Part shown: positions 1-64,000 of the stretch, piece after piece
Position numbering within the stretch: position 1 is the first letter of the stretch
Layout: each line of letters starts with the position of its first letter
NCBI GenBank assembly: GCA_009780575.1
Contig: WQZU01000003.1
Location: forward strand, 1,940-65,939
Length of the DNA: 64,000 nucleotides
Source of the DNA: Candidatus Methanomicula labiotermitis
GTDB taxonomy: Archaea > Thermoplasmatota > Thermoplasmata > Methanomassiliicoccales > Methanomethylophilaceae
Direction: 5' to 3'
Notes under the pieces: generated by a model
Seen by the model: the letters and a program-made list of their open reading frames with translations, nothing else
Database searches by the model: none
What the model was told of the DNA's origin: nothing
Position numbers and translations under genes: made by a program

Positions 1-1327
1 GGCCGCCGACCAGTTCCCTGTTTTTGTACAGCCAGGTTATCCGGTCAATTGCATATTTGATCTGGCTCATTGTGAAGACCCGTCTCGGCAACGCCAGTCT
101 TAGCAGCTCTATTGCTGCATAACACTCCGTACCGTCGGGATTCCGTTCCTCTGCCATAGTACCGCGTTCCATTCCTCTGATGCCTGACACGATGTACAAT
201 GCGGAGGACAGACTCGCCGCCTGGAAATCCTCATCCTTCAGGTGAGACAGGAACGCCTTTGCGTCCACGTGGCAGCCCAGGCCGCCCGGGGGCGTCACAA
301 CGGGCACACCCTCCTTTCTCAGTTCTTCGACCATATACTTGATAAATTGCGGACCTTGCGAGATCACATCGAAATCAGAAACTTCCCTTATGCCGACCGC
401 GATCGCTTCCATCTCCTTGTCACTCATACCGCCGTAGGTAAGGAAACCTTCGAACAGAGGAACAAGTTCCCGAAGCTGTTCAAAGATCCTGTCATCGTCA
501 AGACACATCCCTCCGCCTTTGGCGCACCCGAACTTCCGTGCCGAAAAGTAGATTATGTCAACGTTGGCAGCCACTTCGTTACAGATGTCGATTATCGCCT
601 TGTCCTTGCAGCTTTCCTCACGCATCTTCATGAAGTAAAGATTATCCTGAAGCAGACTCGTGTCAAGCATAAGCGGAACTCCGTATTTTTTGCACAGAGC
701 GTGAGTCTCCTTTATGTTCTGAATCGATATCGGCTGACCGCCGATAAGGTTTGTTCCCGCTTCAAGCCGTACAAAAGGTATCCTCTTTCCGAACTCTTCG
801 AACGCTTTCTTCAGTTTCACGATGTCTATGTTCCCTTTGAAAAGACAATCCGATTCCGGTTTGAGCGCTTCATCAACCGGAATTTCCAAAATATCTCCTC
901 CTCGTAAGCGGATATGCGCTTTCGTTGTAGTGAAGTGATAATTCATCGGAATGATGTCCCCTTCTTTCACAAGGACCCGTGATAAAAGATGTTCACACGC
1001 TCTGCCCTGGTGTGCGGGCAGAAAGTACTTTTTCTTGAAAACCTTCTTGAGTTCCGCCTCAAGTCTGTAAAAACTCTCGCTGCCCGCATAGCAGTCATCA
1101 GCCGTCAGCATAGCAGCCTGCTGGAGGTTGCTCATTGCGTTGACGCCGCTGTCCGTCAGCATGTCCAGGAACACATCGCGGTTCTTCAGCAGAAAGGTAT
1201 TGTTGCCCGCTTCTTCGATCGCCCGAAGCCTTTGATCCACCGACTTCAATTCCAATTTCTGTACGATTTTGACTTTGTGCATCTCAAGCGGCAACTCTTC
1301 ACCGTTTTGCAATCTGATCTTGCTCAA
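1..1327 (-). CDS. tnaA: Tryptophanase / tyrosine phenol-lyase family (beta-eliminating PLP lyase); C-terminus cut by the window edge
   Basis: Absent from the ORF track because its stop lies left of position 1. My minus-strand translation from TTG at 1327 reads SKIRLQNGEELPLEMHKVKIVQKLELKSVDQRLRAIEEAGNNTFLLKNRDVFLDMLTDSGVNAMS...RLEAGTNLIGGQPIS...FSARKFGCAKGGGM...LRLALPRRVFT. This is collinear with tryptophanase/TPL, including the PLP-lysine context. The plus-strand ORFs 242..907 and 989..1348 are its antisense shadows. I cannot separate tryptophanase from TPL by eye. Confidence 0.75.
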   Translation of the reverse strand, partial: MSKIRLQNGEELPLEMHKVKIVQKLELKSVDQRLRAIEEAGNNTFLLKNRDVFLDMLTDSGVNAMSNLQQAAMLTADDCYAGSESFYRLEAELKKVFKKKYFLPAHQGRACEHLLSRVLVKEGDIIPMNYHFTTTKAHIRLRGGDILEIPVDEALKPESDCLFKGNIDIVKLKKAFEEFGKRIPFVRLEAGTNLIGGQPISIQNIKETHALCKKYGVPLMLDTSLLQDNLYFMKMREESCKDKAIIDICNEVAANVDIIYFSARKFGCAKGGGMCLDDDRIFEQLRELVPLFEGFLTYGGMSDKEMEAIAVGIREVSDFDVISQGPQFIKYMVEELRKEGVPVVTPPGGLGCHVDAKAFLSHLKDEDFQAASLSSALYIVSGIRGMERGTMAEERNPDGTECYAAIELLRLALPRRVFTMSQIKYAIDRITWLYKNRELVGG

Positions 1328-1559
1328 TTTATCATTCCCCTGTCTTGAAGGCTACTTTCACTGATGGGGGCGAAGAGGTTCGAGAAGATAAAGAATACGC
1401 TCATTTCGAACCGCGCCGAAGACAAAGGATACGGAATGAGTGTCGAGAATGAACACTTTGCAACGAAAGAATATGCTGTGTACACTCTGTCTCAAAATTA
1501 AAATAGGATCTTTATCACTTTCTATTCTTGGATTGAAATGTAATAAGAAGTTTAGATTA

Positions 1560-1859
1560 CTACTCGCATTCTTCGGTCACTTCGTACAATCCTTGGACGA
1601 AACCTTCGAACTCGCCTGTAATCTTGAAAGTCCGGGTCCAGCGACCTTCAACTTTTTTCCACTCGCCATCGATCATTCCTCTGTCGAACAGTCGATCGAT
1701 GGATTTGGATATTGTAGACTGAGACGGACTCCCATTCATGGATTTCACCAGTTTACTGAACCATACGTCTTCACCGCTCTTTCCGAATTCATATATTTTA
1801 GTGCATACCAGGAAATCGTTTGAAAGTACCTGTTCTTTTCGTACCATTTCAATTCCCAA
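1560..1859 (-). CDS. Small winged-helix DNA-binding protein, putative transcription regulator
   Basis: 99-aa ORF with a helix-turn-helix plus wing pattern (SPSQSTISKSIDRLFDRGMIDGEWKKVEGRW). Family not identifiable by eye. It ends in TAG followed directly by TAA. Confidence 0.5.
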   Translation of the reverse strand: MGIEMVRKEQVLSNDFLVCTKIYEFGKSGEDVWFSKLVKSMNGSPSQSTISKSIDRLFDRGMIDGEWKKVEGRWTRTFKITGEFEGFVQGLYEVTEECE

Positions 1860-2056
1860 CCCTCTGTGAATATTACGATGCTACTGCGTAAACTCCACCG
1901 ATTAACGAGTGGAATCACTCATTATATTTAGTTATGTCTTTTCAACTTAAATAGATTATTACTATTAACATACTATTGTATAATATATTATGATTGTTTA
2001 AAATTAATGTGCATTATATTTTATAATGATCATCCGCGTTTACGTGCTCATCGAAA

Positions 2057-2557
2057 ATGAAAAATATGGATCTACTAAGTTTCACGAACGTTTTAAATAA
2101 CACGACAATAGCTTATACTCCTCAGAAGAGGCCACAGATGAGAAAATTATCGTCAAAATATAGAAACTCAGTTCCATCGATAGAATTCATGGAACCTCCT
2201 GCGGCCGTTACGCTCGCATCCGCAGAAATACGCAAATTCCTTATAGACACTATAACGAAAAGGGAAACCAATTTGATAATCTCAACAATGCGTAAGGGCT
2301 CTTGGATCATTGATGATATCCTAAATACATCTGATCTGAGGATAGAACATTACACGAACTACGACCTTGAAAAAATCACGCCCTCGGCTCTGAGCGGTAA
2401 ACACATCCTCGTTTTTGACGATTCAATCAAAACGGGAGAAAGCACTCTGTCGGTTTTATCAAAACTCGGCGGACTTGTAAATGTTTGCGTAGCATGTATT
2501 GCGATAAACGATAAAGCATTAATGAATATCAAAGAAAAATGTTCTGAGATCGAATAG
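2057..2557 (+). CDS. Phosphoribosyltransferase (type I PRTase) domain protein, closed by an in-frame TAG
   Basis: PRPP-binding loop HILVFDDSIKTGESTLSVL. The gene lies in a visibly AT-rich segment. The next ORF (2558..2752) starts on the codon right after the TAG, in the same frame, and supplies the final beta-strand expected of the fold. Confidence 0.6.
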   Translation: MKNMDLLSFTNVLNNTTIAYTPQKRPQMRKLSSKYRNSVPSIEFMEPPAAVTLASAEIRKFLIDTITKRETNLIISTMRKGSWIIDDILNTSDLRIEHYTNYDLEKITPSALSGKHILVFDDSIKTGESTLSVLSKLGGLVNVCVACIAINDKALMNIKEKCSEIE

Positions 2558-2752
2558 ATGCACAAGATATCTCTCGTTAAGACCATTGAAAGATACATAC
2601 ATATTCTGCCAAAGGACCCTGCCAGATGTAAAAAGCATTTGGAGATGTATGAGCACACATTGGAGAATCACAACAGAGTATGCGATTTACATAATTCGCC
2701 TGAAGAAAGAATCCGATTCGTGATTGAAAAGAACAGCATGTGGTTCAGATGA
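2558..2752 (+). CDS. Same-frame continuation of the PRTase-like ORF, or a separate coupled 64-aa ORF
   Basis: 2558-2057 = 501, which is divisible by 3, so the two ORFs share a frame across the TAG. MHKISLVKTIERY aligns with the VVLTSLVKASDIL strand that follows the PRPP loop in this window's own PyrE. Confidence 0.4.
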   Translation: MHKISLVKTIERYIHILPKDPARCKKHLEMYEHTLENHNRVCDLHNSPEERIRFVIEKNSMWFR

Positions 2753-2982
2753 ATATCAAATGGAAGAATTCCAATCAAAAACAGAAAAACGGAGCATCTG
2801 ATTTTTTTAGCGATCCGAGCATAGCGGATTTGAAGGCATCGTTCCCGGACGGACATGTACGGATGGTATGTGAGACGCTCTCATGCCGTTCCCATATTGG
2901 TAATCAGACAAATCTCATTAAGGAACAGCCCGAGGGAACGAACGATCTCGACAGTGTGACGGTCTCCCGTCACAGCAGATAA
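2740..2982 (+). CDS. Hypothetical 80-aa protein (weak call)
   Basis: ORF only, with no recognisable motif. It overlaps the previous ORF by 13 nt and the 3' end of the convergent YciI-like gene. Confidence 0.2.
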   Translation: MVQMNIKWKNSNQKQKNGASDFFSDPSIADLKASFPDGHVRMVCETLSCRSHIGNQTNLIKEQPEGTNDLDSVTVSRHSR

Positions 2983-3275
2983 TTGTTTTCCCTGTTGCTG
3001 ACTCGCAGACTGAAGAGCTTATACGTCGCATAGCCCTTGATGAAGAACGGTTCTAGCCTGCAGATCGCTTCCGCTTCCTCATAACTTTCGGCCCTGAAGA
3101 CGATCATCCCCGATATGCCCGGATAACCATCCACCGGTCCGCACAGCACCAATCTGCCCTCATCGTCCAGTTCTCTTATGCGATCAACGTGTTCAATGAT
3201 CATCGCTTCGTCTATCTGGTCAAATGTCTTGCCTTTCTCTATCAACATCACATACGCAAACTTTTCCATATTCAT
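2970..3275 (-). CDS. YciI-like (YCII-related) small protein
   Basis: MNMEKFAYVMLIEKGK...HVDRIRELDDEGRLVLCGPVDGYPGISGMIVFRAESYEEAEAI matches the YciI-family pattern. I trimmed the start to the internal Met; the longest ORF runs to 3302. Confidence 0.6.
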   Translation of the reverse strand: MNMEKFAYVMLIEKGKTFDQIDEAMIIEHVDRIRELDDEGRLVLCGPVDGYPGISGMIVFRAESYEEAEAICRLEPFFIKGYATYKLFSLRVSNRENNYLL

Positions 3276-3333
3276 CACCCGCCGAACCAGCAATCTTTTC
3301 AACCGAAGGAGAGTCCACAGCTGTTCTGGATAG

Positions 3334-3407
3334 CGGGTCTGAAGGGATTCGAACCCTTGGCCGATCGGTTAAGAGCCGATCGCTCTACCTAGCTGAGCTA
3401 CAGACCC
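3334..3407 (-). tRNA. tRNA-Lys (anticodon CUU)
   Basis: The minus strand reads GGGTCTGTAGCTCAGCTAGGTAGAGCGATCGGCTCTTAACCGATCGGCCAAGGGTTCGAATCCCTTCAGACCCG. It folds as a cloverleaf with a 7-bp acceptor stem, anticodon arm ATCGG/CTCTTAA/CCGAT and T arm AAGGG/TTCGAAT/CCCTT. CCA is not encoded. Confidence 0.9.
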
Positions 3408-3520
3408 GTCTTTTTGCGTCAAGCCTCTTTTCGTTAATAAAACTTCGCGCATGCACATTTATTGCCAACATTACCGAAACAGGCAATCAAATCAAATATC
3501 CGATAGGCCATGTGTACGCT

Positions 3521-4003
3521 ATGGTCAAACTTCACGTCAGGGACATAATGACGACACAGGTGATAACATTAAAGGAAACAGACACGATAAAACAGGCGAC
3601 CGTTCTGTTCGCATTGCACAATGTCTCCGGCGCCCCGGTAGTGGACGATGACAGACGTCTTATCGGAATATTAAGCGAAACGGATATACTTGAGTTACTT
3701 ATGAAATATCAGGGTCAGCTGAGCGTTGACAATCCCTCGCTGCACATACTCGAATCGCCAATGGACGATGTTACCGGCGACGAGAGCCTGAAAAAAGTGA
3801 GTGATGCTATATCTAAAACGCTTGTAAAGGAAATAATGACGAAGACCGTTCTCACAACGACGCCGGATTCGCTTATCGTTGACGTCGTAAAGGAGATGAT
3901 AGGTTTTACGGTCAACCGCGTTCCGGTACTTGAGAAAGGAGTTCTCGTCGGGATAATATCCAGAGGGGACATAATCTTCTCGATATACAAGAAAAAGAGA
4001 TGA
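3521..4003 (+). CDS. CBS-domain pair protein
   Basis: Two CBS repeats (VRDIMTTQVITL...SGAPVVDDDRRLIGILSETDIL and VKEIMTKTVLTT...VNRVPVLEKGVLVGIISRGDII). The 259-aa track ORF (3224..) runs across the tRNA, so the start is set to ATG 3521. Confidence 0.8.
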   Translation: MVKLHVRDIMTTQVITLKETDTIKQATVLFALHNVSGAPVVDDDRRLIGILSETDILELLMKYQGQLSVDNPSLHILESPMDDVTGDESLKKVSDAISKTLVKEIMTKTVLTTTPDSLIVDVVKEMIGFTVNRVPVLEKGVLVGIISRGDIIFSIYKKKR

Positions 4004-4010
4004 TCCCTCA

Positions 4011-4769
4011 ATGCAGATCGAGGTACACGTCCTTGCCAGCGGGAGCGACGGTAATTGCACCGTTGTCGTCTGCGACGACCATGCGGTCATGGTGGATGCC
4101 GGACTCAGCGGTAAAAAGATAACCAAACTGATGGAACTGAACGGTCTGGATGCCTCTCTGATAAAAAGCATCCTTCTGACGCATGAGCACAGCGACCACG
4201 TCTCCGGAGCGGGGATAATGGCAAGGAAGCTTGATGTTCCGGTGCAATGCAATGAGAGAACGTTCGCGTCATGCAGCCTCGGCAGAGTGGAATATTCAAA
4301 GATAACAACACTGGAAACATTCACATCCGGTCCGATGGACATCACTCCGCTGCCGACATCACACAATGCATCGGAGCCTAACGCATTTCTGATATCCGTA
4401 TACGGAAAGAAAGTGCTGATAGCCACCGACACCGGTAAGATGACGTGCGAAGTGGAAAGTGAGTTACAGAACTCCGACCTTGTCATTCTGGAATCCAATT
4501 ATGATAAACATATGCTTGCCACCGGTCCGTACCCGCCGATGCTCAAAAGACTCGTGGGAAGCGACATAGGACATCTGTCAAACGTGGATTGCGCCGAATC
4601 GCTCAGCAGGACCATGAACGCTAAAAGAAAGGTATTCCTGGCGCACATAAGCAGGAACAACAACACTCCGGACACCGCTCGCGAAACGGTTGCCGAGATA
4701 ACGGGGATACGGCGCTCAAAGATAGACTGCCTGGAGTTCAAAGGGGACACAAGGATAATCAGGGTGTGA
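4011..4769 (+). CDS. MBL-fold metallo-hydrolase
   Basis: Contains the HxHxDH motif (LLTHEHSDHVSG) and has a typical beta-lactamase-fold length. Confidence 0.75.
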   Translation: MQIEVHVLASGSDGNCTVVVCDDHAVMVDAGLSGKKITKLMELNGLDASLIKSILLTHEHSDHVSGAGIMARKLDVPVQCNERTFASCSLGRVEYSKITTLETFTSGPMDITPLPTSHNASEPNAFLISVYGKKVLIATDTGKMTCEVESELQNSDLVILESNYDKHMLATGPYPPMLKRLVGSDIGHLSNVDCAESLSRTMNAKRKVFLAHISRNNNTPDTARETVAEITGIRRSKIDCLEFKGDTRIIRV

Positions 4770-5490
4770 CGCTCAGCGGCGCAGCCTTCTCATGTTTTAT
4801 CAAAACGTTCGCCAACGCCGCCGGCATTCTAACGATGTCCTCTTTCTTAAGATCGTAATCGCAATCCGGTCCGGCGATCTTCGGAAGATCTTCAAGGATC
4901 CTTATTACAATCAGGTCATCCTTCGTTCCCTCGGGTTCTTTGCGAATAGGTTCCGCAGCGTCGTCACGGTGTTCAGTGTTCGTATCATCCTCGGATATAA
5001 CAATCGGAACTTTATTCGGAACAGGGGTCTCCGTTTGGACATTAGCTTCCTTTTCCTCCTTTCCGGCGGAAACATCAGGTATCACGTAGTTCTTCTTCGT
5101 TTTGTCTTTGAACACCAGAGTTCGATGCCTTCCGGACTCGGACACGATGTTATCGTAATATGTGCGTTCTTCCTGCGTCAGTCTGTCCAGTACGTTCTCG
5201 GCGCCCATGGATGTCCGCAGCGCCATCATGACTATCTTCTCCATCCGCAGATCGATCACCTTCTGCGAAAGCGAGATCACCTTCTTCCGGCGTTCGTTCA
5301 TGCCTTCGCACATTATTGAATCGGGATCCCTGGAGAACTCCGTCTCGTAGTCCTTTTGTATCCTGTCCCGCAGCCGCATGAGTGCAGAGTACAGGTCCTT
5401 TCTGACATCGCCCAGCGCCTGTGATTTGATCTCAATGCGGTATGCGGCAGACAGATCCTCGAAGGTCATCGGATCGGTTTCCGGCATCAT
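4759..5490 (-). CDS. GINS complex subunit (Gins51-like)
   Basis: The N-terminal helical A-domain (LSAAYRIEIKSQALGDVRKDLYSAL...RMEKIVMMALR...LTQEERTYYDNI) and C-terminal B-domain (IVIRILEDLPKIAGPDCDYDLKKEDIVRMPAALANVLIKHEKA) fit the archaeal Gins51 architecture. Confidence 0.6.
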   Translation of the reverse strand: MMPETDPMTFEDLSAAYRIEIKSQALGDVRKDLYSALMRLRDRIQKDYETEFSRDPDSIMCEGMNERRKKVISLSQKVIDLRMEKIVMMALRTSMGAENVLDRLTQEERTYYDNIVSESGRHRTLVFKDKTKKNYVIPDVSAGKEEKEANVQTETPVPNKVPIVISEDDTNTEHRDDAAEPIRKEPEGTKDDLIVIRILEDLPKIAGPDCDYDLKKEDIVRMPAALANVLIKHEKAAPLSVTP

Positions 5491-5695
5491 AAAGGCAAAC
5501 CGAATGTACGTATATGAGCGTTGCCACCGCAGCGAAGGCCCGAAAACAATCTATAAACGCGCTCAGACATACGGATACATGAGCGCAGTGTTCCGTTGCC
5601 AGCCGCGGAAGGCGCTGAATCGAACATGGCCGTTTTTCGTCCGACCGAAGAACGGGCACGCTGAAATATGAAACATCATCTTCGGAGGAAAGGAT

Positions 5696-6112
5696 ATGAA
5701 CAACGAAGAACGCCTGGAGAGACTGAACGTCATACTCGATGAACTCACCGAGATGTGCGGCGAAAGCGTTCTTTTGGTGGAGGGCATGAAAGACAAGATG
5801 GCGGTTGTTCTGCTGGGCGTGAACGCGGAAATGAGAACGGTCCAGTCGGAAGGCGGGCCGCTGAAGGTCGCCGAGAGACTTTTCGATGAACGCCGGAGCG
5901 CAGTGATACTGACGGACTGGGATCCCAAAGGGGAACAGATCGCGGAAGAACTGGAGCGTGCATTGTCGTCGCTGTGCGTGAAGTACGACACATCGATGAG
6001 ATCAAGGCTGCGTTCCCTGTGCGGTTCCGAGATAAACGATGTTGAAAGCCTGCCCTCATTTTACAGCCGTCTCGCCACTGAGTCTGTCAGAAGGAAGGTA
6101 GGACGTAAATAA
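5696..6112 (+). CDS. Small Toprim-domain protein (UPF0292 / RNase M5-like)
   Basis: Toprim signature: conserved Glu in VLLVEGMKDK and DxD in VILTDWDPKGEQIAEEL. Confidence 0.65.
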   Translation: MNNEERLERLNVILDELTEMCGESVLLVEGMKDKMAVVLLGVNAEMRTVQSEGGPLKVAERLFDERRSAVILTDWDPKGEQIAEELERALSSLCVKYDTSMRSRLRSLCGSEINDVESLPSFYSRLATESVRRKVGRK

Positions 6113-6140
6113 ATAAATAAACTCAGCATGTACGGTCATC

Positions 6141-7460
6141 ATGGAACGAGACAGCATGTTGGAACGATTGGGAATGTCGTCCGCGGACGAGTTGTTCGCT
6201 GATGTTCCGGCTGACGTGAGAGCGGAACTTGACATAGGATGCGGCATGTCCGAGATGGACACGGTGAACAAAATAACACAGATGCTCGGGAAGAACATTA
6301 CCGCCGCGGATATGCCGTGCTTCATGGGCATGGGGTCTTACAGACATTATGTTCCGGCAACGGTCGACCACATAACTGGCATGTCGGAATTCTATACGGC
6401 TTACACACCTTATCAGGCGGAGGTAAGCCAGGGCATGCTTCAGGCACTCTTCGAATACCAGAGCATGGTGTGCGAACTCACGGGAATGGACGCCGCAAAC
6501 TCTTCAATGTACGACTGCGCGACAGCGCTTGGAGAGGCGGCAAAGATATGCGGCAGCGTATCCAGGAAAGGAAAGGTGTTCCTCGTTCCGGAAGCGCTCA
6601 GCAATGAAAGATATTCTGTCCTGAGGAATTATTTGATAGGCACGGGCATCACCATATCGCGTTACGGGTTTGACAAGAAGACCGGCTCGCTTGTTTTGGA
6701 CGAGATCAAAGCGGCGGTCGGCAAAGGGGATGTGTGCGGCATCTACGCGGAAATGCCTAACGTGTTCGGCTGTCTTGACAAGAATGTGGCAAAAATAAGA
6801 TCCGTAATAGGCGACACTTTGCTGGTGATCGGTGTGAATCCGCTGTGCATGAGCATTGTAAAATCTCCAGGAGAAATGAGAGCGGACATAGCGATAGGCG
6901 AAGGTCAGCCGCTCGGATCGAGAATGGGCCTCGGATCGCCGCTGCTCGGCATGTTCGCATGCCGTCAGGAACATGTAAGAAGGATCCCGGGACGCATATC
7001 GGGCATGACCGTCGACGCCGACGGAAAAAGAGCGTTCTGTCTCACACTGCAGACAAGGGAGCAGCACATAAAGAGGTCGGCGGCGTCATCCAACATATGC
7101 ACGAACGGAGCACTGGCCGCGGTCGCGGCGGTTGTGTACGTGTCAACACTCGGCGCAGACGGTATGTTCAACATCGCAAAGAAGAACATGGAGCGTGCAA
7201 AGAGCCTGATGAGTTTATTGTCAAAAGTGAGAGGCGTTGAGATAGCGTTCGATAACACTCATTTCAACGAGTTTGTCATACGGCTGTCAAAGGACGCGTC
7301 AAAGGTCAATTCCGAACTTCTGAAAAAAGGAGTAATGGGAGGCGTACCTCTGAAAGACCACGTTAAGGGAATGGACGACTGCATGCTCATCACGACAACG
7401 GAGATGCATTCCGACGAGGACCACAAGAAACTTGCGGATGCGCTGAAGGAGGTGCTCTGA
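6141..7460 (+). CDS. gcvPA: Glycine dehydrogenase (decarboxylating) subunit 1, glycine cleavage P protein
   Basis: FMGMGSYRHYVPATVDHI...EFYTAYTPYQAEVSQGMLQALFEYQSMV is the conserved GcvPA core. Its stop overlaps the gcvPB start (TGATG). Confidence 0.9.
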   Translation: MERDSMLERLGMSSADELFADVPADVRAELDIGCGMSEMDTVNKITQMLGKNITAADMPCFMGMGSYRHYVPATVDHITGMSEFYTAYTPYQAEVSQGMLQALFEYQSMVCELTGMDAANSSMYDCATALGEAAKICGSVSRKGKVFLVPEALSNERYSVLRNYLIGTGITISRYGFDKKTGSLVLDEIKAAVGKGDVCGIYAEMPNVFGCLDKNVAKIRSVIGDTLLVIGVNPLCMSIVKSPGEMRADIAIGEGQPLGSRMGLGSPLLGMFACRQEHVRRIPGRISGMTVDADGKRAFCLTLQTREQHIKRSAASSNICTNGALAAVAAVVYVSTLGADGMFNIAKKNMERAKSLMSLLSKVRGVEIAFDNTHFNEFVIRLSKDASKVNSELLKKGVMGGVPLKDHVKGMDDCMLITTTEMHSDEDHKKLADALKEVL

Positions 7461-8890
7461 TGTATGCTCAGACGAAGATACAGAGAAAATTGATAACAGA
7501 TACGGACGCAAAGAAAGTTCCGGACACGGACGTTCCGAATGAACTGAAAAGGGAATCCCTTTCTTTACCGAACGTCCCGGAGAGCGAGGTCGTGCGTCAT
7601 TACAAGATATTGGCGTCAATGAACTTCGGCGTTGACAACGGACCTTACCCGCTTGGATCATGCACAATGAAATACAATCCGAAATATGCGGACCGCCTGT
7701 CATCATTGGGATCGGCGACGGAAGTGCATCCGTATCAGGACCAGAGCACCATACAGGGAACCCTGGAAATGATGTACGATATGGAACAAAAACTATCGAA
7801 GATCGCCGGGATGGATGCTTTCACATTACAGCCGGCCGCCGGTGCGCACGGCGAACACGCGGCGATACTGATGATCAAAGCGTATCACGAGAAAAACGGC
7901 GAGGAAAGAGACGAGGTCATACTTCCGGACAGCGCTCACGGAACCAACCCCGCAAGCGCCGCAATGGCCGGATACAAAGTTATCGAGATACCGTCGGCAC
8001 CCGACGGATCGGTGGACATCGATGCACTGAGATCTGCCGTTTCGAAGAGGACGGCGGCTTTCATGCTCACCAACCCGAACACTTTGGGTATATTCGATAA
8101 GAACATAAAGGAGATCGCAAAACTGGTAAACGACGCAGGCGCGCTGATGTATTACGACGGCGCGAACCTCAATGCGATAATGGGCATAACCACGCCGGGG
8201 GACATGGGATTCGATGTTGTTCATTTCAACGTTCACAAAACGTTCGGAGCTCCGCACGGCGGCGGAGGGCCGGGTTCCGGGCCGGTAGGGGTCAAAAAAA
8301 GATTGATCCCGTATCTTCCGTCACCCGTCATAGAGAAAGTTAAGGACAAATATGTGCTGAAGGACAACGGAAATCTGAGCATAGGCAAGATGAGGTCGTT
8401 CTACGGCAACATAAACGTGATCCTCAGAGGATATGCGTACATACTCAGAATGGGCTCCGAAGGGCTTAAAGACGCGACCGTCAGATCGGTTCTCAACTCA
8501 AACTATCTGAAGGAACTTCTGAAAGAGGATTACGAGATACCGTACGGCGACCTGAAGAAACACGAGTTCGTCGTAAGCGCATCCCGCCAGAAGAAAAAGA
8601 ACGGAGTAAAGGCGATGGATATTGCGAAAAGGCTGATCGATTATGGTATACATCCGCCCACAATATACTTCCCGATGCTCGTTGACGAGTCAATGATGTT
8701 CGAACCGACCGAAGACTGTTCAAAGGAAGATCTTGACCGGATCGCCGAAGTGATGATAAAGATATCAAAAGAGGACCCGGAACTTGTGATCAACGCTCCG
8801 TACAACACATCCGTTTCGAGAGTGGATGAGACCAAAGCCGCCAAGGACGCGATACTGAGCACAAGATATCTGAGGAATAAGAGGCAATGA
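7460..8890 (+). CDS. gcvPB: Glycine dehydrogenase (decarboxylating) subunit 2
   Basis: LGSCTMKYNPK...LQPAAGAHGE...FNVHKTFGAPHGGGGPGSGPVGVK carries the PLP-lysine motif of GcvPB. Confidence 0.9.
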   Translation: MYAQTKIQRKLITDTDAKKVPDTDVPNELKRESLSLPNVPESEVVRHYKILASMNFGVDNGPYPLGSCTMKYNPKYADRLSSLGSATEVHPYQDQSTIQGTLEMMYDMEQKLSKIAGMDAFTLQPAAGAHGEHAAILMIKAYHEKNGEERDEVILPDSAHGTNPASAAMAGYKVIEIPSAPDGSVDIDALRSAVSKRTAAFMLTNPNTLGIFDKNIKEIAKLVNDAGALMYYDGANLNAIMGITTPGDMGFDVVHFNVHKTFGAPHGGGGPGSGPVGVKKRLIPYLPSPVIEKVKDKYVLKDNGNLSIGKMRSFYGNINVILRGYAYILRMGSEGLKDATVRSVLNSNYLKELLKEDYEIPYGDLKKHEFVVSASRQKKKNGVKAMDIAKRLIDYGIHPPTIYFPMLVDESMMFEPTEDCSKEDLDRIAEVMIKISKEDPELVINAPYNTSVSRVDETKAAKDAILSTRYLRNKRQ

Positions 8891-8891
8891 G

Positions 8892-9485
8892 ATGGGAAAA
8901 GGCGTCTTCATCGTTTTCGAAGGGATAGACGGTTCCGGAAAGTCATCCTGCATGGAGTCCGTTGCTTCGGCGCTGAATAACGCGAACGTGATCAAAACCG
9001 CCGAACCCACGGACGGAGAGATAGGAATGCTGATAAGGTCTGTCACAAACCTTACAGCGGAAGCGGAGGCATTGCTTTTCGTTGCGGACCGGGCGCAACA
9101 CACTCACCGGATAAAAAAATGGATCGCCGACGGAAATATAGTACTCTGCGACAGATACTATGCGTCAACGCTTGCGTACCAGGCCGCATCCCTTGACGGT
9201 AACAAGGTGGACACAGAATGGCTGAGGACGCTTAATGATATGGTCGTCACGGAACCCGATATCACATTCCTTTTCGACATAGATCCGGAAATCAGCATAG
9301 AACGCGTTGAATCAAGAGGTTCCAAAAGCAAATTCGAATGTCTCGGATATTTGAAGGAAGTGAGAGGGAATTATCTCAGGATCGCAAAAGAGAGAAGGTT
9401 CATAGTGATCGACGCATCCAAGCCGAAAGAGAAGGTATTCGGCGATGTCATCGGTCATATACAAAAAGCGGTAACGCAAGGATAA
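8892..9485 (+). CDS. tmk: Thymidylate kinase
   Basis: P-loop FIVFEGIDGSGKSS and the DRY motif (CDRYYASTLAYQ). Confidence 0.85.
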   Translation: MGKGVFIVFEGIDGSGKSSCMESVASALNNANVIKTAEPTDGEIGMLIRSVTNLTAEAEALLFVADRAQHTHRIKKWIADGNIVLCDRYYASTLAYQAASLDGNKVDTEWLRTLNDMVVTEPDITFLFDIDPEISIERVESRGSKSKFECLGYLKEVRGNYLRIAKERRFIVIDASKPKEKVFGDVIGHIQKAVTQG

Positions 9486-9511
9486 TGAACGGGTACTGAA
9501 ATACAAGAGGC

Positions 9512-10699
9512 ATGCATCCTTCGGAAGAGATCTTCTGCACAAAGAGCAGTAAGCTGAGAGGAAAGACGATAATAATGGGAATAACCGGCAGCGTGGCCGC
9601 ATCCGAATGTTTTGCAACCATACGCGAACTGGTGAGACACGGCGCCAAGGTGATACCCGTGATGTCCGGCGACGCACAGGAATTGGTAACGCCCGTGTCG
9701 CTCGAATTCGCATCCGGTAATGCAGCGATAACAAAGATAACGGCGCAGGCGGAACATGTTTCACTATTGGGCGACAGAAGCGTTGCCGATCTCTTCCTGA
9801 TATATCCGGCGACCGCCAACACGATATCGAAGATCGCGCAGGGCATAGACGACACGCCGGTCACAACAATGGCGACCGTTGCAATGGGTTCGGGAGTACC
9901 GATGGTCATAGCGCCTGCGATGCACGATTCCATGTTCAGGAATCCCGCTCTGCAGAAGAACATAGAATATCTGAAAGACAACGGAGTGATGTTCCTCGGA
10001 CCCCACATAATCGACCTGAGAGCGAAGGTCGTGTCCAAAGAGGAAGTGATCGCCTGGGTGTTCAAGCTGATGTCAAAGAACGATCTCAAAGGGAAAAAGG
10101 TGCTTGTGATAGGCGGCCGCAGCGAGGAACCGATAGATTCAATGCGCATAATAACGAACCGCTCCACCGGCCTTATGGCAGTGCACATAGCCGAACGCGC
10201 CTTCGAGAGAGGAGCGGAAGTTGAACTGTGGATGGGCGGCTGCAGTGTTTTGTTACCTGAGCACATAAAAACGGAAAGATTCGAGACCGTGGACGACCTA
10301 ATGGGCATGGTCAAAAAGATAGATCACGGTGTGGTCATCGTTCCCGCGGCGCTCGCCGATTTCGCGTCGGTTACGAAAAAAGGGAAGATATCCAGTGACG
10401 AAACGATCACGCTGGAATTGAAACCTGTTCCAAAAGTACTTCCCGCCATACGCAAAAAGTGCAAGAATGTGATAGGATTCAAAGCGGAATCGGGTCTTGA
10501 CCGCGATTCACTGATCGGGAAGGCTAGGTCGCGCATGGAGACGTACGGTCTTGCGGCGGTCGTTGCGAATGACATAGACGCTGCCGGAAAAACATCGTCC
10601 AGCGCTATAATGGTGACCAAGGATGAATCAAAGGACATATCCGGAACGAAGGCGAACGTGGCCGATTCCATATTGGACATGTGTGCTGAACTTCCATGA
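9512..10699 (+). CDS. coaBC: Bifunctional phosphopantothenoylcysteine decarboxylase / phosphopantothenate-cysteine ligase
   Basis: N-terminal flavoprotein domain (IIMGITGSVAA...PATANTISKIAQGIDD) and C-terminal CoaB domain (VLVIGGRSEEPIDSMRIITNRSTG). Confidence 0.85.
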   Translation: MHPSEEIFCTKSSKLRGKTIIMGITGSVAASECFATIRELVRHGAKVIPVMSGDAQELVTPVSLEFASGNAAITKITAQAEHVSLLGDRSVADLFLIYPATANTISKIAQGIDDTPVTTMATVAMGSGVPMVIAPAMHDSMFRNPALQKNIEYLKDNGVMFLGPHIIDLRAKVVSKEEVIAWVFKLMSKNDLKGKKVLVIGGRSEEPIDSMRIITNRSTGLMAVHIAERAFERGAEVELWMGGCSVLLPEHIKTERFETVDDLMGMVKKIDHGVVIVPAALADFASVTKKGKISSDETITLELKPVPKVLPAIRKKCKNVIGFKAESGLDRDSLIGKARSRMETYGLAAVVANDIDAAGKTSSSAIMVTKDESKDISGTKANVADSILDMCAELP

Positions 10700-11550
10700 T
10701 CAAAGCATTCTGCCCCGGCCACATAACATGTTTCTTCGCGCCGGTCATCACAGACAATATGATGACCTCCGGATCCGTCGGAGCGGGAATACGTCTGAAC
10801 AAAGGAGTTACGGTAACGCTTGAGGAACGCATCGGCAACAGGATCAGAACGATAATGGACGGGAAGGAATGCGATGCTAAGATATCCGCTTCCGCAGTGA
10901 AGAGACTTGCACCCGGCAGGGGATTCGATATTGTGATCGAGAATGATCTTCCCGTATCCCAAGGAATGGGAACAAGCGCCGCGGGGGCCATAGCGTCAGG
11001 ACTCTGCGTATCATCGCTCATCGGGATCGGAGAACATGATGCGTACAAGGCGGCGCACATCGCCGAAGTGGAGAACGGCGGCGGCCTCGGAGATGTAGCG
11101 GGCATAATCGGAGGGTGCCAGACAATAAGAGTGAAAGCAGGACTCCCTCCTTTCGGCAGGACCATTGACACAGGAATATCAATGAAACTGACGGTCGCTG
11201 TACTCGGCAGGGAAATGAACACAAAACACATACTGTCCGATACCGGAATGATGGAAAGGATAACAAAGGCCGGTATGCGATGCGTCAGCGACTATTCCGC
11301 CGCGCAGTCGGAAAAGGTGCTGTACGAATTATCATCAGAGTTCTCGAGATCCATAGGATTGGAAACGGACAGGATAAAGAACGCTTTATCATTGCTGAGA
11401 AAGGAACACAGGGCGTCAATGTGCATGCTCGGAAACAGCATCTTCACGGACGCGAGCGAAGAACGGACGCGTGAACTTCTGGGTGATGATGCGCTTCTGA
11501 TAAAATGCTCGACCGGCAGCGAAGGACCGATGATCATTCGTAAAGCGTGA
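10696..11550 (+). CDS. Pantoate kinase (archaeal CoA pathway, GHMP kinase fold)
   Basis: MIKAFCPGHITCFF start and GHMP motif DLPVSQGMGTSAAGA. It overlaps coaBC by 4 nt. Confidence 0.7.
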   Translation: MIKAFCPGHITCFFAPVITDNMMTSGSVGAGIRLNKGVTVTLEERIGNRIRTIMDGKECDAKISASAVKRLAPGRGFDIVIENDLPVSQGMGTSAAGAIASGLCVSSLIGIGEHDAYKAAHIAEVENGGGLGDVAGIIGGCQTIRVKAGLPPFGRTIDTGISMKLTVAVLGREMNTKHILSDTGMMERITKAGMRCVSDYSAAQSEKVLYELSSEFSRSIGLETDRIKNALSLLRKEHRASMCMLGNSIFTDASEERTRELLGDDALLIKCSTGSEGPMIIRKA

Positions 11551-11824
11551 ACAGCCTGTCGTCTCCGCCTGCGTCGAACAGACCGATCCGTGAGCCGCAG
11601 TCTATCCATCCGTGAGCGTAGTTGACGGACGCGAACGCATTCACAAGATCTCCTTTTTCTCTGAAGTGCACGGCGTCATTGTAATAGGACGTTGCCATAT
11701 TCAGGAAATCGTCCGCCATCTTTCTGCCGAACGATCTTTCCGGCGCAGCGATCCTCAATTTGTCCGTTGCCGCTTTGGTGATGCTCAGATAACGGTCTAT
11801 CTTCTCATCCGTGATAACGTTCAT
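11534..11824 (-). CDS. DUF357-family protein
   Basis: 96 aa. The pattern YL...A.SYYNDAVHF...GD...A.A...YAHGWLD is as I recall it for DUF357. It overlaps the upstream HerA-like gene by 4 nt. Confidence 0.55.
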   Translation of the reverse strand: MNVITDEKIDRYLSITKAATDKLRIAAPERSFGRKMADDFLNMATSYYNDAVHFREKGDLVNAFASVNYAHGWIDCGSRIGLFDAGGDDRLFTLYE

Positions 11825-13659
11825 TCATCGTCCTCCGACAGAACCTTGACGCCGGTGCCGCCGTGCCTGCTTTCTCTTGGCCTGACGTCTATGAGCAGCG
11901 GAGCCTCGATACCGGCGCCGACCACCATGGCGATGCCGATGGGCATTGTCTGTATATCATCGGTCATGCCGTTCGTCAGACCTTCAACGGATGCGGCTAT
12001 CGCTTTGACGTCGTTCGGGTTCGTGACCTTAAGGATTATCTGTGTTCCGCACTGACTCAGAACGTTCTTGTCTATCTTCGCCGGCCTCTGGCTTATTACC
12101 ATCAGTCCGAGACCGAATTTCCTTCCCTCGGAGGCAATGGTTGCCAGCGCCCTCGATGATATCGCGGTTCCCTGCTGAGGGCAATAGTTGTGCGCCTCCT
12201 CGATTATAAGCATCATGGGCGGAATATTACCGATCTTCCGCATCTCGAACATCAAAGTCCCCAATCTTCTTACGATAAGCTCCTGTATGTCCGGCGGCAC
12301 GCCTTTAAGATTGACAATGGTGGTTTTTCCCTGTTCCACCAATTCGTCAACGCGGTTTCCGCGCGTTGCGAATATCCCGATCTCGTCAAGATATTCCAAT
12401 TCGGTGATGAGCATGGGATTCCTGTTCTCCTCTTCTCCGGAAAGCACGTCTATCAACTCTCTGACCGAATAGGCGTCCTGTCTTTCCCTCAGCGCGTCTA
12501 TCGCCTTTCTAAGCGGAGGCAGGTGCGAACGGATGTCGTTCGTTCTGGTAAGCTCAAGTATTTCCCTCGCCTCAAGCGTTTTGAGGGTGAATCTGAGCGG
12601 CCTTGAATGTCTGTCCGGATTCTTCGATATGGTGAATTCGTTTATGTGGTCCGCATAACCTCTCGGCACAACGCCGAAGCGCGGATCCCCTTTCACTCCG
12701 ACCTCGCGCATCGCCGAATATTCGCCGTGAGGGTCTATGATCATACATGTGACGCGGTGCTTCATCAATTCTTCAATGATGTCCCCGGAGACGTAACTTT
12801 TACCGCCTCCGGTCTTTGCAAGAATACATACGTGACGCTGCAGCAGATCGTTGATGTCCAGATACACCGGGACGCCGTGCCCGTGCAGCAATCCGATATA
12901 TGCGCCGGTCTTCTCCTTCATCTTCAGGCCGAGCACACTCTGTATGAGCATGTCACTGGCCCTGTAGACCGGTTTGCCGGCGCTGAACGTTGTTCTGGGA
13001 ACCTGCAGCAGACCTCTGTCGTCACGGTATCCGACGACGTCGATCTGAGCACTGACGATCTCTTGGATGCTTGTGCTCCCGTTCATGTCCAGTGTCTTCT
13101 CCAAAGACAGATCCGTCTTCCTTATCAGGCTTCCCACCTGACAGAGGACAGGACCGCAGTCCTCATGTTCGGTCATTATGTACTCGGATTTCTCAATATA
13201 AGCGGTGGCGCGGCAATTGAACGTTGATGTTCCAACGTTGCCGTATATTATTCCGACTCCCTCTTTCTTGTCGCTCGCGTTTCCGGCGCTTGACGCCGGA
13301 GGCCTGGTAACCGGTCCGCTGTATTTCGGAATGGGTACGGTTTTTCTCTCAGGCTGCGGCGCAGCGGCCGGTGCAGACGCGACCCTTTTAGGCGGCGGTT
13401 CCGCCCTCGGCGCAGGCCGGGCGGCCGGCGCAGACGCTGTGATCTTTCTAACCGGTGAAGGCTCTGCCCTCGGCGCAGGCCGAGCCGGCGGCGAGGTGTT
13501 TGACAGAGCCGGTAAGGGATCTCTCCTTTTGCCGGCTGAACGGTTATCGAACAGAGGTTCGGGTTTCGGGCGCACAAAAGGCTCATCTCTCACAGGTTCA
13601 ACTGCCTGTTCCCCGTGTTTCCCAAGGCCTTTATCCTTTTTTTTACTTAATAATCCCAT
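11821..13659 (-). CDS. herA: HerA-like (DUF87) FtsK/HerA-superfamily ATPase with a Pro/Ala-rich N-terminal extension
   Basis: HAS-barrel-like region, Walker A ILAKTGGGKSY, Walker B MMLIIEEAHNY, VISQRP motif. About 130 N-terminal residues are low-complexity (ARPAPRAEPSP repeats). Confidence 0.75.
   Translation of the reverse strand: MGLLSKKKDKGLGKHGEQAVEPVRDEPFVRPKPEPLFDNRSAGKRRDPLPALSNTSPPARPAPRAEPSPVRKITASAPAARPAPRAEPPPKRVASAPAAAPQPERKTVPIPKYSGPVTRPPASSAGNASDKKEGVGIIYGNVGTSTFNCRATAYIEKSEYIMTEHEDCGPVLCQVGSLIRKTDLSLEKTLDMNGSTSIQEIVSAQIDVVGYRDDRGLLQVPRTTFSAGKPVYRASDMLIQSVLGLKMKEKTGAYIGLLHGHGVPVYLDINDLLQRHVCILAKTGGGKSYVSGDIIEELMKHRVTCMIIDPHGEYSAMREVGVKGDPRFGVVPRGYADHINEFTISKNPDRHSRPLRFTLKTLEAREILELTRTNDIRSHLPPLRKAIDALRERQDAYSVRELIDVLSGEEENRNPMLITELEYLDEIGIFATRGNRVDELVEQGKTTIVNLKGVPPDIQELIVRRLGTLMFEMRKIGNIPPMMLIIEEAHNYCPQQGTAISSRALATIASEGRKFGLGLMVISQRPAKIDKNVLSQCGTQIILKVTNPNDVKAIAASVEGLTNGMTDDIQTMPIGIAMVVGAGIEAPLLIDVRPRESRHGGTGVKVLSEDDE
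13403..13493. repeat. Imperfect ~63-nt-period direct repeat inside the HerA N-terminal extension
   Basis: gccctcggcgcaggccgggcggccggcg (13403-13430) versus gccctcggcgcaggccgagccggcggcg (13466-13493). A weaker third copy lies near 13350-13380. Confidence 0.7.
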
Positions 13660-13807
13660 GAATGCATCCGTTAACTGTAATTGAACAAGATGATAAAAAT
13701 GTTGCCGTATAATTAGTGTTTTACACTATAACTATGACATTCCGCATGTCAGGATTCATTGAACCGAGTAAATGTAGCGCAAACCGCCGCTGACCGTCCG
13801 GACGCTT

Positions 13808-14455
13808 TCAAACCGATGTGTAACCCATCCAAAAGCCCAATATGCTCAACGGTATGCTGACGATGATCGCGATCAGCATGATCTTTTTGTTTGTTTCCAT
13901 TTTTGACAGCCTTGTCGTCTTCGTTCCGGGCGGCGGATAATGCCCGGTGTTTTCAGCCGCGCGGCCTGCGACACGCTCACGGATCAGCGCTTCTATGTCC
14001 ATCCCCTTTAACTTACATGGAGTCAGGTCAATGGAGATCACTCTTTCTCCGTCTTTCCCTTTCCCGACCTTTTTGCGTATTGTTTCCTCTCCGAATATCA
14101 TTCCCATTCTTGACACGTCGGTAAGGTATACGGTCAAGTGCTTCTCAAAGAGTATTCTTTTGATCTCCGCACCGAGTATGCAGTCCCACGGTATGGGGCC
14201 GAGTGAAACATCGCCTCTTATCGTGAGTCCGTCATCATCAATTATCATCATTTCCTTATTTTCCTTGCGGGCCAGGGAACGGGCGTAGATCAAAAGTATG
14301 ATCACTGCGGGAGCGATTAGGAACAGATTTACGGCAATATATATGCCCGGCTCCAAGAAAAACACAGTAATGGCGGCCAATATGATTATAAGCGCAGCAA
14401 AAGCAACACAAACATACACAACCAGATCGCGGCGTCCGATCACTGTTCTTTCCAT
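13808..14455 (-). CDS. Hypothetical membrane protein (2 N-terminal TM helices, soluble middle, C-terminal TM helix)
   Basis: Hydrophobic segments VVYVCVAFAALIIILAAITVFFL, IYIAVNLFLIAPAVIILLIY and IMLIAIIVSIPLSILGFWMGY. No family recognised. Confidence 0.5.
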   Translation of the reverse strand: MERTVIGRRDLVVYVCVAFAALIIILAAITVFFLEPGIYIAVNLFLIAPAVIILLIYARSLARKENKEMMIIDDDGLTIRGDVSLGPIPWDCILGAEIKRILFEKHLTVYLTDVSRMGMIFGEETIRKKVGKGKDGERVISIDLTPCKLKGMDIEALIRERVAGRAAENTGHYPPPGTKTTRLSKMETNKKIMLIAIIVSIPLSILGFWMGYTSV

Positions 14456-14711
14456 CTTTTAATATCCAGATGTCTCCGTTCATCGATGCGGACGCTGTAA
14501 TATTCGTCCGATCCCACCGATCGTTTTTATCAATTCATAATGCAACAGTAGTATAAAATCAGCAAGCATTGTGAATGCCCGTAATGGCCGCTAAGGCCGT
14601 GAACCTCTGCCGATGAACGGTCCAGTGTTATAAACGGTGTTCAGCAACACGATTTTCCGATGGTCTTGCGTGGCCAATATGTAAATAAAGCACAAATCAT
14701 ATCCGTGAAGT

Positions 14712-15593
14712 ATGATAGTCATCGGTGGTTCGTCATCCCGCGACCTTGCGAAGGAACTTGCCATGATAATGGACTGTAAATGCATACTCGCATCATCCAC
14801 AAGGTTCCCTGACGGCGAATGCTACACGAGGATAGAAGGAGAATCCCTTAACGATGATGTGGTCATCGTTCAGAACACGTATCCGGATACAAGCATAATA
14901 GAGATGCTTCTCATTCAGGATGCGGCAAAAAGAATGGGCGCAAAGTCGATCACTCTTGTGATACCATATTTCGGATACGCCCGCCAGGACCGCATATTCA
15001 AACCCGGAGAGCCGGAGAGCGCCAAAGTCATGGCAAGACATCTTAGCATCGCATGCGACCGCGTTTTCACGGTGGACATACACAAAGAAGAGGTTTTGAA
15101 GAATTTCAAATGCCCTGCGAAAGATCTCAAAGCATCGGGCGCAATAGCCGAATATTTTGCAGACAAGGGAATAGACATCGTTCTGGCTCCGGATGCGGGC
15201 GCAGCCGATAGAGCTAAGGATGTAGGTAAGAGAATGGGAGTACCTTACGATTATCTTGAAAAGGTCAGGCTTTCCGGCACGGAAGTGAAGATCGCACCGG
15301 CGAAGATGGACTGCAACGGAAAGAATGTACTGATAGTTGACGACATAATAGCCACCGGAGGCACCATACTGGCCGCCACCGTACAATTGAAGGAAGCCGG
15401 AGCGAACAGCGTCTCCGTTGCATGTACACACGGCGTTTTCACCGGTGACGCGATACAGAGACTCACCGGAGGGAACATAGACGCACTGCTATGCTGCAAC
15501 ACGCTTGAGAACAAACTTTCCAATATTTCAGTCGCATCCACCGTTGCCGAGGAACTCAAGAAGAAGATGAAGAAGAGACGGCTGAGGAAGTGA
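14712..15593 (+). CDS. prs: Ribose-phosphate pyrophosphokinase
   Basis: YFGYARQDR motif and PRPP loop VLIVDDIIATGGT. It has an unusual Lys/Arg-rich C-terminal tail. Confidence 0.9.
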   Translation: MIVIGGSSSRDLAKELAMIMDCKCILASSTRFPDGECYTRIEGESLNDDVVIVQNTYPDTSIIEMLLIQDAAKRMGAKSITLVIPYFGYARQDRIFKPGEPESAKVMARHLSIACDRVFTVDIHKEEVLKNFKCPAKDLKASGAIAEYFADKGIDIVLAPDAGAADRAKDVGKRMGVPYDYLEKVRLSGTEVKIAPAKMDCNGKNVLIVDDIIATGGTILAATVQLKEAGANSVSVACTHGVFTGDAIQRLTGGNIDALLCCNTLENKLSNISVASTVAEELKKKMKKRRLRK

Positions 15594-15594
15594 G

Positions 15595-16995
15595 ATCATA
15601 GAAAAGGATAAAAATTTCAGCGAATGGTATAACGACATAGTTGAGAAGGCCAACCTTTCGGACAAAAGATATCCGATCAAAGGTATGAACGTCTGGACTC
15701 CGTACGGCTGGAAGATAATGAGGCATGTGGACACATACATACGCAAAGAATTGGATTCAACCGGACACGATGAAGTGTACTTCCCGCTACTTATTCCGGA
15801 GACCGAGTTCAACAAGGAAAAGGAACACATCAAAGGTTTCGATTCCGAAGTTTATTGGGTAACGCATGCGGGTCTGAATGAATTGGACGTCCGTCTCGTT
15901 GTAAGGCCGACAAGCGAGACCGCGATGTATCCGATGTTCTCACTATGGGTGCGTTCGCACACAGACCTTCCGCTGAAGACGTATCAGATCGTGAACACAT
16001 TCAGATACGAGACGAAGCAGACCAGACCATTCATCAGAGTGAGGGAGATTCACTTCTTTGAGTCGCACACATGTCACGCGTCCGAAGAAGATGCGCAGGA
16101 ACAGATCGAGGAAGACATCGTGATACTTGAAAACATAATGAAGCAGCTATGCATCCCGTATTCATTGTTCGTGCGCACGGAATGGGATAAATTCCCGGGA
16201 GCGCATTACACCGTCGGTCTCGACACAGTGATGCCCAACGGCAGGATGCTGCAGATCGGTTCGATACATCATTACCGAACCAATTTTTCGATACCTTACA
16301 ACATAACTTATGAGGACGCGGACGGTAAGCACGAACATGTTCATCAGACCACATACGGCATGTCGGAAAGGCTTGTCGGTGCGATGATAGGCGTGCACGG
16401 CGATGACAAAGGATTGATACTCCCGCCGCCGGTGGCACCGTTCCAAACGGTCATAATACCGATAATCTCCAAGGGCAACGCAGATCTGATAATGAAGGAA
16501 GCAGAAAAGATAAAGGATATGCTAATCTCCGCCGGAATACGGACAAAGCTCGACGACCGTGACGAAAGACCGGGAAGCAAATTCTTTGACTGGGAGATAA
16601 AAGGTGTGCCGCTCAGAATTGAGCTGGGCATTAAGGACATTGAGAACCGTGCGATCACTTTCGCGAGACGTGACAACGGAGAAAAAGGAACGATATCGTC
16701 GGAAGACGTCGTTCCCGGGGTCAATATGATCCTGGAGGCGATATGCGAGAACATGTTCAATAGGGCGTGGGAAAGACAAAGGGCGAACGTTGTCACCATA
16801 GATTCATTGAAAGTCGTTCCGGAGATGACGCTGAGGTTCGGCTGGTGCGGTTCAGAGGAATGCGGACGCAGGTTCGAAGAGGAGAACGATCTCAAATTGC
16901 TAGGAACTCCTTATGTTCCGGAAGAATTCAGCGGCAAATGCATAATCTGCGGGAAGGAAACGGACAAAGCGGCATATGCCGCCAGGTCGATGTGA
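15595..16995 (+). CDS. proS: Prolyl-tRNA synthetase (archaeal type); start codon unresolved
   Basis: Class II core (RPTSETAMYPMF, FRYETKQTRPFIRVREI). The first ATG is 15685. The conserved N-terminus NFSEWYNDIVEKANLSDKRYPIKG is encoded in frame upstream, between the in-frame TGA at 15583 and that ATG, with no ATG/GTG/TTG. ATC 15595 or ATA 15598 are the only near-cognate options. Confidence 0.85.
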   Translation: MIEKDKNFSEWYNDIVEKANLSDKRYPIKGMNVWTPYGWKIMRHVDTYIRKELDSTGHDEVYFPLLIPETEFNKEKEHIKGFDSEVYWVTHAGLNELDVRLVVRPTSETAMYPMFSLWVRSHTDLPLKTYQIVNTFRYETKQTRPFIRVREIHFFESHTCHASEEDAQEQIEEDIVILENIMKQLCIPYSLFVRTEWDKFPGAHYTVGLDTVMPNGRMLQIGSIHHYRTNFSIPYNITYEDADGKHEHVHQTTYGMSERLVGAMIGVHGDDKGLILPPPVAPFQTVIIPIISKGNADLIMKEAEKIKDMLISAGIRTKLDDRDERPGSKFFDWEIKGVPLRIELGIKDIENRAITFARRDNGEKGTISSEDVVPGVNMILEAICENMFNRAWERQRANVVTIDSLKVVPEMTLRFGWCGSEECGRRFEEENDLKLLGTPYVPEEFSGKCIICGKETDKAAYAARSM

Positions 16996-17805
16996 TCACT
17001 TCTTGAGAAAACCCTTGGCTTCCGCGTAAACACGGTCCGCGGGTTCAAGCGTGACCCATCCTTCCTCTAGCTCGATGATATCAAAGTTCAGTCTGTCCGC
17101 GAACTTCTTCGTTGCAGCGTCAAACTCATCTTTATCGCCGAGGCCGGTATCGATCTTCATGACCTCATGATAATCGGCCATCTCAAACACCATCTTCAGC
17201 ATGGAATCGTCGCCGGTGTCCACTCCTTTGAACAGTTCCATCCTTCCGAGAAGATCGTCGTAGTTAGTTGCGAACGCCGGTGTGAAATACATTATTCCGG
17301 GATATTTTTTCAGAAGCTCAAGATAACGTTTCGTTCCGCCTATCGCCGCCGCTATGCAGTCATCCACTATATTACCGTCCTTGTCGCGTATGATGGCCAT
17401 GGGGATCTTCAGGTTATCCGCAGACCAGACGTCGATGTTCTTCATACCGTTGCCGCACAGCCCGTAGTACAGGACAAGGGCATCCGCCCGTTCTTCCATT
17501 ATCTTCATATGCTTTTCCAAGGCCGTTCTCAGATCGATCGGTTCCTCGTGAAGTCCTAGGTCCATCATCCAGATGACGATCGTGTAGTCTTTCTTCGATA
17601 TCGGGCATTTTCCGTCAAGAAATGTGCTCTCATTGATTATCGTGTGCCGTATGCCGTTTCTGACAAGTTTCACTTTGATGCTTTTTGCATGAGCGTTGTC
17701 AAGCAGATACACGTTGGATATATCTTTGTCTTTGGAAATGCTGTATATCAGTTCATCTTCCAGTATGGGGCACGCAAGAACTCCCAGAACGCCTTCGGCA
17801 GTCAT
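16996..17805 (-). CDS. DUF1638-domain protein
   Basis: MTAEGVLGVLACPILEDEL...LVLYYGLCGNG... fits DUF1638 as I remember it. The longest ORF (to 17964) overlaps trmI, so the start is trimmed to ATG 17805. Confidence 0.55.
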   Translation of the reverse strand: MTAEGVLGVLACPILEDELIYSISKDKDISNVYLLDNAHAKSIKVKLVRNGIRHTIINESTFLDGKCPISKKDYTIVIWMMDLGLHEEPIDLRTALEKHMKIMEERADALVLYYGLCGNGMKNIDVWSADNLKIPMAIIRDKDGNIVDDCIAAAIGGTKRYLELLKKYPGIMYFTPAFATNYDDLLGRMELFKGVDTGDDSMLKMVFEMADYHEVMKIDTGLGDKDEFDAATKKFADRLNFDIIELEEGWVTLEPADRVYAEAKGFLKK

Positions 17806-17891
17806 CGTTCTGAAAATAAAATCGAAATATATAAACCGAATCCGTCGTATGTAAAGGATTAATTGTATGAGTTCCATGAGGTGACGATAAA

Positions 17892-18653
17892 ATGCCGTTC
17901 GAAGAGGATGAATATGTTTTTCTGGTCGGTGACGACAGCAAAAGGCATTGGGTAAAGGTTTCATACGGAATGATCAAGATATCGTCGCTCGGAACGATCG
18001 ACGGATCGAAGTTCAGGGAGGCGGACGACGGAAGCACCATAAAGGTCGCGGGCGCAGAGTTCACGGTCTTCAGGCCGGGAACAACGGATCTTATCGCATC
18101 ACTGGAAAGAGGTGCGCAAATAGTCGTTCCGAAGGACGCCGCATCTGTGATCATGAATTGCGACATAAAATGCGGTGACAAGGTTTTAGAGATAGGCGCA
18201 GGGTCGGGAGCATTGACGACCGCGCTCATCAGAGCGGTCGCACCGCACGGTTCGGTGCATACGGTCGAACTGAGAGAGGAATTTGCGCTGCGCGCCCTGA
18301 AGAACATAAAACGAACAGGCCTCGACAAACATTGGAGCTATCAGATCGGCGACGCCAAAACCGTTGACATCGATTTAAGGGCGGATGCCCTGGTGATGGA
18401 CATGCCGGATCCGTGGATCGCGATTGAAAATCTATCGAAGAATCTCAGGCCCGGAGGAAGGATATGCGCGTACGTTCCGAACATGAACCAGCTCGGATCG
18501 ACGGTAACGGTTTTGCGCGACCGCGGTTTCTTCGATGTGCGTGCAGCGGAACTGATGGAGCGCGAGATCGAAGTGCACCACGGAGGCGTAAGACCGTCGT
18601 TCCAAACGTTAGGACACACGGGATACCTAATTTTCGGGAGAAAGAGGACTTAG
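17892..18653 (+). CDS. trmI: tRNA (adenine-N1)-methyltransferase, TrmI/Trm61 (GCD14) family
   Basis: N-terminal beta domain followed by the SAM motif VLEIGAGSGALTTAL and DMPDPW. Ends in TAG. Confidence 0.8.
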   Translation: MPFEEDEYVFLVGDDSKRHWVKVSYGMIKISSLGTIDGSKFREADDGSTIKVAGAEFTVFRPGTTDLIASLERGAQIVVPKDAASVIMNCDIKCGDKVLEIGAGSGALTTALIRAVAPHGSVHTVELREEFALRALKNIKRTGLDKHWSYQIGDAKTVDIDLRADALVMDMPDPWIAIENLSKNLRPGGRICAYVPNMNQLGSTVTVLRDRGFFDVRAAELMEREIEVHHGGVRPSFQTLGHTGYLIFGRKRT

Positions 18654-19304
18654 GTCTACGATGACAGACACAACATCTCCGTCGTTTATGCTCAACGTGC
18701 GTCTCAAATGATATTTACACACAAGCTCCAATATGTCGTCATAGTGCGACCTCTCAGGCATGACGATCGCACAGTCGAGATTCTGTATCTTCGCTTTATA
18801 CGCGGTCGCCTTTCCGAATGTCCTTCCGTCCTTCTCAAATCCGTCTATGGTGTGACCCGGCATGCTCTTTATGATCTCCATCTTTCCGAGGTCCTCCTTT
18901 GTCAACTTTACGTTCAGCGTTCCTTCGAACGGTCTGAAATTGAGTTTAGACTGGAATTGATCCATGTAAGGCTTCTGAGTGATGTAGTAACCGCCTTCAC
19001 CCATTCCCGTGACCACTTTCCCTCGAAGCGTGACGTGGTCGGTCAGTTCGAATATGCGGCGGTATTCGTTGTATTCCTTCCTGAGCTCGTCAACTCCGGC
19101 CTCGGTCAGCTTTATGCGCTGTTTCCTTGCACCAAGATCACGGACAAGATATTTCTCATCAAGAAGTTCGAGTATCCTTTTCGATGCGGATTGCTGACTC
19201 ATGTCCAATGCATCGCCGAGTTCACGCGATGACACCGCAACATAGTTGTTAATGCCGCCCAGCAGAGCTATTTTCCTCAATGCAAACGCGTATTTCTCAT
19301 CCAT
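18627..19304 (-). CDS. ribK: CTP-dependent riboflavin kinase with N-terminal wHTH domain
   Basis: N-terminal HTH (VSSRELGDALDMSQQSASKRILELL) and C-terminal archaeal RibK barrel (PFEGTLNVKL...). Ends in TAG. Confidence 0.75.
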   Translation of the reverse strand: MDEKYAFALRKIALLGGINNYVAVSSRELGDALDMSQQSASKRILELLDEKYLVRDLGARKQRIKLTEAGVDELRKEYNEYRRIFELTDHVTLRGKVVTGMGEGGYYITQKPYMDQFQSKLNFRPFEGTLNVKLTKEDLGKMEIIKSMPGHTIDGFEKDGRTFGKATAYKAKIQNLDCAIVMPERSHYDDILELVCKYHLRRTLSINDGDVVSVIVDLSPLSPEN

Positions 19305-19493
19305 CGGCCGGAACCATCAGTTTCATGATATTTAAGATTACCATTTATTTGGTTGAGTGAACAACCAACGTCCTTTTTTGTGACACGCCCGATCCGCAGA
19401 CCCTCGAAAATCGTGTTTACGGCAACCTTCGTATGAATGCCTTCGTGTGAATATATTAATAAGAAATAAAGCATCCTGAGGACAGGTGCAATC

Positions 19494-19862
19494 ATGGAGG
19501 AGAGACCAAAGAATGTAATCATCGCTTCAGCGGCGGCCGCGCTCGGAGCGGTCTTTGTGCTGGCGGTCTTTATCATAGAATTCGATATCAATGCGAGCGA
19601 CCTTGCAATAAAGACGGCGTTCTATATGCTGTCGTTCGTGCTGTTCCTTGCTGTCTTAGGCTCATTGTATGAAAACGGACGGTGGCCGCAGAGATTCCTC
19701 ATATTCATGCAGGTAGTATGTGCGATGGTCCCGATAATCGCGTTCATGCTAGAAGCAATGATCCTTCTGTGCTCCGCGGTCCTTGTGATCCTGGCGTTTG
19801 TGATGATAGTGTTCACTTCGACACACAAAGCGAAGCGCTGGATCGACAGCGACAGGATCTAA
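19494..19862 (+). CDS. Hypothetical small membrane protein (about 4 TM helices)
   Basis: Hydrophobic 122-aa ORF followed by a hairpin and T-run. Confidence 0.45.
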   Translation: MEERPKNVIIASAAAALGAVFVLAVFIIEFDINASDLAIKTAFYMLSFVLFLAVLGSLYENGRWPQRFLIFMQVVCAMVPIIAFMLEAMILLCSAVLVILAFVMIVFTSTHKAKRWIDSDRI

Positions 19863-19880
19863 ATCCTTTCATACGATCAA

Positions 19881-19910
19881 AGAGCGTAACGCTCTCTCCA
19901 TTTTTATTTC
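19881..19910 (+). terminator. Hairpin plus T-rich tract downstream of 19494..19862
   Basis: agagcg-taa-cgctct followed by ctccatttttatttc. Confidence 0.4.
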
Positions 19911-20050
19911 ACAGAATGGCCGGCAGGCTATGACCGCAGAAAGAGTTGTACCTTGTTGCGGCTCTTTCTTCCTGTTCCTTACGTTCTTTCATTGAGAGTA
20001 GTCCTGCCCGTTCTCTGGACATCGGGAGCCTGCACGGTAAAAGGACAAAG

Positions 20051-20083
20051 AAAGGAAATAAAAAGAAACGGCGGAAGCCGTTT
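20051..20083 (-). terminator. Hairpin plus T-rich tract at the end of 20082..21278
   Basis: The minus strand reads AAACGGC-TTCC-GCCGTTT followed by CTTTTTATTTCCTTT. The stem overlaps the TAA stop. Confidence 0.4.
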
Positions 20084-21278
20084 ATTTACCCGCGATGAGC
20101 CTTACTCCCTCCACTCCGAGCAACGCAAACAATGCGAGGACGGAGACAGAAACATCCGACCCGGGTCCGCTTATCAGCATGTGCGTTCCGACTATCACCA
20201 GCATGAAGAGATAGAACGCAGCGGTCAGCATCTTCTCTTTCTTCCAGTCGGATATTATGATGCAGATGAGTGCAGCCACACCGAATATAAGCGCAACCGT
20301 TTCCATGCATTCGCTCACCTCTCCGGTGGTAAGGAACAATATCCCTGCTATGAGGAGTATGATCCCAATGATCGTTACGAATACTCCGGCGGAAGACCGT
20401 AGATATCCGCGCTGCATCGTTGTCACTCCGGCGCCGTACATTATTGCGAACGCGCCTCCGGCAAGGCATCCTATGGAGAAGTACAGTTTAACATCCTCTG
20501 CGGACGAAAGTCCTAGCATATAGACGGGATCGACATTGAACGCCCATGACGGGTCGGACAGCATTGCAAACAGCCAGAACGATAAGAACATGAGGGCCGA
20601 AAGTATTCCGGCGAAACCTAAGGCGACCCTGTGCCGTTCCGCTATGCCCTTACCGTTGGGTGTTGCCCTCTTGACACCGCCGCGGTACATGAACTTCGCA
20701 CTCTGCAGGAAGAACAGCAGGAGAAGCACAACTGCCGCCGCAGTCTCAACGCCGGGCATACCGGACAGGAACCCGATGTCCGTTCCCTCGTGGACGAGCA
20801 CATAATATAATGCCGCAACAAATGATACGGACATAAACGCGAACGTTGCCAATTTCCTCATTTCATCGGACCAGTCCCTCATCGCAAGGAGCAGAAGGCA
20901 CACCATACCCGCACCGAACGCCGCATAGGCTATGTAAAGGTGCAAAGAACCAGAATCCGATGTGAAAACACCGATCAGCGCGATCGAAACACCGGCCGCG
21001 ACAGCGACTACCCCGGCGACCGCATCCAGTTTATTCCTCTTCGAAGTAAGGATCGCGGCACCGCAGATCGCGAACAATATACCTGCGATCAAACAGCCTC
21101 CGTTGAAGAACATCCGTGCATACTCGTAATCCGAGACACCAAGGTCGCTGAGATAGTTCGCGCCGAATATCCATGCAGTATCGGACATCGCGGCGATGAA
21201 CCAACAAAGCGCAAAGACAACCGTCGCGGACAATGCCGATGCTCCAATCAAGAGATTCCGTTCTTTCATGAGTTCCAT
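20082..21278 (-). CDS. Polytopic membrane protein with internal tandem duplication (DUF998-like halves)
   Basis: Two homologous halves: FALCWFIAAMSDTAWIFGANYLSDLGVS...FFNGGCLIAGILFAICGAA versus FLSFWLFAMLSDPSWAFNVDPVYMLGLS...YFSIGCLAGGAFAIMYGAG. Confidence 0.6.
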   Translation of the reverse strand: MELMKERNLLIGASALSATVVFALCWFIAAMSDTAWIFGANYLSDLGVSDYEYARMFFNGGCLIAGILFAICGAAILTSKRNKLDAVAGVVAVAAGVSIALIGVFTSDSGSLHLYIAYAAFGAGMVCLLLLAMRDWSDEMRKLATFAFMSVSFVAALYYVLVHEGTDIGFLSGMPGVETAAAVVLLLLFFLQSAKFMYRGGVKRATPNGKGIAERHRVALGFAGILSALMFLSFWLFAMLSDPSWAFNVDPVYMLGLSSAEDVKLYFSIGCLAGGAFAIMYGAGVTTMQRGYLRSSAGVFVTIIGIILLIAGILFLTTGEVSECMETVALIFGVAALICIIISDWKKEKMLTAAFYLFMLVIVGTHMLISGPGSDVSVSVLALFALLGVEGVRLIAGK

Positions 21279-21343
21279 ATGAATTTCCCCTGCCCCGCAC
21301 CATTATGCGAGTCAATTATGTTCTCCTGTTACGATTTAGCAGT

Positions 21344-21352
21344 ATATTAATT
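21344..21352. repeat. 9-nt direct repeat, downstream copy (atattaatt on plus, AATTAATAT on minus)
   Basis: Identical 9-mer at 22144..22152, exactly 800 nt away. This copy also looks like the TATA element for the 21278 gene. Confidence 0.6.
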
Positions 21353-21404
21353 GATTTACACGCGCAACGCCCGTTCAGCCACGCAGCCACGCGTGAACTT
21401 AGTC

Positions 21405-21434
21405 GAGTGGGAGAGGGCATCACCCTCTCCCCTC
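21405..21434 (-). ncRNA. Group II intron domain VI with candidate branch-point A (21408)
   Basis: GAG-GGGAGAGGG-UGAUG-CCCUCUCCC-A-CUC. The bulged A is the 7th nucleotide from the proposed 3' end (..ACUCGAC). Confidence 0.75.
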
Positions 21435-21437
21435 TTG

Positions 21438-21471
21438 GAACGCACCGTGCGACTTTCACCGCAGTACGCTC
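21438..21471 (-). ncRNA. Group II intron domain V
   Basis: GAGCGUACUGCGGUGAAAGUCGCACGGUGCGUUC: AGC triad, lower helix GAGCGUAC/GUGCGUUC, CG bulge, upper helix UGCGGU/GUCGCA, GAAA tetraloop. Confidence 0.9.
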
Positions 21472-22143
21472 GAGCCTCAGATAACCGTGTTTTTCACGGC
21501 GGTTCTGACGGAATACCGTCGCTCCCTTTGCGTTTCGGGTCCGCAATCTGTTAACGTGACCGTCGGCGGTGTCCTCGCGTCCTGTATTCACATTCTTCGT
21601 AGTTGGCGCATCCGCCTTCACAGTTTTGCTTCCTTTCCCGCAATCCAAGACTTGGAACAAGTCGGCCGTCTTTCGACGCGACACATAATGTCTATCCTGG
21701 CAGTTACAGTCAGGCATTCGCTTTTTGTTCCATCCTCTGCCCTCTGTCCAAGGAGGACATAGGGTTTACCAAGTTCCGAACAAAGGATAATACAGAAGGG
21801 TTAGGTGCCGTCATTACGCCGGGGGCCGTTGTGTCCGTCCGCAGAGAAGCACATGCACACCTCTCCGCCGACCCCATCCTTTTTTTTCGGTCATGCGTCC
21901 ACCGGTTCCAACCGGCTCATCTGTGTTTTCGCACTTACCTTTAACGACGCTTAGACGATTCACGTTTGTTCACCATACCTACCTTACCCTTGCACCTCTT
22001 CGGCATCACAGCACACTCTGAGGTTCGTTGTCACGGGAGCTTCGCACCCAGCCGTTACCGGCTACGCACGTCCCGTTAGGGTTACAACGGACGAATGTTG
22101 CAGTCTTTCGACAATCCTTTATTCAGCTTCTTGTCGCACACAC

Positions 22144-22152
22144 ATATTAATT
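22144..22152. repeat. 9-nt direct repeat, upstream copy
   Basis: atattaatt on plus (AATTAATAT on minus), 4 nt upstream of the intron GUGCG. Partner copy at 21344..21352. Confidence 0.6.
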
Positions 22153-22235
22153 TCAGTCAGGTTTATATGAAGAACCTCTTATTCCGTTGCTTCAAATCGA
22201 TCCGTTCCTGAACGGCAGCCGATGGGAAAGGCTTA

Positions 22236-23036
22236 TTGCGCACACGGCGTTCATCTCGCGGAAGTGAACAATTGAAGAACATTTATTTCGTCGGCACCGC
22301 GGGAAGCGGAAAGAGTTCTCTGGTTCAGTCATACAAGGAATGGCTCGATCTCAGCGGCATAGATGCGATAACGGTCAACCTTGATCCCGGTGCGGACGCC
22401 GTTCCGTACGTTGCGGATGTGGACATACGCGAATGGATCGACCTGCATGACGTCATGGACGAATACTCGCTTGGCCCCAACGGTGCGCAGATCGTATGTG
22501 CGGACCTCATGGCAATGAACATCGAGAAACTGACGGATGCGCTGGATTCGTTCAAAACAAATTATGCTCTCATAGACACTCCCGGCCAGCTGGAACTTTT
22601 CGCATTCAGGAAGTCTTCCAATGTGATGATCGACGCACTCGGTAAAGAAAGGTCAATGACGGTGTTCCTCGCCGATCCGATACTGTGCAGGACATCCAAC
22701 GGATTCATATCCAGTATGATGCTCTCAACGATAGCCCAGTTCCGTCTTCGGATGCCCATGATCACCGCACTATCGAAATCGGATATCCTCGAGGAGGATG
22801 AACTCAACAAGGTGATGTCATGGTTCTCAGACCCGGATGCGCTGTACGCGGACATACTGGACAACGACAAGGACCCGCAGACGGTCGTGGGCATGGAACT
22901 GTTCAAGGCAATGGAAAACATAGGGACATTCGGAGACACCAGAGCGGTGTCCTCGAAAATGTCATTCGGAATGGAAGAACTGTACGGAGCGGCCCAGCAA
23001 TGTTTCTTCGGAGGAGACGACGCCGAGGTCAACTGA
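22236..23036 (+). CDS. GPN-loop GTPase
   Basis: P-loop FVGTAGSGKSS and GPN motif YSLGPNGAQI. The true start is more likely the in-frame TTG at 22272 (MKNIYFVGTAGSGKS). Confidence 0.8.
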   Translation: MRTRRSSRGSEQLKNIYFVGTAGSGKSSLVQSYKEWLDLSGIDAITVNLDPGADAVPYVADVDIREWIDLHDVMDEYSLGPNGAQIVCADLMAMNIEKLTDALDSFKTNYALIDTPGQLELFAFRKSSNVMIDALGKERSMTVFLADPILCRTSNGFISSMMLSTIAQFRLRMPMITALSKSDILEEDELNKVMSWFSDPDALYADILDNDKDPQTVVGMELFKAMENIGTFGDTRAVSSKMSFGMEELYGAAQQCFFGGDDAEVN

Positions 23037-23051
23037 TCCCGAATAACAAAA

Positions 23052-24263
23052 TCAGGCGAACATGAGCGCCGGAGGTCTGCTGACCTTGTTCTTCTCCACT
23101 TCCATGACCTTGGATTTGGCCCTCTCGAAATCGGACATCGTGACGCAGTCCCTTCCGTCGCGTATCGCAAGCATTCCGGCCTCGGTGCATATCGATCTTA
23201 TCTCCGCGCCCGAAGCGCCGTCTGTCATGACGGCGAGGGTTTTGATATCAATGTGACCGCTTATGCTCATGTATGATGTGTGAATTTTGAATATCTCTTC
23301 GCGTCCGTCAACATCCGGAAGTCCGATGTCAATGATCCTGTCGAATCTTCCCGGCCTCAAAAGCGCATCGTCAAGTATGTCCGGCCTGTTCGTGGCGCCG
23401 ATTATCTTCACGTTACCGGTGGGCGTGAAACCGTCAAGTTCGGAAAGTAACTGCATAAGCGTTCTCTGAACCTCTCTGTCGCCCGATGTCGTCGAATCAA
23501 GCCTTTTGGCGCCGACCGAATCCAGTTCGTCGATGAATATGATGCTCGGCGCCTTTTCTTTCGCAAGTTCAAACAACTCACGAACAAGTCTGGCCCCCTC
23601 GCCGATATACTTCTGAACGAGCTCGGAACCGACGAATCTTATGAACGTTGCCCTGGTGGCGTTTGCAACAGCCTTTGCCATGAGCGTCTTCCCGGTTCCG
23701 GGCGGCCCTACGAGGAGAACGCCCTTCGGAGGCTCTATTCCTACCTTCTTGTAAAGTTCCGGGCGGAGCAAAGGATCCTCAACGGCTTCGCGCAGTTCCA
23801 TCATCTGATTCCGAAGGCCTCCGACATCCTCATACGTGATATCGGGCTTTTCTATTATCTCCGCTCCGGAGACGATCGGGTCCACCGGAGAGGGAAGTAC
23901 ATCCATAACCGCCAGCGTCTGCTTGTTCATGGACACCCTGGAGCCGAGTATCAGTTCATTCTTGGGAAGCATCTCCGACACGGAGACAACAAAATCGGGA
24001 CCGGTCGAACTTTTCACGACGACGCGGTCATCCGAAAGGACGTCTCTCAGCGTACCGACGATGAGAGGCGGACTCTTCATACGTTCGATCTCCGTTTTGA
24101 GACGTCTCAGTTCTTTCTGCACCCTGTACAACTCGCTCTTGGTCGTGTTATACTCATCAACGGCCTTGTTCTTCTCCGCCGTGAGTCTGCCATTCTTTTC
24201 CTCCAGATAGGTTATCGTATCCTTCAGCTCAGATGTCAGTTCTTTTTCGTGGCTGTTGTCCAT
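23052..24263 (-). CDS. pan: Proteasome-activating nucleotidase (AAA+ ATPase)
   Basis: N-terminal coiled coil, OB domain, Walker A GPPGTGKTLMAKA, Walker B IIFIDELD, second region of homology. Confidence 0.9.
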   Translation of the reverse strand: MDNSHEKELTSELKDTITYLEEKNGRLTAEKNKAVDEYNTTKSELYRVQKELRRLKTEIERMKSPPLIVGTLRDVLSDDRVVVKSSTGPDFVVSVSEMLPKNELILGSRVSMNKQTLAVMDVLPSPVDPIVSGAEIIEKPDITYEDVGGLRNQMMELREAVEDPLLRPELYKKVGIEPPKGVLLVGPPGTGKTLMAKAVANATRATFIRFVGSELVQKYIGEGARLVRELFELAKEKAPSIIFIDELDSVGAKRLDSTTSGDREVQRTLMQLLSELDGFTPTGNVKIIGATNRPDILDDALLRPGRFDRIIDIGLPDVDGREEIFKIHTSYMSISGHIDIKTLAVMTDGASGAEIRSICTEAGMLAIRDGRDCVTMSDFERAKSKVMEVEKNKVSRPPALMFA

Positions 24264-24388
24264 GCGCAGTCCTCTGTATGTGACACATTAATGCGTATGT
24301 CTTATTAATCTTACTGCGCAAACAAGGACAATGATATGCGTATACGCATAAAAGACGGCGACAATCATATTTAATTATCACAACGGAT

Positions 24389-24898
24389 ATGAGGAAAACG
24401 ATGCTTTGCGAACTCTGCGGAAAAGAGGCGGGGGCTGCCAGGCCCATTTTCATAGAAGGTACGAAATTGCACGTGTGCCAGAACTGTATGAGGTTCGGCG
24501 AGGAATACAAGGCGCAGCCGGGAAGGCCCGGGGGCGCACCGGCACCTAGCGCACTGGTAATAGAGGAAAGGCTGCAGAGGAGAGAGAAGCGCATGCAGAC
24601 CAAGGACGTTTACGCTACCGCACACTCAACCGAGATCGTCGACGACTACGGAAAAGTGATAAAGGATGCGCGCACAGCGGCAGGAATGGACATGGAACAA
24701 TTCGCCGCTTCGATAAGCGAAAAGAAAGGACTCATTGCAAAGATCGAGTCAAACAATCTGGTCCCGGACGAGAAACTGATGAGGAAGATCGAGAAGGCGC
24801 TGAACATAAAACTGACGGAGACCGTGCAGACAAGCGCCGGTTCTAACAGACAGCAGGCGGCAAAGATGACCTTGGAGAATTTCATCAAGAAGGTATGA
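24389..24898 (+). CDS. mbf1: Archaeal MBF1-type protein (Zn ribbon plus HTH)
   Basis: CELCG...CQNC zinc ribbon, then a Cro/XRE-type HTH (IKDARTAAGMDMEQFAASISEKKGLIAKIESN). Confidence 0.75.
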   Translation: MRKTMLCELCGKEAGAARPIFIEGTKLHVCQNCMRFGEEYKAQPGRPGGAPAPSALVIEERLQRREKRMQTKDVYATAHSTEIVDDYGKVIKDARTAAGMDMEQFAASISEKKGLIAKIESNNLVPDEKLMRKIEKALNIKLTETVQTSAGSNRQQAAKMTLENFIKKV

Positions 24899-25387
24899 TC
24901 ATCTGCTGCGGATCAATTCATAAGACGCGTCAATATACCCGGAAATGTCCACTCCTTTCTCTCTGAGCATCAGAAGGGCCGCTATCTCAATGTCCACGTT
25001 GATACGTTTCTGTATCGCGTTCACGGAGACTATGAATTCCTTTCTTTTCATACCGAGCGGCTCGACCTTTGCCATGAGTTCCGACAAAAGATCATCCGCG
25101 GGCGGGGCTGCGGGTCTGTGTTTACCCATTTTTCCTTTCACGAGGTCATCCGGCGGCCTGAACATGAGAGGAACGTCTGTGCCGTGAATATCGAACGCCG
25201 GCCTTAGATATTCGCCGTCTTTCTCAAGGTGGCCTTCGGCGAGAAGCAGCGACAGAAGTTCCTCGGTATCGGCGGGGCGCATCCATCTGAGGTCCATGGA
25301 GATCCCCATTATGAACTCTTTCTCCGTAACAACGCTCTTGCCTTTGCTGCGAAAGAATGCGGCTGCGGTGAGCTTAAGTCCATCCAT
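24899..25387 (-). CDS. Conserved archaeal protein (DUF2240-like)
   Basis: 162 aa. The family assignment is from memory only. Confidence 0.4.
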   Translation of the reverse strand: MDGLKLTAAAFFRSKGKSVVTEKEFIMGISMDLRWMRPADTEELLSLLLAEGHLEKDGEYLRPAFDIHGTDVPLMFRPPDDLVKGKMGKHRPAAPPADDLLSELMAKVEPLGMKRKEFIVSVNAIQKRINVDIEIAALLMLREKGVDISGYIDASYELIRSR

Positions 25388-25504
25388 GTGAAAGTTGAAT
25401 CACAAATCGGTATAAAACCGCATCGTTCGACGTCTATTGCGTAAGAAAATCCGGCTCGCCCGATCATTATAAAACAGGATGCCGACAACGCCAACTTGCA
25501 AAAT

Positions 25505-25513
25505 CTTTATAAG
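25505..25513 (+). promoter_or_regulatory. Candidate TATA box for rpoK-rps2
   Basis: ctttataag lies about 44 nt upstream of ATG 25553. Confidence 0.3.
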
Positions 25514-25552
25514 GGGGAGCCTAATATCAGACCACTCCCGTATGGTGAAGAT

Positions 25553-25723
25553 ATGAAATACACTAGATTCGAGAAGGCTAGAATTATCGGCGCGAGGGCT
25601 CTCCAAATATCGTTCGGAGCACCCGTTCTCATTGATTATCCGGAGAATACATTGGATCCGATAGACATTGCCATGCTGGAATTCGAGAAGGATATGATAC
25701 CTATTACCGTAAGCAGAGATTGA
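25553..25723 (+). CDS. rpoK: DNA-directed RNA polymerase subunit K (Rpo6)
   Basis: [28 protein letters not shown] is the Rpo6 core. The track ORF starts at a TTG 57 nt upstream. Confidence 0.85.
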
Positions 25724-25733
25724 GGTTTATTAC

Positions 25734-26345
25734 ATGAGTGAAGCGGAGAACATTGAACTATTGGTGCCCGAGGACATATACCTTACATCCGGTGTACACA
25801 TAGGCACACAGCAGAAAAGCGCTGACATGAAGGATTTCATTTACAAGGTCAGGCAGGACGGATTGTATGTTCTTGATGTTAAGAAGACGGATGAGAGGAT
25901 AAGGGCGGCAGCCAAGTTCATCGCACGGTTCGACCCGAGAAGGGTCCTCGTGGTATCCGCAAGGCAGTACGGCCAGAGGCCGGCAAGAACATTTTCGAAG
26001 GCGATAGGTGCCCCGGCGTTCGCGGGACGTTTCGTTCCCGGAACACTCACGAATCCGTCTATGGCGAGTTTCATAGAACCTGAGGTGATAGTGGTCACGG
26101 ATCCGTCGGCTGACAAGCAGGCGCTGAACGAGGCGCTGAACCTCGGAATACCGATAGTTGCGATGTGCGACGCCAACAATGAAACAAGGAACGTTGATCT
26201 TGTGCTTCCGACGAACAATAAAGGAAGGCGTGCGCTAGCATGCATCTACTGGGTCCTTGCACGCGAGGTCCTTATTGCAAGAGGGGATCTCAAGGATCCG
26301 GCAGACTACAAGATGGAGATAGAGGATTTCGAGGCTCGTCTCTGA
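25734..26345 (+). CDS. rps2: 30S ribosomal protein S2 (uS2)
   Basis: [20 protein letters not shown]...[29 protein letters not shown]. Confidence 0.9.
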
Positions 26346-26387
26346 TCATAAAAAACCTTTTTACTTTCTTATCTTTTCTCTTTCTTC

Positions 26388-27200
26388 ATGCGCTATCCGG
26401 TTGTGGCAGGTCGTTTTTATCCGAACGATGAGAAAGCACTTACCAAAGAGATCGAAAGCTGCTTCACGCATAACATAGGGCCGGGGATGCCGGGCGAATG
26501 CAGGAACGAAAGAAGGCTGGAGGCGGTCATAGCTCCTCACGCGGGATACAAAGCATCCGGAATGAATGCCGCCCATGTTTACAAAGAGATTGCGGAGGAT
26601 GGACTTCCGGATGTATACGTTGTCATCGGTCCGGATCATTACGGTATACAATATGACGCCGTTCTTTGCGGCGAACCGTACGTGACTCCGCTGGGTGCGT
26701 GCAAGGTGCATGATGAGACCATCAAAAGGCTTAGGAAAACGATCCCCGATGATGTGAATGCGCACAAGCTCGATCACTCCGTTGAAGCGCAGATACCGTT
26801 CATACAGTATATCGATCCGGATGCGCATATAGTACCGATAATAATGGGCGACCAGTCCCAAGAATGCGCCGAATTTCTGTCAAATGCGGTATCGGAAGCG
26901 TGCAGCGGATATGATCACATCGTGATAGCATCAAGCGATCTGTCCCATTATGTTCCTAAGGATACGGCATTCAGCGAAGGGAAGGAAGTGATGGAGAAAG
27001 TCTGCGGCAGAGATGTTCCCGGTATGTACGATTCGGTATACGGACAAAGGATCACAATATGCGGATACGGGCCGATGGCCGTTGCCATGATGACGAGATA
27101 CTCGGGCGCGAAATTACTGAAATATTCGGACTCGTACGATTCGCTGGGCGTTGAACGGAACAGCGTCGTCGGTTATGCTTCCGCGGCATTCTACAGATGA
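26388..27200 (+). CDS. MEMO1-family protein (AmmeMemoRadiSam system protein B)
   Basis: MRYPVVAGRFYP... and APHAGYKASG motifs. Confidence 0.8.
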   Translation: MRYPVVAGRFYPNDEKALTKEIESCFTHNIGPGMPGECRNERRLEAVIAPHAGYKASGMNAAHVYKEIAEDGLPDVYVVIGPDHYGIQYDAVLCGEPYVTPLGACKVHDETIKRLRKTIPDDVNAHKLDHSVEAQIPFIQYIDPDAHIVPIIMGDQSQECAEFLSNAVSEACSGYDHIVIASSDLSHYVPKDTAFSEGKEVMEKVCGRDVPGMYDSVYGQRITICGYGPMAVAMMTRYSGAKLLKYSDSYDSLGVERNSVVGYASAAFYR

Positions 27201-27333
27201 GTCAGCGCAATTCATATGATCTTCCGATCGGATGACAAAATATCGATAGGTAATTATCATTTGGTCAATAAACATAGTTATAAGGTAAAGGTTTAAAGAG
27301 AGTCAGCAATTCGTGTAAGAGAGGAGATACACC

Positions 27334-27849
27334 GTGGACCTAAACATAGACTTCTGTCCGAAGTGCGGCAAGAAACTGCCTCCGGAGACAACGTTCTGCC
27401 CCGTGTGCGGTTCAAATCTGAAAAGTCCGCAAACGGACACAATACGACCGGGAACATCCGGACAGACAAGGCTTGCGGCGATCATTCTGATAGTGTATTC
27501 GTTACCGCTGATTCTCCTGTGCATATATTTCTATGCTGCATCCGAAACACTCGCATCAACGTTATTCAACGATCCCGCATTCGCTGATCTTGCCAATCAA
27601 TGGACAGATGCCAATATGACGGAAGCTGACTTCGTATCAACATTGAAGACAATGGCGATCTTCGGAATATTTGCGGGAGCGGCCGGAACGGTCGCGGCGG
27701 CGTTGGCGCTCAAACGCAGAACATGGGTGATAACGGTCACACTATGCATGGTGTCCGCACTGATGAGCGCCCTGACGATAGTCGGCCTGATCATGGGGCT
27801 CGTGGCATTCTGGTTGTTATACAAATCAAAACAAGATTTCGTGAGTTGA
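27334..27849 (+). CDS. Zinc-ribbon membrane protein, hypothetical
   Basis: FCPKCGKKLPPETTFCPVCG followed by about 4 TM helices. GTG start. Confidence 0.55.
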   Translation: MDLNIDFCPKCGKKLPPETTFCPVCGSNLKSPQTDTIRPGTSGQTRLAAIILIVYSLPLILLCIYFYAASETLASTLFNDPAFADLANQWTDANMTEADFVSTLKTMAIFGIFAGAAGTVAAALALKRRTWVITVTLCMVSALMSALTIVGLIMGLVAFWLLYKSKQDFVS

Positions 27850-27882
27850 AAAAATGAACGGCGGCACACGCCGCCTTTAGGT

Positions 27883-28782
27883 TCAAATACGTTTCAGCCT
27901 TCCAAGAACCGGCTCATAGACAAGGCCCTTATCCATCAGTGAATTCGTCATCTCCTCAAGTTCCGTTGGTGTTATTCCTTCCGATGTGGCCTTCCTTATG
28001 AGGTCGTCCATCGGGGCTCCGCGTCCGTCCTTGTCAAGCTCTCCGAGCATGTCCAGTACAAGGTCCTCTTTATCAACGTCCGAGATGCCGCTTCTCTCCT
28101 CAAGGTCGATCTCATCGGGTATATCCACTACGTCTTCGGGAAGACCGAGGTCTATCTCCCTTTCAGGCAGCAGCATTCTGAGCGAACTCTGTATCAGCTT
28201 AAGATATCTGGACGAATCCGGCATCCCGTAGAATTCAGCCGCTTCTATGATACCTTCTGCTTCATCCTTGGTCATTCCTCCGGTGGCTGCGAGGTCATCG
28301 GCCGATGCTTCCGGCATAGAAAGCGCGGCCTTCATGCCGTTCAGGCGTTTCCATGTGCACTTCGCCGTTTCCAACACAATGCGCTGTCTCGTTTCCGAAT
28401 CTATGCGGACGATCCTTTCCGGCCTTATTGAGACAAGTATACGCGACTCATCGGGCCTGTATGTCCTTATTTTACCCACAACGGCAACGAATGATGGAGT
28501 CTCAAGGGAAGCGATCGCCGCGGCCGCCTCAGGCTGATACCTTCCGACATTGACGAAATAACTTCCGGATACGTCTTCTATCCTTGCTCTCCATAATGGT
28601 TCTTCATCGTTTCCTATGTTCTGTTTTTCCAGAAGCACACCGGCGATCAGAACTCTGTTAGTTTTTGTTCCGAGAGGCGTTATCAGATACGTCGGCGATT
28701 TCTCCTCGTCGCCTTTCCTCTCCAGGGATGAATTGTTAAGCTCGCCTGCGAACATCCTCCATGCGGTCTCTCGGGATATCAC
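27883..28782 (-). CDS. RPA-associated OB-fold protein (COG3390-like)
   Basis: N-terminus ...RMFAGELNNSSL...PTYLITPLGTKTNRVLIAGVL...FVAVVGKIRTY resembles RPA-associated proteins of other euryarchaea. It overlaps the upstream rpa gene by 4 nt. Confidence 0.6.
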   Translation of the reverse strand: MISRETAWRMFAGELNNSSLERKGDEEKSPTYLITPLGTKTNRVLIAGVLLEKQNIGNDEEPLWRARIEDVSGSYFVNVGRYQPEAAAAIASLETPSFVAVVGKIRTYRPDESRILVSIRPERIVRIDSETRQRIVLETAKCTWKRLNGMKAALSMPEASADDLAATGGMTKDEAEGIIEAAEFYGMPDSSRYLKLIQSSLRMLLPEREIDLGLPEDVVDIPDEIDLEERSGISDVDKEDLVLDMLGELDKDGRGAPMDDLIRKATSEGITPTELEEMTNSLMDKGLVYEPVLGRLKRI

Positions 28783-30101
28783 ATCGATCCCTCCACCTTT
28801 TCCATGAGCTCTTCCGCCTCTTTCTTTATGTCCACGGCCATTTTTTCTATTTCGCGTACGATCATCATCGGTCCGTAATCATCGCTGAGAACGTTACCTG
28901 TCGCAGCGACGTTCATTGCAAGCACCTTCTCTTCCATCAGCCTGCAGACCGAATCCTGATCGACATTCTCTCTGGCCATCGCCACGGCCCGCTCAAGCGT
29001 TATACCGGTCAACTTTTCTGTACATTCTCTGTTAACAACGGCAGTCAGCGCTCCGGTGCCGTCGTCAATGACGATCTTCATCCTGAGGTCCTGCACGCTT
29101 TCGACCTTACCGTGCGCAGTGCACTCGTCTCCGAGTATCGAGCGGTTACAGTTGGGACACCTCTTTATCAAACCGCTCCCCATTCTGACGTCAACGATCG
29201 CACCCGTGACCATCACGTCAAGGCCGCCTCCGGTCTTGGTGATGTCCGCAACGCTTCTTTCACTTGATCCGCTATGAACGTTCGAGAACACGGCATCCAC
29301 GCGGCTTATCTCGCACTGATCGCCGAAGTTCAGCTGCGGAACGCCTCTCCACGCTTTTATGTAAGCGTTCTTGGCGCATACCGTCTCATCGTTCTTCAGT
29401 TCAAAGTCGTTCCATGCGGTGAACTGTACCTTTCCGGTGTTATCGGCGATGTAACCTGTAAAGACGGTCTTCGTCTCATCTTTGGAAGTTATGCTCTTCG
29501 GCTCAACGGATAGTATCTTACCCGTAACGGTAACATTGCCTATACCGTCGCGCAACTCCGATATCGTCACCTCCGAAGAGTATGATATCGTACGCTCAGG
29601 AGCATCTATAGGCGTCTCCGAAGGTTCGGCAACGCTTCTTTCTCCCAAGTTTATCTGAAGCTTGTCGTTCCACATCTTAGTGTACGCATTCTTGAAATTG
29701 TACGTTTCCCCTTTGACAAGCTCCATCTTTCCGACATCCCACACGGTAAATGATGCAGTAGCCGTCTCATCGCCGAGTATCCCCGAAAATATTGTCTTGG
29801 GAACTCCGCGGGCGGTTATCTGTTTCTCTTCAACGAATACCACTCTTGCGACAAGGTCCACATTCTTCTCATCGCCGGTCATCTCGTTTATCTTCTTCGT
29901 CACGGATGCCGCAGGTACGAATAACGGTGCGTCAACACCGTATTTCCTCATTATTCCTTTCTTTGCGGCATCTATGGAAACATGATACACATTCAGATAT
30001 GTGTTCAGTTCATCCGTTATCTGTTTTTCGTCAGCGCTTTCTCCGATCACCCTTTTCAGTTCTTCTATATGGGGTGTAAGTTCTTCCATTTTCATTTTCA
30101 T
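28779..30101 (-). CDS. rpa: Replication protein A (multi-OB-fold ssDNA-binding protein with zinc finger)
   Basis: Repeated OB-fold units and CPNCNRSILGDECTAHG. Confidence 0.75.
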   Translation of the reverse strand: MKMKMEELTPHIEELKRVIGESADEKQITDELNTYLNVYHVSIDAAKKGIMRKYGVDAPLFVPAASVTKKINEMTGDEKNVDLVARVVFVEEKQITARGVPKTIFSGILGDETATASFTVWDVGKMELVKGETYNFKNAYTKMWNDKLQINLGERSVAEPSETPIDAPERTISYSSEVTISELRDGIGNVTVTGKILSVEPKSITSKDETKTVFTGYIADNTGKVQFTAWNDFELKNDETVCAKNAYIKAWRGVPQLNFGDQCEISRVDAVFSNVHSGSSERSVADITKTGGGLDVMVTGAIVDVRMGSGLIKRCPNCNRSILGDECTAHGKVESVQDLRMKIVIDDGTGALTAVVNRECTEKLTGITLERAVAMARENVDQDSVCRLMEEKVLAMNVAATGNVLSDDYGPMMIVREIEKMAVDIKKEAEELMEKVEGSM

Positions 30102-30407
30102 CGACCTCCTCGGCCTTAGACGTATTGTCCGTTCTGACAGATGATATGATAGTAGATAAAAGGTGCCTGGGGATCTCCGAAAGTAGTCTCGCGGGCAGGC
30201 GCAATGCGATACTTAACGGTTCAATAAAGAATACCGCTGTTTTCAAACACTTTCGGCATGATTCTCGCTGCCGCGCTTACGTTTTGCACAGATCGGTGCG
30301 CCGTTTATACAGACTAAACTATATACCTTAATGCTCTCACGGGTGTTAATCGTCACGTTTCAAGCATCATTAAAGCTTCGAACGCCAACAGAAAAAGGTC
30401 GCGTATC

Positions 30408-33002
30408 ATGAAGTTCATGGAGAAAGCGGGAGATATCATGGCCAAAAGGCCGATTGTTCCATTAGCGATTCTCTTTATGATCACGATGGCGTCCGTCGGC
30501 ATGATCGCAATGAATCCTCCGACATTCGACATGGATGAAGGAGGTTTTGCGCCCGATGATGAGATGACGAGGGCCTCCGCAATAATATCGAGTTCATTCG
30601 GATCAACGGTATCCGTACCGATCATGATCGATGCCGGCGGAGCAGGAGGAAACATTTTCACGAAAGAGATATTCATCGATATTCTAAGATACGAACAATC
30701 GTTGCTGGGGATGTCCTTTACTGACAGGGACAGCGGATATGAACGTGATTATTCGGAGCTGTCCGGGTTCAGGGTAATCAGTCCCATATCTTTCATCTCA
30801 CAGGAGATCTTCGAACTCATAAAAATCACTAATCCCATCATCACTAATCCCATCGATGCAGTGGATTCCCTGCAGGACGATGACGAACTGATGTATTATG
30901 CGGCAAAGATCCTCGAAGGATCGATGATGCAGTCGATGTTCACGAGAGACCGGGTCATAGATACGGTATCCGGAACCGCATCCGCCAAGGGTATGCTGAT
31001 GTCCGTCATGATATTGGACACTGACCTTGCCTTCATACAAGGAGGTCTGCGCGGTTTCGAGGGCGATGTGATATCCGAGACAGAATTATTCACACAGAAC
31101 ACCGAAGGCCTCAGGATAATGGTTGCCGGATTGGCAACGATGATGAGCGAGATCGGGCAATTGGCTCAGGATGATCTTTTCATGTTGCTACCGATCGCAA
31201 TGATCGTACTTGTGCTCTTACTTCTATTGATATACAGGGATCTGATCGACACGCTTACCGGAATCATCGGCTTGGTAATAGCAGTCATATGGACATTCGG
31301 TATATCCTCATTCATAGGCATCAATATCTCTACAATAGCGATAGCCGTACCGATCCTGATATTGGCGCTGGGCATAGATTACGGATTACATCTTATGTTC
31401 AGATACAGAGAAGAAAGAAGGGCCGGAAAGAGTCCGAAGGACGCAATAGCGATGACCATGGGGTCCGTCGGGCAGGCGCTGACGCTTGCCACGGTAACGA
31501 CAACGATAGCGTTCCTTTCCTATCTGACATCATCAATGTCGGCATTGGCCGATTTCGGTATAATGTGCGCGATCGGTATCGTCTGCGCTTTCGGAGCAAT
31601 GCTCCTGCTTGTTCCTCCGCTGCAGATAATGAGGGACCGCAGAGCGGAGAGAAAAGGAAAGGATCCGGACGAATGCAAACGCTACAGAGCGCCGAAGAAC
31701 AGCAGCGGCGACATCTTATCCAGAATATCCGGCATAGGCGGGAAGATCGCCGCCAAGAAGCCATGGGCGACCCTCGGTGTCGTGGCAATAGCAATAGGGG
31801 CGTTCGGATACAGCTCCACTAACTTGTCATACGAATTCAACCTGTTCGATTTCGTTCCGGAAGGGACGGAAGCACACGAGGTCATAACATATCTTGATGC
31901 GAACTACGACACATCGATCGGCACGGTCAATGTGCTCATACACGGTGACGCATGGGATATCAATACTCTGATCGCAATGGAATTATCGTTGCGTAACATG
32001 GAAATCAATCCCATACGAGGCCTCGAATACATAAACGGTACAGTTCACGCTGAGCATTTAGGTACGGCGCTGATGGACCTCAAATTCATTATTCCAGGCC
32101 CGGGATTCCAACTTTTGTACAATAACGTATTCGACGATCAGGGCAGGCTGCTGATCCAGAACGACATGAGTGGCCCAGAGGTAGCCCTTCTTGAAATAAA
32201 GAAACTCCTTGAGACGCCCGGAATCAGTGAAATCGCTCACAATTTCACACGCTCATTTGTCGGTACGCATGAAGGAGAACCGATCACGCTGATGGTCATC
32301 TACATGACCGGCGAGATAGACTCGGACAGCGATGCCGTCCTTGCCATGAAAGGTCATGTTGACGATGCTTGCTTACCCTTGTCGGACATAGGTTTCGTTA
32401 CAACGGGAGCAACGATCGTCATGGCGGCGAACATGAAAGAGATGAACGCCAGCCAGATGACGGCATTATTCGTGACGATCATACTCGTGCTGCTGGTGCT
32501 CACGATATTCATGTTCTACGTGGACAGAGGCTGGATGCTGGGAACGATGGCAACGATCCCGACGCTTGTTTCGGTGGTAATGGTCTGGGGAACGATGGCG
32601 CTTATAAACATGCCTCTGAATGTAATGACACTAACGATCGCGTCTTTGACAATAGGTCTCGGTGTAACGTACGGTATACACATATCGCATCGTTATGTGA
32701 CCGAACTTGTGATCAACGATCTCAGTGCGGAAGAGGCGATCAAGAAAGCGACGCGCGAAACAGGCAAAGGCGTTTTCGCGGCCGCGATAACAACGGTGGC
32801 GGGATTCGGTGTCATGATATTCTCGAACATAATGCCCATGTATCAGTTCGGCCTGATCACCGCAATGGCGATAGGATTCGGATACATCGGTTCGATATTC
32901 GTGCTCCCTGCTCTTCTGGTGATATGGGGCAGATACGCAAAACCGACGGTCATGAAGAGAGTAAACGCTTTGAAGGCCGCAAACAAGGATCCGGATACAT
33001 AA
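30408..33002 (+). CDS. MMPL/RND-superfamily (HAE3-like) membrane transporter
   Basis: 864 aa with two 6-TM bundles separated by large loops. Has an SSD-like region GIDYGLHLMFRYREE and a second copy GVTYGIHISHRY. Confidence 0.75.
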   Translation: MKFMEKAGDIMAKRPIVPLAILFMITMASVGMIAMNPPTFDMDEGGFAPDDEMTRASAIISSSFGSTVSVPIMIDAGGAGGNIFTKEIFIDILRYEQSLLGMSFTDRDSGYERDYSELSGFRVISPISFISQEIFELIKITNPIITNPIDAVDSLQDDDELMYYAAKILEGSMMQSMFTRDRVIDTVSGTASAKGMLMSVMILDTDLAFIQGGLRGFEGDVISETELFTQNTEGLRIMVAGLATMMSEIGQLAQDDLFMLLPIAMIVLVLLLLLIYRDLIDTLTGIIGLVIAVIWTFGISSFIGINISTIAIAVPILILALGIDYGLHLMFRYREERRAGKSPKDAIAMTMGSVGQALTLATVTTTIAFLSYLTSSMSALADFGIMCAIGIVCAFGAMLLLVPPLQIMRDRRAERKGKDPDECKRYRAPKNSSGDILSRISGIGGKIAAKKPWATLGVVAIAIGAFGYSSTNLSYEFNLFDFVPEGTEAHEVITYLDANYDTSIGTVNVLIHGDAWDINTLIAMELSLRNMEINPIRGLEYINGTVHAEHLGTALMDLKFIIPGPGFQLLYNNVFDDQGRLLIQNDMSGPEVALLEIKKLLETPGISEIAHNFTRSFVGTHEGEPITLMVIYMTGEIDSDSDAVLAMKGHVDDACLPLSDIGFVTTGATIVMAANMKEMNASQMTALFVTIILVLLVLTIFMFYVDRGWMLGTMATIPTLVSVVMVWGTMALINMPLNVMTLTIASLTIGLGVTYGIHISHRYVTELVINDLSAEEAIKKATRETGKGVFAAAITTVAGFGVMIFSNIMPMYQFGLITAMAIGFGYIGSIFVLPALLVIWGRYAKPTVMKRVNALKAANKDPDT
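30825..30854 (+). repeat. Perfect 15-nt tandem duplication inside the transporter gene
   Basis: atcactaatcccatc occurs twice in tandem, encoding ITNPI-ITNPI. Confidence 0.9.
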
Positions 33003-33117
33003 AGTTCGCAGGCCCCAACGAGATCTTACGAACGCGTGTTCTGCAAAACCACATGGTCAATGACAGTTTTCGAACGTATCTACCCAAAATTTAAATGCAA
33101 AAAAACAATCATAGCGT

Positions 33118-34191
33118 ATGGTCCCTAAAAAGAAGATAGACTCCATTCTTGACGGCTATGATAAAAAGGATATCACAATAACAACGCTTTGTTCCCACTC
33201 ATCGTTGCAAATTTTCCACGGAGCACGGAAAGCAGGGTTCAAAACGGCAGGTCTTACCGTATCACATAACACAAAGCACTATGATGCATTTCCTTTGGCA
33301 AAGCCAGATGAGATAATAAAATTCAACGATCTTGACGAGATCGGAGAGAGGGCAGGGGAGCTTCATGACAGGAATGCTGTCATAATCCCGCACGGTTCTT
33401 TCGTGGAGTACATGGGACCGAGGAAATTCGAGGATCTCGAAATTCCGGCGTACTGCAACCGCGCCGTGCTGCAGTGGGAGTCCAACAGAGATCTTGAAAG
33501 ACAGTGGATAACATCGGCAGGCGTTGCGATGCCGCGCATGTACTCGGATGCAAGAGAGATAAACGAGCCGGTTCTTGTGAAATATCACGGTGCGAAAGGA
33601 GGAAGGGGTTTCTTCATCGCAAAGGATTATCCCGATTTCAAAATGTACATAGACAACACCCAGCCTTACACCATACAGGAGTATACGCTCGGCACCAGAT
33701 ATTATCTGCACTTCTTCTACTCTCCGTTCAAAGAGGACGGATACAAAGTGTCAAGAGGCGGAACCCTGGAACTTCTGTCCATAGACAGGAGGGATGAGAG
33801 CAACATAGACGAACTTTACAAAATGGGTTCCTATGAAGATCTGAAGAAGCACGGACTGTACCCGTCGTTCGTTGTCACAGGAAATGTTCCCGTCGTTATC
33901 CGCGAATCACTGCTTCCGAAAGCGTTCGATATGGCAGAGAAGATCGTGAACCGTTCATACGAACTGTTCGGAGGCATGTGGGGTCCGTTCTGTCTTGAGA
34001 CGATAGTCACGGACAAGCTGGAATTCAAACTGTTCGAAATATCGACAAGGATCGTTGCCGGGACAAACCCGTTCATATCCGGTTCCCCGTATGCGGATCT
34101 CATATATCCGGGCCTGAGCACAGGCGGAAGGATAGCCATGGAGTTCAAGCAAGGACTGGCATCCGGAAAGTTCAACGACCTGATGACGTAA
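33118..34191 (+). CDS. purP: 5-formaminoimidazole-4-carboxamide ribonucleotide (FAICAR) synthetase
   Basis: ITTLCSHSSLQIFHGARKAGFKT start and ATP-grasp body typical of archaeal PurP. Confidence 0.85.
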   Translation: MVPKKKIDSILDGYDKKDITITTLCSHSSLQIFHGARKAGFKTAGLTVSHNTKHYDAFPLAKPDEIIKFNDLDEIGERAGELHDRNAVIIPHGSFVEYMGPRKFEDLEIPAYCNRAVLQWESNRDLERQWITSAGVAMPRMYSDAREINEPVLVKYHGAKGGRGFFIAKDYPDFKMYIDNTQPYTIQEYTLGTRYYLHFFYSPFKEDGYKVSRGGTLELLSIDRRDESNIDELYKMGSYEDLKKHGLYPSFVVTGNVPVVIRESLLPKAFDMAEKIVNRSYELFGGMWGPFCLETIVTDKLEFKLFEISTRIVAGTNPFISGSPYADLIYPGLSTGGRIAMEFKQGLASGKFNDLMT

Positions 34192-34199
34192 GCACGAGA

Positions 34200-34244
34200 G
34201 TTCACACAGGCTCGCTGTATATCATAGCGTAAGCCTGTGTGAAC
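34200..34244. repeat. Perfect 12-bp inverted repeat with a 21-nt loop, just after purP
   Basis: gttcacacaggc ... gcctgtgtgaac. No T-run follows. Confidence 0.8.
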
Positions 34245-34453
34245 AGACTCAAAAGTTATATACTAACGCTGACGGGAGTGTCTTTTCAGAAGCCGATTTT
34301 TCAGCATTTATGCGGACACGATACATTAGAGGAACCCAACGGCGTTGTTTGATGTTCTTCACGGCTTCAAAACGCAACAAAAATGATGATCTCCTAGCAG
34401 TCCAATCGAAACCGGCAAAAACAATATCTACATGTGTGTGTTAATGGTGAACA

Positions 34454-35608
34454 ATGTTTTCCAAAAGGCTGATGGATGTCCCGGAATCCGGCACCGTGGC
34501 GATAGCGAATATCGTCAGTCAGCTGAAACAGGAAGGCGTCAACATAATATCGTTCTCAATGGGTGAGCCAGACTTCGATACGCCGGACAACATAAAGGAA
34601 GCGTGTGTAAGGTCGCTCAGAGACGGGTTCACGCATTACACTCCGTCTATGGGGATACCCGAACTTAGAAAGGCGATAGCCGAAAAGACAACCCGTGAGA
34701 ACAAGATAGCATGCACGTCGAAGAACGTTCTCGTGACGCCGACGAAACATGCACTGTTCATGATCGCGCTGGCATATCTTGATCCCGGAGACGAGGTGTT
34801 GCTCCCCGATCCGGCGTGGGTGTCGTATGAGGCGGTTATAAGACTGGCGGGTGCGAAACCGGTCTACGTACCGACGAAATTCGAAGATAATTTCTGCATG
34901 AGCGTTGACAAGGTGGCATCCGCAATAACGGAAAGAACGAAGATGCTGATAATCAACTCTCCATCAAACCCGACCGGTTCAGTCATGCCGAAGGACACAT
35001 TGAAAGGAATAGCCGACATATGCATCGAAAAGAACATCAGAGTTCTGTCGGATGAGATATACGAGCACATAATCTACGAAGGCGAACACGTGTCCATAGG
35101 TTCGTTCGACGGCATGTTCGACCGCACTCTGACGATCTCCGGATTATCGAAAACATATGCGATGACCGGATGGAGACTGGGCTGGCTTATAGCCTCTGAA
35201 AAAGATATCGCCGCTGTCAATAAATTACAGACGCATTCGATCACATGCTGCACCTCATTCACACAGCCGGCGGCGATCGAGGCGCTGAGAGGAACGCAGG
35301 AACCAAAGATAAAAATGGTGGAGGAGTTCAAAAAGCGCAGAGATCTGGCGCTGGACCTGCTCAACGACATCAAAGGAGTAGAATGCAACCGTCCGGAAGG
35401 TGCGTTCTATCTGTTCCCGAAATATGATTACAAGGTATTATCGGACGATCTTGCAATGTATCTGATGAAGGATGCGCATGTTGCGGTCACTCCCGGAAGG
35501 TCATTCGGACCGGCAGGCGAAGGGTTCTTCAGACTCTCATATGCGGCCTCAGAGGAAAATCTGACGGAAGGCATCGGAAGGATCAAGAAGTCTTTGTCAA
35601 AACTGTAA
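34454..35608 (+). CDS. Class I/II PLP aminotransferase (aspartate aminotransferase-like)
   Basis: NSPSNPTG and SGLSKTYAMTGWRLG motifs. Confidence 0.8.
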   Translation: MFSKRLMDVPESGTVAIANIVSQLKQEGVNIISFSMGEPDFDTPDNIKEACVRSLRDGFTHYTPSMGIPELRKAIAEKTTRENKIACTSKNVLVTPTKHALFMIALAYLDPGDEVLLPDPAWVSYEAVIRLAGAKPVYVPTKFEDNFCMSVDKVASAITERTKMLIINSPSNPTGSVMPKDTLKGIADICIEKNIRVLSDEIYEHIIYEGEHVSIGSFDGMFDRTLTISGLSKTYAMTGWRLGWLIASEKDIAAVNKLQTHSITCCTSFTQPAAIEALRGTQEPKIKMVEEFKKRRDLALDLLNDIKGVECNRPEGAFYLFPKYDYKVLSDDLAMYLMKDAHVAVTPGRSFGPAGEGFFRLSYAASEENLTEGIGRIKKSLSKL

Positions 35609-35655
35609 TTACGGTCGTTGACGCTAATCTTTATAGAGACGTTACCGTTAAGGGG

Positions 35656-36771
35656 TTGTTGCGTCAGAGTTGCGCATATGCGCGGTTGGCGGCAAGAGGG
35701 AGAAAATTGAGCAGAGAACTTTTCACAGTCGGTCCCGTGAATGTTGAGCCGGAGGTCCTTCAGGCTATGACCAGACCGATGATCACGCATCGCTCTAAAG
35801 ATTACAGGGCGCTTCACGGCTCCATCATTGAGAAATTCAAAAAACTGCTGGATACGGATATGGACATATTCATGGTCGGAGGTTCCGCCTCAATATTCCT
35901 GGAAGGAGCGGTAAAAAATGGAGTTAACAGCAATGTTCTCGGGATCTCCAACGGTTCATTCGGAGAAAGGTGGATAGAGATATCGAAGCTGAACGGTAAA
36001 AATGTGAAGGAAATTCGAACGCCATGGGGAAACGCCATGAAACCGGCGGACATTGAAGGCGCCGTTGACGATACCGTGGAAGCGGTTCATTTCGTGAGCA
36101 ACGAATCATCCACCGGAGTTCTCAGTTCAATTGACGATCTGACCGGTGAGATAAGGAAACAGAACGATCCGCTGATATTCGTGGACGGCGTCACATCCGT
36201 TACCGCCGTCGATCTCAAGCTGAGAAAGAACGAGATCGACGCATTGGTGTTCGGAACGCAGAAAGCACTGGCGTTGCCTCCCGGGCTTGCGATCATGGCG
36301 GTCAGCGAAAAACTGATGAAAAGATCAAAAGAGGTTCGGAACAGAGGGTTCTACACCGATCTGATAAAATTAAAGAAGAACAATGATGAGAATTATGCGC
36401 TCACCACCCCTCCTGTATCGCTGATGTATGCGCTGGATTTCCAATTGGACCGCATGGTATCGGAAGGAATGGCCTCAAGATACAGAAGACATAAGGAAAT
36501 GGGCGATCTTGTCAGAAAATGGTCATTGAAGCTTTTCGGCATGTTCCCCGAGAAAGAGTACATGTCAAACACGATCGGCGTACTCAACCGCGGCACACTG
36601 GATTTCGAAAAGTTTCACGCTTCATTGAAATCGAAAGGTTATGAGATATCAGGCGGTTACGGTGATGTTAAAGAAAAGACGTTCAGGATAGGCCACATGG
36701 GAGACCTGACGCCGGAAAGAGTTAAAGGGTTGCTGAAAGTGATGGATGAAACATTGGAGGAATGTCAATGA
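35656..36771 (+). CDS. Class V aminotransferase (phosphoserine / serine-pyruvate aminotransferase type)
   Basis: Class V fold with FGTQKAL PLP-lysine context. Sits directly upstream of serA and overlaps it. The start is probably the in-frame TTG 35707 (MSRELFTVGPVN). Confidence 0.7.
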   Translation: MLRQSCAYARLAARGRKLSRELFTVGPVNVEPEVLQAMTRPMITHRSKDYRALHGSIIEKFKKLLDTDMDIFMVGGSASIFLEGAVKNGVNSNVLGISNGSFGERWIEISKLNGKNVKEIRTPWGNAMKPADIEGAVDDTVEAVHFVSNESSTGVLSSIDDLTGEIRKQNDPLIFVDGVTSVTAVDLKLRKNEIDALVFGTQKALALPPGLAIMAVSEKLMKRSKEVRNRGFYTDLIKLKKNNDENYALTTPPVSLMYALDFQLDRMVSEGMASRYRRHKEMGDLVRKWSLKLFGMFPEKEYMSNTIGVLNRGTLDFEKFHASLKSKGYEISGGYGDVKEKTFRIGHMGDLTPERVKGLLKVMDETLEECQ

Positions 36772-38348
36772 AAATGCTTGTTTCCGATCCTCTCTCGGAA
36801 GAGGGTCTGAAGATACTCACGGATTCCGGCATACCGGTCGATGTGAAGCCCGGACTGAATGAGGATGAACTGTGCGCCGTGATCGGAGAGTACGACGGCC
36901 TCATCATAAGGAGCGGAACCACGGTAACGAAGAAAGTGCTGGACGCGGGAAAGAAGTTAAAGGTGGTCGGGCGTGCCGGTGTAGGCGTTGACAATGTTGA
37001 CGTTCCGCATGCAACGGAGAAAGGTATACTCGTAATGAACACTCCGTCCGCCAATATAATATCGGCGGCGGAACACTCATTGGCGATGATAATGTCACTC
37101 GCCCGCATGATACCGTGGGCTCACGCTTCCGTACACAAAGGCGAATGGAAAAGAAGTAAGTTCACAGGCATCGAACTGTACGGAAAGACGCTGGGGATAA
37201 TAGGAGTCGGAAGGGTCGGAGGAGAGATAGCCAAGCGTGCAAAGTCGTTCAACATGGCGATGATAGGCTACGACCCGTATCTTCCGAAGGATGTTGCCGA
37301 CGATCTCGGTGTGAAGCTAACATCGCTTGAAGATGTTCTGATGAATTCCGATATAATGACGATACACACGCCGCTTCTGCCCGAGACGAAGAACATGATC
37401 TCGATGCCTCAGTTCAAGATGATGAGGAAGAATGCGCTGCTCGTCAATGTTGCGCGCGGAGGGATCGTCAACGAAGACGATCTTTACGAAGCCCTTAAAA
37501 ACAAGATAATAGCAGGTGCGGCGTTCGATGTGTTCATCAACGAACCGTTGAAGGAAGGATGCAAGCTCCTTGAATTGGACAATCTCGTGATGACGCCGCA
37601 CCTGGGCGCGAGCACAGTGGAAGCGCAGGAAAAGGTATCGGTGGATATTGCGGAGAATGTTATAGCGTATCTGCGCGACGGCGTGATATCGAATGCGGTC
37701 AATGCGCCCCGCGGTCAGCTTGATCCGACGATAGCACAGTATCTTCCTCTGGCGGAACGTTTGGGTATCTGTGTGCACCAGCTCAACGGAAGGATACCGG
37801 TCAACAATATAGAAGTGATATGCAGCGGTGAGATAGCGTCGAAGAACACAAAGATGATAACGCTGTCAGCGCTGATAGGCATTCTGAGGAACATCGTCGG
37901 CGACAGTGTGAATACGATCAATGCGGAATCAATAGCAAAAGGCAAGAACATAAAAGTGACGGAATCAAAGAATGAGGACTCGCCTGTTTATTCCAATACC
38001 GTTACGGTCAAAGTGACAACCGAAAAGGGAACGCGAACGGTCCACGGAACGGTGTTCGCGCAGACTCCCCGTTTGGTAGGAATAGACAACTACTGCTTCG
38101 AGATACCGATGGACACGGATCTGCTGTATGCAAGATACCGCGATAAACCGGGAGTCATCGGAAGCGTCGGGAAGATATTGGGGGAAAACAACATCAACAT
38201 AGGTCAGATGACCGTCGGCAGGGAAACGGCGAAAGGAATGGCCATGATGCTGATGGGCGTTGACCATGAGGTTCCGGCTGAGCTGATAAAGAAGATAAGT
38301 GACGCAACGGGATTCGATGAAACGAAATTCATCGATCTCGTTCAGTGA
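36762..38348 (+). CDS. serA: D-3-phosphoglycerate dehydrogenase with C-terminal ACT domain
   Basis: GIIGVGRVGGEIAKR NAD motif, 528 aa long form with ASB/ACT tail. Confidence 0.9.
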   Translation: MSMKMLVSDPLSEEGLKILTDSGIPVDVKPGLNEDELCAVIGEYDGLIIRSGTTVTKKVLDAGKKLKVVGRAGVGVDNVDVPHATEKGILVMNTPSANIISAAEHSLAMIMSLARMIPWAHASVHKGEWKRSKFTGIELYGKTLGIIGVGRVGGEIAKRAKSFNMAMIGYDPYLPKDVADDLGVKLTSLEDVLMNSDIMTIHTPLLPETKNMISMPQFKMMRKNALLVNVARGGIVNEDDLYEALKNKIIAGAAFDVFINEPLKEGCKLLELDNLVMTPHLGASTVEAQEKVSVDIAENVIAYLRDGVISNAVNAPRGQLDPTIAQYLPLAERLGICVHQLNGRIPVNNIEVICSGEIASKNTKMITLSALIGILRNIVGDSVNTINAESIAKGKNIKVTESKNEDSPVYSNTVTVKVTTEKGTRTVHGTVFAQTPRLVGIDNYCFEIPMDTDLLYARYRDKPGVIGSVGKILGENNINIGQMTVGRETAKGMAMMLMGVDHEVPAELIKKISDATGFDETKFIDLVQ

Positions 38349-38437
38349 ATCCTTTCATTCCGGAGACAGGCCGGCATCAATGTGTAAACATTATTAAATG
38401 CGGAGGCCATGCGGGTCTTAAGCAGGAATGTTCCCAA

Positions 38438-38827
38438 ATGCCAGAAGCGAAAGTTACACTTACCGTTGAAGATCTCACGCTTGCGATACAGAACAGCATT
38501 GAAGATGAGATGATGGAAGAGGACCACGCATACATACTGGCACAGCACATCCTCAACTTCTTTGGTTATTCGGACAGGATAATCGACAATATCCTGGAAC
38601 CCGAGGATCGTGATACTTTTTACATGCTTGAGGATACAGGCATACTGACAACGGAACGCGAGGAGACAACACTCTATGACGGAAGGGAATGGAGAATACA
38701 TTATTGGCTCTTCAAAAGGGAACGCATAATCGAACTGATGGAATCCGTCAAAACAAAAAAAGCGGCCGAGGTCGCCGACTCATTCTACGGAGAACTTCCG
38801 GACGACATATGGGTGCGCAACAAGTAA
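38438..38827 (+). CDS. Conserved hypothetical protein
   Basis: Acidic 129-aa ORF from ATG 38438. No family recognised. Confidence 0.4.
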   Translation: MPEAKVTLTVEDLTLAIQNSIEDEMMEEDHAYILAQHILNFFGYSDRIIDNILEPEDRDTFYMLEDTGILTTEREETTLYDGREWRIHYWLFKRERIIELMESVKTKKAAEVADSFYGELPDDIWVRNK

Positions 38828-38869
38828 TTTCGGCGAACCCTCAGCATTGTTATTATACTCCTACCGGCA

Positions 38870-40744
38870 GTGCTGGACGTGCAGTTCTTTCCGTACATTC
38901 CGAGAGGTTCGCAGAAGGAGTTCGTTGAATCCGTTGAAAAATGTGTTAAAGGCGGAGAAACAATAATAATCGAATCCGGAACGGGAACGGGGAAGACAGT
39001 CTGTGCGCTTGCGGGTTCGTTGCCGTATGCGCTCGAGAGCAGAAAAAAAATAGTTTATCTCACGAGAACCGGATCTCAGCAAAAACAGGCGATGCTCGAA
39101 CTCAGGAAGATCTCCGGCATCAGGAAGATCTTTGCGATCGGGATCCAGGGAAGAGGAGTATCGACATGCCCTAAGATCTCACACGATCCGGAACTCATGG
39201 ACGGTTCTCCCGAGGAGCTTTCAAGATTCTGTTCGGAATTCAAAAAACATACGGGAACGGAAAAAGGATGCACGTTCTTCGACAGGATCCTTGAAACGGA
39301 CATGAAGGCGCACGCTGAACGCTGTGCATCCGATCTGCCGACGTCGGATGAATTCTCCGCATATGCGCTGGAAAGAGGGCTTTGCCCTTACGAGATGATG
39401 AAACGTCTGATACAGTACGCCGATGTTGTCATAGCGCCGTATCATTTCATCTTCGTTCCGGGAACGAAAGAACGGTTTCTGAAATGGATGAATGTCGCGA
39501 TCAAAGATACGATAATAATAGTGGATGAGGCGCACAACCTCCCGGATCATTTGAGAGAGGTCATGACGTCAAGATACGGCGCGCACGCGCTCGACCGCGC
39601 GGAAAGCGAGGCGAATGAATGGAACGATCCGGAGATCGCAGACGGGACATCTGCGACCGATATGATAAATGCGCTCAGAAGACTGATGTACGCGGCCAAA
39701 GAAGAACTTGTGAAAGAAGATGACGGTCTAATCCCTCCGTACTTCATCGAGGACGGGCTGATGGAAGATCTTCGCGTGACGTCCGTAAAGATAAGGAACA
39801 TGTGCAGATCGCTTATTGAACACGGAACCAGAGTGGCGGAAACAAAGAAGATGAACGGAAAGTTGCCTCGTTCCTACATACGGTCGCTCGGCGCTTTCAT
39901 CCGGTTATGGATGGATTCCGAGGACGAGACGTACGTGAAACTGATAACCGGGGACGATGCGTTCGAAGTGTTCTGCATGGACCCGTACGAGGCGGCCGAA
40001 CCGCTGCGTTCATGCCATTCATCGATACACATGTCCGGTACGCTGGAGCCCCTCGCAGAATATCAAAATGTTTTGGGACTGGATGCGAAACTGATGCGCT
40101 TCGACCCACCCTTCAACAAAGGAAATCTGATGGTCATACATGCCGAGGACGTGACCACAAGGTATGAGGACACGAAAAGAGATGAAACAATCATACCGCT
40201 GATGGAGAACCACATAATAAGCATTATAAATTCAGTCAGAAAGAACACGGCCGTATTCTTTCCTTCGTATTCGCTTATGGATACTATGATCGGAAGCGGC
40301 ATACTCTCAAAGACGGAACGCAAGGTGTTCATAGAAAGAAAAGGGATGGCGGGCGCGGAACACCAGAGGATGCTGGATCGTTTCAGAGGATCCGGAGGCG
40401 TATTGTTCGCGGTCTCCGGAGGAAGGATAAGCGAAGGCATAGACTTTCCCGGAAAAGATATGGAATTGGCGATACTTGCGGGAATGCCGTTCTCCAGGCC
40501 GGGTGCGAAGCAAAGCGCATTGATACGTTATTACGATATGCGCTCAGGCAACGGATGGGAACACGCGGTCATATCACCGGCAACAAGAAAGATGAGGCAG
40601 GCGATAGGAAGACTGATACGTTCCGAGGACGATCGGGGCGCAGCCGTGATACTTGACAAACGGGCGGGAGCGTATCCGATACTCAATTCAGAGCCGTCAT
40701 CAGATGTTACCGCGGATGTCGCAGAGTTTTTCAATGCAGCCTGA
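38870..40744 (+). CDS. xpd: XPD/Rad3-family SF2 DNA helicase (FeS domain)
   Basis: Walker A ESGTGTGKT, four Cys of the FeS domain (..TCPK..RFCS..GCTFF..LCPYE), DEAH box IIVDEAHN. Confidence 0.85.
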   Translation: MLDVQFFPYIPRGSQKEFVESVEKCVKGGETIIIESGTGTGKTVCALAGSLPYALESRKKIVYLTRTGSQQKQAMLELRKISGIRKIFAIGIQGRGVSTCPKISHDPELMDGSPEELSRFCSEFKKHTGTEKGCTFFDRILETDMKAHAERCASDLPTSDEFSAYALERGLCPYEMMKRLIQYADVVIAPYHFIFVPGTKERFLKWMNVAIKDTIIIVDEAHNLPDHLREVMTSRYGAHALDRAESEANEWNDPEIADGTSATDMINALRRLMYAAKEELVKEDDGLIPPYFIEDGLMEDLRVTSVKIRNMCRSLIEHGTRVAETKKMNGKLPRSYIRSLGAFIRLWMDSEDETYVKLITGDDAFEVFCMDPYEAAEPLRSCHSSIHMSGTLEPLAEYQNVLGLDAKLMRFDPPFNKGNLMVIHAEDVTTRYEDTKRDETIIPLMENHIISIINSVRKNTAVFFPSYSLMDTMIGSGILSKTERKVFIERKGMAGAEHQRMLDRFRGSGGVLFAVSGGRISEGIDFPGKDMELAILAGMPFSRPGAKQSALIRYYDMRSGNGWEHAVISPATRKMRQAIGRLIRSEDDRGAAVILDKRAGAYPILNSEPSSDVTADVAEFFNAA

Positions 40745-40793
40745 TACGCGTATTAACATTTATAGGTCTATTTGATGTTGTCTCCTCGAGAGT

Positions 40794-41372
40794 TTGACAA
40801 TGGATGCGTTGGACGTACTGGCGATAATGTTGGTCGGGCTGTGGGTATTTCTGCCTGCAATGCTTCCGAATTCAGCCGCCGTCATATTCGGCGGAGGAAC
40901 GCCGGTGGACTTCGGGAAAAGCTGGAAAGGAAAGAGAATACTCGGCGACGGAAAGACGTGGAGAGGATTCATAGGAGGAGGTCTTTCCGGTGTTGCGCTC
41001 GGGTTGCTGCTGATAGGGATATCATTCATATTCGACAGAAACTGGCTATGGGGATACATGGATCTGTGGACCGGCATCGGAGTAATATTCTGCCTGTCGT
41101 TCGGTTCTCTTATCGGAGATATGATTGGATCGTTCATCAAACGGCGTCTGAACATAGAGAGAGGAAAGAAAGCGCCAATTCTTGACCAATATGATTTCCT
41201 GATAGGAGCGTTCCTTCTCACGGCGCTGTTCTATCCGCACTGGATATACGGAACGTACATGGAAGGATGGCACCTGATGGCATTGATATTCCTTTTGATA
41301 ATGACGCTGCTGCTGCATCGTATAATGAACATAATAGGATACAAGACGGGATTGAAGGACGTACCGTGGTGA
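40794..41372 (+). CDS. carS: CDP-archaeol synthase
   Basis: PAMLPNSAAVIFGGGTPVDFGKSWKGKRILGDGKTWRGFIGG matches the CarS (DUF46) signature. Confidence 0.8.
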   Translation: MTMDALDVLAIMLVGLWVFLPAMLPNSAAVIFGGGTPVDFGKSWKGKRILGDGKTWRGFIGGGLSGVALGLLLIGISFIFDRNWLWGYMDLWTGIGVIFCLSFGSLIGDMIGSFIKRRLNIERGKKAPILDQYDFLIGAFLLTALFYPHWIYGTYMEGWHLMALIFLLIMTLLLHRIMNIIGYKTGLKDVPW

Positions 41373-41375
41373 CAT

Positions 41376-41909
41376 ATGAACGAAATGAGAAAAGCATTGG
41401 AAAACTGCGGAGCCCTGCAGTTCGGGGATTTCACGCTGGCATCGGGAGCCAAAAGCAATTATTATATTGACATAAAGAAAGCGAGCACAGACCCTAAGGT
41501 CCTGTATCTGATGTCGCAGCTTATGGCAGAGAGGATACAATCATCGGGAAAGAGATACGACCGCATCGCCGGCGTTGTACTGGGATCGGTCCCTCTGGCG
41601 GCCGCATTGTCGCTCGCAACAGGTATACCGTACGTCATGGTGCGCAAGGAAAAGAAGGATCACGGCACGTCCAAAATGATCGAAGGCGACATGAACGAAG
41701 GAGACAGGGTGATCGTGGTAGAGGACGTGGTAACTTCCGCAGGATCAAGCATTTCCGCAATAGAGACGCTGAGAAACGCGGGAGCGTCAGTCGATGAGGT
41801 CATTTCAGTAATAGACAGGGAGGCAGGAGGAAAAGAGGCGCTGAATAAGATGAACGTCGTATTGACATCATTGGTAAAAGCGTCGGACATCCTGAAAACG
41901 TTACCATGA
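41376..41909 (+). CDS. pyrE: Orotate phosphoribosyltransferase
   Basis: GALQFGDFTLASGAKSNYYID and VIVVEDVVTSAGS. Confidence 0.85.
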   Translation: MNEMRKALENCGALQFGDFTLASGAKSNYYIDIKKASTDPKVLYLMSQLMAERIQSSGKRYDRIAGVVLGSVPLAAALSLATGIPYVMVRKEKKDHGTSKMIEGDMNEGDRVIVVEDVVTSAGSSISAIETLRNAGASVDEVISVIDREAGGKEALNKMNVVLTSLVKASDILKTLP

Positions 41910-42436
41910 TGCCGGAAAAGAACTGTTCAAGATGTAAGCTTTCAGAATTCAGGACGAAGATAGTGATGCCCGACGGCAACCCGGATTCCGATGTGGTGTT
42001 CGTAGGCGAGGCACCGGGTGAGAACGAAGACCTCACGGGAAGGCCGTTCGTCGGGAAGTCCGGAAAGCTTCTGGAGAGATTCATGGAAGAAGAAGGATTG
42101 AAAAGAGCGGAATTACTGATAACGAACACGGTGAAATGCAGACCTCCCGGCAATCGGGATCCGACGAAAGAGGAGATGGACGCGTGCAGACCGTTCCTTG
42201 AGCACGAACTGTCAGGACGGAAAGTGATCGTCGGCCTCGGGAAATCAGCCTGCCGCAGCCTCATAGGATATGAAGGCAAAATGTCCGAGATCGTGAATAA
42301 GGAGATGACAATAAACATAAACGGAAAGGATTCGATATTCATTCCGACGTATCATCCTGCGGCGTGCATATACAATAATAATTCAAAATCAGAACTGAAA
42401 AGGACGATGCGCATAATCAAGGAAAGGTACATGTGA
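41906..42436 (+). CDS. udg: Uracil-DNA glycosylase, family 4
   Basis: VFVGEAPGENEDLTGRPFVGKSGKLL and the HPA motif near the C-terminus. Confidence 0.85.
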   Translation: MMPEKNCSRCKLSEFRTKIVMPDGNPDSDVVFVGEAPGENEDLTGRPFVGKSGKLLERFMEEEGLKRAELLITNTVKCRPPGNRDPTKEEMDACRPFLEHELSGRKVIVGLGKSACRSLIGYEGKMSEIVNKEMTININGKDSIFIPTYHPAACIYNNNSKSELKRTMRIIKERYM

Positions 42437-42440
42437 TCAC

Positions 42441-43217
42441 ATGGATTACGAAATGAAAGACGTAACAGGATTCATGATAGACATGGATGGTACGGTGTGC
42501 AAAGGCAACGATGTTATAAAAGGAGCACCGGAATTCATCGGGAGGCTGAAGAGAAACAACATACCGTTCACGTTCCTGACGAACAATTCCTCATCGGACC
42601 GGGAACATTATCTGAACAAACTTTTGAGAATGGGATTCGATGTGACCATTGACAACATTCTGACGTCGACCACGGCAACGATAGAATTCATCATGAAATA
42701 TCACGCGGGAAAGACCGTCTATCCGATGGGAACGCCGAAGTTCGTCCAAGAGATAAAGAATGCGGGGATACGTACGGTTGATTCCGATCCGGACATAGTT
42801 CTGCTGGCGTTCGACACAACGATAACATACGAGAAGATCAACAACGCGTACCGATCCATAAGGAAAGGCGCAGCGTTCATCGTGACGCATCCGGATGATC
42901 TCTGCCCTACGGAAGACTGTTACGATCTGGACGCGGGACCGTTCATGAGACTTCTTGAATCAATGACGGATACGAAGGCAACCGTCATCGGGAAACCGAA
43001 CCCGCTGATGGCCGAGATGGCCGCAGAAAAGATGAATGTTCCGCTTGAAGGAACGGTAATGGTCGGCGACCGCATCTACACGGACATGAAGATGGCCTCG
43101 GACAGCGGAATAAGATCGATACTCGTGCTCTCCGGCGAAGCAAAAGCGGATGATATCCGGAATACAAGCATACGGCCGACGATGATCGTCGGTTCCGTTG
43201 ACGAGATATTAAGATAA
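42441..43217 (+). CDS. HAD-IIA family hydrolase (NagD-like sugar phosphatase)
   Basis: FMIDMDGTV, TNNSS and MVGDRIYTDM motifs. Confidence 0.8.
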   Translation: MDYEMKDVTGFMIDMDGTVCKGNDVIKGAPEFIGRLKRNNIPFTFLTNNSSSDREHYLNKLLRMGFDVTIDNILTSTTATIEFIMKYHAGKTVYPMGTPKFVQEIKNAGIRTVDSDPDIVLLAFDTTITYEKINNAYRSIRKGAAFIVTHPDDLCPTEDCYDLDAGPFMRLLESMTDTKATVIGKPNPLMAEMAAEKMNVPLEGTVMVGDRIYTDMKMASDSGIRSILVLSGEAKADDIRNTSIRPTMIVGSVDEILR

Positions 43218-43444
43218 ACGCCGTAAAGAACTTCGGGACAATTTCGGATATGTTTTTATATCCGTCAAATATTGGACGGTATCGCAACAATTAGGAGGAT
43301 AAGATAAGAATGTTGTCCGTTCCCTGTCCGCCCTGTTCAAAGGGATCACTCTTATGCAGCAGTGCGGTCTCGGCCCGTGTTGCGTTCTTTTTTTGAATGT
43401 GCGTCTGCGCACACCCCATGTTGAGGTCGGCAGGAGTTTATGAT

Positions 43445-43555
43445 ATGTTGTTCGGTATGGATCCTTGGATATTGTTCGGATACATCTCAGCGGTCGCTCT
43501 GGTGATATCATGCGTGATATACGGATGGCTCAAACGCAATGAGGGTGGCGAGTGA
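43445..43555 (+). CDS. Symporter small accessory protein (36 aa, single TM)
   Basis: Not in the ORF track (under 60 aa). ATG 43445 encodes MLFGMDPWILFGYISAVALVISCVIYGWLKRNEGGE. Its TGA overlaps the symporter start (GTGATGG). Confidence 0.6.
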   Translation: MLFGMDPWILFGYISAVALVISCVIYGWLKRNEGGE

Positions 43556-45165
43556 TGGAGAATATTCTGCCGTTCATCATAATGACCGTCATTTTCACGG
43601 CAGCCACGGTATACCTCGGATGGCGCGGATATAAAAGCACAAAGAACAACGACGAGTTCCTGGTCGGCCGCAGGAGGATGAGTCCGCTCATCATCGCGCT
43701 GTCATACGGAGCAACGTTCCTGAGCACATCGGCAATAGTGGGATTCGGAGGAATGTCCGCGAAGTACGGACTGGTGATGATATGGCTGATGGTTCTCTGC
43801 ATACTCGTCGGAACGATAATCGCGTTCGCCGTCTTCGGAAAACGGACGCGAAGGATCGGTCGGGAACTGGGCGCGTTCTCGTTCCCGGACATGATGGGCA
43901 AGATCTTCCGGTCCAAATCGATCAGAACGTTCAATGCGGCCCTAATTCTGGTTGGAATGCCGATCTACTGCGCAGCGGTACTGGTGGGCGGCGTGAATTT
44001 CATATCGGTCACGATAGGAGTGAACAGGGACATCGCTCTCATAGGACTGTCGCTGATCGTGGCGCTGTACGTCACGTACGGCGGTATCATTGCGGTGATG
44101 TACAACGATGCCTTGCAGGCCGCGATAATGTTCATCGGGATGCTCGTGATACTGGTGTTCACGTTCTGGAAACTGGGAGGCGTTGGTGAAGCATTCGGTT
44201 CACTCAGCGCCCTGTGGGATACAAGGATGTCCGATGCAACATTCGCGGGCATGGTGGACGACGGGTTCAGAGGATGGTCCTCAATGCCCGAATTCGGGTC
44301 CAATATATGGCTGATGGTAGTGACAACGCTGCTGATGGGCGTCGGCATAGGAGCGCTGGCGCAGCCTCAGCTGGCGGTGAAGTTCATGACCGCCAAGGAT
44401 GACAAGACGCTGAACAAATCGATGTGGATAGGCGCAGTGTTCATATTGGTCATACTGGGAGTTACATTCACCGTCGGACCGCTGAGCAATGTGTTCTTCG
44501 CACAGATGAACAACGGACTGACGGCCATTGAGCTATATGCGAACACGGACATGATAATCCCGGAGTTTGTGAACGCACTCTTCGCCGGCGTGACGTTCGG
44601 AGACCTGTTCGTATCGCTGTTCGTATTGGCACTGGTATGTGCGGCCGTCTCAACTATGGGTGCCTTGTTCCACACGATGGGGTCGGCCGCAGGATACGAC
44701 ATATGGTCGCAGATCAAGGACCGCCGCGAGAAGATATCGTCAAAGAAGATGGCAGAGTCACTCAAGGCAAGCAGAGTGGGAACATCGATAATGGTCGTCA
44801 TCGTGGTGATCGTGGCGTACATGATGCCCGATAACATCATAGCAAGAGCGACCGTGATATTCATGGGCCTCACGGCAGCCTCGATACTCCCGTCGTTCGC
44901 GTACGGACTGTTCTCAAAGGATCCGGAGGCGAATGTTGCGAAGATAAGCATAGCCGTCGGCTCAACATCATGGGCGATATGGGCGTTCTTCGTGAACATA
45001 GGGATAGCTGGAATGCTCGGTATGCCCATGCTGATCGAAGGATCGTGGATGAACTACGTGGATCCGCTTGTCATAGGACTACCGCTGTCCTGTGCAGCGC
45101 TGATCATAGCGCGTTTCATCTCCATGCGGAAAAAGGGTACCGCAAACGCAGAACAAACTCCTTAA
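43555..45165 (+). CDS. Sodium:solute symporter (SSS) family transporter
   Basis: About 13 TM helices, SSS-like N-terminus (EFLVGRRRMSPLIIALSYGATFLS). GTG 43552 is an alternative start. Confidence 0.8.
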   Translation: MENILPFIIMTVIFTAATVYLGWRGYKSTKNNDEFLVGRRRMSPLIIALSYGATFLSTSAIVGFGGMSAKYGLVMIWLMVLCILVGTIIAFAVFGKRTRRIGRELGAFSFPDMMGKIFRSKSIRTFNAALILVGMPIYCAAVLVGGVNFISVTIGVNRDIALIGLSLIVALYVTYGGIIAVMYNDALQAAIMFIGMLVILVFTFWKLGGVGEAFGSLSALWDTRMSDATFAGMVDDGFRGWSSMPEFGSNIWLMVVTTLLMGVGIGALAQPQLAVKFMTAKDDKTLNKSMWIGAVFILVILGVTFTVGPLSNVFFAQMNNGLTAIELYANTDMIIPEFVNALFAGVTFGDLFVSLFVLALVCAAVSTMGALFHTMGSAAGYDIWSQIKDRREKISSKKMAESLKASRVGTSIMVVIVVIVAYMMPDNIIARATVIFMGLTAASILPSFAYGLFSKDPEANVAKISIAVGSTSWAIWAFFVNIGIAGMLGMPMLIEGSWMNYVDPLVIGLPLSCAALIIARFISMRKKGTANAEQTP

Positions 45166-45251
45166 AATCGCCGCGGTCGTTCCGTCATGAACGATGAAAT
45201 GTCTCAATGACACGTTTTCAGAAAAATCGCAAAATGCGCGGAAACGGACGG

Positions 45252-45270
45252 AAAACGATCTTCGTTTTTT
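45252..45270 (+). terminator. Hairpin plus T-run downstream of the symporter
   Basis: aaaacga-tct-tcgtttt followed by tt. Confidence 0.35.
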
Positions 45271-45397
45271 GATCGACATTATTATTTTCCGCTGGCCGTT
45301 GCCGAGTAACATATATATATGCTGAGCGGGATTGTATATTAATCTATAAAAAGGCAGGGATGCATCGGAATCGATAACATTCGATCTGTGGGAAGGG

Positions 45398-48300
45398 GTG
45401 GATTTGTATCTAAAACAGGTAGAGCTAGAGAATTTCAAGTCGTTCGGCGGGAAACTTACAATACCGCTGATGGAAGGATATCTTGCGGTGACCGGTCCGA
45501 ACGGTTCAGGGAAATCGAACATATCCGATGCAATATTGTTTGTACTCGGTCCTAAGAGTTCCAAAGCGATGCGCGCAGGCAAACTGACGGATCTGATATT
45601 CGACGGCGGTAAGACGAAAGATAAAGCAGATTTTACAAAAGTGTCGCTGGTTTTTGACAACAAGGACCGCATGATACCGTGGGATGAAGACACCGTCAAA
45701 TTAACAAGACTGGTAAGATTGTCTCAGGACAGCGAGAATTACAGTTCGTATTTTTACGTGAACGACGGAAAATCATCGATGACGGAGTTTGACAATCTTC
45801 TCTCAAGAGCAAGGATCAGTGCGGACGGTTACAATCTGGTGCAGCAGGGAGATGTCACAAGAATAGTCTCGATGGGCAATCTCGAGCGCAGGAGGATATT
45901 GGACAGCATATCCGGGATAACATCATTCGATGCAGACCTGGACAATGCGGGTAAAGAGAAGGCCGAGACGGAGTCGAACATTGAGAGGATACAGATAATA
46001 ATAAAAGAGCTGGACACTCAGCTGGAACAGCTTGAGAAGGACATGGTTGAAGCAAGGAAGTACCTTGAGGCGCAGCTGAAACTCGATGAGGCCAAAGCTC
46101 AGATGGTACACCGCCAGCTGGAGAATGCGATATCGGAGACGGACGGCATACGCGAGGAGATGCTGAGGTCGCAGAATGATATAGAGGCTCTGAGGCAAAG
46201 GAAGCAGAAGCTCATAGATAAGGTGGAAGAACTTTCCGCTGCGCTGAGCAGCAAGGATAAGGAGATCGAAGACAAATGCGGCCCGGAATACAAAGAGATA
46301 AAGAATAAGATCGAAGCGACAAAGATAGAGAAGGCGAAAGCGGACAACCGTATTGAAATGTCTCTGGAGAGCATCGGAGAGCAGAACGAGAACATAGACG
46401 CGAACAAAGAGTTACTGACCGAGACGGAAAAAGAACTGCAGGTATGCACATCCCTGATCATGGACGCTCAGAAGAACATATCCGCAAAGAAGAGCGCCTT
46501 GGATGCTGCGAACAAGGTCCTTGACGATTTAAAGAAGAACATAAGCAGCAGAGGCGGCGAGATAAACGTGCTTCAGGAGAAGCTGCAGGATATCGAACTG
46601 GACATCGACGCAAAAGGAGATGAACAGCAGCAGAGTGAAGCGAAGTCGGCAAAGGCGGAAGCGATGGCGGAAGCGGCAGTTGTCAACGTGGCGTCACTGG
46701 AAGATCAGCTGCAGCAGGCGGACTTCGAGATAAAGGATGCGGAATGGAATCTCCGCGAATTCAAAGAGAAGAACGGCGCCGTCGACATGCAGGAGTTCAC
46801 GGCAAAGATAATGACTGCCAGAAAGAAAGAATCGGAACTTGAGAAACAGGAGGCCGAGCTCAATGCGGCGATACTGAGGCTTTCTTCCGAATACGAGTCA
46901 CTGAAAGCGGAAAAGAGAGTTACCGAAAGAACAATGCAGAGTGACGGCGTCTCGGCGATACTTGAGCTTAGGGACAAAGGAACAATGAGAGGCGTACACG
47001 GAACGGTCATGGAACTGGCAACCGTTGAAAAGGATTACGAGACAGCACTTTCCGTTGCGTCGGGAGGGAAGATGCAGGCGGTCATCGTGGACGATGATCA
47101 GGTGGCCGCGGATGCGATATCATACCTCAAGAAACAAAAACTCGGCCGTGTGACGTTCCTTCCGCTGAACCAGATGCGCGAAGGAAAACCGCGTGCGAAG
47201 GCCATAATGATAGAGAAAGACGTGATCGGTTACGCAATAGATCTGATAAAATTCGATGAGAGATACCGCGCCGCATTCTGGTACGTTCTCGGAGACACAA
47301 TGATAGTGGACACGCTTGATGAAGCAAGGCGCCTGATGGGCGGTGTCCGGCTGGTGACGAAGGCGGGAGAGCTTCTGGATCCGTCCGGTGCAATGGTGGG
47401 AGGTTCGCTGAATCCAAACGCGGTATTCAAATTCGGCCCCGCTTCGGAGTCAAAGATGGATTCCGTCGGTACGGAGCTCAGAGCGGCAACAACGTCTCTG
47501 GATTCGCTGAAACAAGCACTGAGGGACGTAAGGGCAGAAATAAGATCATACGATGACGAGATGCGCAATGTATCCACACAATCCGCCGACATTCAGGGAA
47601 AGATCGGAAGATACGAGGCGCAGCTGGCCGTGCTTCGTGAGAACAGGCAGAAAGCAAGCGACAGCCTGAACGCGGAAAAGGAAAGACTCGCAGAAGCTCA
47701 GAAGGACCTCAGTTCGGCATCGGACGAACTGAACAAGGTGATCGAACAGTTATCGTCACTAAGAACGCAAAGGTCCGAGATGAGAGACAGGATGATACAG
47801 ATCGCTCCCGCGGATCTTCAGGAAAGCATACAGACAACACAGGACAACGTTTTCAATACACAGACGGAAGTGAACGACCTGTCCGCAGAACTCGCCGCCC
47901 TCGAAGCTGAGAAAAACAGTATAGAGAACGCGAAGAAGACGATCCTCAAAGAGATAAAGGCGTCCGAGGAGAAGATCGCGTTAAAAATGTCAGAGAAATC
48001 TGCGGCGGAAGAGATGATAGAACGTTTCAACATAGACCTCGAAGGACTGAAGAGGATCGAGGCGGACTTCGAAAGCAAGATAACGGACCTCAGGGACGCC
48101 AGGGACAAAGTACTTCAGGACAAGACCTCAACGGAATCGGAAAGAGATAACACATCCGAGAAGATATCAACAAAATCGGGCATAGCCGCAGGCCTTGAGG
48201 CAAAGATCCAGATAAGCGAAGAGACCGTGAAACAGTTAAGGGAAGAGGTAGCGCTCATAACGGTTGAGGTCCAATTCCCTATACCCTCCGAAGAGGAACT

Positions 48301-48985
48301 GAAAAGGACGATAAAATCGTGCGAGAGCGTAATGGCCAAGATAGGCACCGTGAACCTGCGTGCAATAGACGACTTCGATGAGAAGAAGGAGAGACACACA
48401 CGTCTTTCAGACGATGTAAGCAAAATGAACGTACGCATAAGCGAACTCACAGCATTGATGGAATCCATAAACAAAGAGAAGAAAGGTCTGTTCATGGGCG
48501 TATACGAAGGCGTCAACCGGAACTTCAAAGAAATATACGCGGAACTGTCGAACGGAGGCGAAGCGTATATGAAACTTGAGTTCGAAGATTCACCGTTCGA
48601 CGGCGGCCTTCTGATAAACGCGAAACCGAAGAACGGTAAACTCCTGAGGCTGGAAGCATTGAGCGGAGGAGAGAAGAGTCTGACCGCACTTGCATTCATA
48701 TTCGCAATTCAGGAACTGCAGCCGTCGCCGCTTTACGTGCTGGACGAAGTTGATATGTTCTTGGATTCAGTGAACGCGGAGATGGTCGCCCGGCGCGTAA
48801 AGAAGAGCTCTTCGAAAGCGCAGTTCATTCAAGTGTCGCTGAGAAAGGTCACATTGGCGCTCGCGGAGCACCTGATAGGAGTGACGAGACAACCGTCAGG
48901 TATAAGTAAGATAATAATTCAACCTGATCTAGCAGAAGTGTCGAAATATGAGAGCGAGATCAAAGGAACAGAGGAAGGGAACTGA
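45398..48985 (+). CDS. smc: Chromosome segregation protein SMC
   Basis: N-terminal Walker A VTGPNGSGKSN, long coiled coils, hinge, C-terminal LSGGEKSLTALAFIFAI and VLDEVD. TTG 45404 (MYLKQVELENFKSF) is an equally good start. Confidence 0.9.
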   Translation: MDLYLKQVELENFKSFGGKLTIPLMEGYLAVTGPNGSGKSNISDAILFVLGPKSSKAMRAGKLTDLIFDGGKTKDKADFTKVSLVFDNKDRMIPWDEDTVKLTRLVRLSQDSENYSSYFYVNDGKSSMTEFDNLLSRARISADGYNLVQQGDVTRIVSMGNLERRRILDSISGITSFDADLDNAGKEKAETESNIERIQIIIKELDTQLEQLEKDMVEARKYLEAQLKLDEAKAQMVHRQLENAISETDGIREEMLRSQNDIEALRQRKQKLIDKVEELSAALSSKDKEIEDKCGPEYKEIKNKIEATKIEKAKADNRIEMSLESIGEQNENIDANKELLTETEKELQVCTSLIMDAQKNISAKKSALDAANKVLDDLKKNISSRGGEINVLQEKLQDIELDIDAKGDEQQQSEAKSAKAEAMAEAAVVNVASLEDQLQQADFEIKDAEWNLREFKEKNGAVDMQEFTAKIMTARKKESELEKQEAELNAAILRLSSEYESLKAEKRVTERTMQSDGVSAILELRDKGTMRGVHGTVMELATVEKDYETALSVASGGKMQAVIVDDDQVAADAISYLKKQKLGRVTFLPLNQMREGKPRAKAIMIEKDVIGYAIDLIKFDERYRAAFWYVLGDTMIVDTLDEARRLMGGVRLVTKAGELLDPSGAMVGGSLNPNAVFKFGPASESKMDSVGTELRAATTSLDSLKQALRDVRAEIRSYDDEMRNVSTQSADIQGKIGRYEAQLAVLRENRQKASDSLNAEKERLAEAQKDLSSASDELNKVIEQLSSLRTQRSEMRDRMIQIAPADLQESIQTTQDNVFNTQTEVNDLSAELAALEAEKNSIENAKKTILKEIKASEEKIALKMSEKSAAEEMIERFNIDLEGLKRIEADFESKITDLRDARDKVLQDKTSTESERDNTSEKISTKSGIAAGLEAKIQISEETVKQLREEVALITVEVQFPIPSEEELKRTIKSCESVMAKIGTVNLRAIDDFDEKKERHTRLSDDVSKMNVRISELTALMESINKEKKGLFMGVYEGVNRNFKEIYAELSNGGEAYMKLEFEDSPFDGGLLINAKPKNGKLLRLEALSGGEKSLTALAFIFAIQELQPSPLYVLDEVDMFLDSVNAEMVARRVKKSSSKAQFIQVSLRKVTLALAEHLIGVTRQPSGISKIIIQPDLAEVSKYESEIKGTEEGN

Positions 48986-48986
48986 A

Positions 48987-49862
48987 ATGGATAAGGATGG
49001 GATGGATGGAGTGGAACAGCACCTGCTGTTCCATAAGGCACTGATCGATGACAGTGTAGGATCTGAGAAGATAGACAGGTACATCGGTGTGCTTAAGGAG
49101 AGCGGGCCGGGAGAGACGATGAACGATCCCGTGGACGAATCGATAAGGTCGGCGTTCAGCTTGGTCCTTGAGCACAGTATGGACCCGTGGTGCATAAACA
49201 TCGTGGAGTTCGCACGCATGTACTCCGTAAAGAAAGTGAGAAACGCGGTAGACATAATCGTTGCCGGAAAACTGATACACATGGCATGGAAGATCCTCAG
49301 GATGCAGTCGGACATCACGCTCGAGGAAGGCGAACGTCTGGATCCGTTCGGGGATGACGGATGGGACATGGATTTCGATCTGGATGTGATGAACGAGCCC
49401 GAGAAACTGTATGTTCCGGATATTGAGTTCAGAGAAGCGATACGAAGGAATCCCACAAGGTCCGTCACGATGATGGAACTGCTTGACGCGTTCGAGGATG
49501 CCAGAGAGGAGATGGAACTGCAGATGGCGCGCGAACAGGCCCGCCTTGAACTGAAAGCAAAGGAACCGAGGAAGTTCGACAACAAGGCGCACGAAGAGGA
49601 TGACGAAAGGGACGTGGAGAGAGTATGGTCGGTCATCGAGAATCTCGGCACCGGACCGCTGCCGATACGCGACCTTTACGTGGACGATGTGAGAACAAAC
49701 ATCACAACATTCGTTTCGGTATTACATCTGGTAAGGGACGGAAGGCTTACGATATGGCAGGACAACATGCCGTACGGAGAGATATTCGTGGAAATAAAGA
49801 TAGACTGGAGCGACGGCGTGGTCGAGGATTCGCCGGAACTGGTGAACAGGGCGGTGGTCTGA
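48987..49862 (+). CDS. scpA: Segregation and condensation protein A (kleisin)
   Basis: Lies directly after smc. Kleisin-like N-terminal region (MDPWCINIVEFARMY) and C-terminal wHTH (FVSVLHLVRDGRLTIWQD). Start trimmed to ATG 48987. Confidence 0.7.
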   Translation: MDKDGMDGVEQHLLFHKALIDDSVGSEKIDRYIGVLKESGPGETMNDPVDESIRSAFSLVLEHSMDPWCINIVEFARMYSVKKVRNAVDIIVAGKLIHMAWKILRMQSDITLEEGERLDPFGDDGWDMDFDLDVMNEPEKLYVPDIEFREAIRRNPTRSVTMMELLDAFEDAREEMELQMAREQARLELKAKEPRKFDNKAHEEDDERDVERVWSVIENLGTGPLPIRDLYVDDVRTNITTFVSVLHLVRDGRLTIWQDNMPYGEIFVEIKIDWSDGVVEDSPELVNRAVV

Positions 49863-49863
49863 A

Positions 49864-50370
49864 TTGGATAAAAAGGGTGCCGTTGAGGCGGCGCTCTTCG
49901 CCAGCGCCAAAGGTATGCGTGTAATAGATATAGCAAATCAGACAGGCCTGACCGAAGAGGACGTGCGTGTTGCGCTCAAAACACTTTCGATAGAATACGA
50001 AAGGATGGGCTCGGCGATAAAGGTGGCGAAGATCGATGCCGAGTACGCACTTCAGCTGAGAGAGGAATACGCTCATTACACCGAAAGGTTCACCGAGGCC
50101 GAGATATCAAAAGGAGTGCAAAGGACGGCGGCGGTCATCGCGTACCATCAGCCGATACTTCAGTCGGAACTCTGCAGAACGCTTGGCCCAAGGGTGTATG
50201 ACGACGTCCGCAGGCTGACGGAACTGGATCTGATAGTCGGAAAACCGAAAGGACAGACGCTCGAACTGACAACATCCAAAAAATTTGCCGAACATTACGG
50301 AATAGAAGGAACAAGCAAAGCGGACATAAAGAAATGGATAGAGAGGATGGATAAGAAAGGGCAGAACTGA
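49864..50370 (+). CDS. scpB: Segregation and condensation protein B
   Basis: AVEAALFASAKGMRV... tandem wHTH, QPILQSELCRTLG. TTG start 1 nt after the scpA stop. Confidence 0.75.
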   Translation: MDKKGAVEAALFASAKGMRVIDIANQTGLTEEDVRVALKTLSIEYERMGSAIKVAKIDAEYALQLREEYAHYTERFTEAEISKGVQRTAAVIAYHQPILQSELCRTLGPRVYDDVRRLTELDLIVGKPKGQTLELTTSKKFAEHYGIEGTSKADIKKWIERMDKKGQN

Positions 50371-50474
50371 CGTCGCAGCCATCTCTTTAAACACGTACAA
50401 AATCTTCCGGCAGGTTTCTTTCAGATTCATCGCTGTACGGCAAGATTAACGGAAAAAGACAGACTGAACGAATC

Positions 50475-50484
50475 TTTTATATAA
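50475..50484 (+). promoter_or_regulatory. Candidate TATA box for the LSm gene
   Basis: ttttatataa lies about 30 nt upstream of ATG 50512, implying a short or absent leader. Confidence 0.35.
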
Positions 50485-50511
50485 TCTCCCAAATATGGAC
50501 GAACGGTTATT

Positions 50512-50727
50512 ATGGTCATGCCAATCGCTTTATTGGAAAAGTCGATAGACAAACGCGTCTCTCTTCTCTTAAAGGATAACAGAGTACTTGAAGGCAAACT
50601 GAAAGGATATGATGATTATATGAACATGGTACTCGAGGAGACGGAGGAACGCACACCCGAACAGGAAAGGCGTTTGGGCACCGTTGTTCTCAGAGGGAAC
50701 AATGTTGTAAGCATCACAACTCTCTGA
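50512..50727 (+). CDS. Sm-like archaeal protein (LSm/SmAP)
   Basis: Sm1/Sm2 motifs: VSLLLKDNRVLEGKLKGYDDYMNMVLEE and VVLRGNNVVSI. Confidence 0.85.
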   Translation: MVMPIALLEKSIDKRVSLLLKDNRVLEGKLKGYDDYMNMVLEETEERTPEQERRLGTVVLRGNNVVSITTL

Positions 50728-50745
50728 TCCCGGGAAGGTGTACGC

Positions 50746-52098
50746 ATGAGACTTTTCGGCACCAATGGTGTAAGAGGGGTCGTTAACGAAGATCTTACGG
50801 CAGAGATCGCACTGAGGCTCGGAAAAGCGATAGGGCTTTTTTTCAAAGGAAGTGTTGCGATAGCTTCCGATGCCAGAACATCCGGCGATATGATCAAAAG
50901 TGCGGCAATGTCCGGTTTGATGTCAGCGGGTGCCGATGTCATCGACCTCGGAGTGACTCCTACGCCGTCCATGCAGCATTACGTCGGAACGCATGAGGTT
51001 GCCGGCGGCGTTATGATAACGGCGTCACACAACCCTTCACAGTTCAACGGAATAAAATGCGTTGATTCAACGGGAAGGGAGCTTACCAGGGAAGACGAGG
51101 AAAAGATAGAGAAAATCTATTTCAATGAAAAAATAAAACTCAGCGGATGGGATTCCGTAGGCGTGATAAAACAGGACGCATCCGCCACGGAATCCTATGT
51201 GAACGCGGTTATAAAACAAGTGGATGCGGACGCGATAAGAAAAGCCAACCTGACGGTGATTCTGGACTGCGCGAACGGCGCGGCATTCCTTTCCGCGCCT
51301 TTACTGATGAACAAACTGGGCGTAAGGGCGATAACGCTCAATGCGAACCCTCAGGGAGACTTCCCCGGACATCCGAGCGAGCCGACCGAAGAGAACCTGA
51401 AGGACATAATGTCATTGGTGGTATCCGCGAAGGCCGATCTGGGCATAGCGCATGACGGTGATGCGGACAGGACCGCATTCATATCGGAGGACGGAAAATT
51501 CGTGAGCGGTGACAAAAGCCTGTCACTCATTTCCAAACACATACTTTCAAAGAAAAAAGGGACGGTCGTAACGCCGGTAAGTTCTTCGTCGATGGTGGAA
51601 GAAGCTGTAAAGGCGTCCGGAGGCGCAATAAAGTATACGGCGGTCGGCTCTCCGGCCGTTGCTAAGGCGATGTTCGAATCCGGGGCGGTTTTCGGCGGAG
51701 AGGAGAACGGCGGTTTAATATTTCCGGAACACCGGCTATGCAGAGACGGCGCCATGGCAGCCGCGAAAATGCTGGAACTCATAGCCAAAGAAGGAAAACT
51801 GTCGGAACAGATCGGAAAGCTTCCGGTGTATCATGTTGAAAAAAGGAAGATCGATTGCCCGAACAACATCAAAGACGATCTTCTCAGATCGTTGAAGGAT
51901 TCGAACAAAGGCGCCAAGGCCGATACAACGGACGGTCTGAAACTTCTGTTCAGTGACGGATGGGTTCTGGTAAGGCCTTCGGGCACCGAACCGAAATTCA
52001 GGATATACTCGGAATCAAAGGACGAGAGCGTTGCACGTCAAAGGGCGGATGAGACGGAATCGAATGCGAAGAAGATCGCCGAACGTCTTCTTAAATAA
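50746..52098 (+). CDS. glmM: Phosphoglucosamine mutase / phosphohexomutase family
   Basis: Active-site TASHNPSQFNGIK, Mg loop AHDGDADR, sugar loop GGEENGG. Substrate specificity not resolvable by eye. Confidence 0.8.
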   Translation: MRLFGTNGVRGVVNEDLTAEIALRLGKAIGLFFKGSVAIASDARTSGDMIKSAAMSGLMSAGADVIDLGVTPTPSMQHYVGTHEVAGGVMITASHNPSQFNGIKCVDSTGRELTREDEEKIEKIYFNEKIKLSGWDSVGVIKQDASATESYVNAVIKQVDADAIRKANLTVILDCANGAAFLSAPLLMNKLGVRAITLNANPQGDFPGHPSEPTEENLKDIMSLVVSAKADLGIAHDGDADRTAFISEDGKFVSGDKSLSLISKHILSKKKGTVVTPVSSSSMVEEAVKASGGAIKYTAVGSPAVAKAMFESGAVFGGEENGGLIFPEHRLCRDGAMAAAKMLELIAKEGKLSEQIGKLPVYHVEKRKIDCPNNIKDDLLRSLKDSNKGAKADTTDGLKLLFSDGWVLVRPSGTEPKFRIYSESKDESVARQRADETESNAKKIAERLLK

Positions 52099-52945
52099 GA
52101 TTATGTTTGGCGAATATCGAAACGCCTTCCTTTATGTATCTGGCACCAAGCACCGATGTTATGCCTCCGTGATCATACGGCGGCGATATCTCGACAACGT
52201 CCATACCCGCAAGACGGTCTCCGACAGCGTTGATTATTTTTTTTACGTCCATAGGCAGAAGGCCGAACGGTTCCTGCGTTCCGGTGCCGGGAGCAAATGC
52301 GGGATCCACGCCATCAATGTCTATTGTCAAATAGATCCTTTCATTTCTGACGGAATCAAGCGCCTTTCTTATTGCAGCATCGATCCCGCTTTCCATTATC
52401 TCATACGATGTGATATGTGGAATAATATCGTCACGGTCGAGCTCCTCCTCACTTATCGACCTGACTCCCAGAACGAATACGTTGTCTGTGCCGACGATAT
52501 CCGCGCACCGTCTCATGGCGCACGCGTGACTGTGCGGACTTCCCATGAACTCATCCCTTGAATCCAGATGCGCATCCACGGATATCACGGAAACGCCGTC
52601 AAAACAGCCGACTATCGGCGGAGTAACCGAATGTTCGCCGCCTATCGCCACGGTAAATTTTTTATCATGTATCGCCGGACTCAGGGAGAACCGGATCTCT
52701 TCATGCATATCCTCCGGAAATATATGATCGTCAAGATCTCCGAAATCATGGATACGCACATCCGGCAGCGGAAGATGCTCAAAATGTTTCACCTCAAAAT
52801 TATAGGATGCCCGTCTGACGGCACCCGGCGCTTCTCTCGATCCTGCTCTGAATGACGTGGTACGATCGTAAGGGATCCCGAATATTACCGCGTCCGCATC
52901 GGAAAAAGAAGATTCCGCATCGGCGAACGAGATCCCCGCGGGCAT
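52091..52945 (-). CDS. speB: Agmatinase (ureohydrolase family)
   Basis: GGEHS, DAHLD and IDIDGVDPAFAPGTG Mn-binding motifs. Adjacent to aIF5A, as is common for the hypusine/deoxyhypusine polyamine supply. Confidence 0.85.
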   Translation of the reverse strand: MPAGISFADAESSFSDADAVIFGIPYDRTTSFRAGSREAPGAVRRASYNFEVKHFEHLPLPDVRIHDFGDLDDHIFPEDMHEEIRFSLSPAIHDKKFTVAIGGEHSVTPPIVGCFDGVSVISVDAHLDSRDEFMGSPHSHACAMRRCADIVGTDNVFVLGVRSISEEELDRDDIIPHITSYEIMESGIDAAIRKALDSVRNERIYLTIDIDGVDPAFAPGTGTQEPFGLLPMDVKKIINAVGDRLAGMDVVEISPPYDHGGITSVLGARYIKEGVSIFAKHNLI

Positions 52946-52946
52946 T

Positions 52947-53333
52947 TTACATCAATCTCTGTCTGCCCATCGCAACGAGATACATCACTTCGCCGCCTTC
53001 CACGAGGTTGCTGTCATGATCCTCGTTTATGGCCATACTGAATGTCTCGAACGTTTCCAGGTCCATAAGCTGAACCTCATTGTCGCGCATCGACAGTATC
53101 TGTCCTTTTCTTTTGTCGATCATCGGGACCTGAACCTTTGCACTCACAGGCGCCGTTATCGTCTTTTTCGCACCGGTGAATATGCTTGTCGCCTCGATAC
53201 TCGCTTTTGCGGATCCGTGCTTGCCGGGTTTCGATGTCGACATCGATATGATCTTACACGGTTCCTCGTCTATGTTGAGGTACCTGCCGACCCTCAGTTC
53301 CCTTACTTCTTTCTGCTCCCACATTGTGATCAC
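52947..53333 (-). CDS. eif5a: Translation initiation factor 5A
   Basis: Hypusine loop STSKPGKHGSAKA. Confidence 0.9.
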   Translation of the reverse strand: MITMWEQKEVRELRVGRYLNIDEEPCKIISMSTSKPGKHGSAKASIEATSIFTGAKKTITAPVSAKVQVPMIDKRKGQILSMRDNEVQLMDLETFETFSMAINEDHDSNLVEGGEVMYLVAMGRQRLM

Positions 53334-53364
53334 TCCTCAATCTGTATTATGTTTAAATATTTGT

Positions 53365-54432
53365 TCATATGAATCTTTTCCTGCTCTTGCCCTTGCGTTT
53401 CACCGGTTCTTTGCGTTTCGGCGGTTCCGGATACCCTTTCCTGATCTCTTCCGCCCTTTTGCAGAATTCATCGAGCAGAACATCGCCTATGAACTCTCCT
53501 TTGTAATGATCCACCTTGGCAGCGATCAGCGCCTTTCCTGCCAGCGCCCTGGACAGTTTCCCGCGCTGCCAGTACGGCGCCCTGTGTATCTCCGGATGCT
53601 GAAAGATGATACCATGCTTGGGCGGCTTTTTTCCGGACTTAAGGTGCCTGAACATAGCCTTTTCCGCGCCAAGCAGCTGGAGTGTGGAAGAAGGAAGCGA
53701 AGAAATCCTGTGCAACCCGCCGGCAGATGAGATCAGACGTGCTGTCAGGGAACTGCCGATCAGTGTGCACGTGTTCGGCGCAACTTCTTCCGCGAGCTTT
53801 GATATGTATGTTTCCGTCCTTTCACGGTCATCGTATATCCTGCAGAGCGTATCGGCAAGATTCTTTACGGTCGTCATATCAGCATCATCCATATCGGAAC
53901 CTATTGATTCAACGCATATATTCAGTTCTTCAATGATCCCGGAACGGTTTCCGTGCTTTGCGATGAGTTCGCAGTATCTCCTGTCCTTGGCGTGATCTCC
54001 GAGCTCGGGGAAATGCAGTCCGTACCATTCATGCAGCCTTTCGTTCATCAGGTTGCATGACGATATCAGATCATCCAAATGACGGATCGCCTGCACCAGA
54101 CTCCTGTCCCGAGTTATCGGTTCCGATGTTCTGAGTTTTCCGAGGGCGAGCATCGCATCACGCATCATCGATGCGGTGAATCCGTACTGTTCCGCTTTTA
54201 TGAAAGAGGAGTCGAAGAGCGCAGGCTTACCGAGTTCCGACTGCCTGCGTTCCGATACGCGCAGTTTTTTCCTGTCCTTCGCCAATTCCTTTTCTTCGGG
54301 AAGAAGATATCCGCGCTGCATCAAGGCAAGTTTCTCAGCTATCTGTGCGGGATCAGCGGGCATCAGGCGTTTGTCTATGATCTGCGTTTCATTGCAAAGA
54401 AAAACACCGAACCATTTCGTTACCAGGATCAT
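53365..54432 (-). CDS. nop5: C/D box sRNP core protein Nop5 (Nop56/58)
   Basis: NOP domain LLGAEKAMFRHLKSGKKPPKHGIIFQHPEI...RGKLSRALAGKALIAAKVD and a basic C-terminal tail. Confidence 0.85.
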   Translation of the reverse strand: MILVTKWFGVFLCNETQIIDKRLMPADPAQIAEKLALMQRGYLLPEEKELAKDRKKLRVSERRQSELGKPALFDSSFIKAEQYGFTASMMRDAMLALGKLRTSEPITRDRSLVQAIRHLDDLISSCNLMNERLHEWYGLHFPELGDHAKDRRYCELIAKHGNRSGIIEELNICVESIGSDMDDADMTTVKNLADTLCRIYDDRERTETYISKLAEEVAPNTCTLIGSSLTARLISSAGGLHRISSLPSSTLQLLGAEKAMFRHLKSGKKPPKHGIIFQHPEIHRAPYWQRGKLSRALAGKALIAAKVDHYKGEFIGDVLLDEFCKRAEEIRKGYPEPPKRKEPVKRKGKSRKRFI

Positions 54433-55037
54433 CGCATCTTCTCCAGTCTGTACACTTCATCCCTCGGAAGCCCGCTGACGTTGTTACCGACGATCAGCTG
54501 AAGGTGCGCCTGAAATTCCAGTTCTTCCATACGGTCGCAGGCTTCTTCGATGGTCTTTCCCTGCGTAATGGCGCCATGGTTCTCCATCAGTGCGGCCGAT
54601 GATCTGTATATTTTTGCGACCTCTTCGACCAGATCATCCGAACCCGGCGTATGGTACGGTACAAGAGGAACATTTCCCAGAAGCAGAACTCCTTCCGGCG
54701 TCAGATCGGAACGTATCTTATCGCCTTTAACCGCTATTGCGGTGCAATAGACGGGATGACAGTGCACTATGGCATTCGTATCATTCCTGCGTTTGTATAT
54801 GGCAAGGTGGAATCGGTGTTCTATGGACGGTTTCCCGTTTCCGATGACCTTTCCGTCCATTGATATCTTTACGATGTTCTCCGGGGAAAGCGAACCTTTG
54901 TTCCTTCCGGAAGGAGTTATAAGCACGCAGTCGTCCGTTCTGATGCTTACATTACCGCCGGCGGATACGAGAAGACCTTTGCCGTAAAGTTTGGAACATG
55001 CGTCGCAGATCGCCTTTCTTGCATCCGTTTCATTCAA
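54429..55037 (-). CDS. Class II aldolase/adducin-domain protein (FucA / MtnB-like)
   Basis: GNVSIR...LITPSG and HCHP motifs. It overlaps nop5 by 4 nt and sits 4 nt downstream of the mtnA-like gene. Confidence 0.7.
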   Translation of the reverse strand: MNETDARKAICDACSKLYGKGLLVSAGGNVSIRTDDCVLITPSGRNKGSLSPENIVKISMDGKVIGNGKPSIEHRFHLAIYKRRNDTNAIVHCHPVYCTAIAVKGDKIRSDLTPEGVLLLGNVPLVPYHTPGSDDLVEEVAKIYRSSAALMENHGAITQGKTIEEACDRMEELEFQAHLQLIVGNNVSGLPRDEVYRLEKMR

Positions 55038-55041
55038 ATTG

Positions 55042-56082
55042 TCACCTCATCTTATGTATTTCCGCCGGTCCAAGGATACCGTTCTCCGTTATAAAACCGG
55101 TCACGTATTTCGCAGGAGTAACATCGAAGGACGGGTTCAGCGCTTTGGATCCGATAGGAGCTATCCTCCTGCCGCCGATCATTGTGATCTCCTCTTCCGG
55201 CCTTTCCTCTATTGGTATATTACCTCCGTGCTCGGTTCCGAAATCGAACGTGGACATGGGCGCGGCAACGTAGAAAGGAATGTTCAGCTCCTTTGCGACC
55301 ACCGCTTTCTCGTATGTTCCTATTTTGTTGGCAAAGTCTCCGTTCGCAGCTATGCGGTCCGCACCGGTGATAATGATGTTCACATCTTTCCTCATGAAAT
55401 GCCCGGAAGCACCGTCCGCAATGATCGCGTGAGGTATACCTTCCTGTAAAAGCTCCCATGCAGTCAGCTGCATACCCTGTAATCTCGGCCTTGTTTCGGA
55501 TACGTAGACAAACATCTTTTTTCCGTCGGCCCAAGCCTTTCTGATCGGAGCAATTGCCGTTCCGTGGTCAACGGTCGCAAGCGCACCGGCGTTGCAGTGC
55601 GTCATTATATTATCGCCGTTTTTTATCAGCGCCGATCCGTACTCGCCTATCTTTATGCATTTGTCCACTATCATCTGCGCGTAGGAATCAGCAGCCGCTA
55701 TCGGTTCCGTTCCTCTTTTCAATTCCGCGCACATGTAATCGACCGCATAGAACAGGTCGTAGGCGGTGGGCCTCGCAGCCGTCAGTGTTCTCGCGGCGTC
55801 ATCCAGATCATGCCCGTTAAGCGCTGCCAAACACATACCGTACGCAGCCGCCGCGCCGATGGAAGGAGCACCTCTGGTAGTCATGCTGTATATGGAAAGG
55901 GCAACCTCTCCGTGATCCTTGAGATTGACGATCATGGGATCATGCGGGAGATTACGCTGATCTATCATTCTGACTTCGCCGTTTTCAAACCATACGGCCC
56001 TCATATCCCTGCCGTTCGCACCGAGACCGACCTTCATATGAATTGTATAGGCGGGCATCGTTATTAACGGTGTCGTGCGCAT
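55042..56082 (-). CDS. mtnA: eIF-2B alpha/beta/delta-family isomerase (methylthioribose-1-P or ribose-1,5-bisP isomerase)
   Basis: MIDQRNLPH, RGAPSIGAAAAYG, TRPRLQG and GADRIAANGD motifs. The true start may be an internal Met (MKVGL.. or MRAVWFENG..). Confidence 0.75.
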   Translation of the reverse strand: MRTTPLITMPAYTIHMKVGLGANGRDMRAVWFENGEVRMIDQRNLPHDPMIVNLKDHGEVALSIYSMTTRGAPSIGAAAAYGMCLAALNGHDLDDAARTLTAARPTAYDLFYAVDYMCAELKRGTEPIAAADSYAQMIVDKCIKIGEYGSALIKNGDNIMTHCNAGALATVDHGTAIAPIRKAWADGKKMFVYVSETRPRLQGMQLTAWELLQEGIPHAIIADGASGHFMRKDVNIIITGADRIAANGDFANKIGTYEKAVVAKELNIPFYVAAPMSTFDFGTEHGGNIPIEERPEEEITMIGGRRIAPIGSKALNPSFDVTPAKYVTGFITENGILGPAEIHKMR

Positions 56083-56147
56083 ACGGCGCCGAAACGTACA
56101 ATGACGTTATAATGAACGGATTACGCGTTTTAGAGAGGGCAACATTA

Positions 56148-56155
56148 TTTTATAT
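56148..56155 (+). promoter_or_regulatory. Candidate TATA box for 56179..56913
   Basis: tttatata lies 24-31 nt upstream of the ATG, implying an essentially leaderless transcript. Confidence 0.35.
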
Positions 56156-56178
56156 ACTACGATGCATAACTACGTCGA

Positions 56179-56913
56179 ATGACAGATGATGGGTTTGATC
56201 TATATTCCAATTCCGGCGGACTCATCCGGGTGACGAATCCTGTACGCAGGAAGATATTGACGTGTCTGGCATCATCCTGTCTTTCGCTGACGGAAATATC
56301 GGGTTTAACGGGTAAGGCACAGTCCACACTCTCCGTACATCTTGATAAAATGACAAACGAAGGTCTTGTTGAATCAAAAAGTTGCACTGCGGACAGCAGA
56401 AAAAAGATATTCTCGCTGTCAGCAAAACTCCTGGCGCACACGCGCGGAACAAGCGAGGAAGGGATGGAAGCCTACGTAAAAACGATCGACACGATAACGG
56501 AACCCGGTTGTAATTTCTTCAAAGTTCTGCTGAGAGCGATGATAGTCGCCACGGAAGCGTCGGGATTATGCATAAGTCCGTTCATGCGGCTGCTGGGCAG
56601 AAGGGTCGGTCATTCGCTGTCAAAGAAGATCACCTCAACGAAGGTGGAGGACATAATAGGCGAACTGCAGGAATTTTACGAGAAGCATGATATGGGAGAG
56701 GTGTGCGTGTACACATTCATGCCGCTTACGATAATCGTTCGTGACAATTACGAAGTGACGCTGTGTGCGGCGGAATCAATATCTAAATTCAGTCAGGAAT
56801 TGTTCCTGACGGTACTCGTGGAATTGACCAAGAAAGATTACACGATAACGGCGGACGAATGCTTCGGCGCCGGCAACAACTATTCTAAATTCGTATTGGA
56901 ACAGATCATCTGA
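56179..56913 (+). CDS. ArsR-type HTH regulator with C-terminal V4R-like domain
   Basis: NPVRRKILTCLASSCLSLTEISGLTGKAQSTLSVHLDKMTNEGLV. The C-terminal half resembles V4R small-molecule-binding domains. Confidence 0.6.
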   Translation: MTDDGFDLYSNSGGLIRVTNPVRRKILTCLASSCLSLTEISGLTGKAQSTLSVHLDKMTNEGLVESKSCTADSRKKIFSLSAKLLAHTRGTSEEGMEAYVKTIDTITEPGCNFFKVLLRAMIVATEASGLCISPFMRLLGRRVGHSLSKKITSTKVEDIIGELQEFYEKHDMGEVCVYTFMPLTIIVRDNYEVTLCAAESISKFSQELFLTVLVELTKKDYTITADECFGAGNNYSKFVLEQII

Positions 56914-57529
56914 TATCGTACGTTATCAGAACACCGTTTCCAAGGACCTCTGCGCTTTTCATATTCATTACGATGCCGTTATCACGGATCCATCCGTCGC
57001 CGTCAACGGGTGTCGGCGCATCCTTTCCTCCGATGATGATGTTTCCAACGAAGACCGTAAATCTGTCAACGCACCCGTCCTTGAAGAATGACGCTATCGT
57101 CTTTCCTCCTCCTTCCACGAGCACATTCTCAATTCCGAGTCTGTAAAGTTTCTCCAGTGCTTCGGTAAGGCTGAACGGCGAACCGCATCTTATCGTGTCA
57201 GCATTATCCCATTCCGCTGTACACAGATTGTCCGTCAGTATGACCGTTGGTGCACGTCCATCCGTGATCTGCGAGCCTTTAGGCGTTCTGCCGTTAGGAT
57301 CTATGACGATCCTCAGAGGATTCTCGGAGAAGGATGCGCCTTTGATCGTCAGGTGGGGATCATCGGCTATCACGGTACCGACCCCTACCAATATCGCGTC
57401 ATATTTCTTTCTCAGACCTTTCGATCGCAACATATCCTCATCGCTTGATATTTTGACCTGCGATCTGTCGCATCCCGCGATCTTCCCGTCGGCGGACATT
57501 GCACAGTTCACGTGTATGAAAGGCCTCAT
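56906..57529 (-). CDS. 2,5-diamino-6-ribosylamino-4(3H)-pyrimidinone 5'-phosphate reductase (RibD C-terminal-domain type)
   Basis: MRPFIHVNCAMSADGKIA start, LLVEGGG-type motif VLVEGGGKTIASF. Confidence 0.8.
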   Translation of the reverse strand: MRPFIHVNCAMSADGKIAGCDRSQVKISSDEDMLRSKGLRKKYDAILVGVGTVIADDPHLTIKGASFSENPLRIVIDPNGRTPKGSQITDGRAPTVILTDNLCTAEWDNADTIRCGSPFSLTEALEKLYRLGIENVLVEGGGKTIASFFKDGCVDRFTVFVGNIIIGGKDAPTPVDGDGWIRDNGIVMNMKSAEVLGNGVLITYDIR

Positions 57530-58557
57530 TTTTTCTCTCCCGGAGTGACCGTCAGATTGTAAACGTTTCCTTTGCGTTCAACGCCGAACCTGACATCGAG
57601 GAATGTTTCCAAGGTGTCCATCTGACTCAGCAGGTGTCTGCTTATCCTGGAAACGGTGAACTCGCTGGGGCCGTCCGCCATCGCCATGTACGGAAGGAGC
57701 TGATCAGCTGTATGAATATCCATCGTTGCGCCGGAACCGATCTCTTTCAGAAGATCTTTGGCAATGTCCTCTCCCGCCTGTTTTGCGGGATGACCCTTTG
57801 TAGTAAGCACACTGCTTCCCAGACGGCCGTTCTCATAGACGGCCACGAGCGACATGCCGGCGCCTTTGGAGTTACCGTTCATCCTCTGAACGTCAATGTT
57901 GACGGAACATTCCGCGCCGAGCGCATCGATGCATGATGCGATCATCTCATCTTTTATCCTGTCCTTCAGGTGCTGTATGTAACAAACGCCTTCCACGCGC
58001 TTCAGAGTGCCGAGCGTATCTATGACAAGCGGCGATATCCTGTTTATCGGTTCAAGCTCGGCGATGACCCTTCCTCCTCCTTCGGGATAGAATCCGCGGT
58101 CGATGATCTCCAGTCTCGCATTGATGCCCATACGTTCCATCAGCGGGAAAAGGATCTGCTGATACGAATCTATGGGAGGAGCCCACATGACATTCGTGCC
58201 GCCGCGTACATCGACCCTGAGCATAGTGTCGTGATTACGGCCGGCGAGCATGACCGCCTGAAGTACAAGGCTTATGCTTCCCGCAGTCCCTATATCCAGT
58301 TTGATATCGGACGTTCTGGAATTTCCGGGTTTGAACAGAAGTTCGCGGGATCCGGTGTAGTTGCCCGTGACCTCTGATCCGGTCATATCCGCAACCGCTT
58401 TCACGGCGATACAGTGCTGTTTGGAAAGACCGTTCGTAGGTCTGTTCTCGCGTATACGTGTCAATTTCGCCTCTATGCCAGTTATAGCGGAAAGCGCAAC
58501 GGACGAGCGTACAACCTGCCCTCCTCCCTCTCCTTTCGAACTGTCTATCTCCAGCAT
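57526..58557 (-). CDS. rtcA: RNA 3'-terminal phosphate cyclase
   Basis: GEGGGQVVRSSVALSAITG N-terminus and HTADQLLPYMA histidine motif. Confidence 0.9.
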   Translation of the reverse strand: MLEIDSSKGEGGGQVVRSSVALSAITGIEAKLTRIRENRPTNGLSKQHCIAVKAVADMTGSEVTGNYTGSRELLFKPGNSRTSDIKLDIGTAGSISLVLQAVMLAGRNHDTMLRVDVRGGTNVMWAPPIDSYQQILFPLMERMGINARLEIIDRGFYPEGGGRVIAELEPINRISPLVIDTLGTLKRVEGVCYIQHLKDRIKDEMIASCIDALGAECSVNIDVQRMNGNSKGAGMSLVAVYENGRLGSSVLTTKGHPAKQAGEDIAKDLLKEIGSGATMDIHTADQLLPYMAMADGPSEFTVSRISRHLLSQMDTLETFLDVRFGVERKGNVYNLTVTPGEKK

Positions 58558-58762
58558 ATTATCTCGGGCACAGTAGGCGAAACAATGATATAAACATTAC
58601 AAAGGCCGAGTAAGTTAACTTATGCTGTGTTCCGTCAGCCGTTACGATGCGTTTTCGGGAACGTTGAATCTTATAAGAATGAGTGCACAATTCAATGATA
58701 TATGTTCTTTCAGCCGGCATCAGGTACGAAACCCACGGAACCAACGAAACAGATGCTGGCAG

Positions 58763-58834
58763 TGCGACTGCCGGGATTCGAACCCGGGTTAGAGGCTTGG
58801 GAAGCCACTGTCCTGACCGCTAGACTACAGTCGC
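58763..58834 (-). tRNA. tRNA-Gly (anticodon CCC)
   Basis: The minus strand reads GCGACTGTAGTCTAGCGGTCAGGACAGTGGCTTCCCAAGCCTCTAACCCGGGTTCGAATCCCGGCAGTCGCA. It folds as a cloverleaf with C2:G71, G3:C70 and A73. One U-U mismatch in the anticodon stem. CCA not encoded. Confidence 0.8.
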
Positions 58835-58868
58835 AGCATCCGTCCAACATTTTCTTACTATTTCTACG

Positions 58869-58878
58869 TTTTTAAAAT
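58869..58878 (-). promoter_or_regulatory. Candidate TATA box for tRNA-Gly
   Basis: Minus-strand ATTTTAAAAA lies about 35-44 nt upstream of the mature 5' end. Confidence 0.3.
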
Positions 58879-58951
58879 GGCGGCGGATCGCATGCAGGTC
58901 TGCCAGCGCATACGCTAACAACGAATAAAGAATGATAAACGGAAGCGGCAA

Positions 58952-59027
58952 TGGTGGGCTCGGCCGGATTTGAACCGGCGATCTCTTCCATGTCAAGGAA
59001 ACGTCATAACCCCTAGACCACGAGCCC
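58952..59027 (-). tRNA. tRNA-Val (anticodon GAC), CCA encoded
   Basis: The minus strand reads GGGCTCGTGGTCTAGGGGTTATGACGTTTCCTTGACATGGAAGAGATCGCCGGTTCAAATCCGGCCGAGCCCACCA. Confidence 0.88.
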
Positions 59028-59185
59028 AGCGGGCTGATGATAGGTTTCATGTTATTATATCTTTCTTCAATCCATCTTTACGGCGCATATTACGGAAGCA
59101 ACGGCAAACAGAAATATCCATTATTTTCATAACGCGTGATTTGTTGATACGAAACGTATTAAATGAGTAAAGGATTTGCAGATTC

Positions 59186-59422
59186 ATGCCGGAAGTAAAA
59201 TTGTTCACAAAGAACGATTGCGAAAAATGTGAACACGTGAAAGAGAGGATGCCGAAAGGTCTGGAGATTGAGATAATCAATGCGGACACCGTGGACGGCC
59301 TCGCGGAAGCGGCTTATTATGAGATCGTTGAAGAGACATTCCCGGTGCTTGTTGTTGATGAAGAAGTGATATGCGGTGCGATCCCCATATTGGAAAAGTT
59401 GAAATTGATTGCGAGACAATAA
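59186..59422 (+). CDS. Glutaredoxin-like thioredoxin-fold protein
   Basis: 78 aa with a CEKC redox motif near the N-terminus. Confidence 0.6.
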   Translation: MPEVKLFTKNDCEKCEHVKERMPKGLEIEIINADTVDGLAEAAYYEIVEETFPVLVVDEEVICGAIPILEKLKLIARQ

Positions 59423-59423
59423 T

Positions 59424-60404
59424 ATGATAACACTCGGTATAGAAGGCACGGCACACACGCTCGGCATCGGTATAACGGACGGCGAATGCAACGTTCTGTC
59501 AAATGTCATAAACATGTATAAGCCGCCGGAAGGAGGACTGCATCCCAGAGAGGCGGCCAACCACCACGCCGACATTGTCGCGGAAACCATACAAAAAGCG
59601 GTATCGGACGCCGGTATCTCATTGAAGGACATAGGTCTGGTAGCTTTTTCAAAAGGTCCGGGAATGGGCCCGTGCCTCAGGGTTGCGGCCACTGCCGCAC
59701 GCGCTTTGTCCGTAAAACTGAGTATTCCGATCGTGGGCGTGAACCACTGCGTTGCGCACGTTGAGATCGGCAATGCGACGACCGGATGCAACGATCCCGT
59801 ACTTCTGTACGCTTCCGGCGGGAACACGCAGATCATAGCGTTCGCCAACGGCAAATACAGGATATTCGGGGAGACGCTGGACATCGGCATAGGGAACATG
59901 TTCGACAAACTCGGCAGAGAACTGGGCATCGGATATTACGCCGGACCCGCAATAGAGAAACTGGCAAGAGAAGGAGACAAACTTCTCGATCTTCCTTATT
60001 CGGTCAAAGGTATGGACATGGCGTTCTCCGGGATCATGACGGCCGCCGTCTCACTCAGTAAGAAAGGGCACAGGCTGGAAGACATAGCGCATTCCGTGCA
60101 AGAGACGTGTTTCGCAATGCTTGCCGAAGTCACGGAAAGGGCGATGGCCCACATAGGCAAGGACGAAGTGCTTATGGGAGGAGGCGTTGCGCAGAACATG
60201 CGGCTCCGGAACATGATAGAGAGCATGGCGGAGGACCGCGGAGCAAAGATGTTCGCTCCTCAGCCGAGACTTTGCATAGACAACGGCGCAATGATAGCGT
60301 GGTTAGGCCACGTCATGTACGATTCCGGTATAAGGATGTCAATGGACGACACGAAGGTCGACCAAAAATTCAGAACGGATGAAGTGGATGTCACCTGGCG
60401 CTGA
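59424..60404 (+). CDS. kae1: tRNA N6-adenosine threonylcarbamoyltransferase Kae1 (not fused to Bud32)
   Basis: LGIEGTAHTLGIGI, VNHCVAHVEIG and GGGVAQN motifs. Confidence 0.9.
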   Translation: MITLGIEGTAHTLGIGITDGECNVLSNVINMYKPPEGGLHPREAANHHADIVAETIQKAVSDAGISLKDIGLVAFSKGPGMGPCLRVAATAARALSVKLSIPIVGVNHCVAHVEIGNATTGCNDPVLLYASGGNTQIIAFANGKYRIFGETLDIGIGNMFDKLGRELGIGYYAGPAIEKLAREGDKLLDLPYSVKGMDMAFSGIMTAAVSLSKKGHRLEDIAHSVQETCFAMLAEVTERAMAHIGKDEVLMGGGVAQNMRLRNMIESMAEDRGAKMFAPQPRLCIDNGAMIAWLGHVMYDSGIRMSMDDTKVDQKFRTDEVDVTWR

Positions 60405-61731
60405 TCTGCGTTCCGATGATGTCATCAAGTGTTTTAAGGAATTCTTTCTCGTTGCCGGGAGGGAACCAGGCGCCGCTTGCTATCCTGTGACCTCCGCCTC
60501 CGCCGCCGACCTTTTCAGCCGATGTTTTCATCGCAACGGAGAGATCGACCCCTCTGTCCAGTATATGATGCGTACATCTTGACGAGACTTTCGTCTTTCC
60601 TTCCGTGACGTTGTATCCTATGATCGGTTTGTTCTTGTCGCCGATGAAGCGCATCGCGATTTCGCAAAGGATCCCGGTGAATCCCGATTCGGAGTTCTCG
60701 AAGAATTGTATGTTCTCCATTTGTTCAAGCTTTGAATCAAGGTCTTTCACGGCTGAAAGCACCTGCTTCCTGGACGCTTCATTTATGATCATTGCTTCGG
60801 ACATACACTTCTTGTCGCCCAGTCCGGATCCGATTCCTATTCCTCCGGCGCCGGAACGCCCGCATGAATTGAAGAGATAAGCGAACTCTTCCGCGTCAAT
60901 GTTCCAATTTCTCAGTATATATCGATTGGAAACAAGTTCATCCATAGTCTCCGCCGTGACACCCTGGCCGAGAAGTCTGGCGGTGATCAGCGATGATAAT
61001 TTCCGTTTCTCGGCGTCAGTGAGGTCCGAGAATGATTTCGACGCGTCTATATTGGCATCATCAAGCAATGCCGAGACGCCGTCCACATCTCCGCTGACTC
61101 CTCTGATGTATGGTTCCGTTGTGAGGAAAAGAGAACTCATCAGCTGCCCGGAAGGTATAAGGGAGCCGTCCGCTTTTGTTACGTATCCTCGTTTATTGCC
61201 TTCTTCGAACAGATATACATTGACTCCGGAAAGGCCCTTTATGTGCTGTTTATCACCAACAACGCCGGCAAAGGCCATCTGCACAAGATCCCAGTTCTCA
61301 TCGCTCATCGCCGCCGAGAACAGCATGGCCATTGATGCGCCGCATCCTCCGCTCATGCCGTCTATGCCGAAAGAATGCGGATTGATGTAATGCAGTCTGG
61401 CGATCCCGGCTTCACCTTTGTGATGGTCCAGAACGATGACGTCCGCGTCGATCTCATCCAATTCCATGAGATATGAGGCGCCCATATCCGCTATAATGAT
61501 GCATTTTGCGCTGCAATTCCTGACTTCGTCGACCGTATCGTTGTTCAGCGAGTTGAACAGCGTAAGCTTGAATCCTTTTCCGGCGCGCATCATGGTCTTT
61601 GCAAGTATCACTGCCGCAGATATGCCGTCGGCATCATGATGAGAATAAATGTGTACGTTATCATGCGCCCTCACAACATCGGCGGCAGAAGATAAACGTG
61701 AAAAAAGTTTCGGCGGGACGTCATCGTCCAT
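60391..61731 (-). CDS. DHH/DHHA1 phosphoesterase, archaeal RecJ-like (GAN family)
   Basis: HHDADGISA, DHH (VLDHH) and GGGGGHRIASGA motifs. Sits next to rps15, as in many archaea. Confidence 0.75.
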   Translation of the reverse strand: MDDDVPPKLFSRLSSAADVVRAHDNVHIYSHHDADGISAAVILAKTMMRAGKGFKLTLFNSLNNDTVDEVRNCSAKCIIIADMGASYLMELDEIDADVIVLDHHKGEAGIARLHYINPHSFGIDGMSGGCGASMAMLFSAAMSDENWDLVQMAFAGVVGDKQHIKGLSGVNVYLFEEGNKRGYVTKADGSLIPSGQLMSSLFLTTEPYIRGVSGDVDGVSALLDDANIDASKSFSDLTDAEKRKLSSLITARLLGQGVTAETMDELVSNRYILRNWNIDAEEFAYLFNSCGRSGAGGIGIGSGLGDKKCMSEAMIINEASRKQVLSAVKDLDSKLEQMENIQFFENSESGFTGILCEIAMRFIGDKNKPIIGYNVTEGKTKVSSRCTHHILDRGVDLSVAMKTSAEKVGGGGGGHRIASGAWFPPGNEKEFLKTLDDIIGTQISAR

Positions 61732-61743
61732 GGAACACCTTCC

Positions 61744-62199
61744 TTACTTGAGCATAAGCTCCGCAGTCTTGAGTGAATATTTCCAATCTGCCGGAAGGAC
61801 ACCGTTGTCCTTGTAATAATGTTCCAGTCTTCTGATCTTGGACTCGATCAACTGGAGGCCTCTCCTGTTGGAGTGGTCTCCTTTGTTTGTCCTCAAGTGT
61901 ATGTTCAGCGAGATCGCGCGTCTCATAAGACTTGAAAGATCCTCCGGAAGTTCAGACGCTACGCCCTTCTCTTTCATGATCTCCGTGACGCATTTCCCGG
62001 TCAGCAGTTTTACGTTCGGCACTCCGTACTGATCCCTGAGCATGAGGCCTATCCTGGCGGACGTGTAACCGTCTCTCGCCATTTTGACGATGAGGTCCTC
62101 TACTTCGGCGGTGTTGAGAGTGACCCATGCCGGGCTCTCCGAGATCATCGGGTGTTTTGAACACGATCTTCCTTTTCTTCTTGCATGCATTCTTGCCAT
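61744..62199 (-). CDS. rps15: 30S ribosomal protein S15 (uS15, S13e type)
   Basis: MARMHARRKGRS start, 151 aa. Confidence 0.9.
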   Translation of the reverse strand: MARMHARRKGRSCSKHPMISESPAWVTLNTAEVEDLIVKMARDGYTSARIGLMLRDQYGVPNVKLLTGKCVTEIMKEKGVASELPEDLSSLMRRAISLNIHLRTNKGDHSNRRGLQLIESKIRRLEHYYKDNGVLPADWKYSLKTAELMLK

Positions 62200-62256
62200 T
62201 ATTGATCCTCCGAATCATCTATTGGCGGCGAGGCTTTCTGCGGTTAGATGATACAA

Positions 62257-62265
62257 GTATAAAAG
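62257..62265 (-). promoter_or_regulatory. Candidate TATA box for rps15
   Basis: Minus-strand CTTTTATAC lies about 58 nt upstream of ATG 62199, and GGAGGATC precedes the ATG. Confidence 0.35.
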
Positions 62266-62338
62266 CTTGATTGGTTCGCGCAGGCGCGCGCAAATCCATA
62301 GGGTTCAATAAGAAAAACAAACGCTTCCCGGGAATTCA

Positions 62339-62686
62339 TTAACGTGTGTTCACGATCACAGCGCGCGCCCATTCGACCGTGTGATCATATTCAGAGCGTT
62401 CGAACGCCAGTTCATCCGGAAGTTCGGAGAACAGTTTCGATTCCAGTTCACCGTGATCCACCTTTTTACCGAGGACGGCGGCGCATACGTGACATCCGTT
62501 CATCTCTTCAGCTGATATTATGTTCACCGTATATCCCGATTCTTCGGCATATTCGCGAACGGCCGCCTCGATCACACTTTCGTTATTCTCTATCCTTCCG
62601 CCGGGCATCTCCCACCCTTTTCTTTTCGGGTTGTAGACCATAAGCATATCATTCCCGGAGAACGCTATTGTATACACGGTTCTCAT
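62339..62686 (-). CDS. NUDIX hydrolase
   Basis: Nudix box GGRIENNESVIEAAVREYAEESGY. Confidence 0.85.
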   Translation of the reverse strand: MRTVYTIAFSGNDMLMVYNPKRKGWEMPGGRIENNESVIEAAVREYAEESGYTVNIISAEEMNGCHVCAAVLGKKVDHGELESKLFSELPDELAFERSEYDHTVEWARAVIVNTR

Positions 62687-63333
62687 GGCATCATCTCAAC
62701 AACGATCATGGCATGCGCTTTCTCGTATCTCTCAAGGGAGAGAAAATCAATGATCTTCAATCCCCTGTCCGCAAAACGTTCGCACGCTTTTTTGAATATC
62801 TTCTCCGGATTAGCGGTAACATCCTCCGACCTGGCCTTCACGGATATCATTCCGTATCTTGCGGAAAAACATTCCATGTTATTGATAAGTATGTCCGTCT
62901 GCCCTTTCTGTGCAACGTCCTGATAAACAACGTCAACATTTTCAACGGCAAAACGGTAATCTTCCGGAGCCGAAGCGTCACCGAGCAAAGGAACCATGTT
63001 GCTCCGCGTTTCGCAGACGCGCACGAGATCCCTGAACGTTCTGTGCGATAACTCAACACAATATACGGTTCCGTCGATCGCGACATCCGATATGTGGCTG
63101 GCAGTGGTACCGCTCGCCGCCCCGAGATAAAGGACGCACGTATCGCGCGAGAAAGGAAACTGCACGCCTCCGAGGCAAAGGTAAGCGGAAAGCTTACTCC
63201 TGTTCGGAGACCATTCCCTGTATTCCTTTCCGGAAACGTTCACCAAACGTTCTCCGTACACACGTTTCCCCGGATCGGCGGACAATGTCATGGGCCTTCC
63301 TCCGGAGAATATCACGCGCTCATCATCGGTCAT
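62683..63333 (-). CDS. flpA: Fibrillarin-like rRNA/tRNA 2'-O-methyltransferase
   Basis: YREWSPNRSKLSA and VLYLGAASGTTASHISD. Confidence 0.9.
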   Translation of the reverse strand: MTDDERVIFSGGRPMTLSADPGKRVYGERLVNVSGKEYREWSPNRSKLSAYLCLGGVQFPFSRDTCVLYLGAASGTTASHISDVAIDGTVYCVELSHRTFRDLVRVCETRSNMVPLLGDASAPEDYRFAVENVDVVYQDVAQKGQTDILINNMECFSARYGMISVKARSEDVTANPEKIFKKACERFADRGLKIIDFLSLERYEKAHAMIVVEMMP

Positions 63334-63406
63334 CGGCCGATGTTATTGTGTACACAAATAAAAACATCGGCGAATCGATAAATATGCAGCCGAATATAAT
63401 CACACG

Positions 63407-64000
63407 ATGATCAACATCCTCAGCGAGATAGCCGAACGAATACGCGCAGCGATAAAGCTGATCCCCGGTCCGGACAGAGGAAAAGAGCTGTGCATAGGCG
63501 TGGACGGCACTCCGACCACTTACATAGACAAGACGGCGGAGAACGCGGTCCTCAAATATCTTCAGGATAACGACGTATCACTGAACGTACTGAGCGAAGA
63601 GATAGGGTTCGTGGACAACGGCGCTGATGAGACACTTGTCCTCGATCCGATAGACGGGACAACGAACTCCGTCATCGGCGTTCCGTTATATACGGTTTCG
63701 ATGGCCATAGGAAAAAGATCGCTGAAAGACGTACACACCGCATTCATCGAAAATCTTGTGACCGGAGACAGATACACCGCCGAAAAGGGAAAAGGAGCGT
63801 ATCTGAACGGCAAGAGGATACAAACAAAGAAACGCTCCGATCCGGACAGGCTGCTTATGATGATATACCTGGGGAACGGCGCCCATCCGGACTCGTTCGC
63901 ACTGGCGAAACGTGTGAAAACCTCTCGCGCATACGGATGCGCATCGATCGAGATGGCATTGGTGGCGTCGGGCATGGCAGACGGTTTCCTGATGGATTCG
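63407..64000 (+). CDS. suhB: Inositol monophosphatase / fructose-1,6-bisphosphatase family protein; C-terminus beyond the window
   Basis: Not in the ORF track (no stop in the window). ATG 63407 encodes MINILSEIAERIRAAI...LSEEIGFV...LDPIDGTTN... Confidence 0.8.
   Translation, partial: MINILSEIAERIRAAIKLIPGPDRGKELCIGVDGTPTTYIDKTAENAVLKYLQDNDVSLNVLSEEIGFVDNGADETLVLDPIDGTTNSVIGVPLYTVSMAIGKRSLKDVHTAFIENLVTGDRYTAEKGKGAYLNGKRIQTKKRSDPDRLLMMIYLGNGAHPDSFALAKRVKTSRAYGCASIEMALVASGMADGFLMDS

Follow-up and report, generated by a model that had tools for sequence, protein, structure and literature searches.

An ORF-less group IIB intron between two divergent genes of a Thermoplasmatota methanogen

The DNA analysed here is a 64-kb stretch, called the window, from a gut-type methanogen of the Methanomassiliicoccaceae, in which a DUF998 membrane-protein gene and a GPN-loop GTPase gene are transcribed divergently (Table 1). 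The same divergent pair was found in seven related Methanomassiliicoccaceae genomes, where the spacer is 96-182 bp long and contains neither an Rfam match nor an intron. In the window the spacer is 993 bp long, which corresponds to 255 bp plus a 738-nt intron. The intron sits between two conserved promoter-like blocks, the spacing of which it quadruples, and it interrupts no gene. The CGTGTAAATCAATTAATATACTGC block in front of the DUF998 gene aligns with CGTGAAAAGCATTAATAYAGCG in four relatives, which suggests that it serves as a promoter. No intron-free allele was found in the same species, and the insertion was identical in all four samples. Since the flanking DNA is just as invariant (99.995-100% identity across samples), this identity reflects a single clonal strain. 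The flanks were also compared with the retrieved loci and with the remaining window sequence; as no similarity emerged, an origin of the flanks from a further intron or mobile element was rejected.

The original prediction was that the minus strand between 22139 and 21402 is an ORF-less group II intron with domains V and VI and a branch-point A. All strings quoted in support of it, including GUGCGAC at 22139, were found at the given minus-strand coordinates in a sequence check, and the prediction itself is now backed by Rfam matches, covariation and the intron-free orthologous sites. Both Rfam searches that had been proposed as a check, with D1-D4 and D5-D6 models, gave matches above the gathering score: RF02012 (group-II-D1D4-7) at 22102..21931 with 70.7 bits (gathering 34, E 1.7e-12) and RF00029 (Intron_gpII) at 21473..21402 with 43.6 bits (gathering 40, E 2.9e-5). 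The two matches are on one strand and in the correct order, and the RF00029 match stops exactly at the predicted 3' end. An nhmmer profile of D1 matched the intron with 256 bits, and the minimum free energy of the 738 nt was -267.8 kcal/mol (z = -4.8 relative to shuffles). In the numbering used below, intron nt n is window position 22140-n. The first 16 nt are the same as the starts of two relatives (L111 and L106) and differ at one position from those of two others (L042/L118). The 3' terminus is ...GAC (21404..21402); the GUGYG and AY termini align with those of 12-27 family introns, and the 3' RAC end was aligned in 12 introns. It had also been stated that no credible protein fills the gap, and this proved correct: gene prediction on independent assemblies placed no gene in the spacer, and the 133-aa ORF at 21316..21717 of the minus strand, which overlaps D3-D6, has no Pfam match in its intron-internal 106 aa.

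These results show that the 738 nt are a true group II intron without an ORF, and they establish its boundaries and domain architecture. The reading that there is no intron at all, only a fortuitous similarity or an error of assembly, can draw on the modest RF00029 score and on nothing else. It is effectively refuted by the two independent Rfam matches and the D1 profile match, by compensatory changes throughout the structure (see below) and by the recovery of the same intron sequence from four independent assemblies (JGI 3300010369, ENA ERZ27257297 and the two Logan runs SRR10512952 and SRR5215140).

Table 1. Features of the intron and of its insertion site (window positions; intron nt as defined in the text)
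Feature	Window position	Intron nt	Strand	Basis or remark
DUF998 membrane-protein gene, downstream neighbour	20082..21278		-	Same strand as intron
Promoter-like block of DUF998 gene (CGTGTAAATCAATTAATATACTGC)	21339..21362		-	Downstream of intron
IBS3, U, first base of 3' exon	21401		-	Pairs with A326
Whole intron, 738 nt	21402..22139		-	Rfam matches, starts of relatives, 3' RAC end, spacer excess
Domain VI with bulged branch-point A at 21408	21405..21434		-	RF00029; helix covaries
Domain V, 34 nt, AGC triad, 2-nt bulge, GAAA loop	21438..21471		-	RF00029, motif scan, alignment
Domain IV without ORF, 181 nt	21472..21652	488-668	-	Aligned to D4 of relatives
Putative degraded remnant of first ~40 codons of RT gene (...VNRLRTRNAKGAT...)	21517..21639		-	Start codon lost
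Domain III	21653..21732	408-487	-	Helices 19-23 covary; 24/26 pairs formed
J2/3 linker CAGAGGA	21733..21739		-	A402, A404, G405, G406 and A407 invariant in alignment A1
Domain II, truncated	21740..21764	376-400	-	Basal stem homologous to relatives
Domain I	21770..22133	7-370	-	Basal stems 7-10/367-370 and 14-26/352-364
EBS3, A326, in internal loop UAA (nt 187-189)/AAU (nt 325-327)	21814	326	-	Column complementarity
EBS1 loop of hairpin H2 (UGUGCAUGUG)	21850..21859	281-290	-	Family-wide EBS1 test
Candidate EBS1, GUGCAU	21858..21853		-	H2 loop
Hairpin H1, stem GUGCG/CGCAU	21879..21934		-	Loop motif conserved in family
EBS2 by homology, AAAGGU, junction 5' of H1	21937..21942	198-203	-	Column scan
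D1 C-stem with GUAA tetraloop	22033..22076	64-107	-	Core of RF02012 match
5' terminus GUGCG	22135..22139		-	Start invariant across family alignment
IBS1 position, AUGUGU	22140..22145		-	5' exon
GPN-loop GTPase gene, upstream neighbour, TTG start	22272..23036		+	Opposite strand
Predicted ligated exon junction, AATATGTGT/TAAGTTCAC				

Comparison with the relatives showed that the six-domain fold is maintained through compensatory change. In D1-D3, both partners are changed in 81 of the 138 pairs, compared with 31.6 in shuffled alignments (a value never reached in 500 shuffles) and 12-20 in slid controls, and 95.5% of the cells are paired across the alignment of the relatives. All 17 pairs of the D1 C-stem form in the window intron and most of them covary. 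Of 81 D1 positions that are near-invariant in the family, the window intron keeps 77 and departs at four. For D5-D6 the number of compensatory pairs was 14 of 29, with the branch-point A and the RAC end invariant in 12 introns. The ribozyme core of the window intron is as conserved as that of the RT-bearing relatives. D4 forms a stem region, and D2 is shortened. The description of the element as a complete ribozyme therefore stands for the core and for the presence of the domains, but not for D2, of which about 49 distal alignment columns are missing in the window intron only.

The 34-nt D5 motif occurs once in the window, with no occurrence expected by chance. The placement of D5 at 21471..21438 and of D6 with its bulged A at 21408, whose distance from the terminal ...GAC (21402) is seven nt, was confirmed by the RF00029 match, the covariation of D6 and the invariance of the A. 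A further proposal, according to which UAUGG (nt 163-167, 21977..21973) and CUAAG (nt 186-190, 21954..21950) form a tetraloop receptor acting as the zeta site, had to be abandoned because, in helices supported by covariation, both strings belong to one and the same strand, the 5' strand of the D-arm, with no conserved hairpin between them. The partner opposite CUAAG is U-AAU-G (nt 324-328), within the EBS3-bearing internal loop.

Statistical tests on metagenome copies were used to locate the exon-binding sites of the family. In the family-wide test for EBS1 the H2 loop scored 119.5 versus 87.7 ± 3.7, a value not reached in 2000 permutations, and a column scan gave z 8.8 for the same loop. An unbiased column scan for exon positions -16 to -6 peaked at the EBS2 position (z 9.3). 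The EBS3 column was Watson-Crick complementary to the first base of the 3' exon in 18 of 22 distinct introns (0 of 5000 permutations). All three positions were confirmed on a held-out intron, that of the cultured methanogen Methanomethylovorans hollandica, and can be reused for the prediction of target sites of D1D4-7 introns. For the window intron the predicted cognate target is ACCUUU-N-AUGCAC|U. ACACA, which had been suggested as EBS1 on account of its complementarity to the 5' exon, lies at 21926..21922 in H1, where the window intron has a 16-nt inner hairpin of its own that is specific to this copy. As a candidate for EBS1 or EBS2 the H1 loop was rejected (85 versus 86 and 102.5 versus 106.6, respectively, in the permutation tests): pairing specific to the exon was not seen for it across 23-25 introns of the family, and EBS1 maps to H2.

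At the insertion site in the window IBS3 pairs well, IBS1 weakly and IBS2 not at all. The EBS1/IBS1 duplex GUGCAU/AUGUGU would consist of three Watson-Crick and three G.U pairs, the latter adjoining the splice site, and its score is matched by 20% of random 6-mers. For AAAGGU no IBS2 partner above chance was present in the 5' exon, 58% of shuffles being as good. The missing EBS2/IBS2 pairing concerns the insertion site and not the architecture of the ribozyme. Cognate homing sites within the window were counted as well, and their numbers equalled chance expectation apart from one single site.

Group IIB introns recognize the 3' exon by IBS3-EBS3 and not by delta-delta' as in IIA (PMC4424553, PMC2882425), and it is the IBS3-EBS3 interaction that was found in this family. 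Since the family RNA also has an EBS2, it is IIB-type, and the window intron is a group IIB intron whose RNA belongs to the Rfam D1D4-7 family, which probably corresponds to the chloroplast-like (CL/IIB1) lineage. RF02012 also matches the M. hollandica intron and enterobacterial plasmid-type introns. The proteins of the relatives, which were collected by the metagenome scan with the D5 pattern, have the domain composition RVT_N+RVT_1+GIIM. Their best solved match was 6ME0_C (E 8e-148), which we take to be the TeI4h RT of Thermosynechococcus elongatus; the matches to 7UIM (1e-40), presumably a IIC RT, and to LtrA (1.7e-31), presumably a IIA RT, were far behind. TeI4h is a IIB1 intron that is closest to the CL/IIB1 intron EcI5 (PMC2882425). 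Class IIC, which comprises small ribozymes that lack EBS2 and insert directly behind a terminator hairpin, was rejected on the strength of the family's EBS2 and of RTs that resemble the 6ME0 RT much more closely than presumed IIC RTs, class IIA on that of the EBS3-IBS3 signal and the weak RT match to LtrA.

No RT motif was detected within the 64-kb window, and D4 has no Pfam match. In alignments, the D4 of the window intron corresponds to that of L111, a relative that also has no ORF, and to the D4a/SD/start region of the relatives that encode an RT. It contains a putative RT remnant, supported by tblastn matches to the RTs of two relatives (L106, E 0.056; L032, E 0.016; very small database) and by a nucleotide alignment; the similarity is statistically weak, but collinear with the D4a/start region. 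The ORF has been lost: the window copy arose by its deletion from D4, and a putative degraded N-terminal stub was left behind. L111 represents a clearer and independent case of ORF deletion (E 5e-22). Nested and tandem arrangements were seen among the D1D4-7 relatives (L081, L034 and L111).

The D5 pattern, self-BLAST and the D1 profile revealed no second copy within the window. Among the metagenome matches listed for a degenerate D5 pattern there was no near-identical copy, and neither these matches nor the 64 kb of genome contained an RT-encoding relative from the same organism. In a viral collection the D5 pattern had three matches and the D1 pattern none; 22 further matches to the 16-nt 5'-end pattern shared only this word with the intron and were taken as chance.

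Taking these observations together, we consider it probable that an ORF-deleted IIB intron, inserted ectopically into intergenic DNA by an RT acting in trans, persists in the window as a neutral and currently immobile passenger. The loss of the RT/maturase ORF goes back to an internal deletion in domain IV. Insertion into the spacer would have followed the split from relatives that are about 80% identical in the GPN GTPase, and the intron would have arrived by reverse splicing and reverse transcription, presumably with the RT of a full-length relative. The site of landing appears to be non-cognate (ectopic), because only IBS3 fits the exon-binding sites, IBS1 being rich in wobble pairs and IBS2 absent. 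Retrotransposition is expected to leave just such a signature, namely an intact core and mismatched exon-binding sites at an ectopic position between genes. The weak IBS1 and the missing IBS2 could instead be due to drift after insertion. As the intron lies upstream of the promoter-like block of the DUF998 gene and interrupts no gene, the host would not need its splicing. The ribozyme could still fold; since the present copy encodes no RT and pairs poorly with its exons, however, it is most likely neutral and immobile.

The well-preserved core also fits an element that is still under selection, i.e. still active. By analogy with TeI3, the intron might be a non-autonomous retroelement that is transcribed, spliced and mobilised by the maturase/RT of a related full-length intron in the same genome. 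The conservation of the core at the level of RT-bearing relatives, the intact D5, D6, J2/3 and EBS3:IBS3, and the retention of the D4a region, which aligns with the RT-proximal part of the relatives' D4, are compatible with this. Mobilisation in trans has been demonstrated (PMC2882425), and ORF-less bacterial introns nearly always accompany related RT-encoding introns (PMC4424553). Nevertheless, we regard present activity as rather unlikely: the window holds a single copy and no RT, the metagenome matches listed include no near-identical copy, and no co-oriented gene or evident promoter seems to lie far enough upstream to supply a 5' exon. Moreover, active TeI3 copies pair well with their exons, in contrast to the window intron with its three G.U pairs beside the splice site and its missing EBS2/IBS2 pairing.

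The position exactly between two conserved promoter-like blocks, the quadrupled spacing, the preserved core nucleotides and the identical sequence in contigs of four samples might also be explained by exaptation, i.e. by a structured RNA or DNA spacer that insulates or modulates the divergent promoters, or by a stable ncRNA, in either case independently of splicing. However, the identity across samples is that of a single clonal strain, a recent insertion explains the preservation of the core equally well, and the insertion was present in no other species examined, hence there is no sign of long-term retention. We consider exaptation highly improbable. Little more probable is that the organism has no group II RT whatsoever, in which case the window would hold a solitary ORF-less archaeal IIB intron with its core kept intact. 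If true, this would imply protein-independent or host-factor-dependent splicing, or an RNA domesticated between divergent promoters, and the intron would parallel C.te.I1 in an archaeon, though at a site outside any gene. The bacterial intron C.te.I1 of Clostridium tetani is ORF-less and solitary, its host genome having no known related RT (PMC4424553, PMC4024640). The window intron resembles it in being ORF-less and, as far as the 64 kb shows, in lacking a related RT. The two differ in that C.te.I1 lies within a coding sequence and self-splices to give mRNAs, whereas the window intron interrupts no gene.

For the preferred reading, that of an immobile ORF-deletion derivative, the closest parallel is provided by the TeI3 group IIB1 introns of T. 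elongatus, the ORF-less forms of which are ORF-deletion derivatives, mobilised in trans and mostly intergenic (PMC2882425). Like the window intron, TeI3 introns are IIB introns with the D4 ORF deleted and ORF remnants left; they are non-autonomous and are mostly intergenic or nested. A recognisable remnant of the ORF is found in both, although that of the window intron is weak (E 0.016-0.056). TeI3 has multiple copies, good EBS/IBS pairings and proven driver RTs in the genome, in contrast to the single copy within the window with its poor IBS1 and IBS2. Further differences of the window intron are the heavy degradation of the N-terminal remnant, the lack of an evident C-terminal remnant, the additional truncation of D2 and the archaeal host.

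Among archaeal methanogens, a full-length member of the family, the ltrA intron on plasmid pMETHO01 of M. hollandica (L158, 1475-3630), shares with the window intron the D1D4-7 type, the GUGCGACAAGAAGCU start and the positions of EBS1, EBS2 and EBS3. It differs in being full length with an RT, and its D1 is only about 55% identical. Both ORF-less and RT-encoding introns of Methanosarcina were reportedly described by Dai and Zimmerly in 2003 (cited in PMC4424553). ORF-less forms and intron-in-intron nesting are known for archaeal chloroplast-like introns. The window intron differs from the Methanosarcinales introns in the phylum of its host, Thermoplasmatota, and from the intron-inside-intron cases among them in its location in plain intergenic DNA.

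The view that group II introns had been described in only a few archaeal lineages, on which the original prediction based its interest in the locus, is outdated: they occur in 9% of complete archaeal genomes, Thermoplasmatota included (PMC8919778). The supplement of the same paper marks D5-D6 loci of Methanomassiliicoccales-type isolates as 'RT not detected', among them those of archaeon ISO4-H5 (NZ_CP014214, 259402..259477) and Ca. Methanomethylophilus alvus (NC_020913, 1264398..1264473). Compared by listing alone, these two loci are like the window intron in belonging to the same archaeal order and in having an Rfam D5-D6 match without a nearby RT. Because RT-less group II loci have already been catalogued in this order, the window intron is of a known sort; such elements are familiar in archaea and this one is a well-documented ordinary case. 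It leaves the knowledge of group II intron biology and of archaeal distribution unchanged. With its boundaries carefully defined and its orthologous sites free of introns, this ORF-less IIB intron is an addition to the sparse record from Thermoplasmatota methanogens.

The family extends to bacteria. A D1D4-7 intron (121 bits) is present on two plasmid-like contigs from enterobacteria (L099 and L127) and, unlike the window intron, is bacterial and full length with an RT; its D1 is 59% identical to that of the window intron, as close as any relative among the matches listed.

The scan of the entire window with Rfam at gathering thresholds returned five matches, two of which, in the correct order and on one strand, both above gathering, fell within the intron: RF02012 (group-II-D1D4-7; 22102..21931, 70.7 bits, gathering threshold 34, E 1.7e-12) and RF00029 (Intron_gpII; 21473..21402, 43.6 bits, gathering threshold 40). 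A local repeat of the scan agreed. The RF00029 match stopped exactly at the 3' terminus proposed in the original prediction, whose other landmarks were also present on the minus strand: the 5' end GUGCGAC at 22139, the 34-nt D5 GAGCGUACUGCGGUGAAAGUCGCACGGUGCGUUC at 21471..21438, and a D6-like hairpin with a lone bulged A (21408) seven nt from the terminal ...GAC at 21402. The D5 motif occurred once in the window and in none of 100 shuffles, and the fold of the 738 nt had a z of -4.8 relative to shuffles. The group II intron is confirmed, and a chance resemblance is excluded. The remaining three Rfam matches were tRNA genes on the minus strand (Lys-CUU 3333..3407, Gly-CCC 58762..58834 and Val-GAC 58952..59027).

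Relatives were collected by scanning metagenomes with a degenerate D5 pattern. Among the matches listed no near-identical copy of the window intron was found; the first 16 nt, GUGCGACAAGAAGCUG, were common to a family among these listed matches, and nearly all its members are also matched by RF02012. For an alignment of D1-D3 from seven sequences (mean column identity 71%) RNAalifold predicted 138 pairs. The proportion of paired cells was 95.5% (80.3% in shuffles), and 81 pairs changed on both sides, compared with 31.6 after shuffling (0/500) and 12-20 when partners were slid. In the D5-D6 alignment of 12 introns, for which D5 had been pre-selected by the search pattern whereas D6 was free of such selection, 14 of 29 pairs were compensatory, with no variation in the bulged A or the terminal RAC.

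Features of the window intron (domains in intron nucleotides, nt n corresponding to window position 22140-n), of its surroundings (window positions) and of related introns
Feature	Position	Strand	Size	Remark
D1	nt 7-370	minus		helices mapped from alignment
D2	nt 376-400	minus		helices mapped from alignment
J2/3	nt 401-407	minus		helices mapped from alignment
D3	nt 408-487	minus		helices mapped from alignment
D4	nt 488-668	minus		helices mapped from alignment
D5	nt 669-702	minus		helices mapped from alignment
D6	nt 706-735	minus		helices mapped from alignment
DUF998 membrane-protein gene	21278..20082	minus		intron neighbour
Promoter-like block of DUF998	21362..21339			downstream of intron 3' end; by conservation
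GPN-loop GTPase gene	22272..23036	plus		intron neighbour, TTG start
L111			862 nt	family member, ORF-less
L042, L106, L118, L034, L081, L032			about 2.1-3.2 kb	family members

Two peculiarities set the window copy apart: its distal D2 is shorter by about 49 alignment columns, and H1, the first of two successive D1 hairpins, contains an extra 16-nt hairpin. Together with a shift of H2 by one column in the alignment register, they explain most of the 27 consensus pairs that are not formed. Conservation of at least 90% across 25 other introns marks 81 positions of D1; the window copy deviates at four of them (family range 0-13), and two of these deviations are alignment artefacts of the extra hairpin. 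Given the few departures in D1 and the canonical J2/3, D3, D5 and D6, the ribozyme is, judged from its sequence, not visibly decayed; the defects of the copy are its exon fit, the missing RT and the shortened D2.

Long A-runs were seen at variable loops (about 33 A in D1 of L111, 13 A in D2 of L106, A8 at 21882..21889 of the window), which could be genuine expansions or errors of assembly. In metagenome contigs, family introns were found at another's D1/D2 junction, in another's D3, and as two copies head to tail (L081 1-221/222-2336; L034, reverse strand, 74-2651 with an inner copy from 541; L111 823-1684 with a second copy from 1685), reminiscent of reports from Methanosarcina and T. elongatus of introns homing into other introns.

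In agreement with the claim that no credible protein is encoded here, no ORF with RT motifs was found in the window, and the intron-internal 106 aa of a 133-aa ORF overlapping D3-D6 had no Pfam match. The window D4 aligns with the D4a/Shine-Dalgarno/start region of its relatives, and a degraded frame in it (...VNRLRTRNAKGAT...), missing the start codon, resembles the RVT_N start (...VNRLQTRIAKAT...; tblastn E 0.016-0.056 in a tiny database). The alignment and the degraded frame indicate that the window copy became ORF-less through deletion, as did the TeI3 introns (PMC2882425). L111 is an independent deletion derivative, with 55 N-terminal and 17 C-terminal codons left (E 5e-22).

In L106, D4 encodes a full-length protein of 508 aa with RVT_N, RVT_1 and GIIM domains and without an endonuclease domain. 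Its best solved relative was 6ME0 chain C (E 8e-148), presumably the RT of the T. elongatus TeI4h intron; the values for other RTs were 1e-40 (7UIM), 5e-27 (GsI-IIC) and 1.7e-31 (LtrA), the 7UIM and GsI-IIC entries being, we assume, class IIC enzymes. Among annotated plasmids the top match was ltrA of Methanomethylovorans hollandica pMETHO01 (54.9%, E 2e-176), with all bacterial matches behind. This ltrA locus is a 2156-nt intron starting with GUGCGACAAGAAGCU, which is matched by RF02012 and scored 211 bits on the D1 profile. The T. elongatus introns are IIB1, nearest to the CL/IIB1 intron EcI5 (PMC2882425). The RT, plasmid and RF02012 matches place the family, at the sequence level, in the chloroplast-like IIB lineage, which was known to occur in methanogens. 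In D1 the window copy shares only 53-59% identity with any family member and is thus a solitary, divergent branch. Two further contigs, L099 and L127, resemble plasmids of enterobacteria that carry an EcI5-like intron: sok antitoxin RNA matches (89-94 bits) lie beside a D1D4-7 intron of about 121 bits, whose EBS1 GCGCAC fits the exon GUGCGC/GUGCGU.

The intron lies between divergently transcribed DUF998 and GPN-loop GTPase genes. In a species-representative collection the nearest genomes were Methanomassiliicoccaceae MAGs (GTPase identity 79-81%; 57-60% for Methanogranum and UBA328). The arrangement is kept in seven of seven related genomes, with spacers of 96-182 bp, none of which contained an Rfam match; the window spacer measures 993 bp, or 255 bp once the 738-nt element is subtracted. 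These short, Rfam-empty orthologous spacers therefore represent intron-free sites, and the insertion is lineage-specific. The four closest relatives share a conserved promoter-like block, CGTGAAAAGCATTAATAYAGCG, 5' of DUF998. Because this block is, in the window, downstream of the intron 3' end, the intron is predicted to sit between two divergent promoter regions, outside any gene or leader. Spacer, intron and flanking DNA were base-for-base identical in contigs of four independent samples, which shows one clonal strain and is uninformative on constraint. Exaptation of the copy as a spacer or non-coding RNA, for which positive support is nil, is very improbable.

Exon recognition was analysed with 23-27 distinct family introns extracted with their exons. 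The H2 loop pairs with the last six 5'-exon bases (summed score 119.5, compared with 87.7 ± 3.7 for permuted exons; 0/2000), several of the duplexes being perfect 6 bp, and unbiased scans of all D1 columns recovered this loop as EBS1 (z 8.8) and the junction directly 5' of H1 as EBS2 (z 9.3). Scanning against the first 3'-exon base identified EBS3 as one column, the middle base on the 3' strand of an internal loop facing ...UAAG..., Watson-Crick in 18 of 22 introns (0/5000 permutations); we take this loop to be the 'coordination loop' of IIB introns. The M. hollandica intron, left out when these positions were derived, fits all three (UUAUUA/UAAUAG, AAUACA/UGUAUA and U:A). The H1 loop gave no signal as EBS1 (85 vs 86), nor with exon positions -16 to -7. 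The ACACA/UGUGU duplex of the original prediction is a real string match (3.6% by chance), but lies in this non-homologous H1 loop and cannot stand as EBS1. Nor does the proposed zeta receptor hold: the geometry of an 11-nt receptor is absent, CUAAG belongs to the EBS3-bearing loop, since the EBS3 column faces ...UAAG..., and UAUGG lies 20 nt upstream on the same strand with its GG paired to CACC (nt 333-336).

In the window copy A326 (21814), the EBS3 base, pairs with U+1 (21401). EBS1 GUGCAU (21858..21853) forms three Watson-Crick and three G.U pairs with AUGUGU, which 20% of random 6-mers equal, and for EBS2 AAAGGU (21942..21937) no partner better than chance was found in the 5' exon. We consider it likely that the window copy is a IIB intron made non-autonomous by deletion of its ORF, and that it entered a non-cognate site between genes through reverse splicing and reverse transcription. 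At that time it would have needed an RT in trans. The insertion interrupts nothing at its present site, and the copy, which cannot move by itself, is probably spliced inefficiently, if at all. According to the main rival explanation, an RT gene elsewhere in the genome still provides for its splicing and mobility; the intact ribozyme core speaks for this, but the poor exon pairing and the single copy make it rather unlikely.

Archaeal group II introns, ORF-less as well as RT-encoding, were already on record in 2003 (cited in PMC4424553), and archaea harbour the CL, D and E lineages. The presumed rarity of such introns in archaea, mainly Methanosarcina, is contradicted by a 2022 survey, which found them in 9% of the complete genomes of archaea (15% for Thermoplasmatota) and in whose supplement D5-D6 loci of archaeon ISO4-H5 and Ca. 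Methanomethylophilus alvus are entered as 'RT not detected' (PMC8919778). The window copy therefore belongs to a known kind, and is of mild interest for its clean empty-site comparison, ectopic-insertion signature and isolated phylogenetic position.

An unoccupied site at 15824..15837 (minus strand), antisense within a prolyl-tRNA synthetase ORF (15685..16995, plus), reads ACCTTT-G-ATGTGT-T: a perfect complement of the predicted EBS2, the 1-nt spacer of the family, and IBS1 and IBS3 identical to those of the real insertion site. About 0.002 exact matches per 64 kb are expected for this pattern, which was, however, put together after the match had been seen.

The TTG start of the GTPase gene aligns with ATG starts in the four closest relatives, which have a GGAAG Shine-Dalgarno-like motif there. 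Without the intron, the spacer holds about 75 bp more than those of the closest relatives; this DNA (22140..22230 and 21363..21401) does not align to them, contains a small hairpin, CCGTTCAGGAACGG, and had no similarity to any of the fetched loci. The 9-mer AATTAATAT occurs twice, at 22144..22152 (minus strand), 5-13 nt upstream of the intron 5' end, and at 21344..21352, inside the DUF998 promoter-like block and 50 nt downstream of the intron 3' end. Either an AT-rich coincidence, for which a crude estimate gives roughly 6%, or duplication of a TATA-like element could explain the pair; transcription initiated at the upstream copy would start within the intron.
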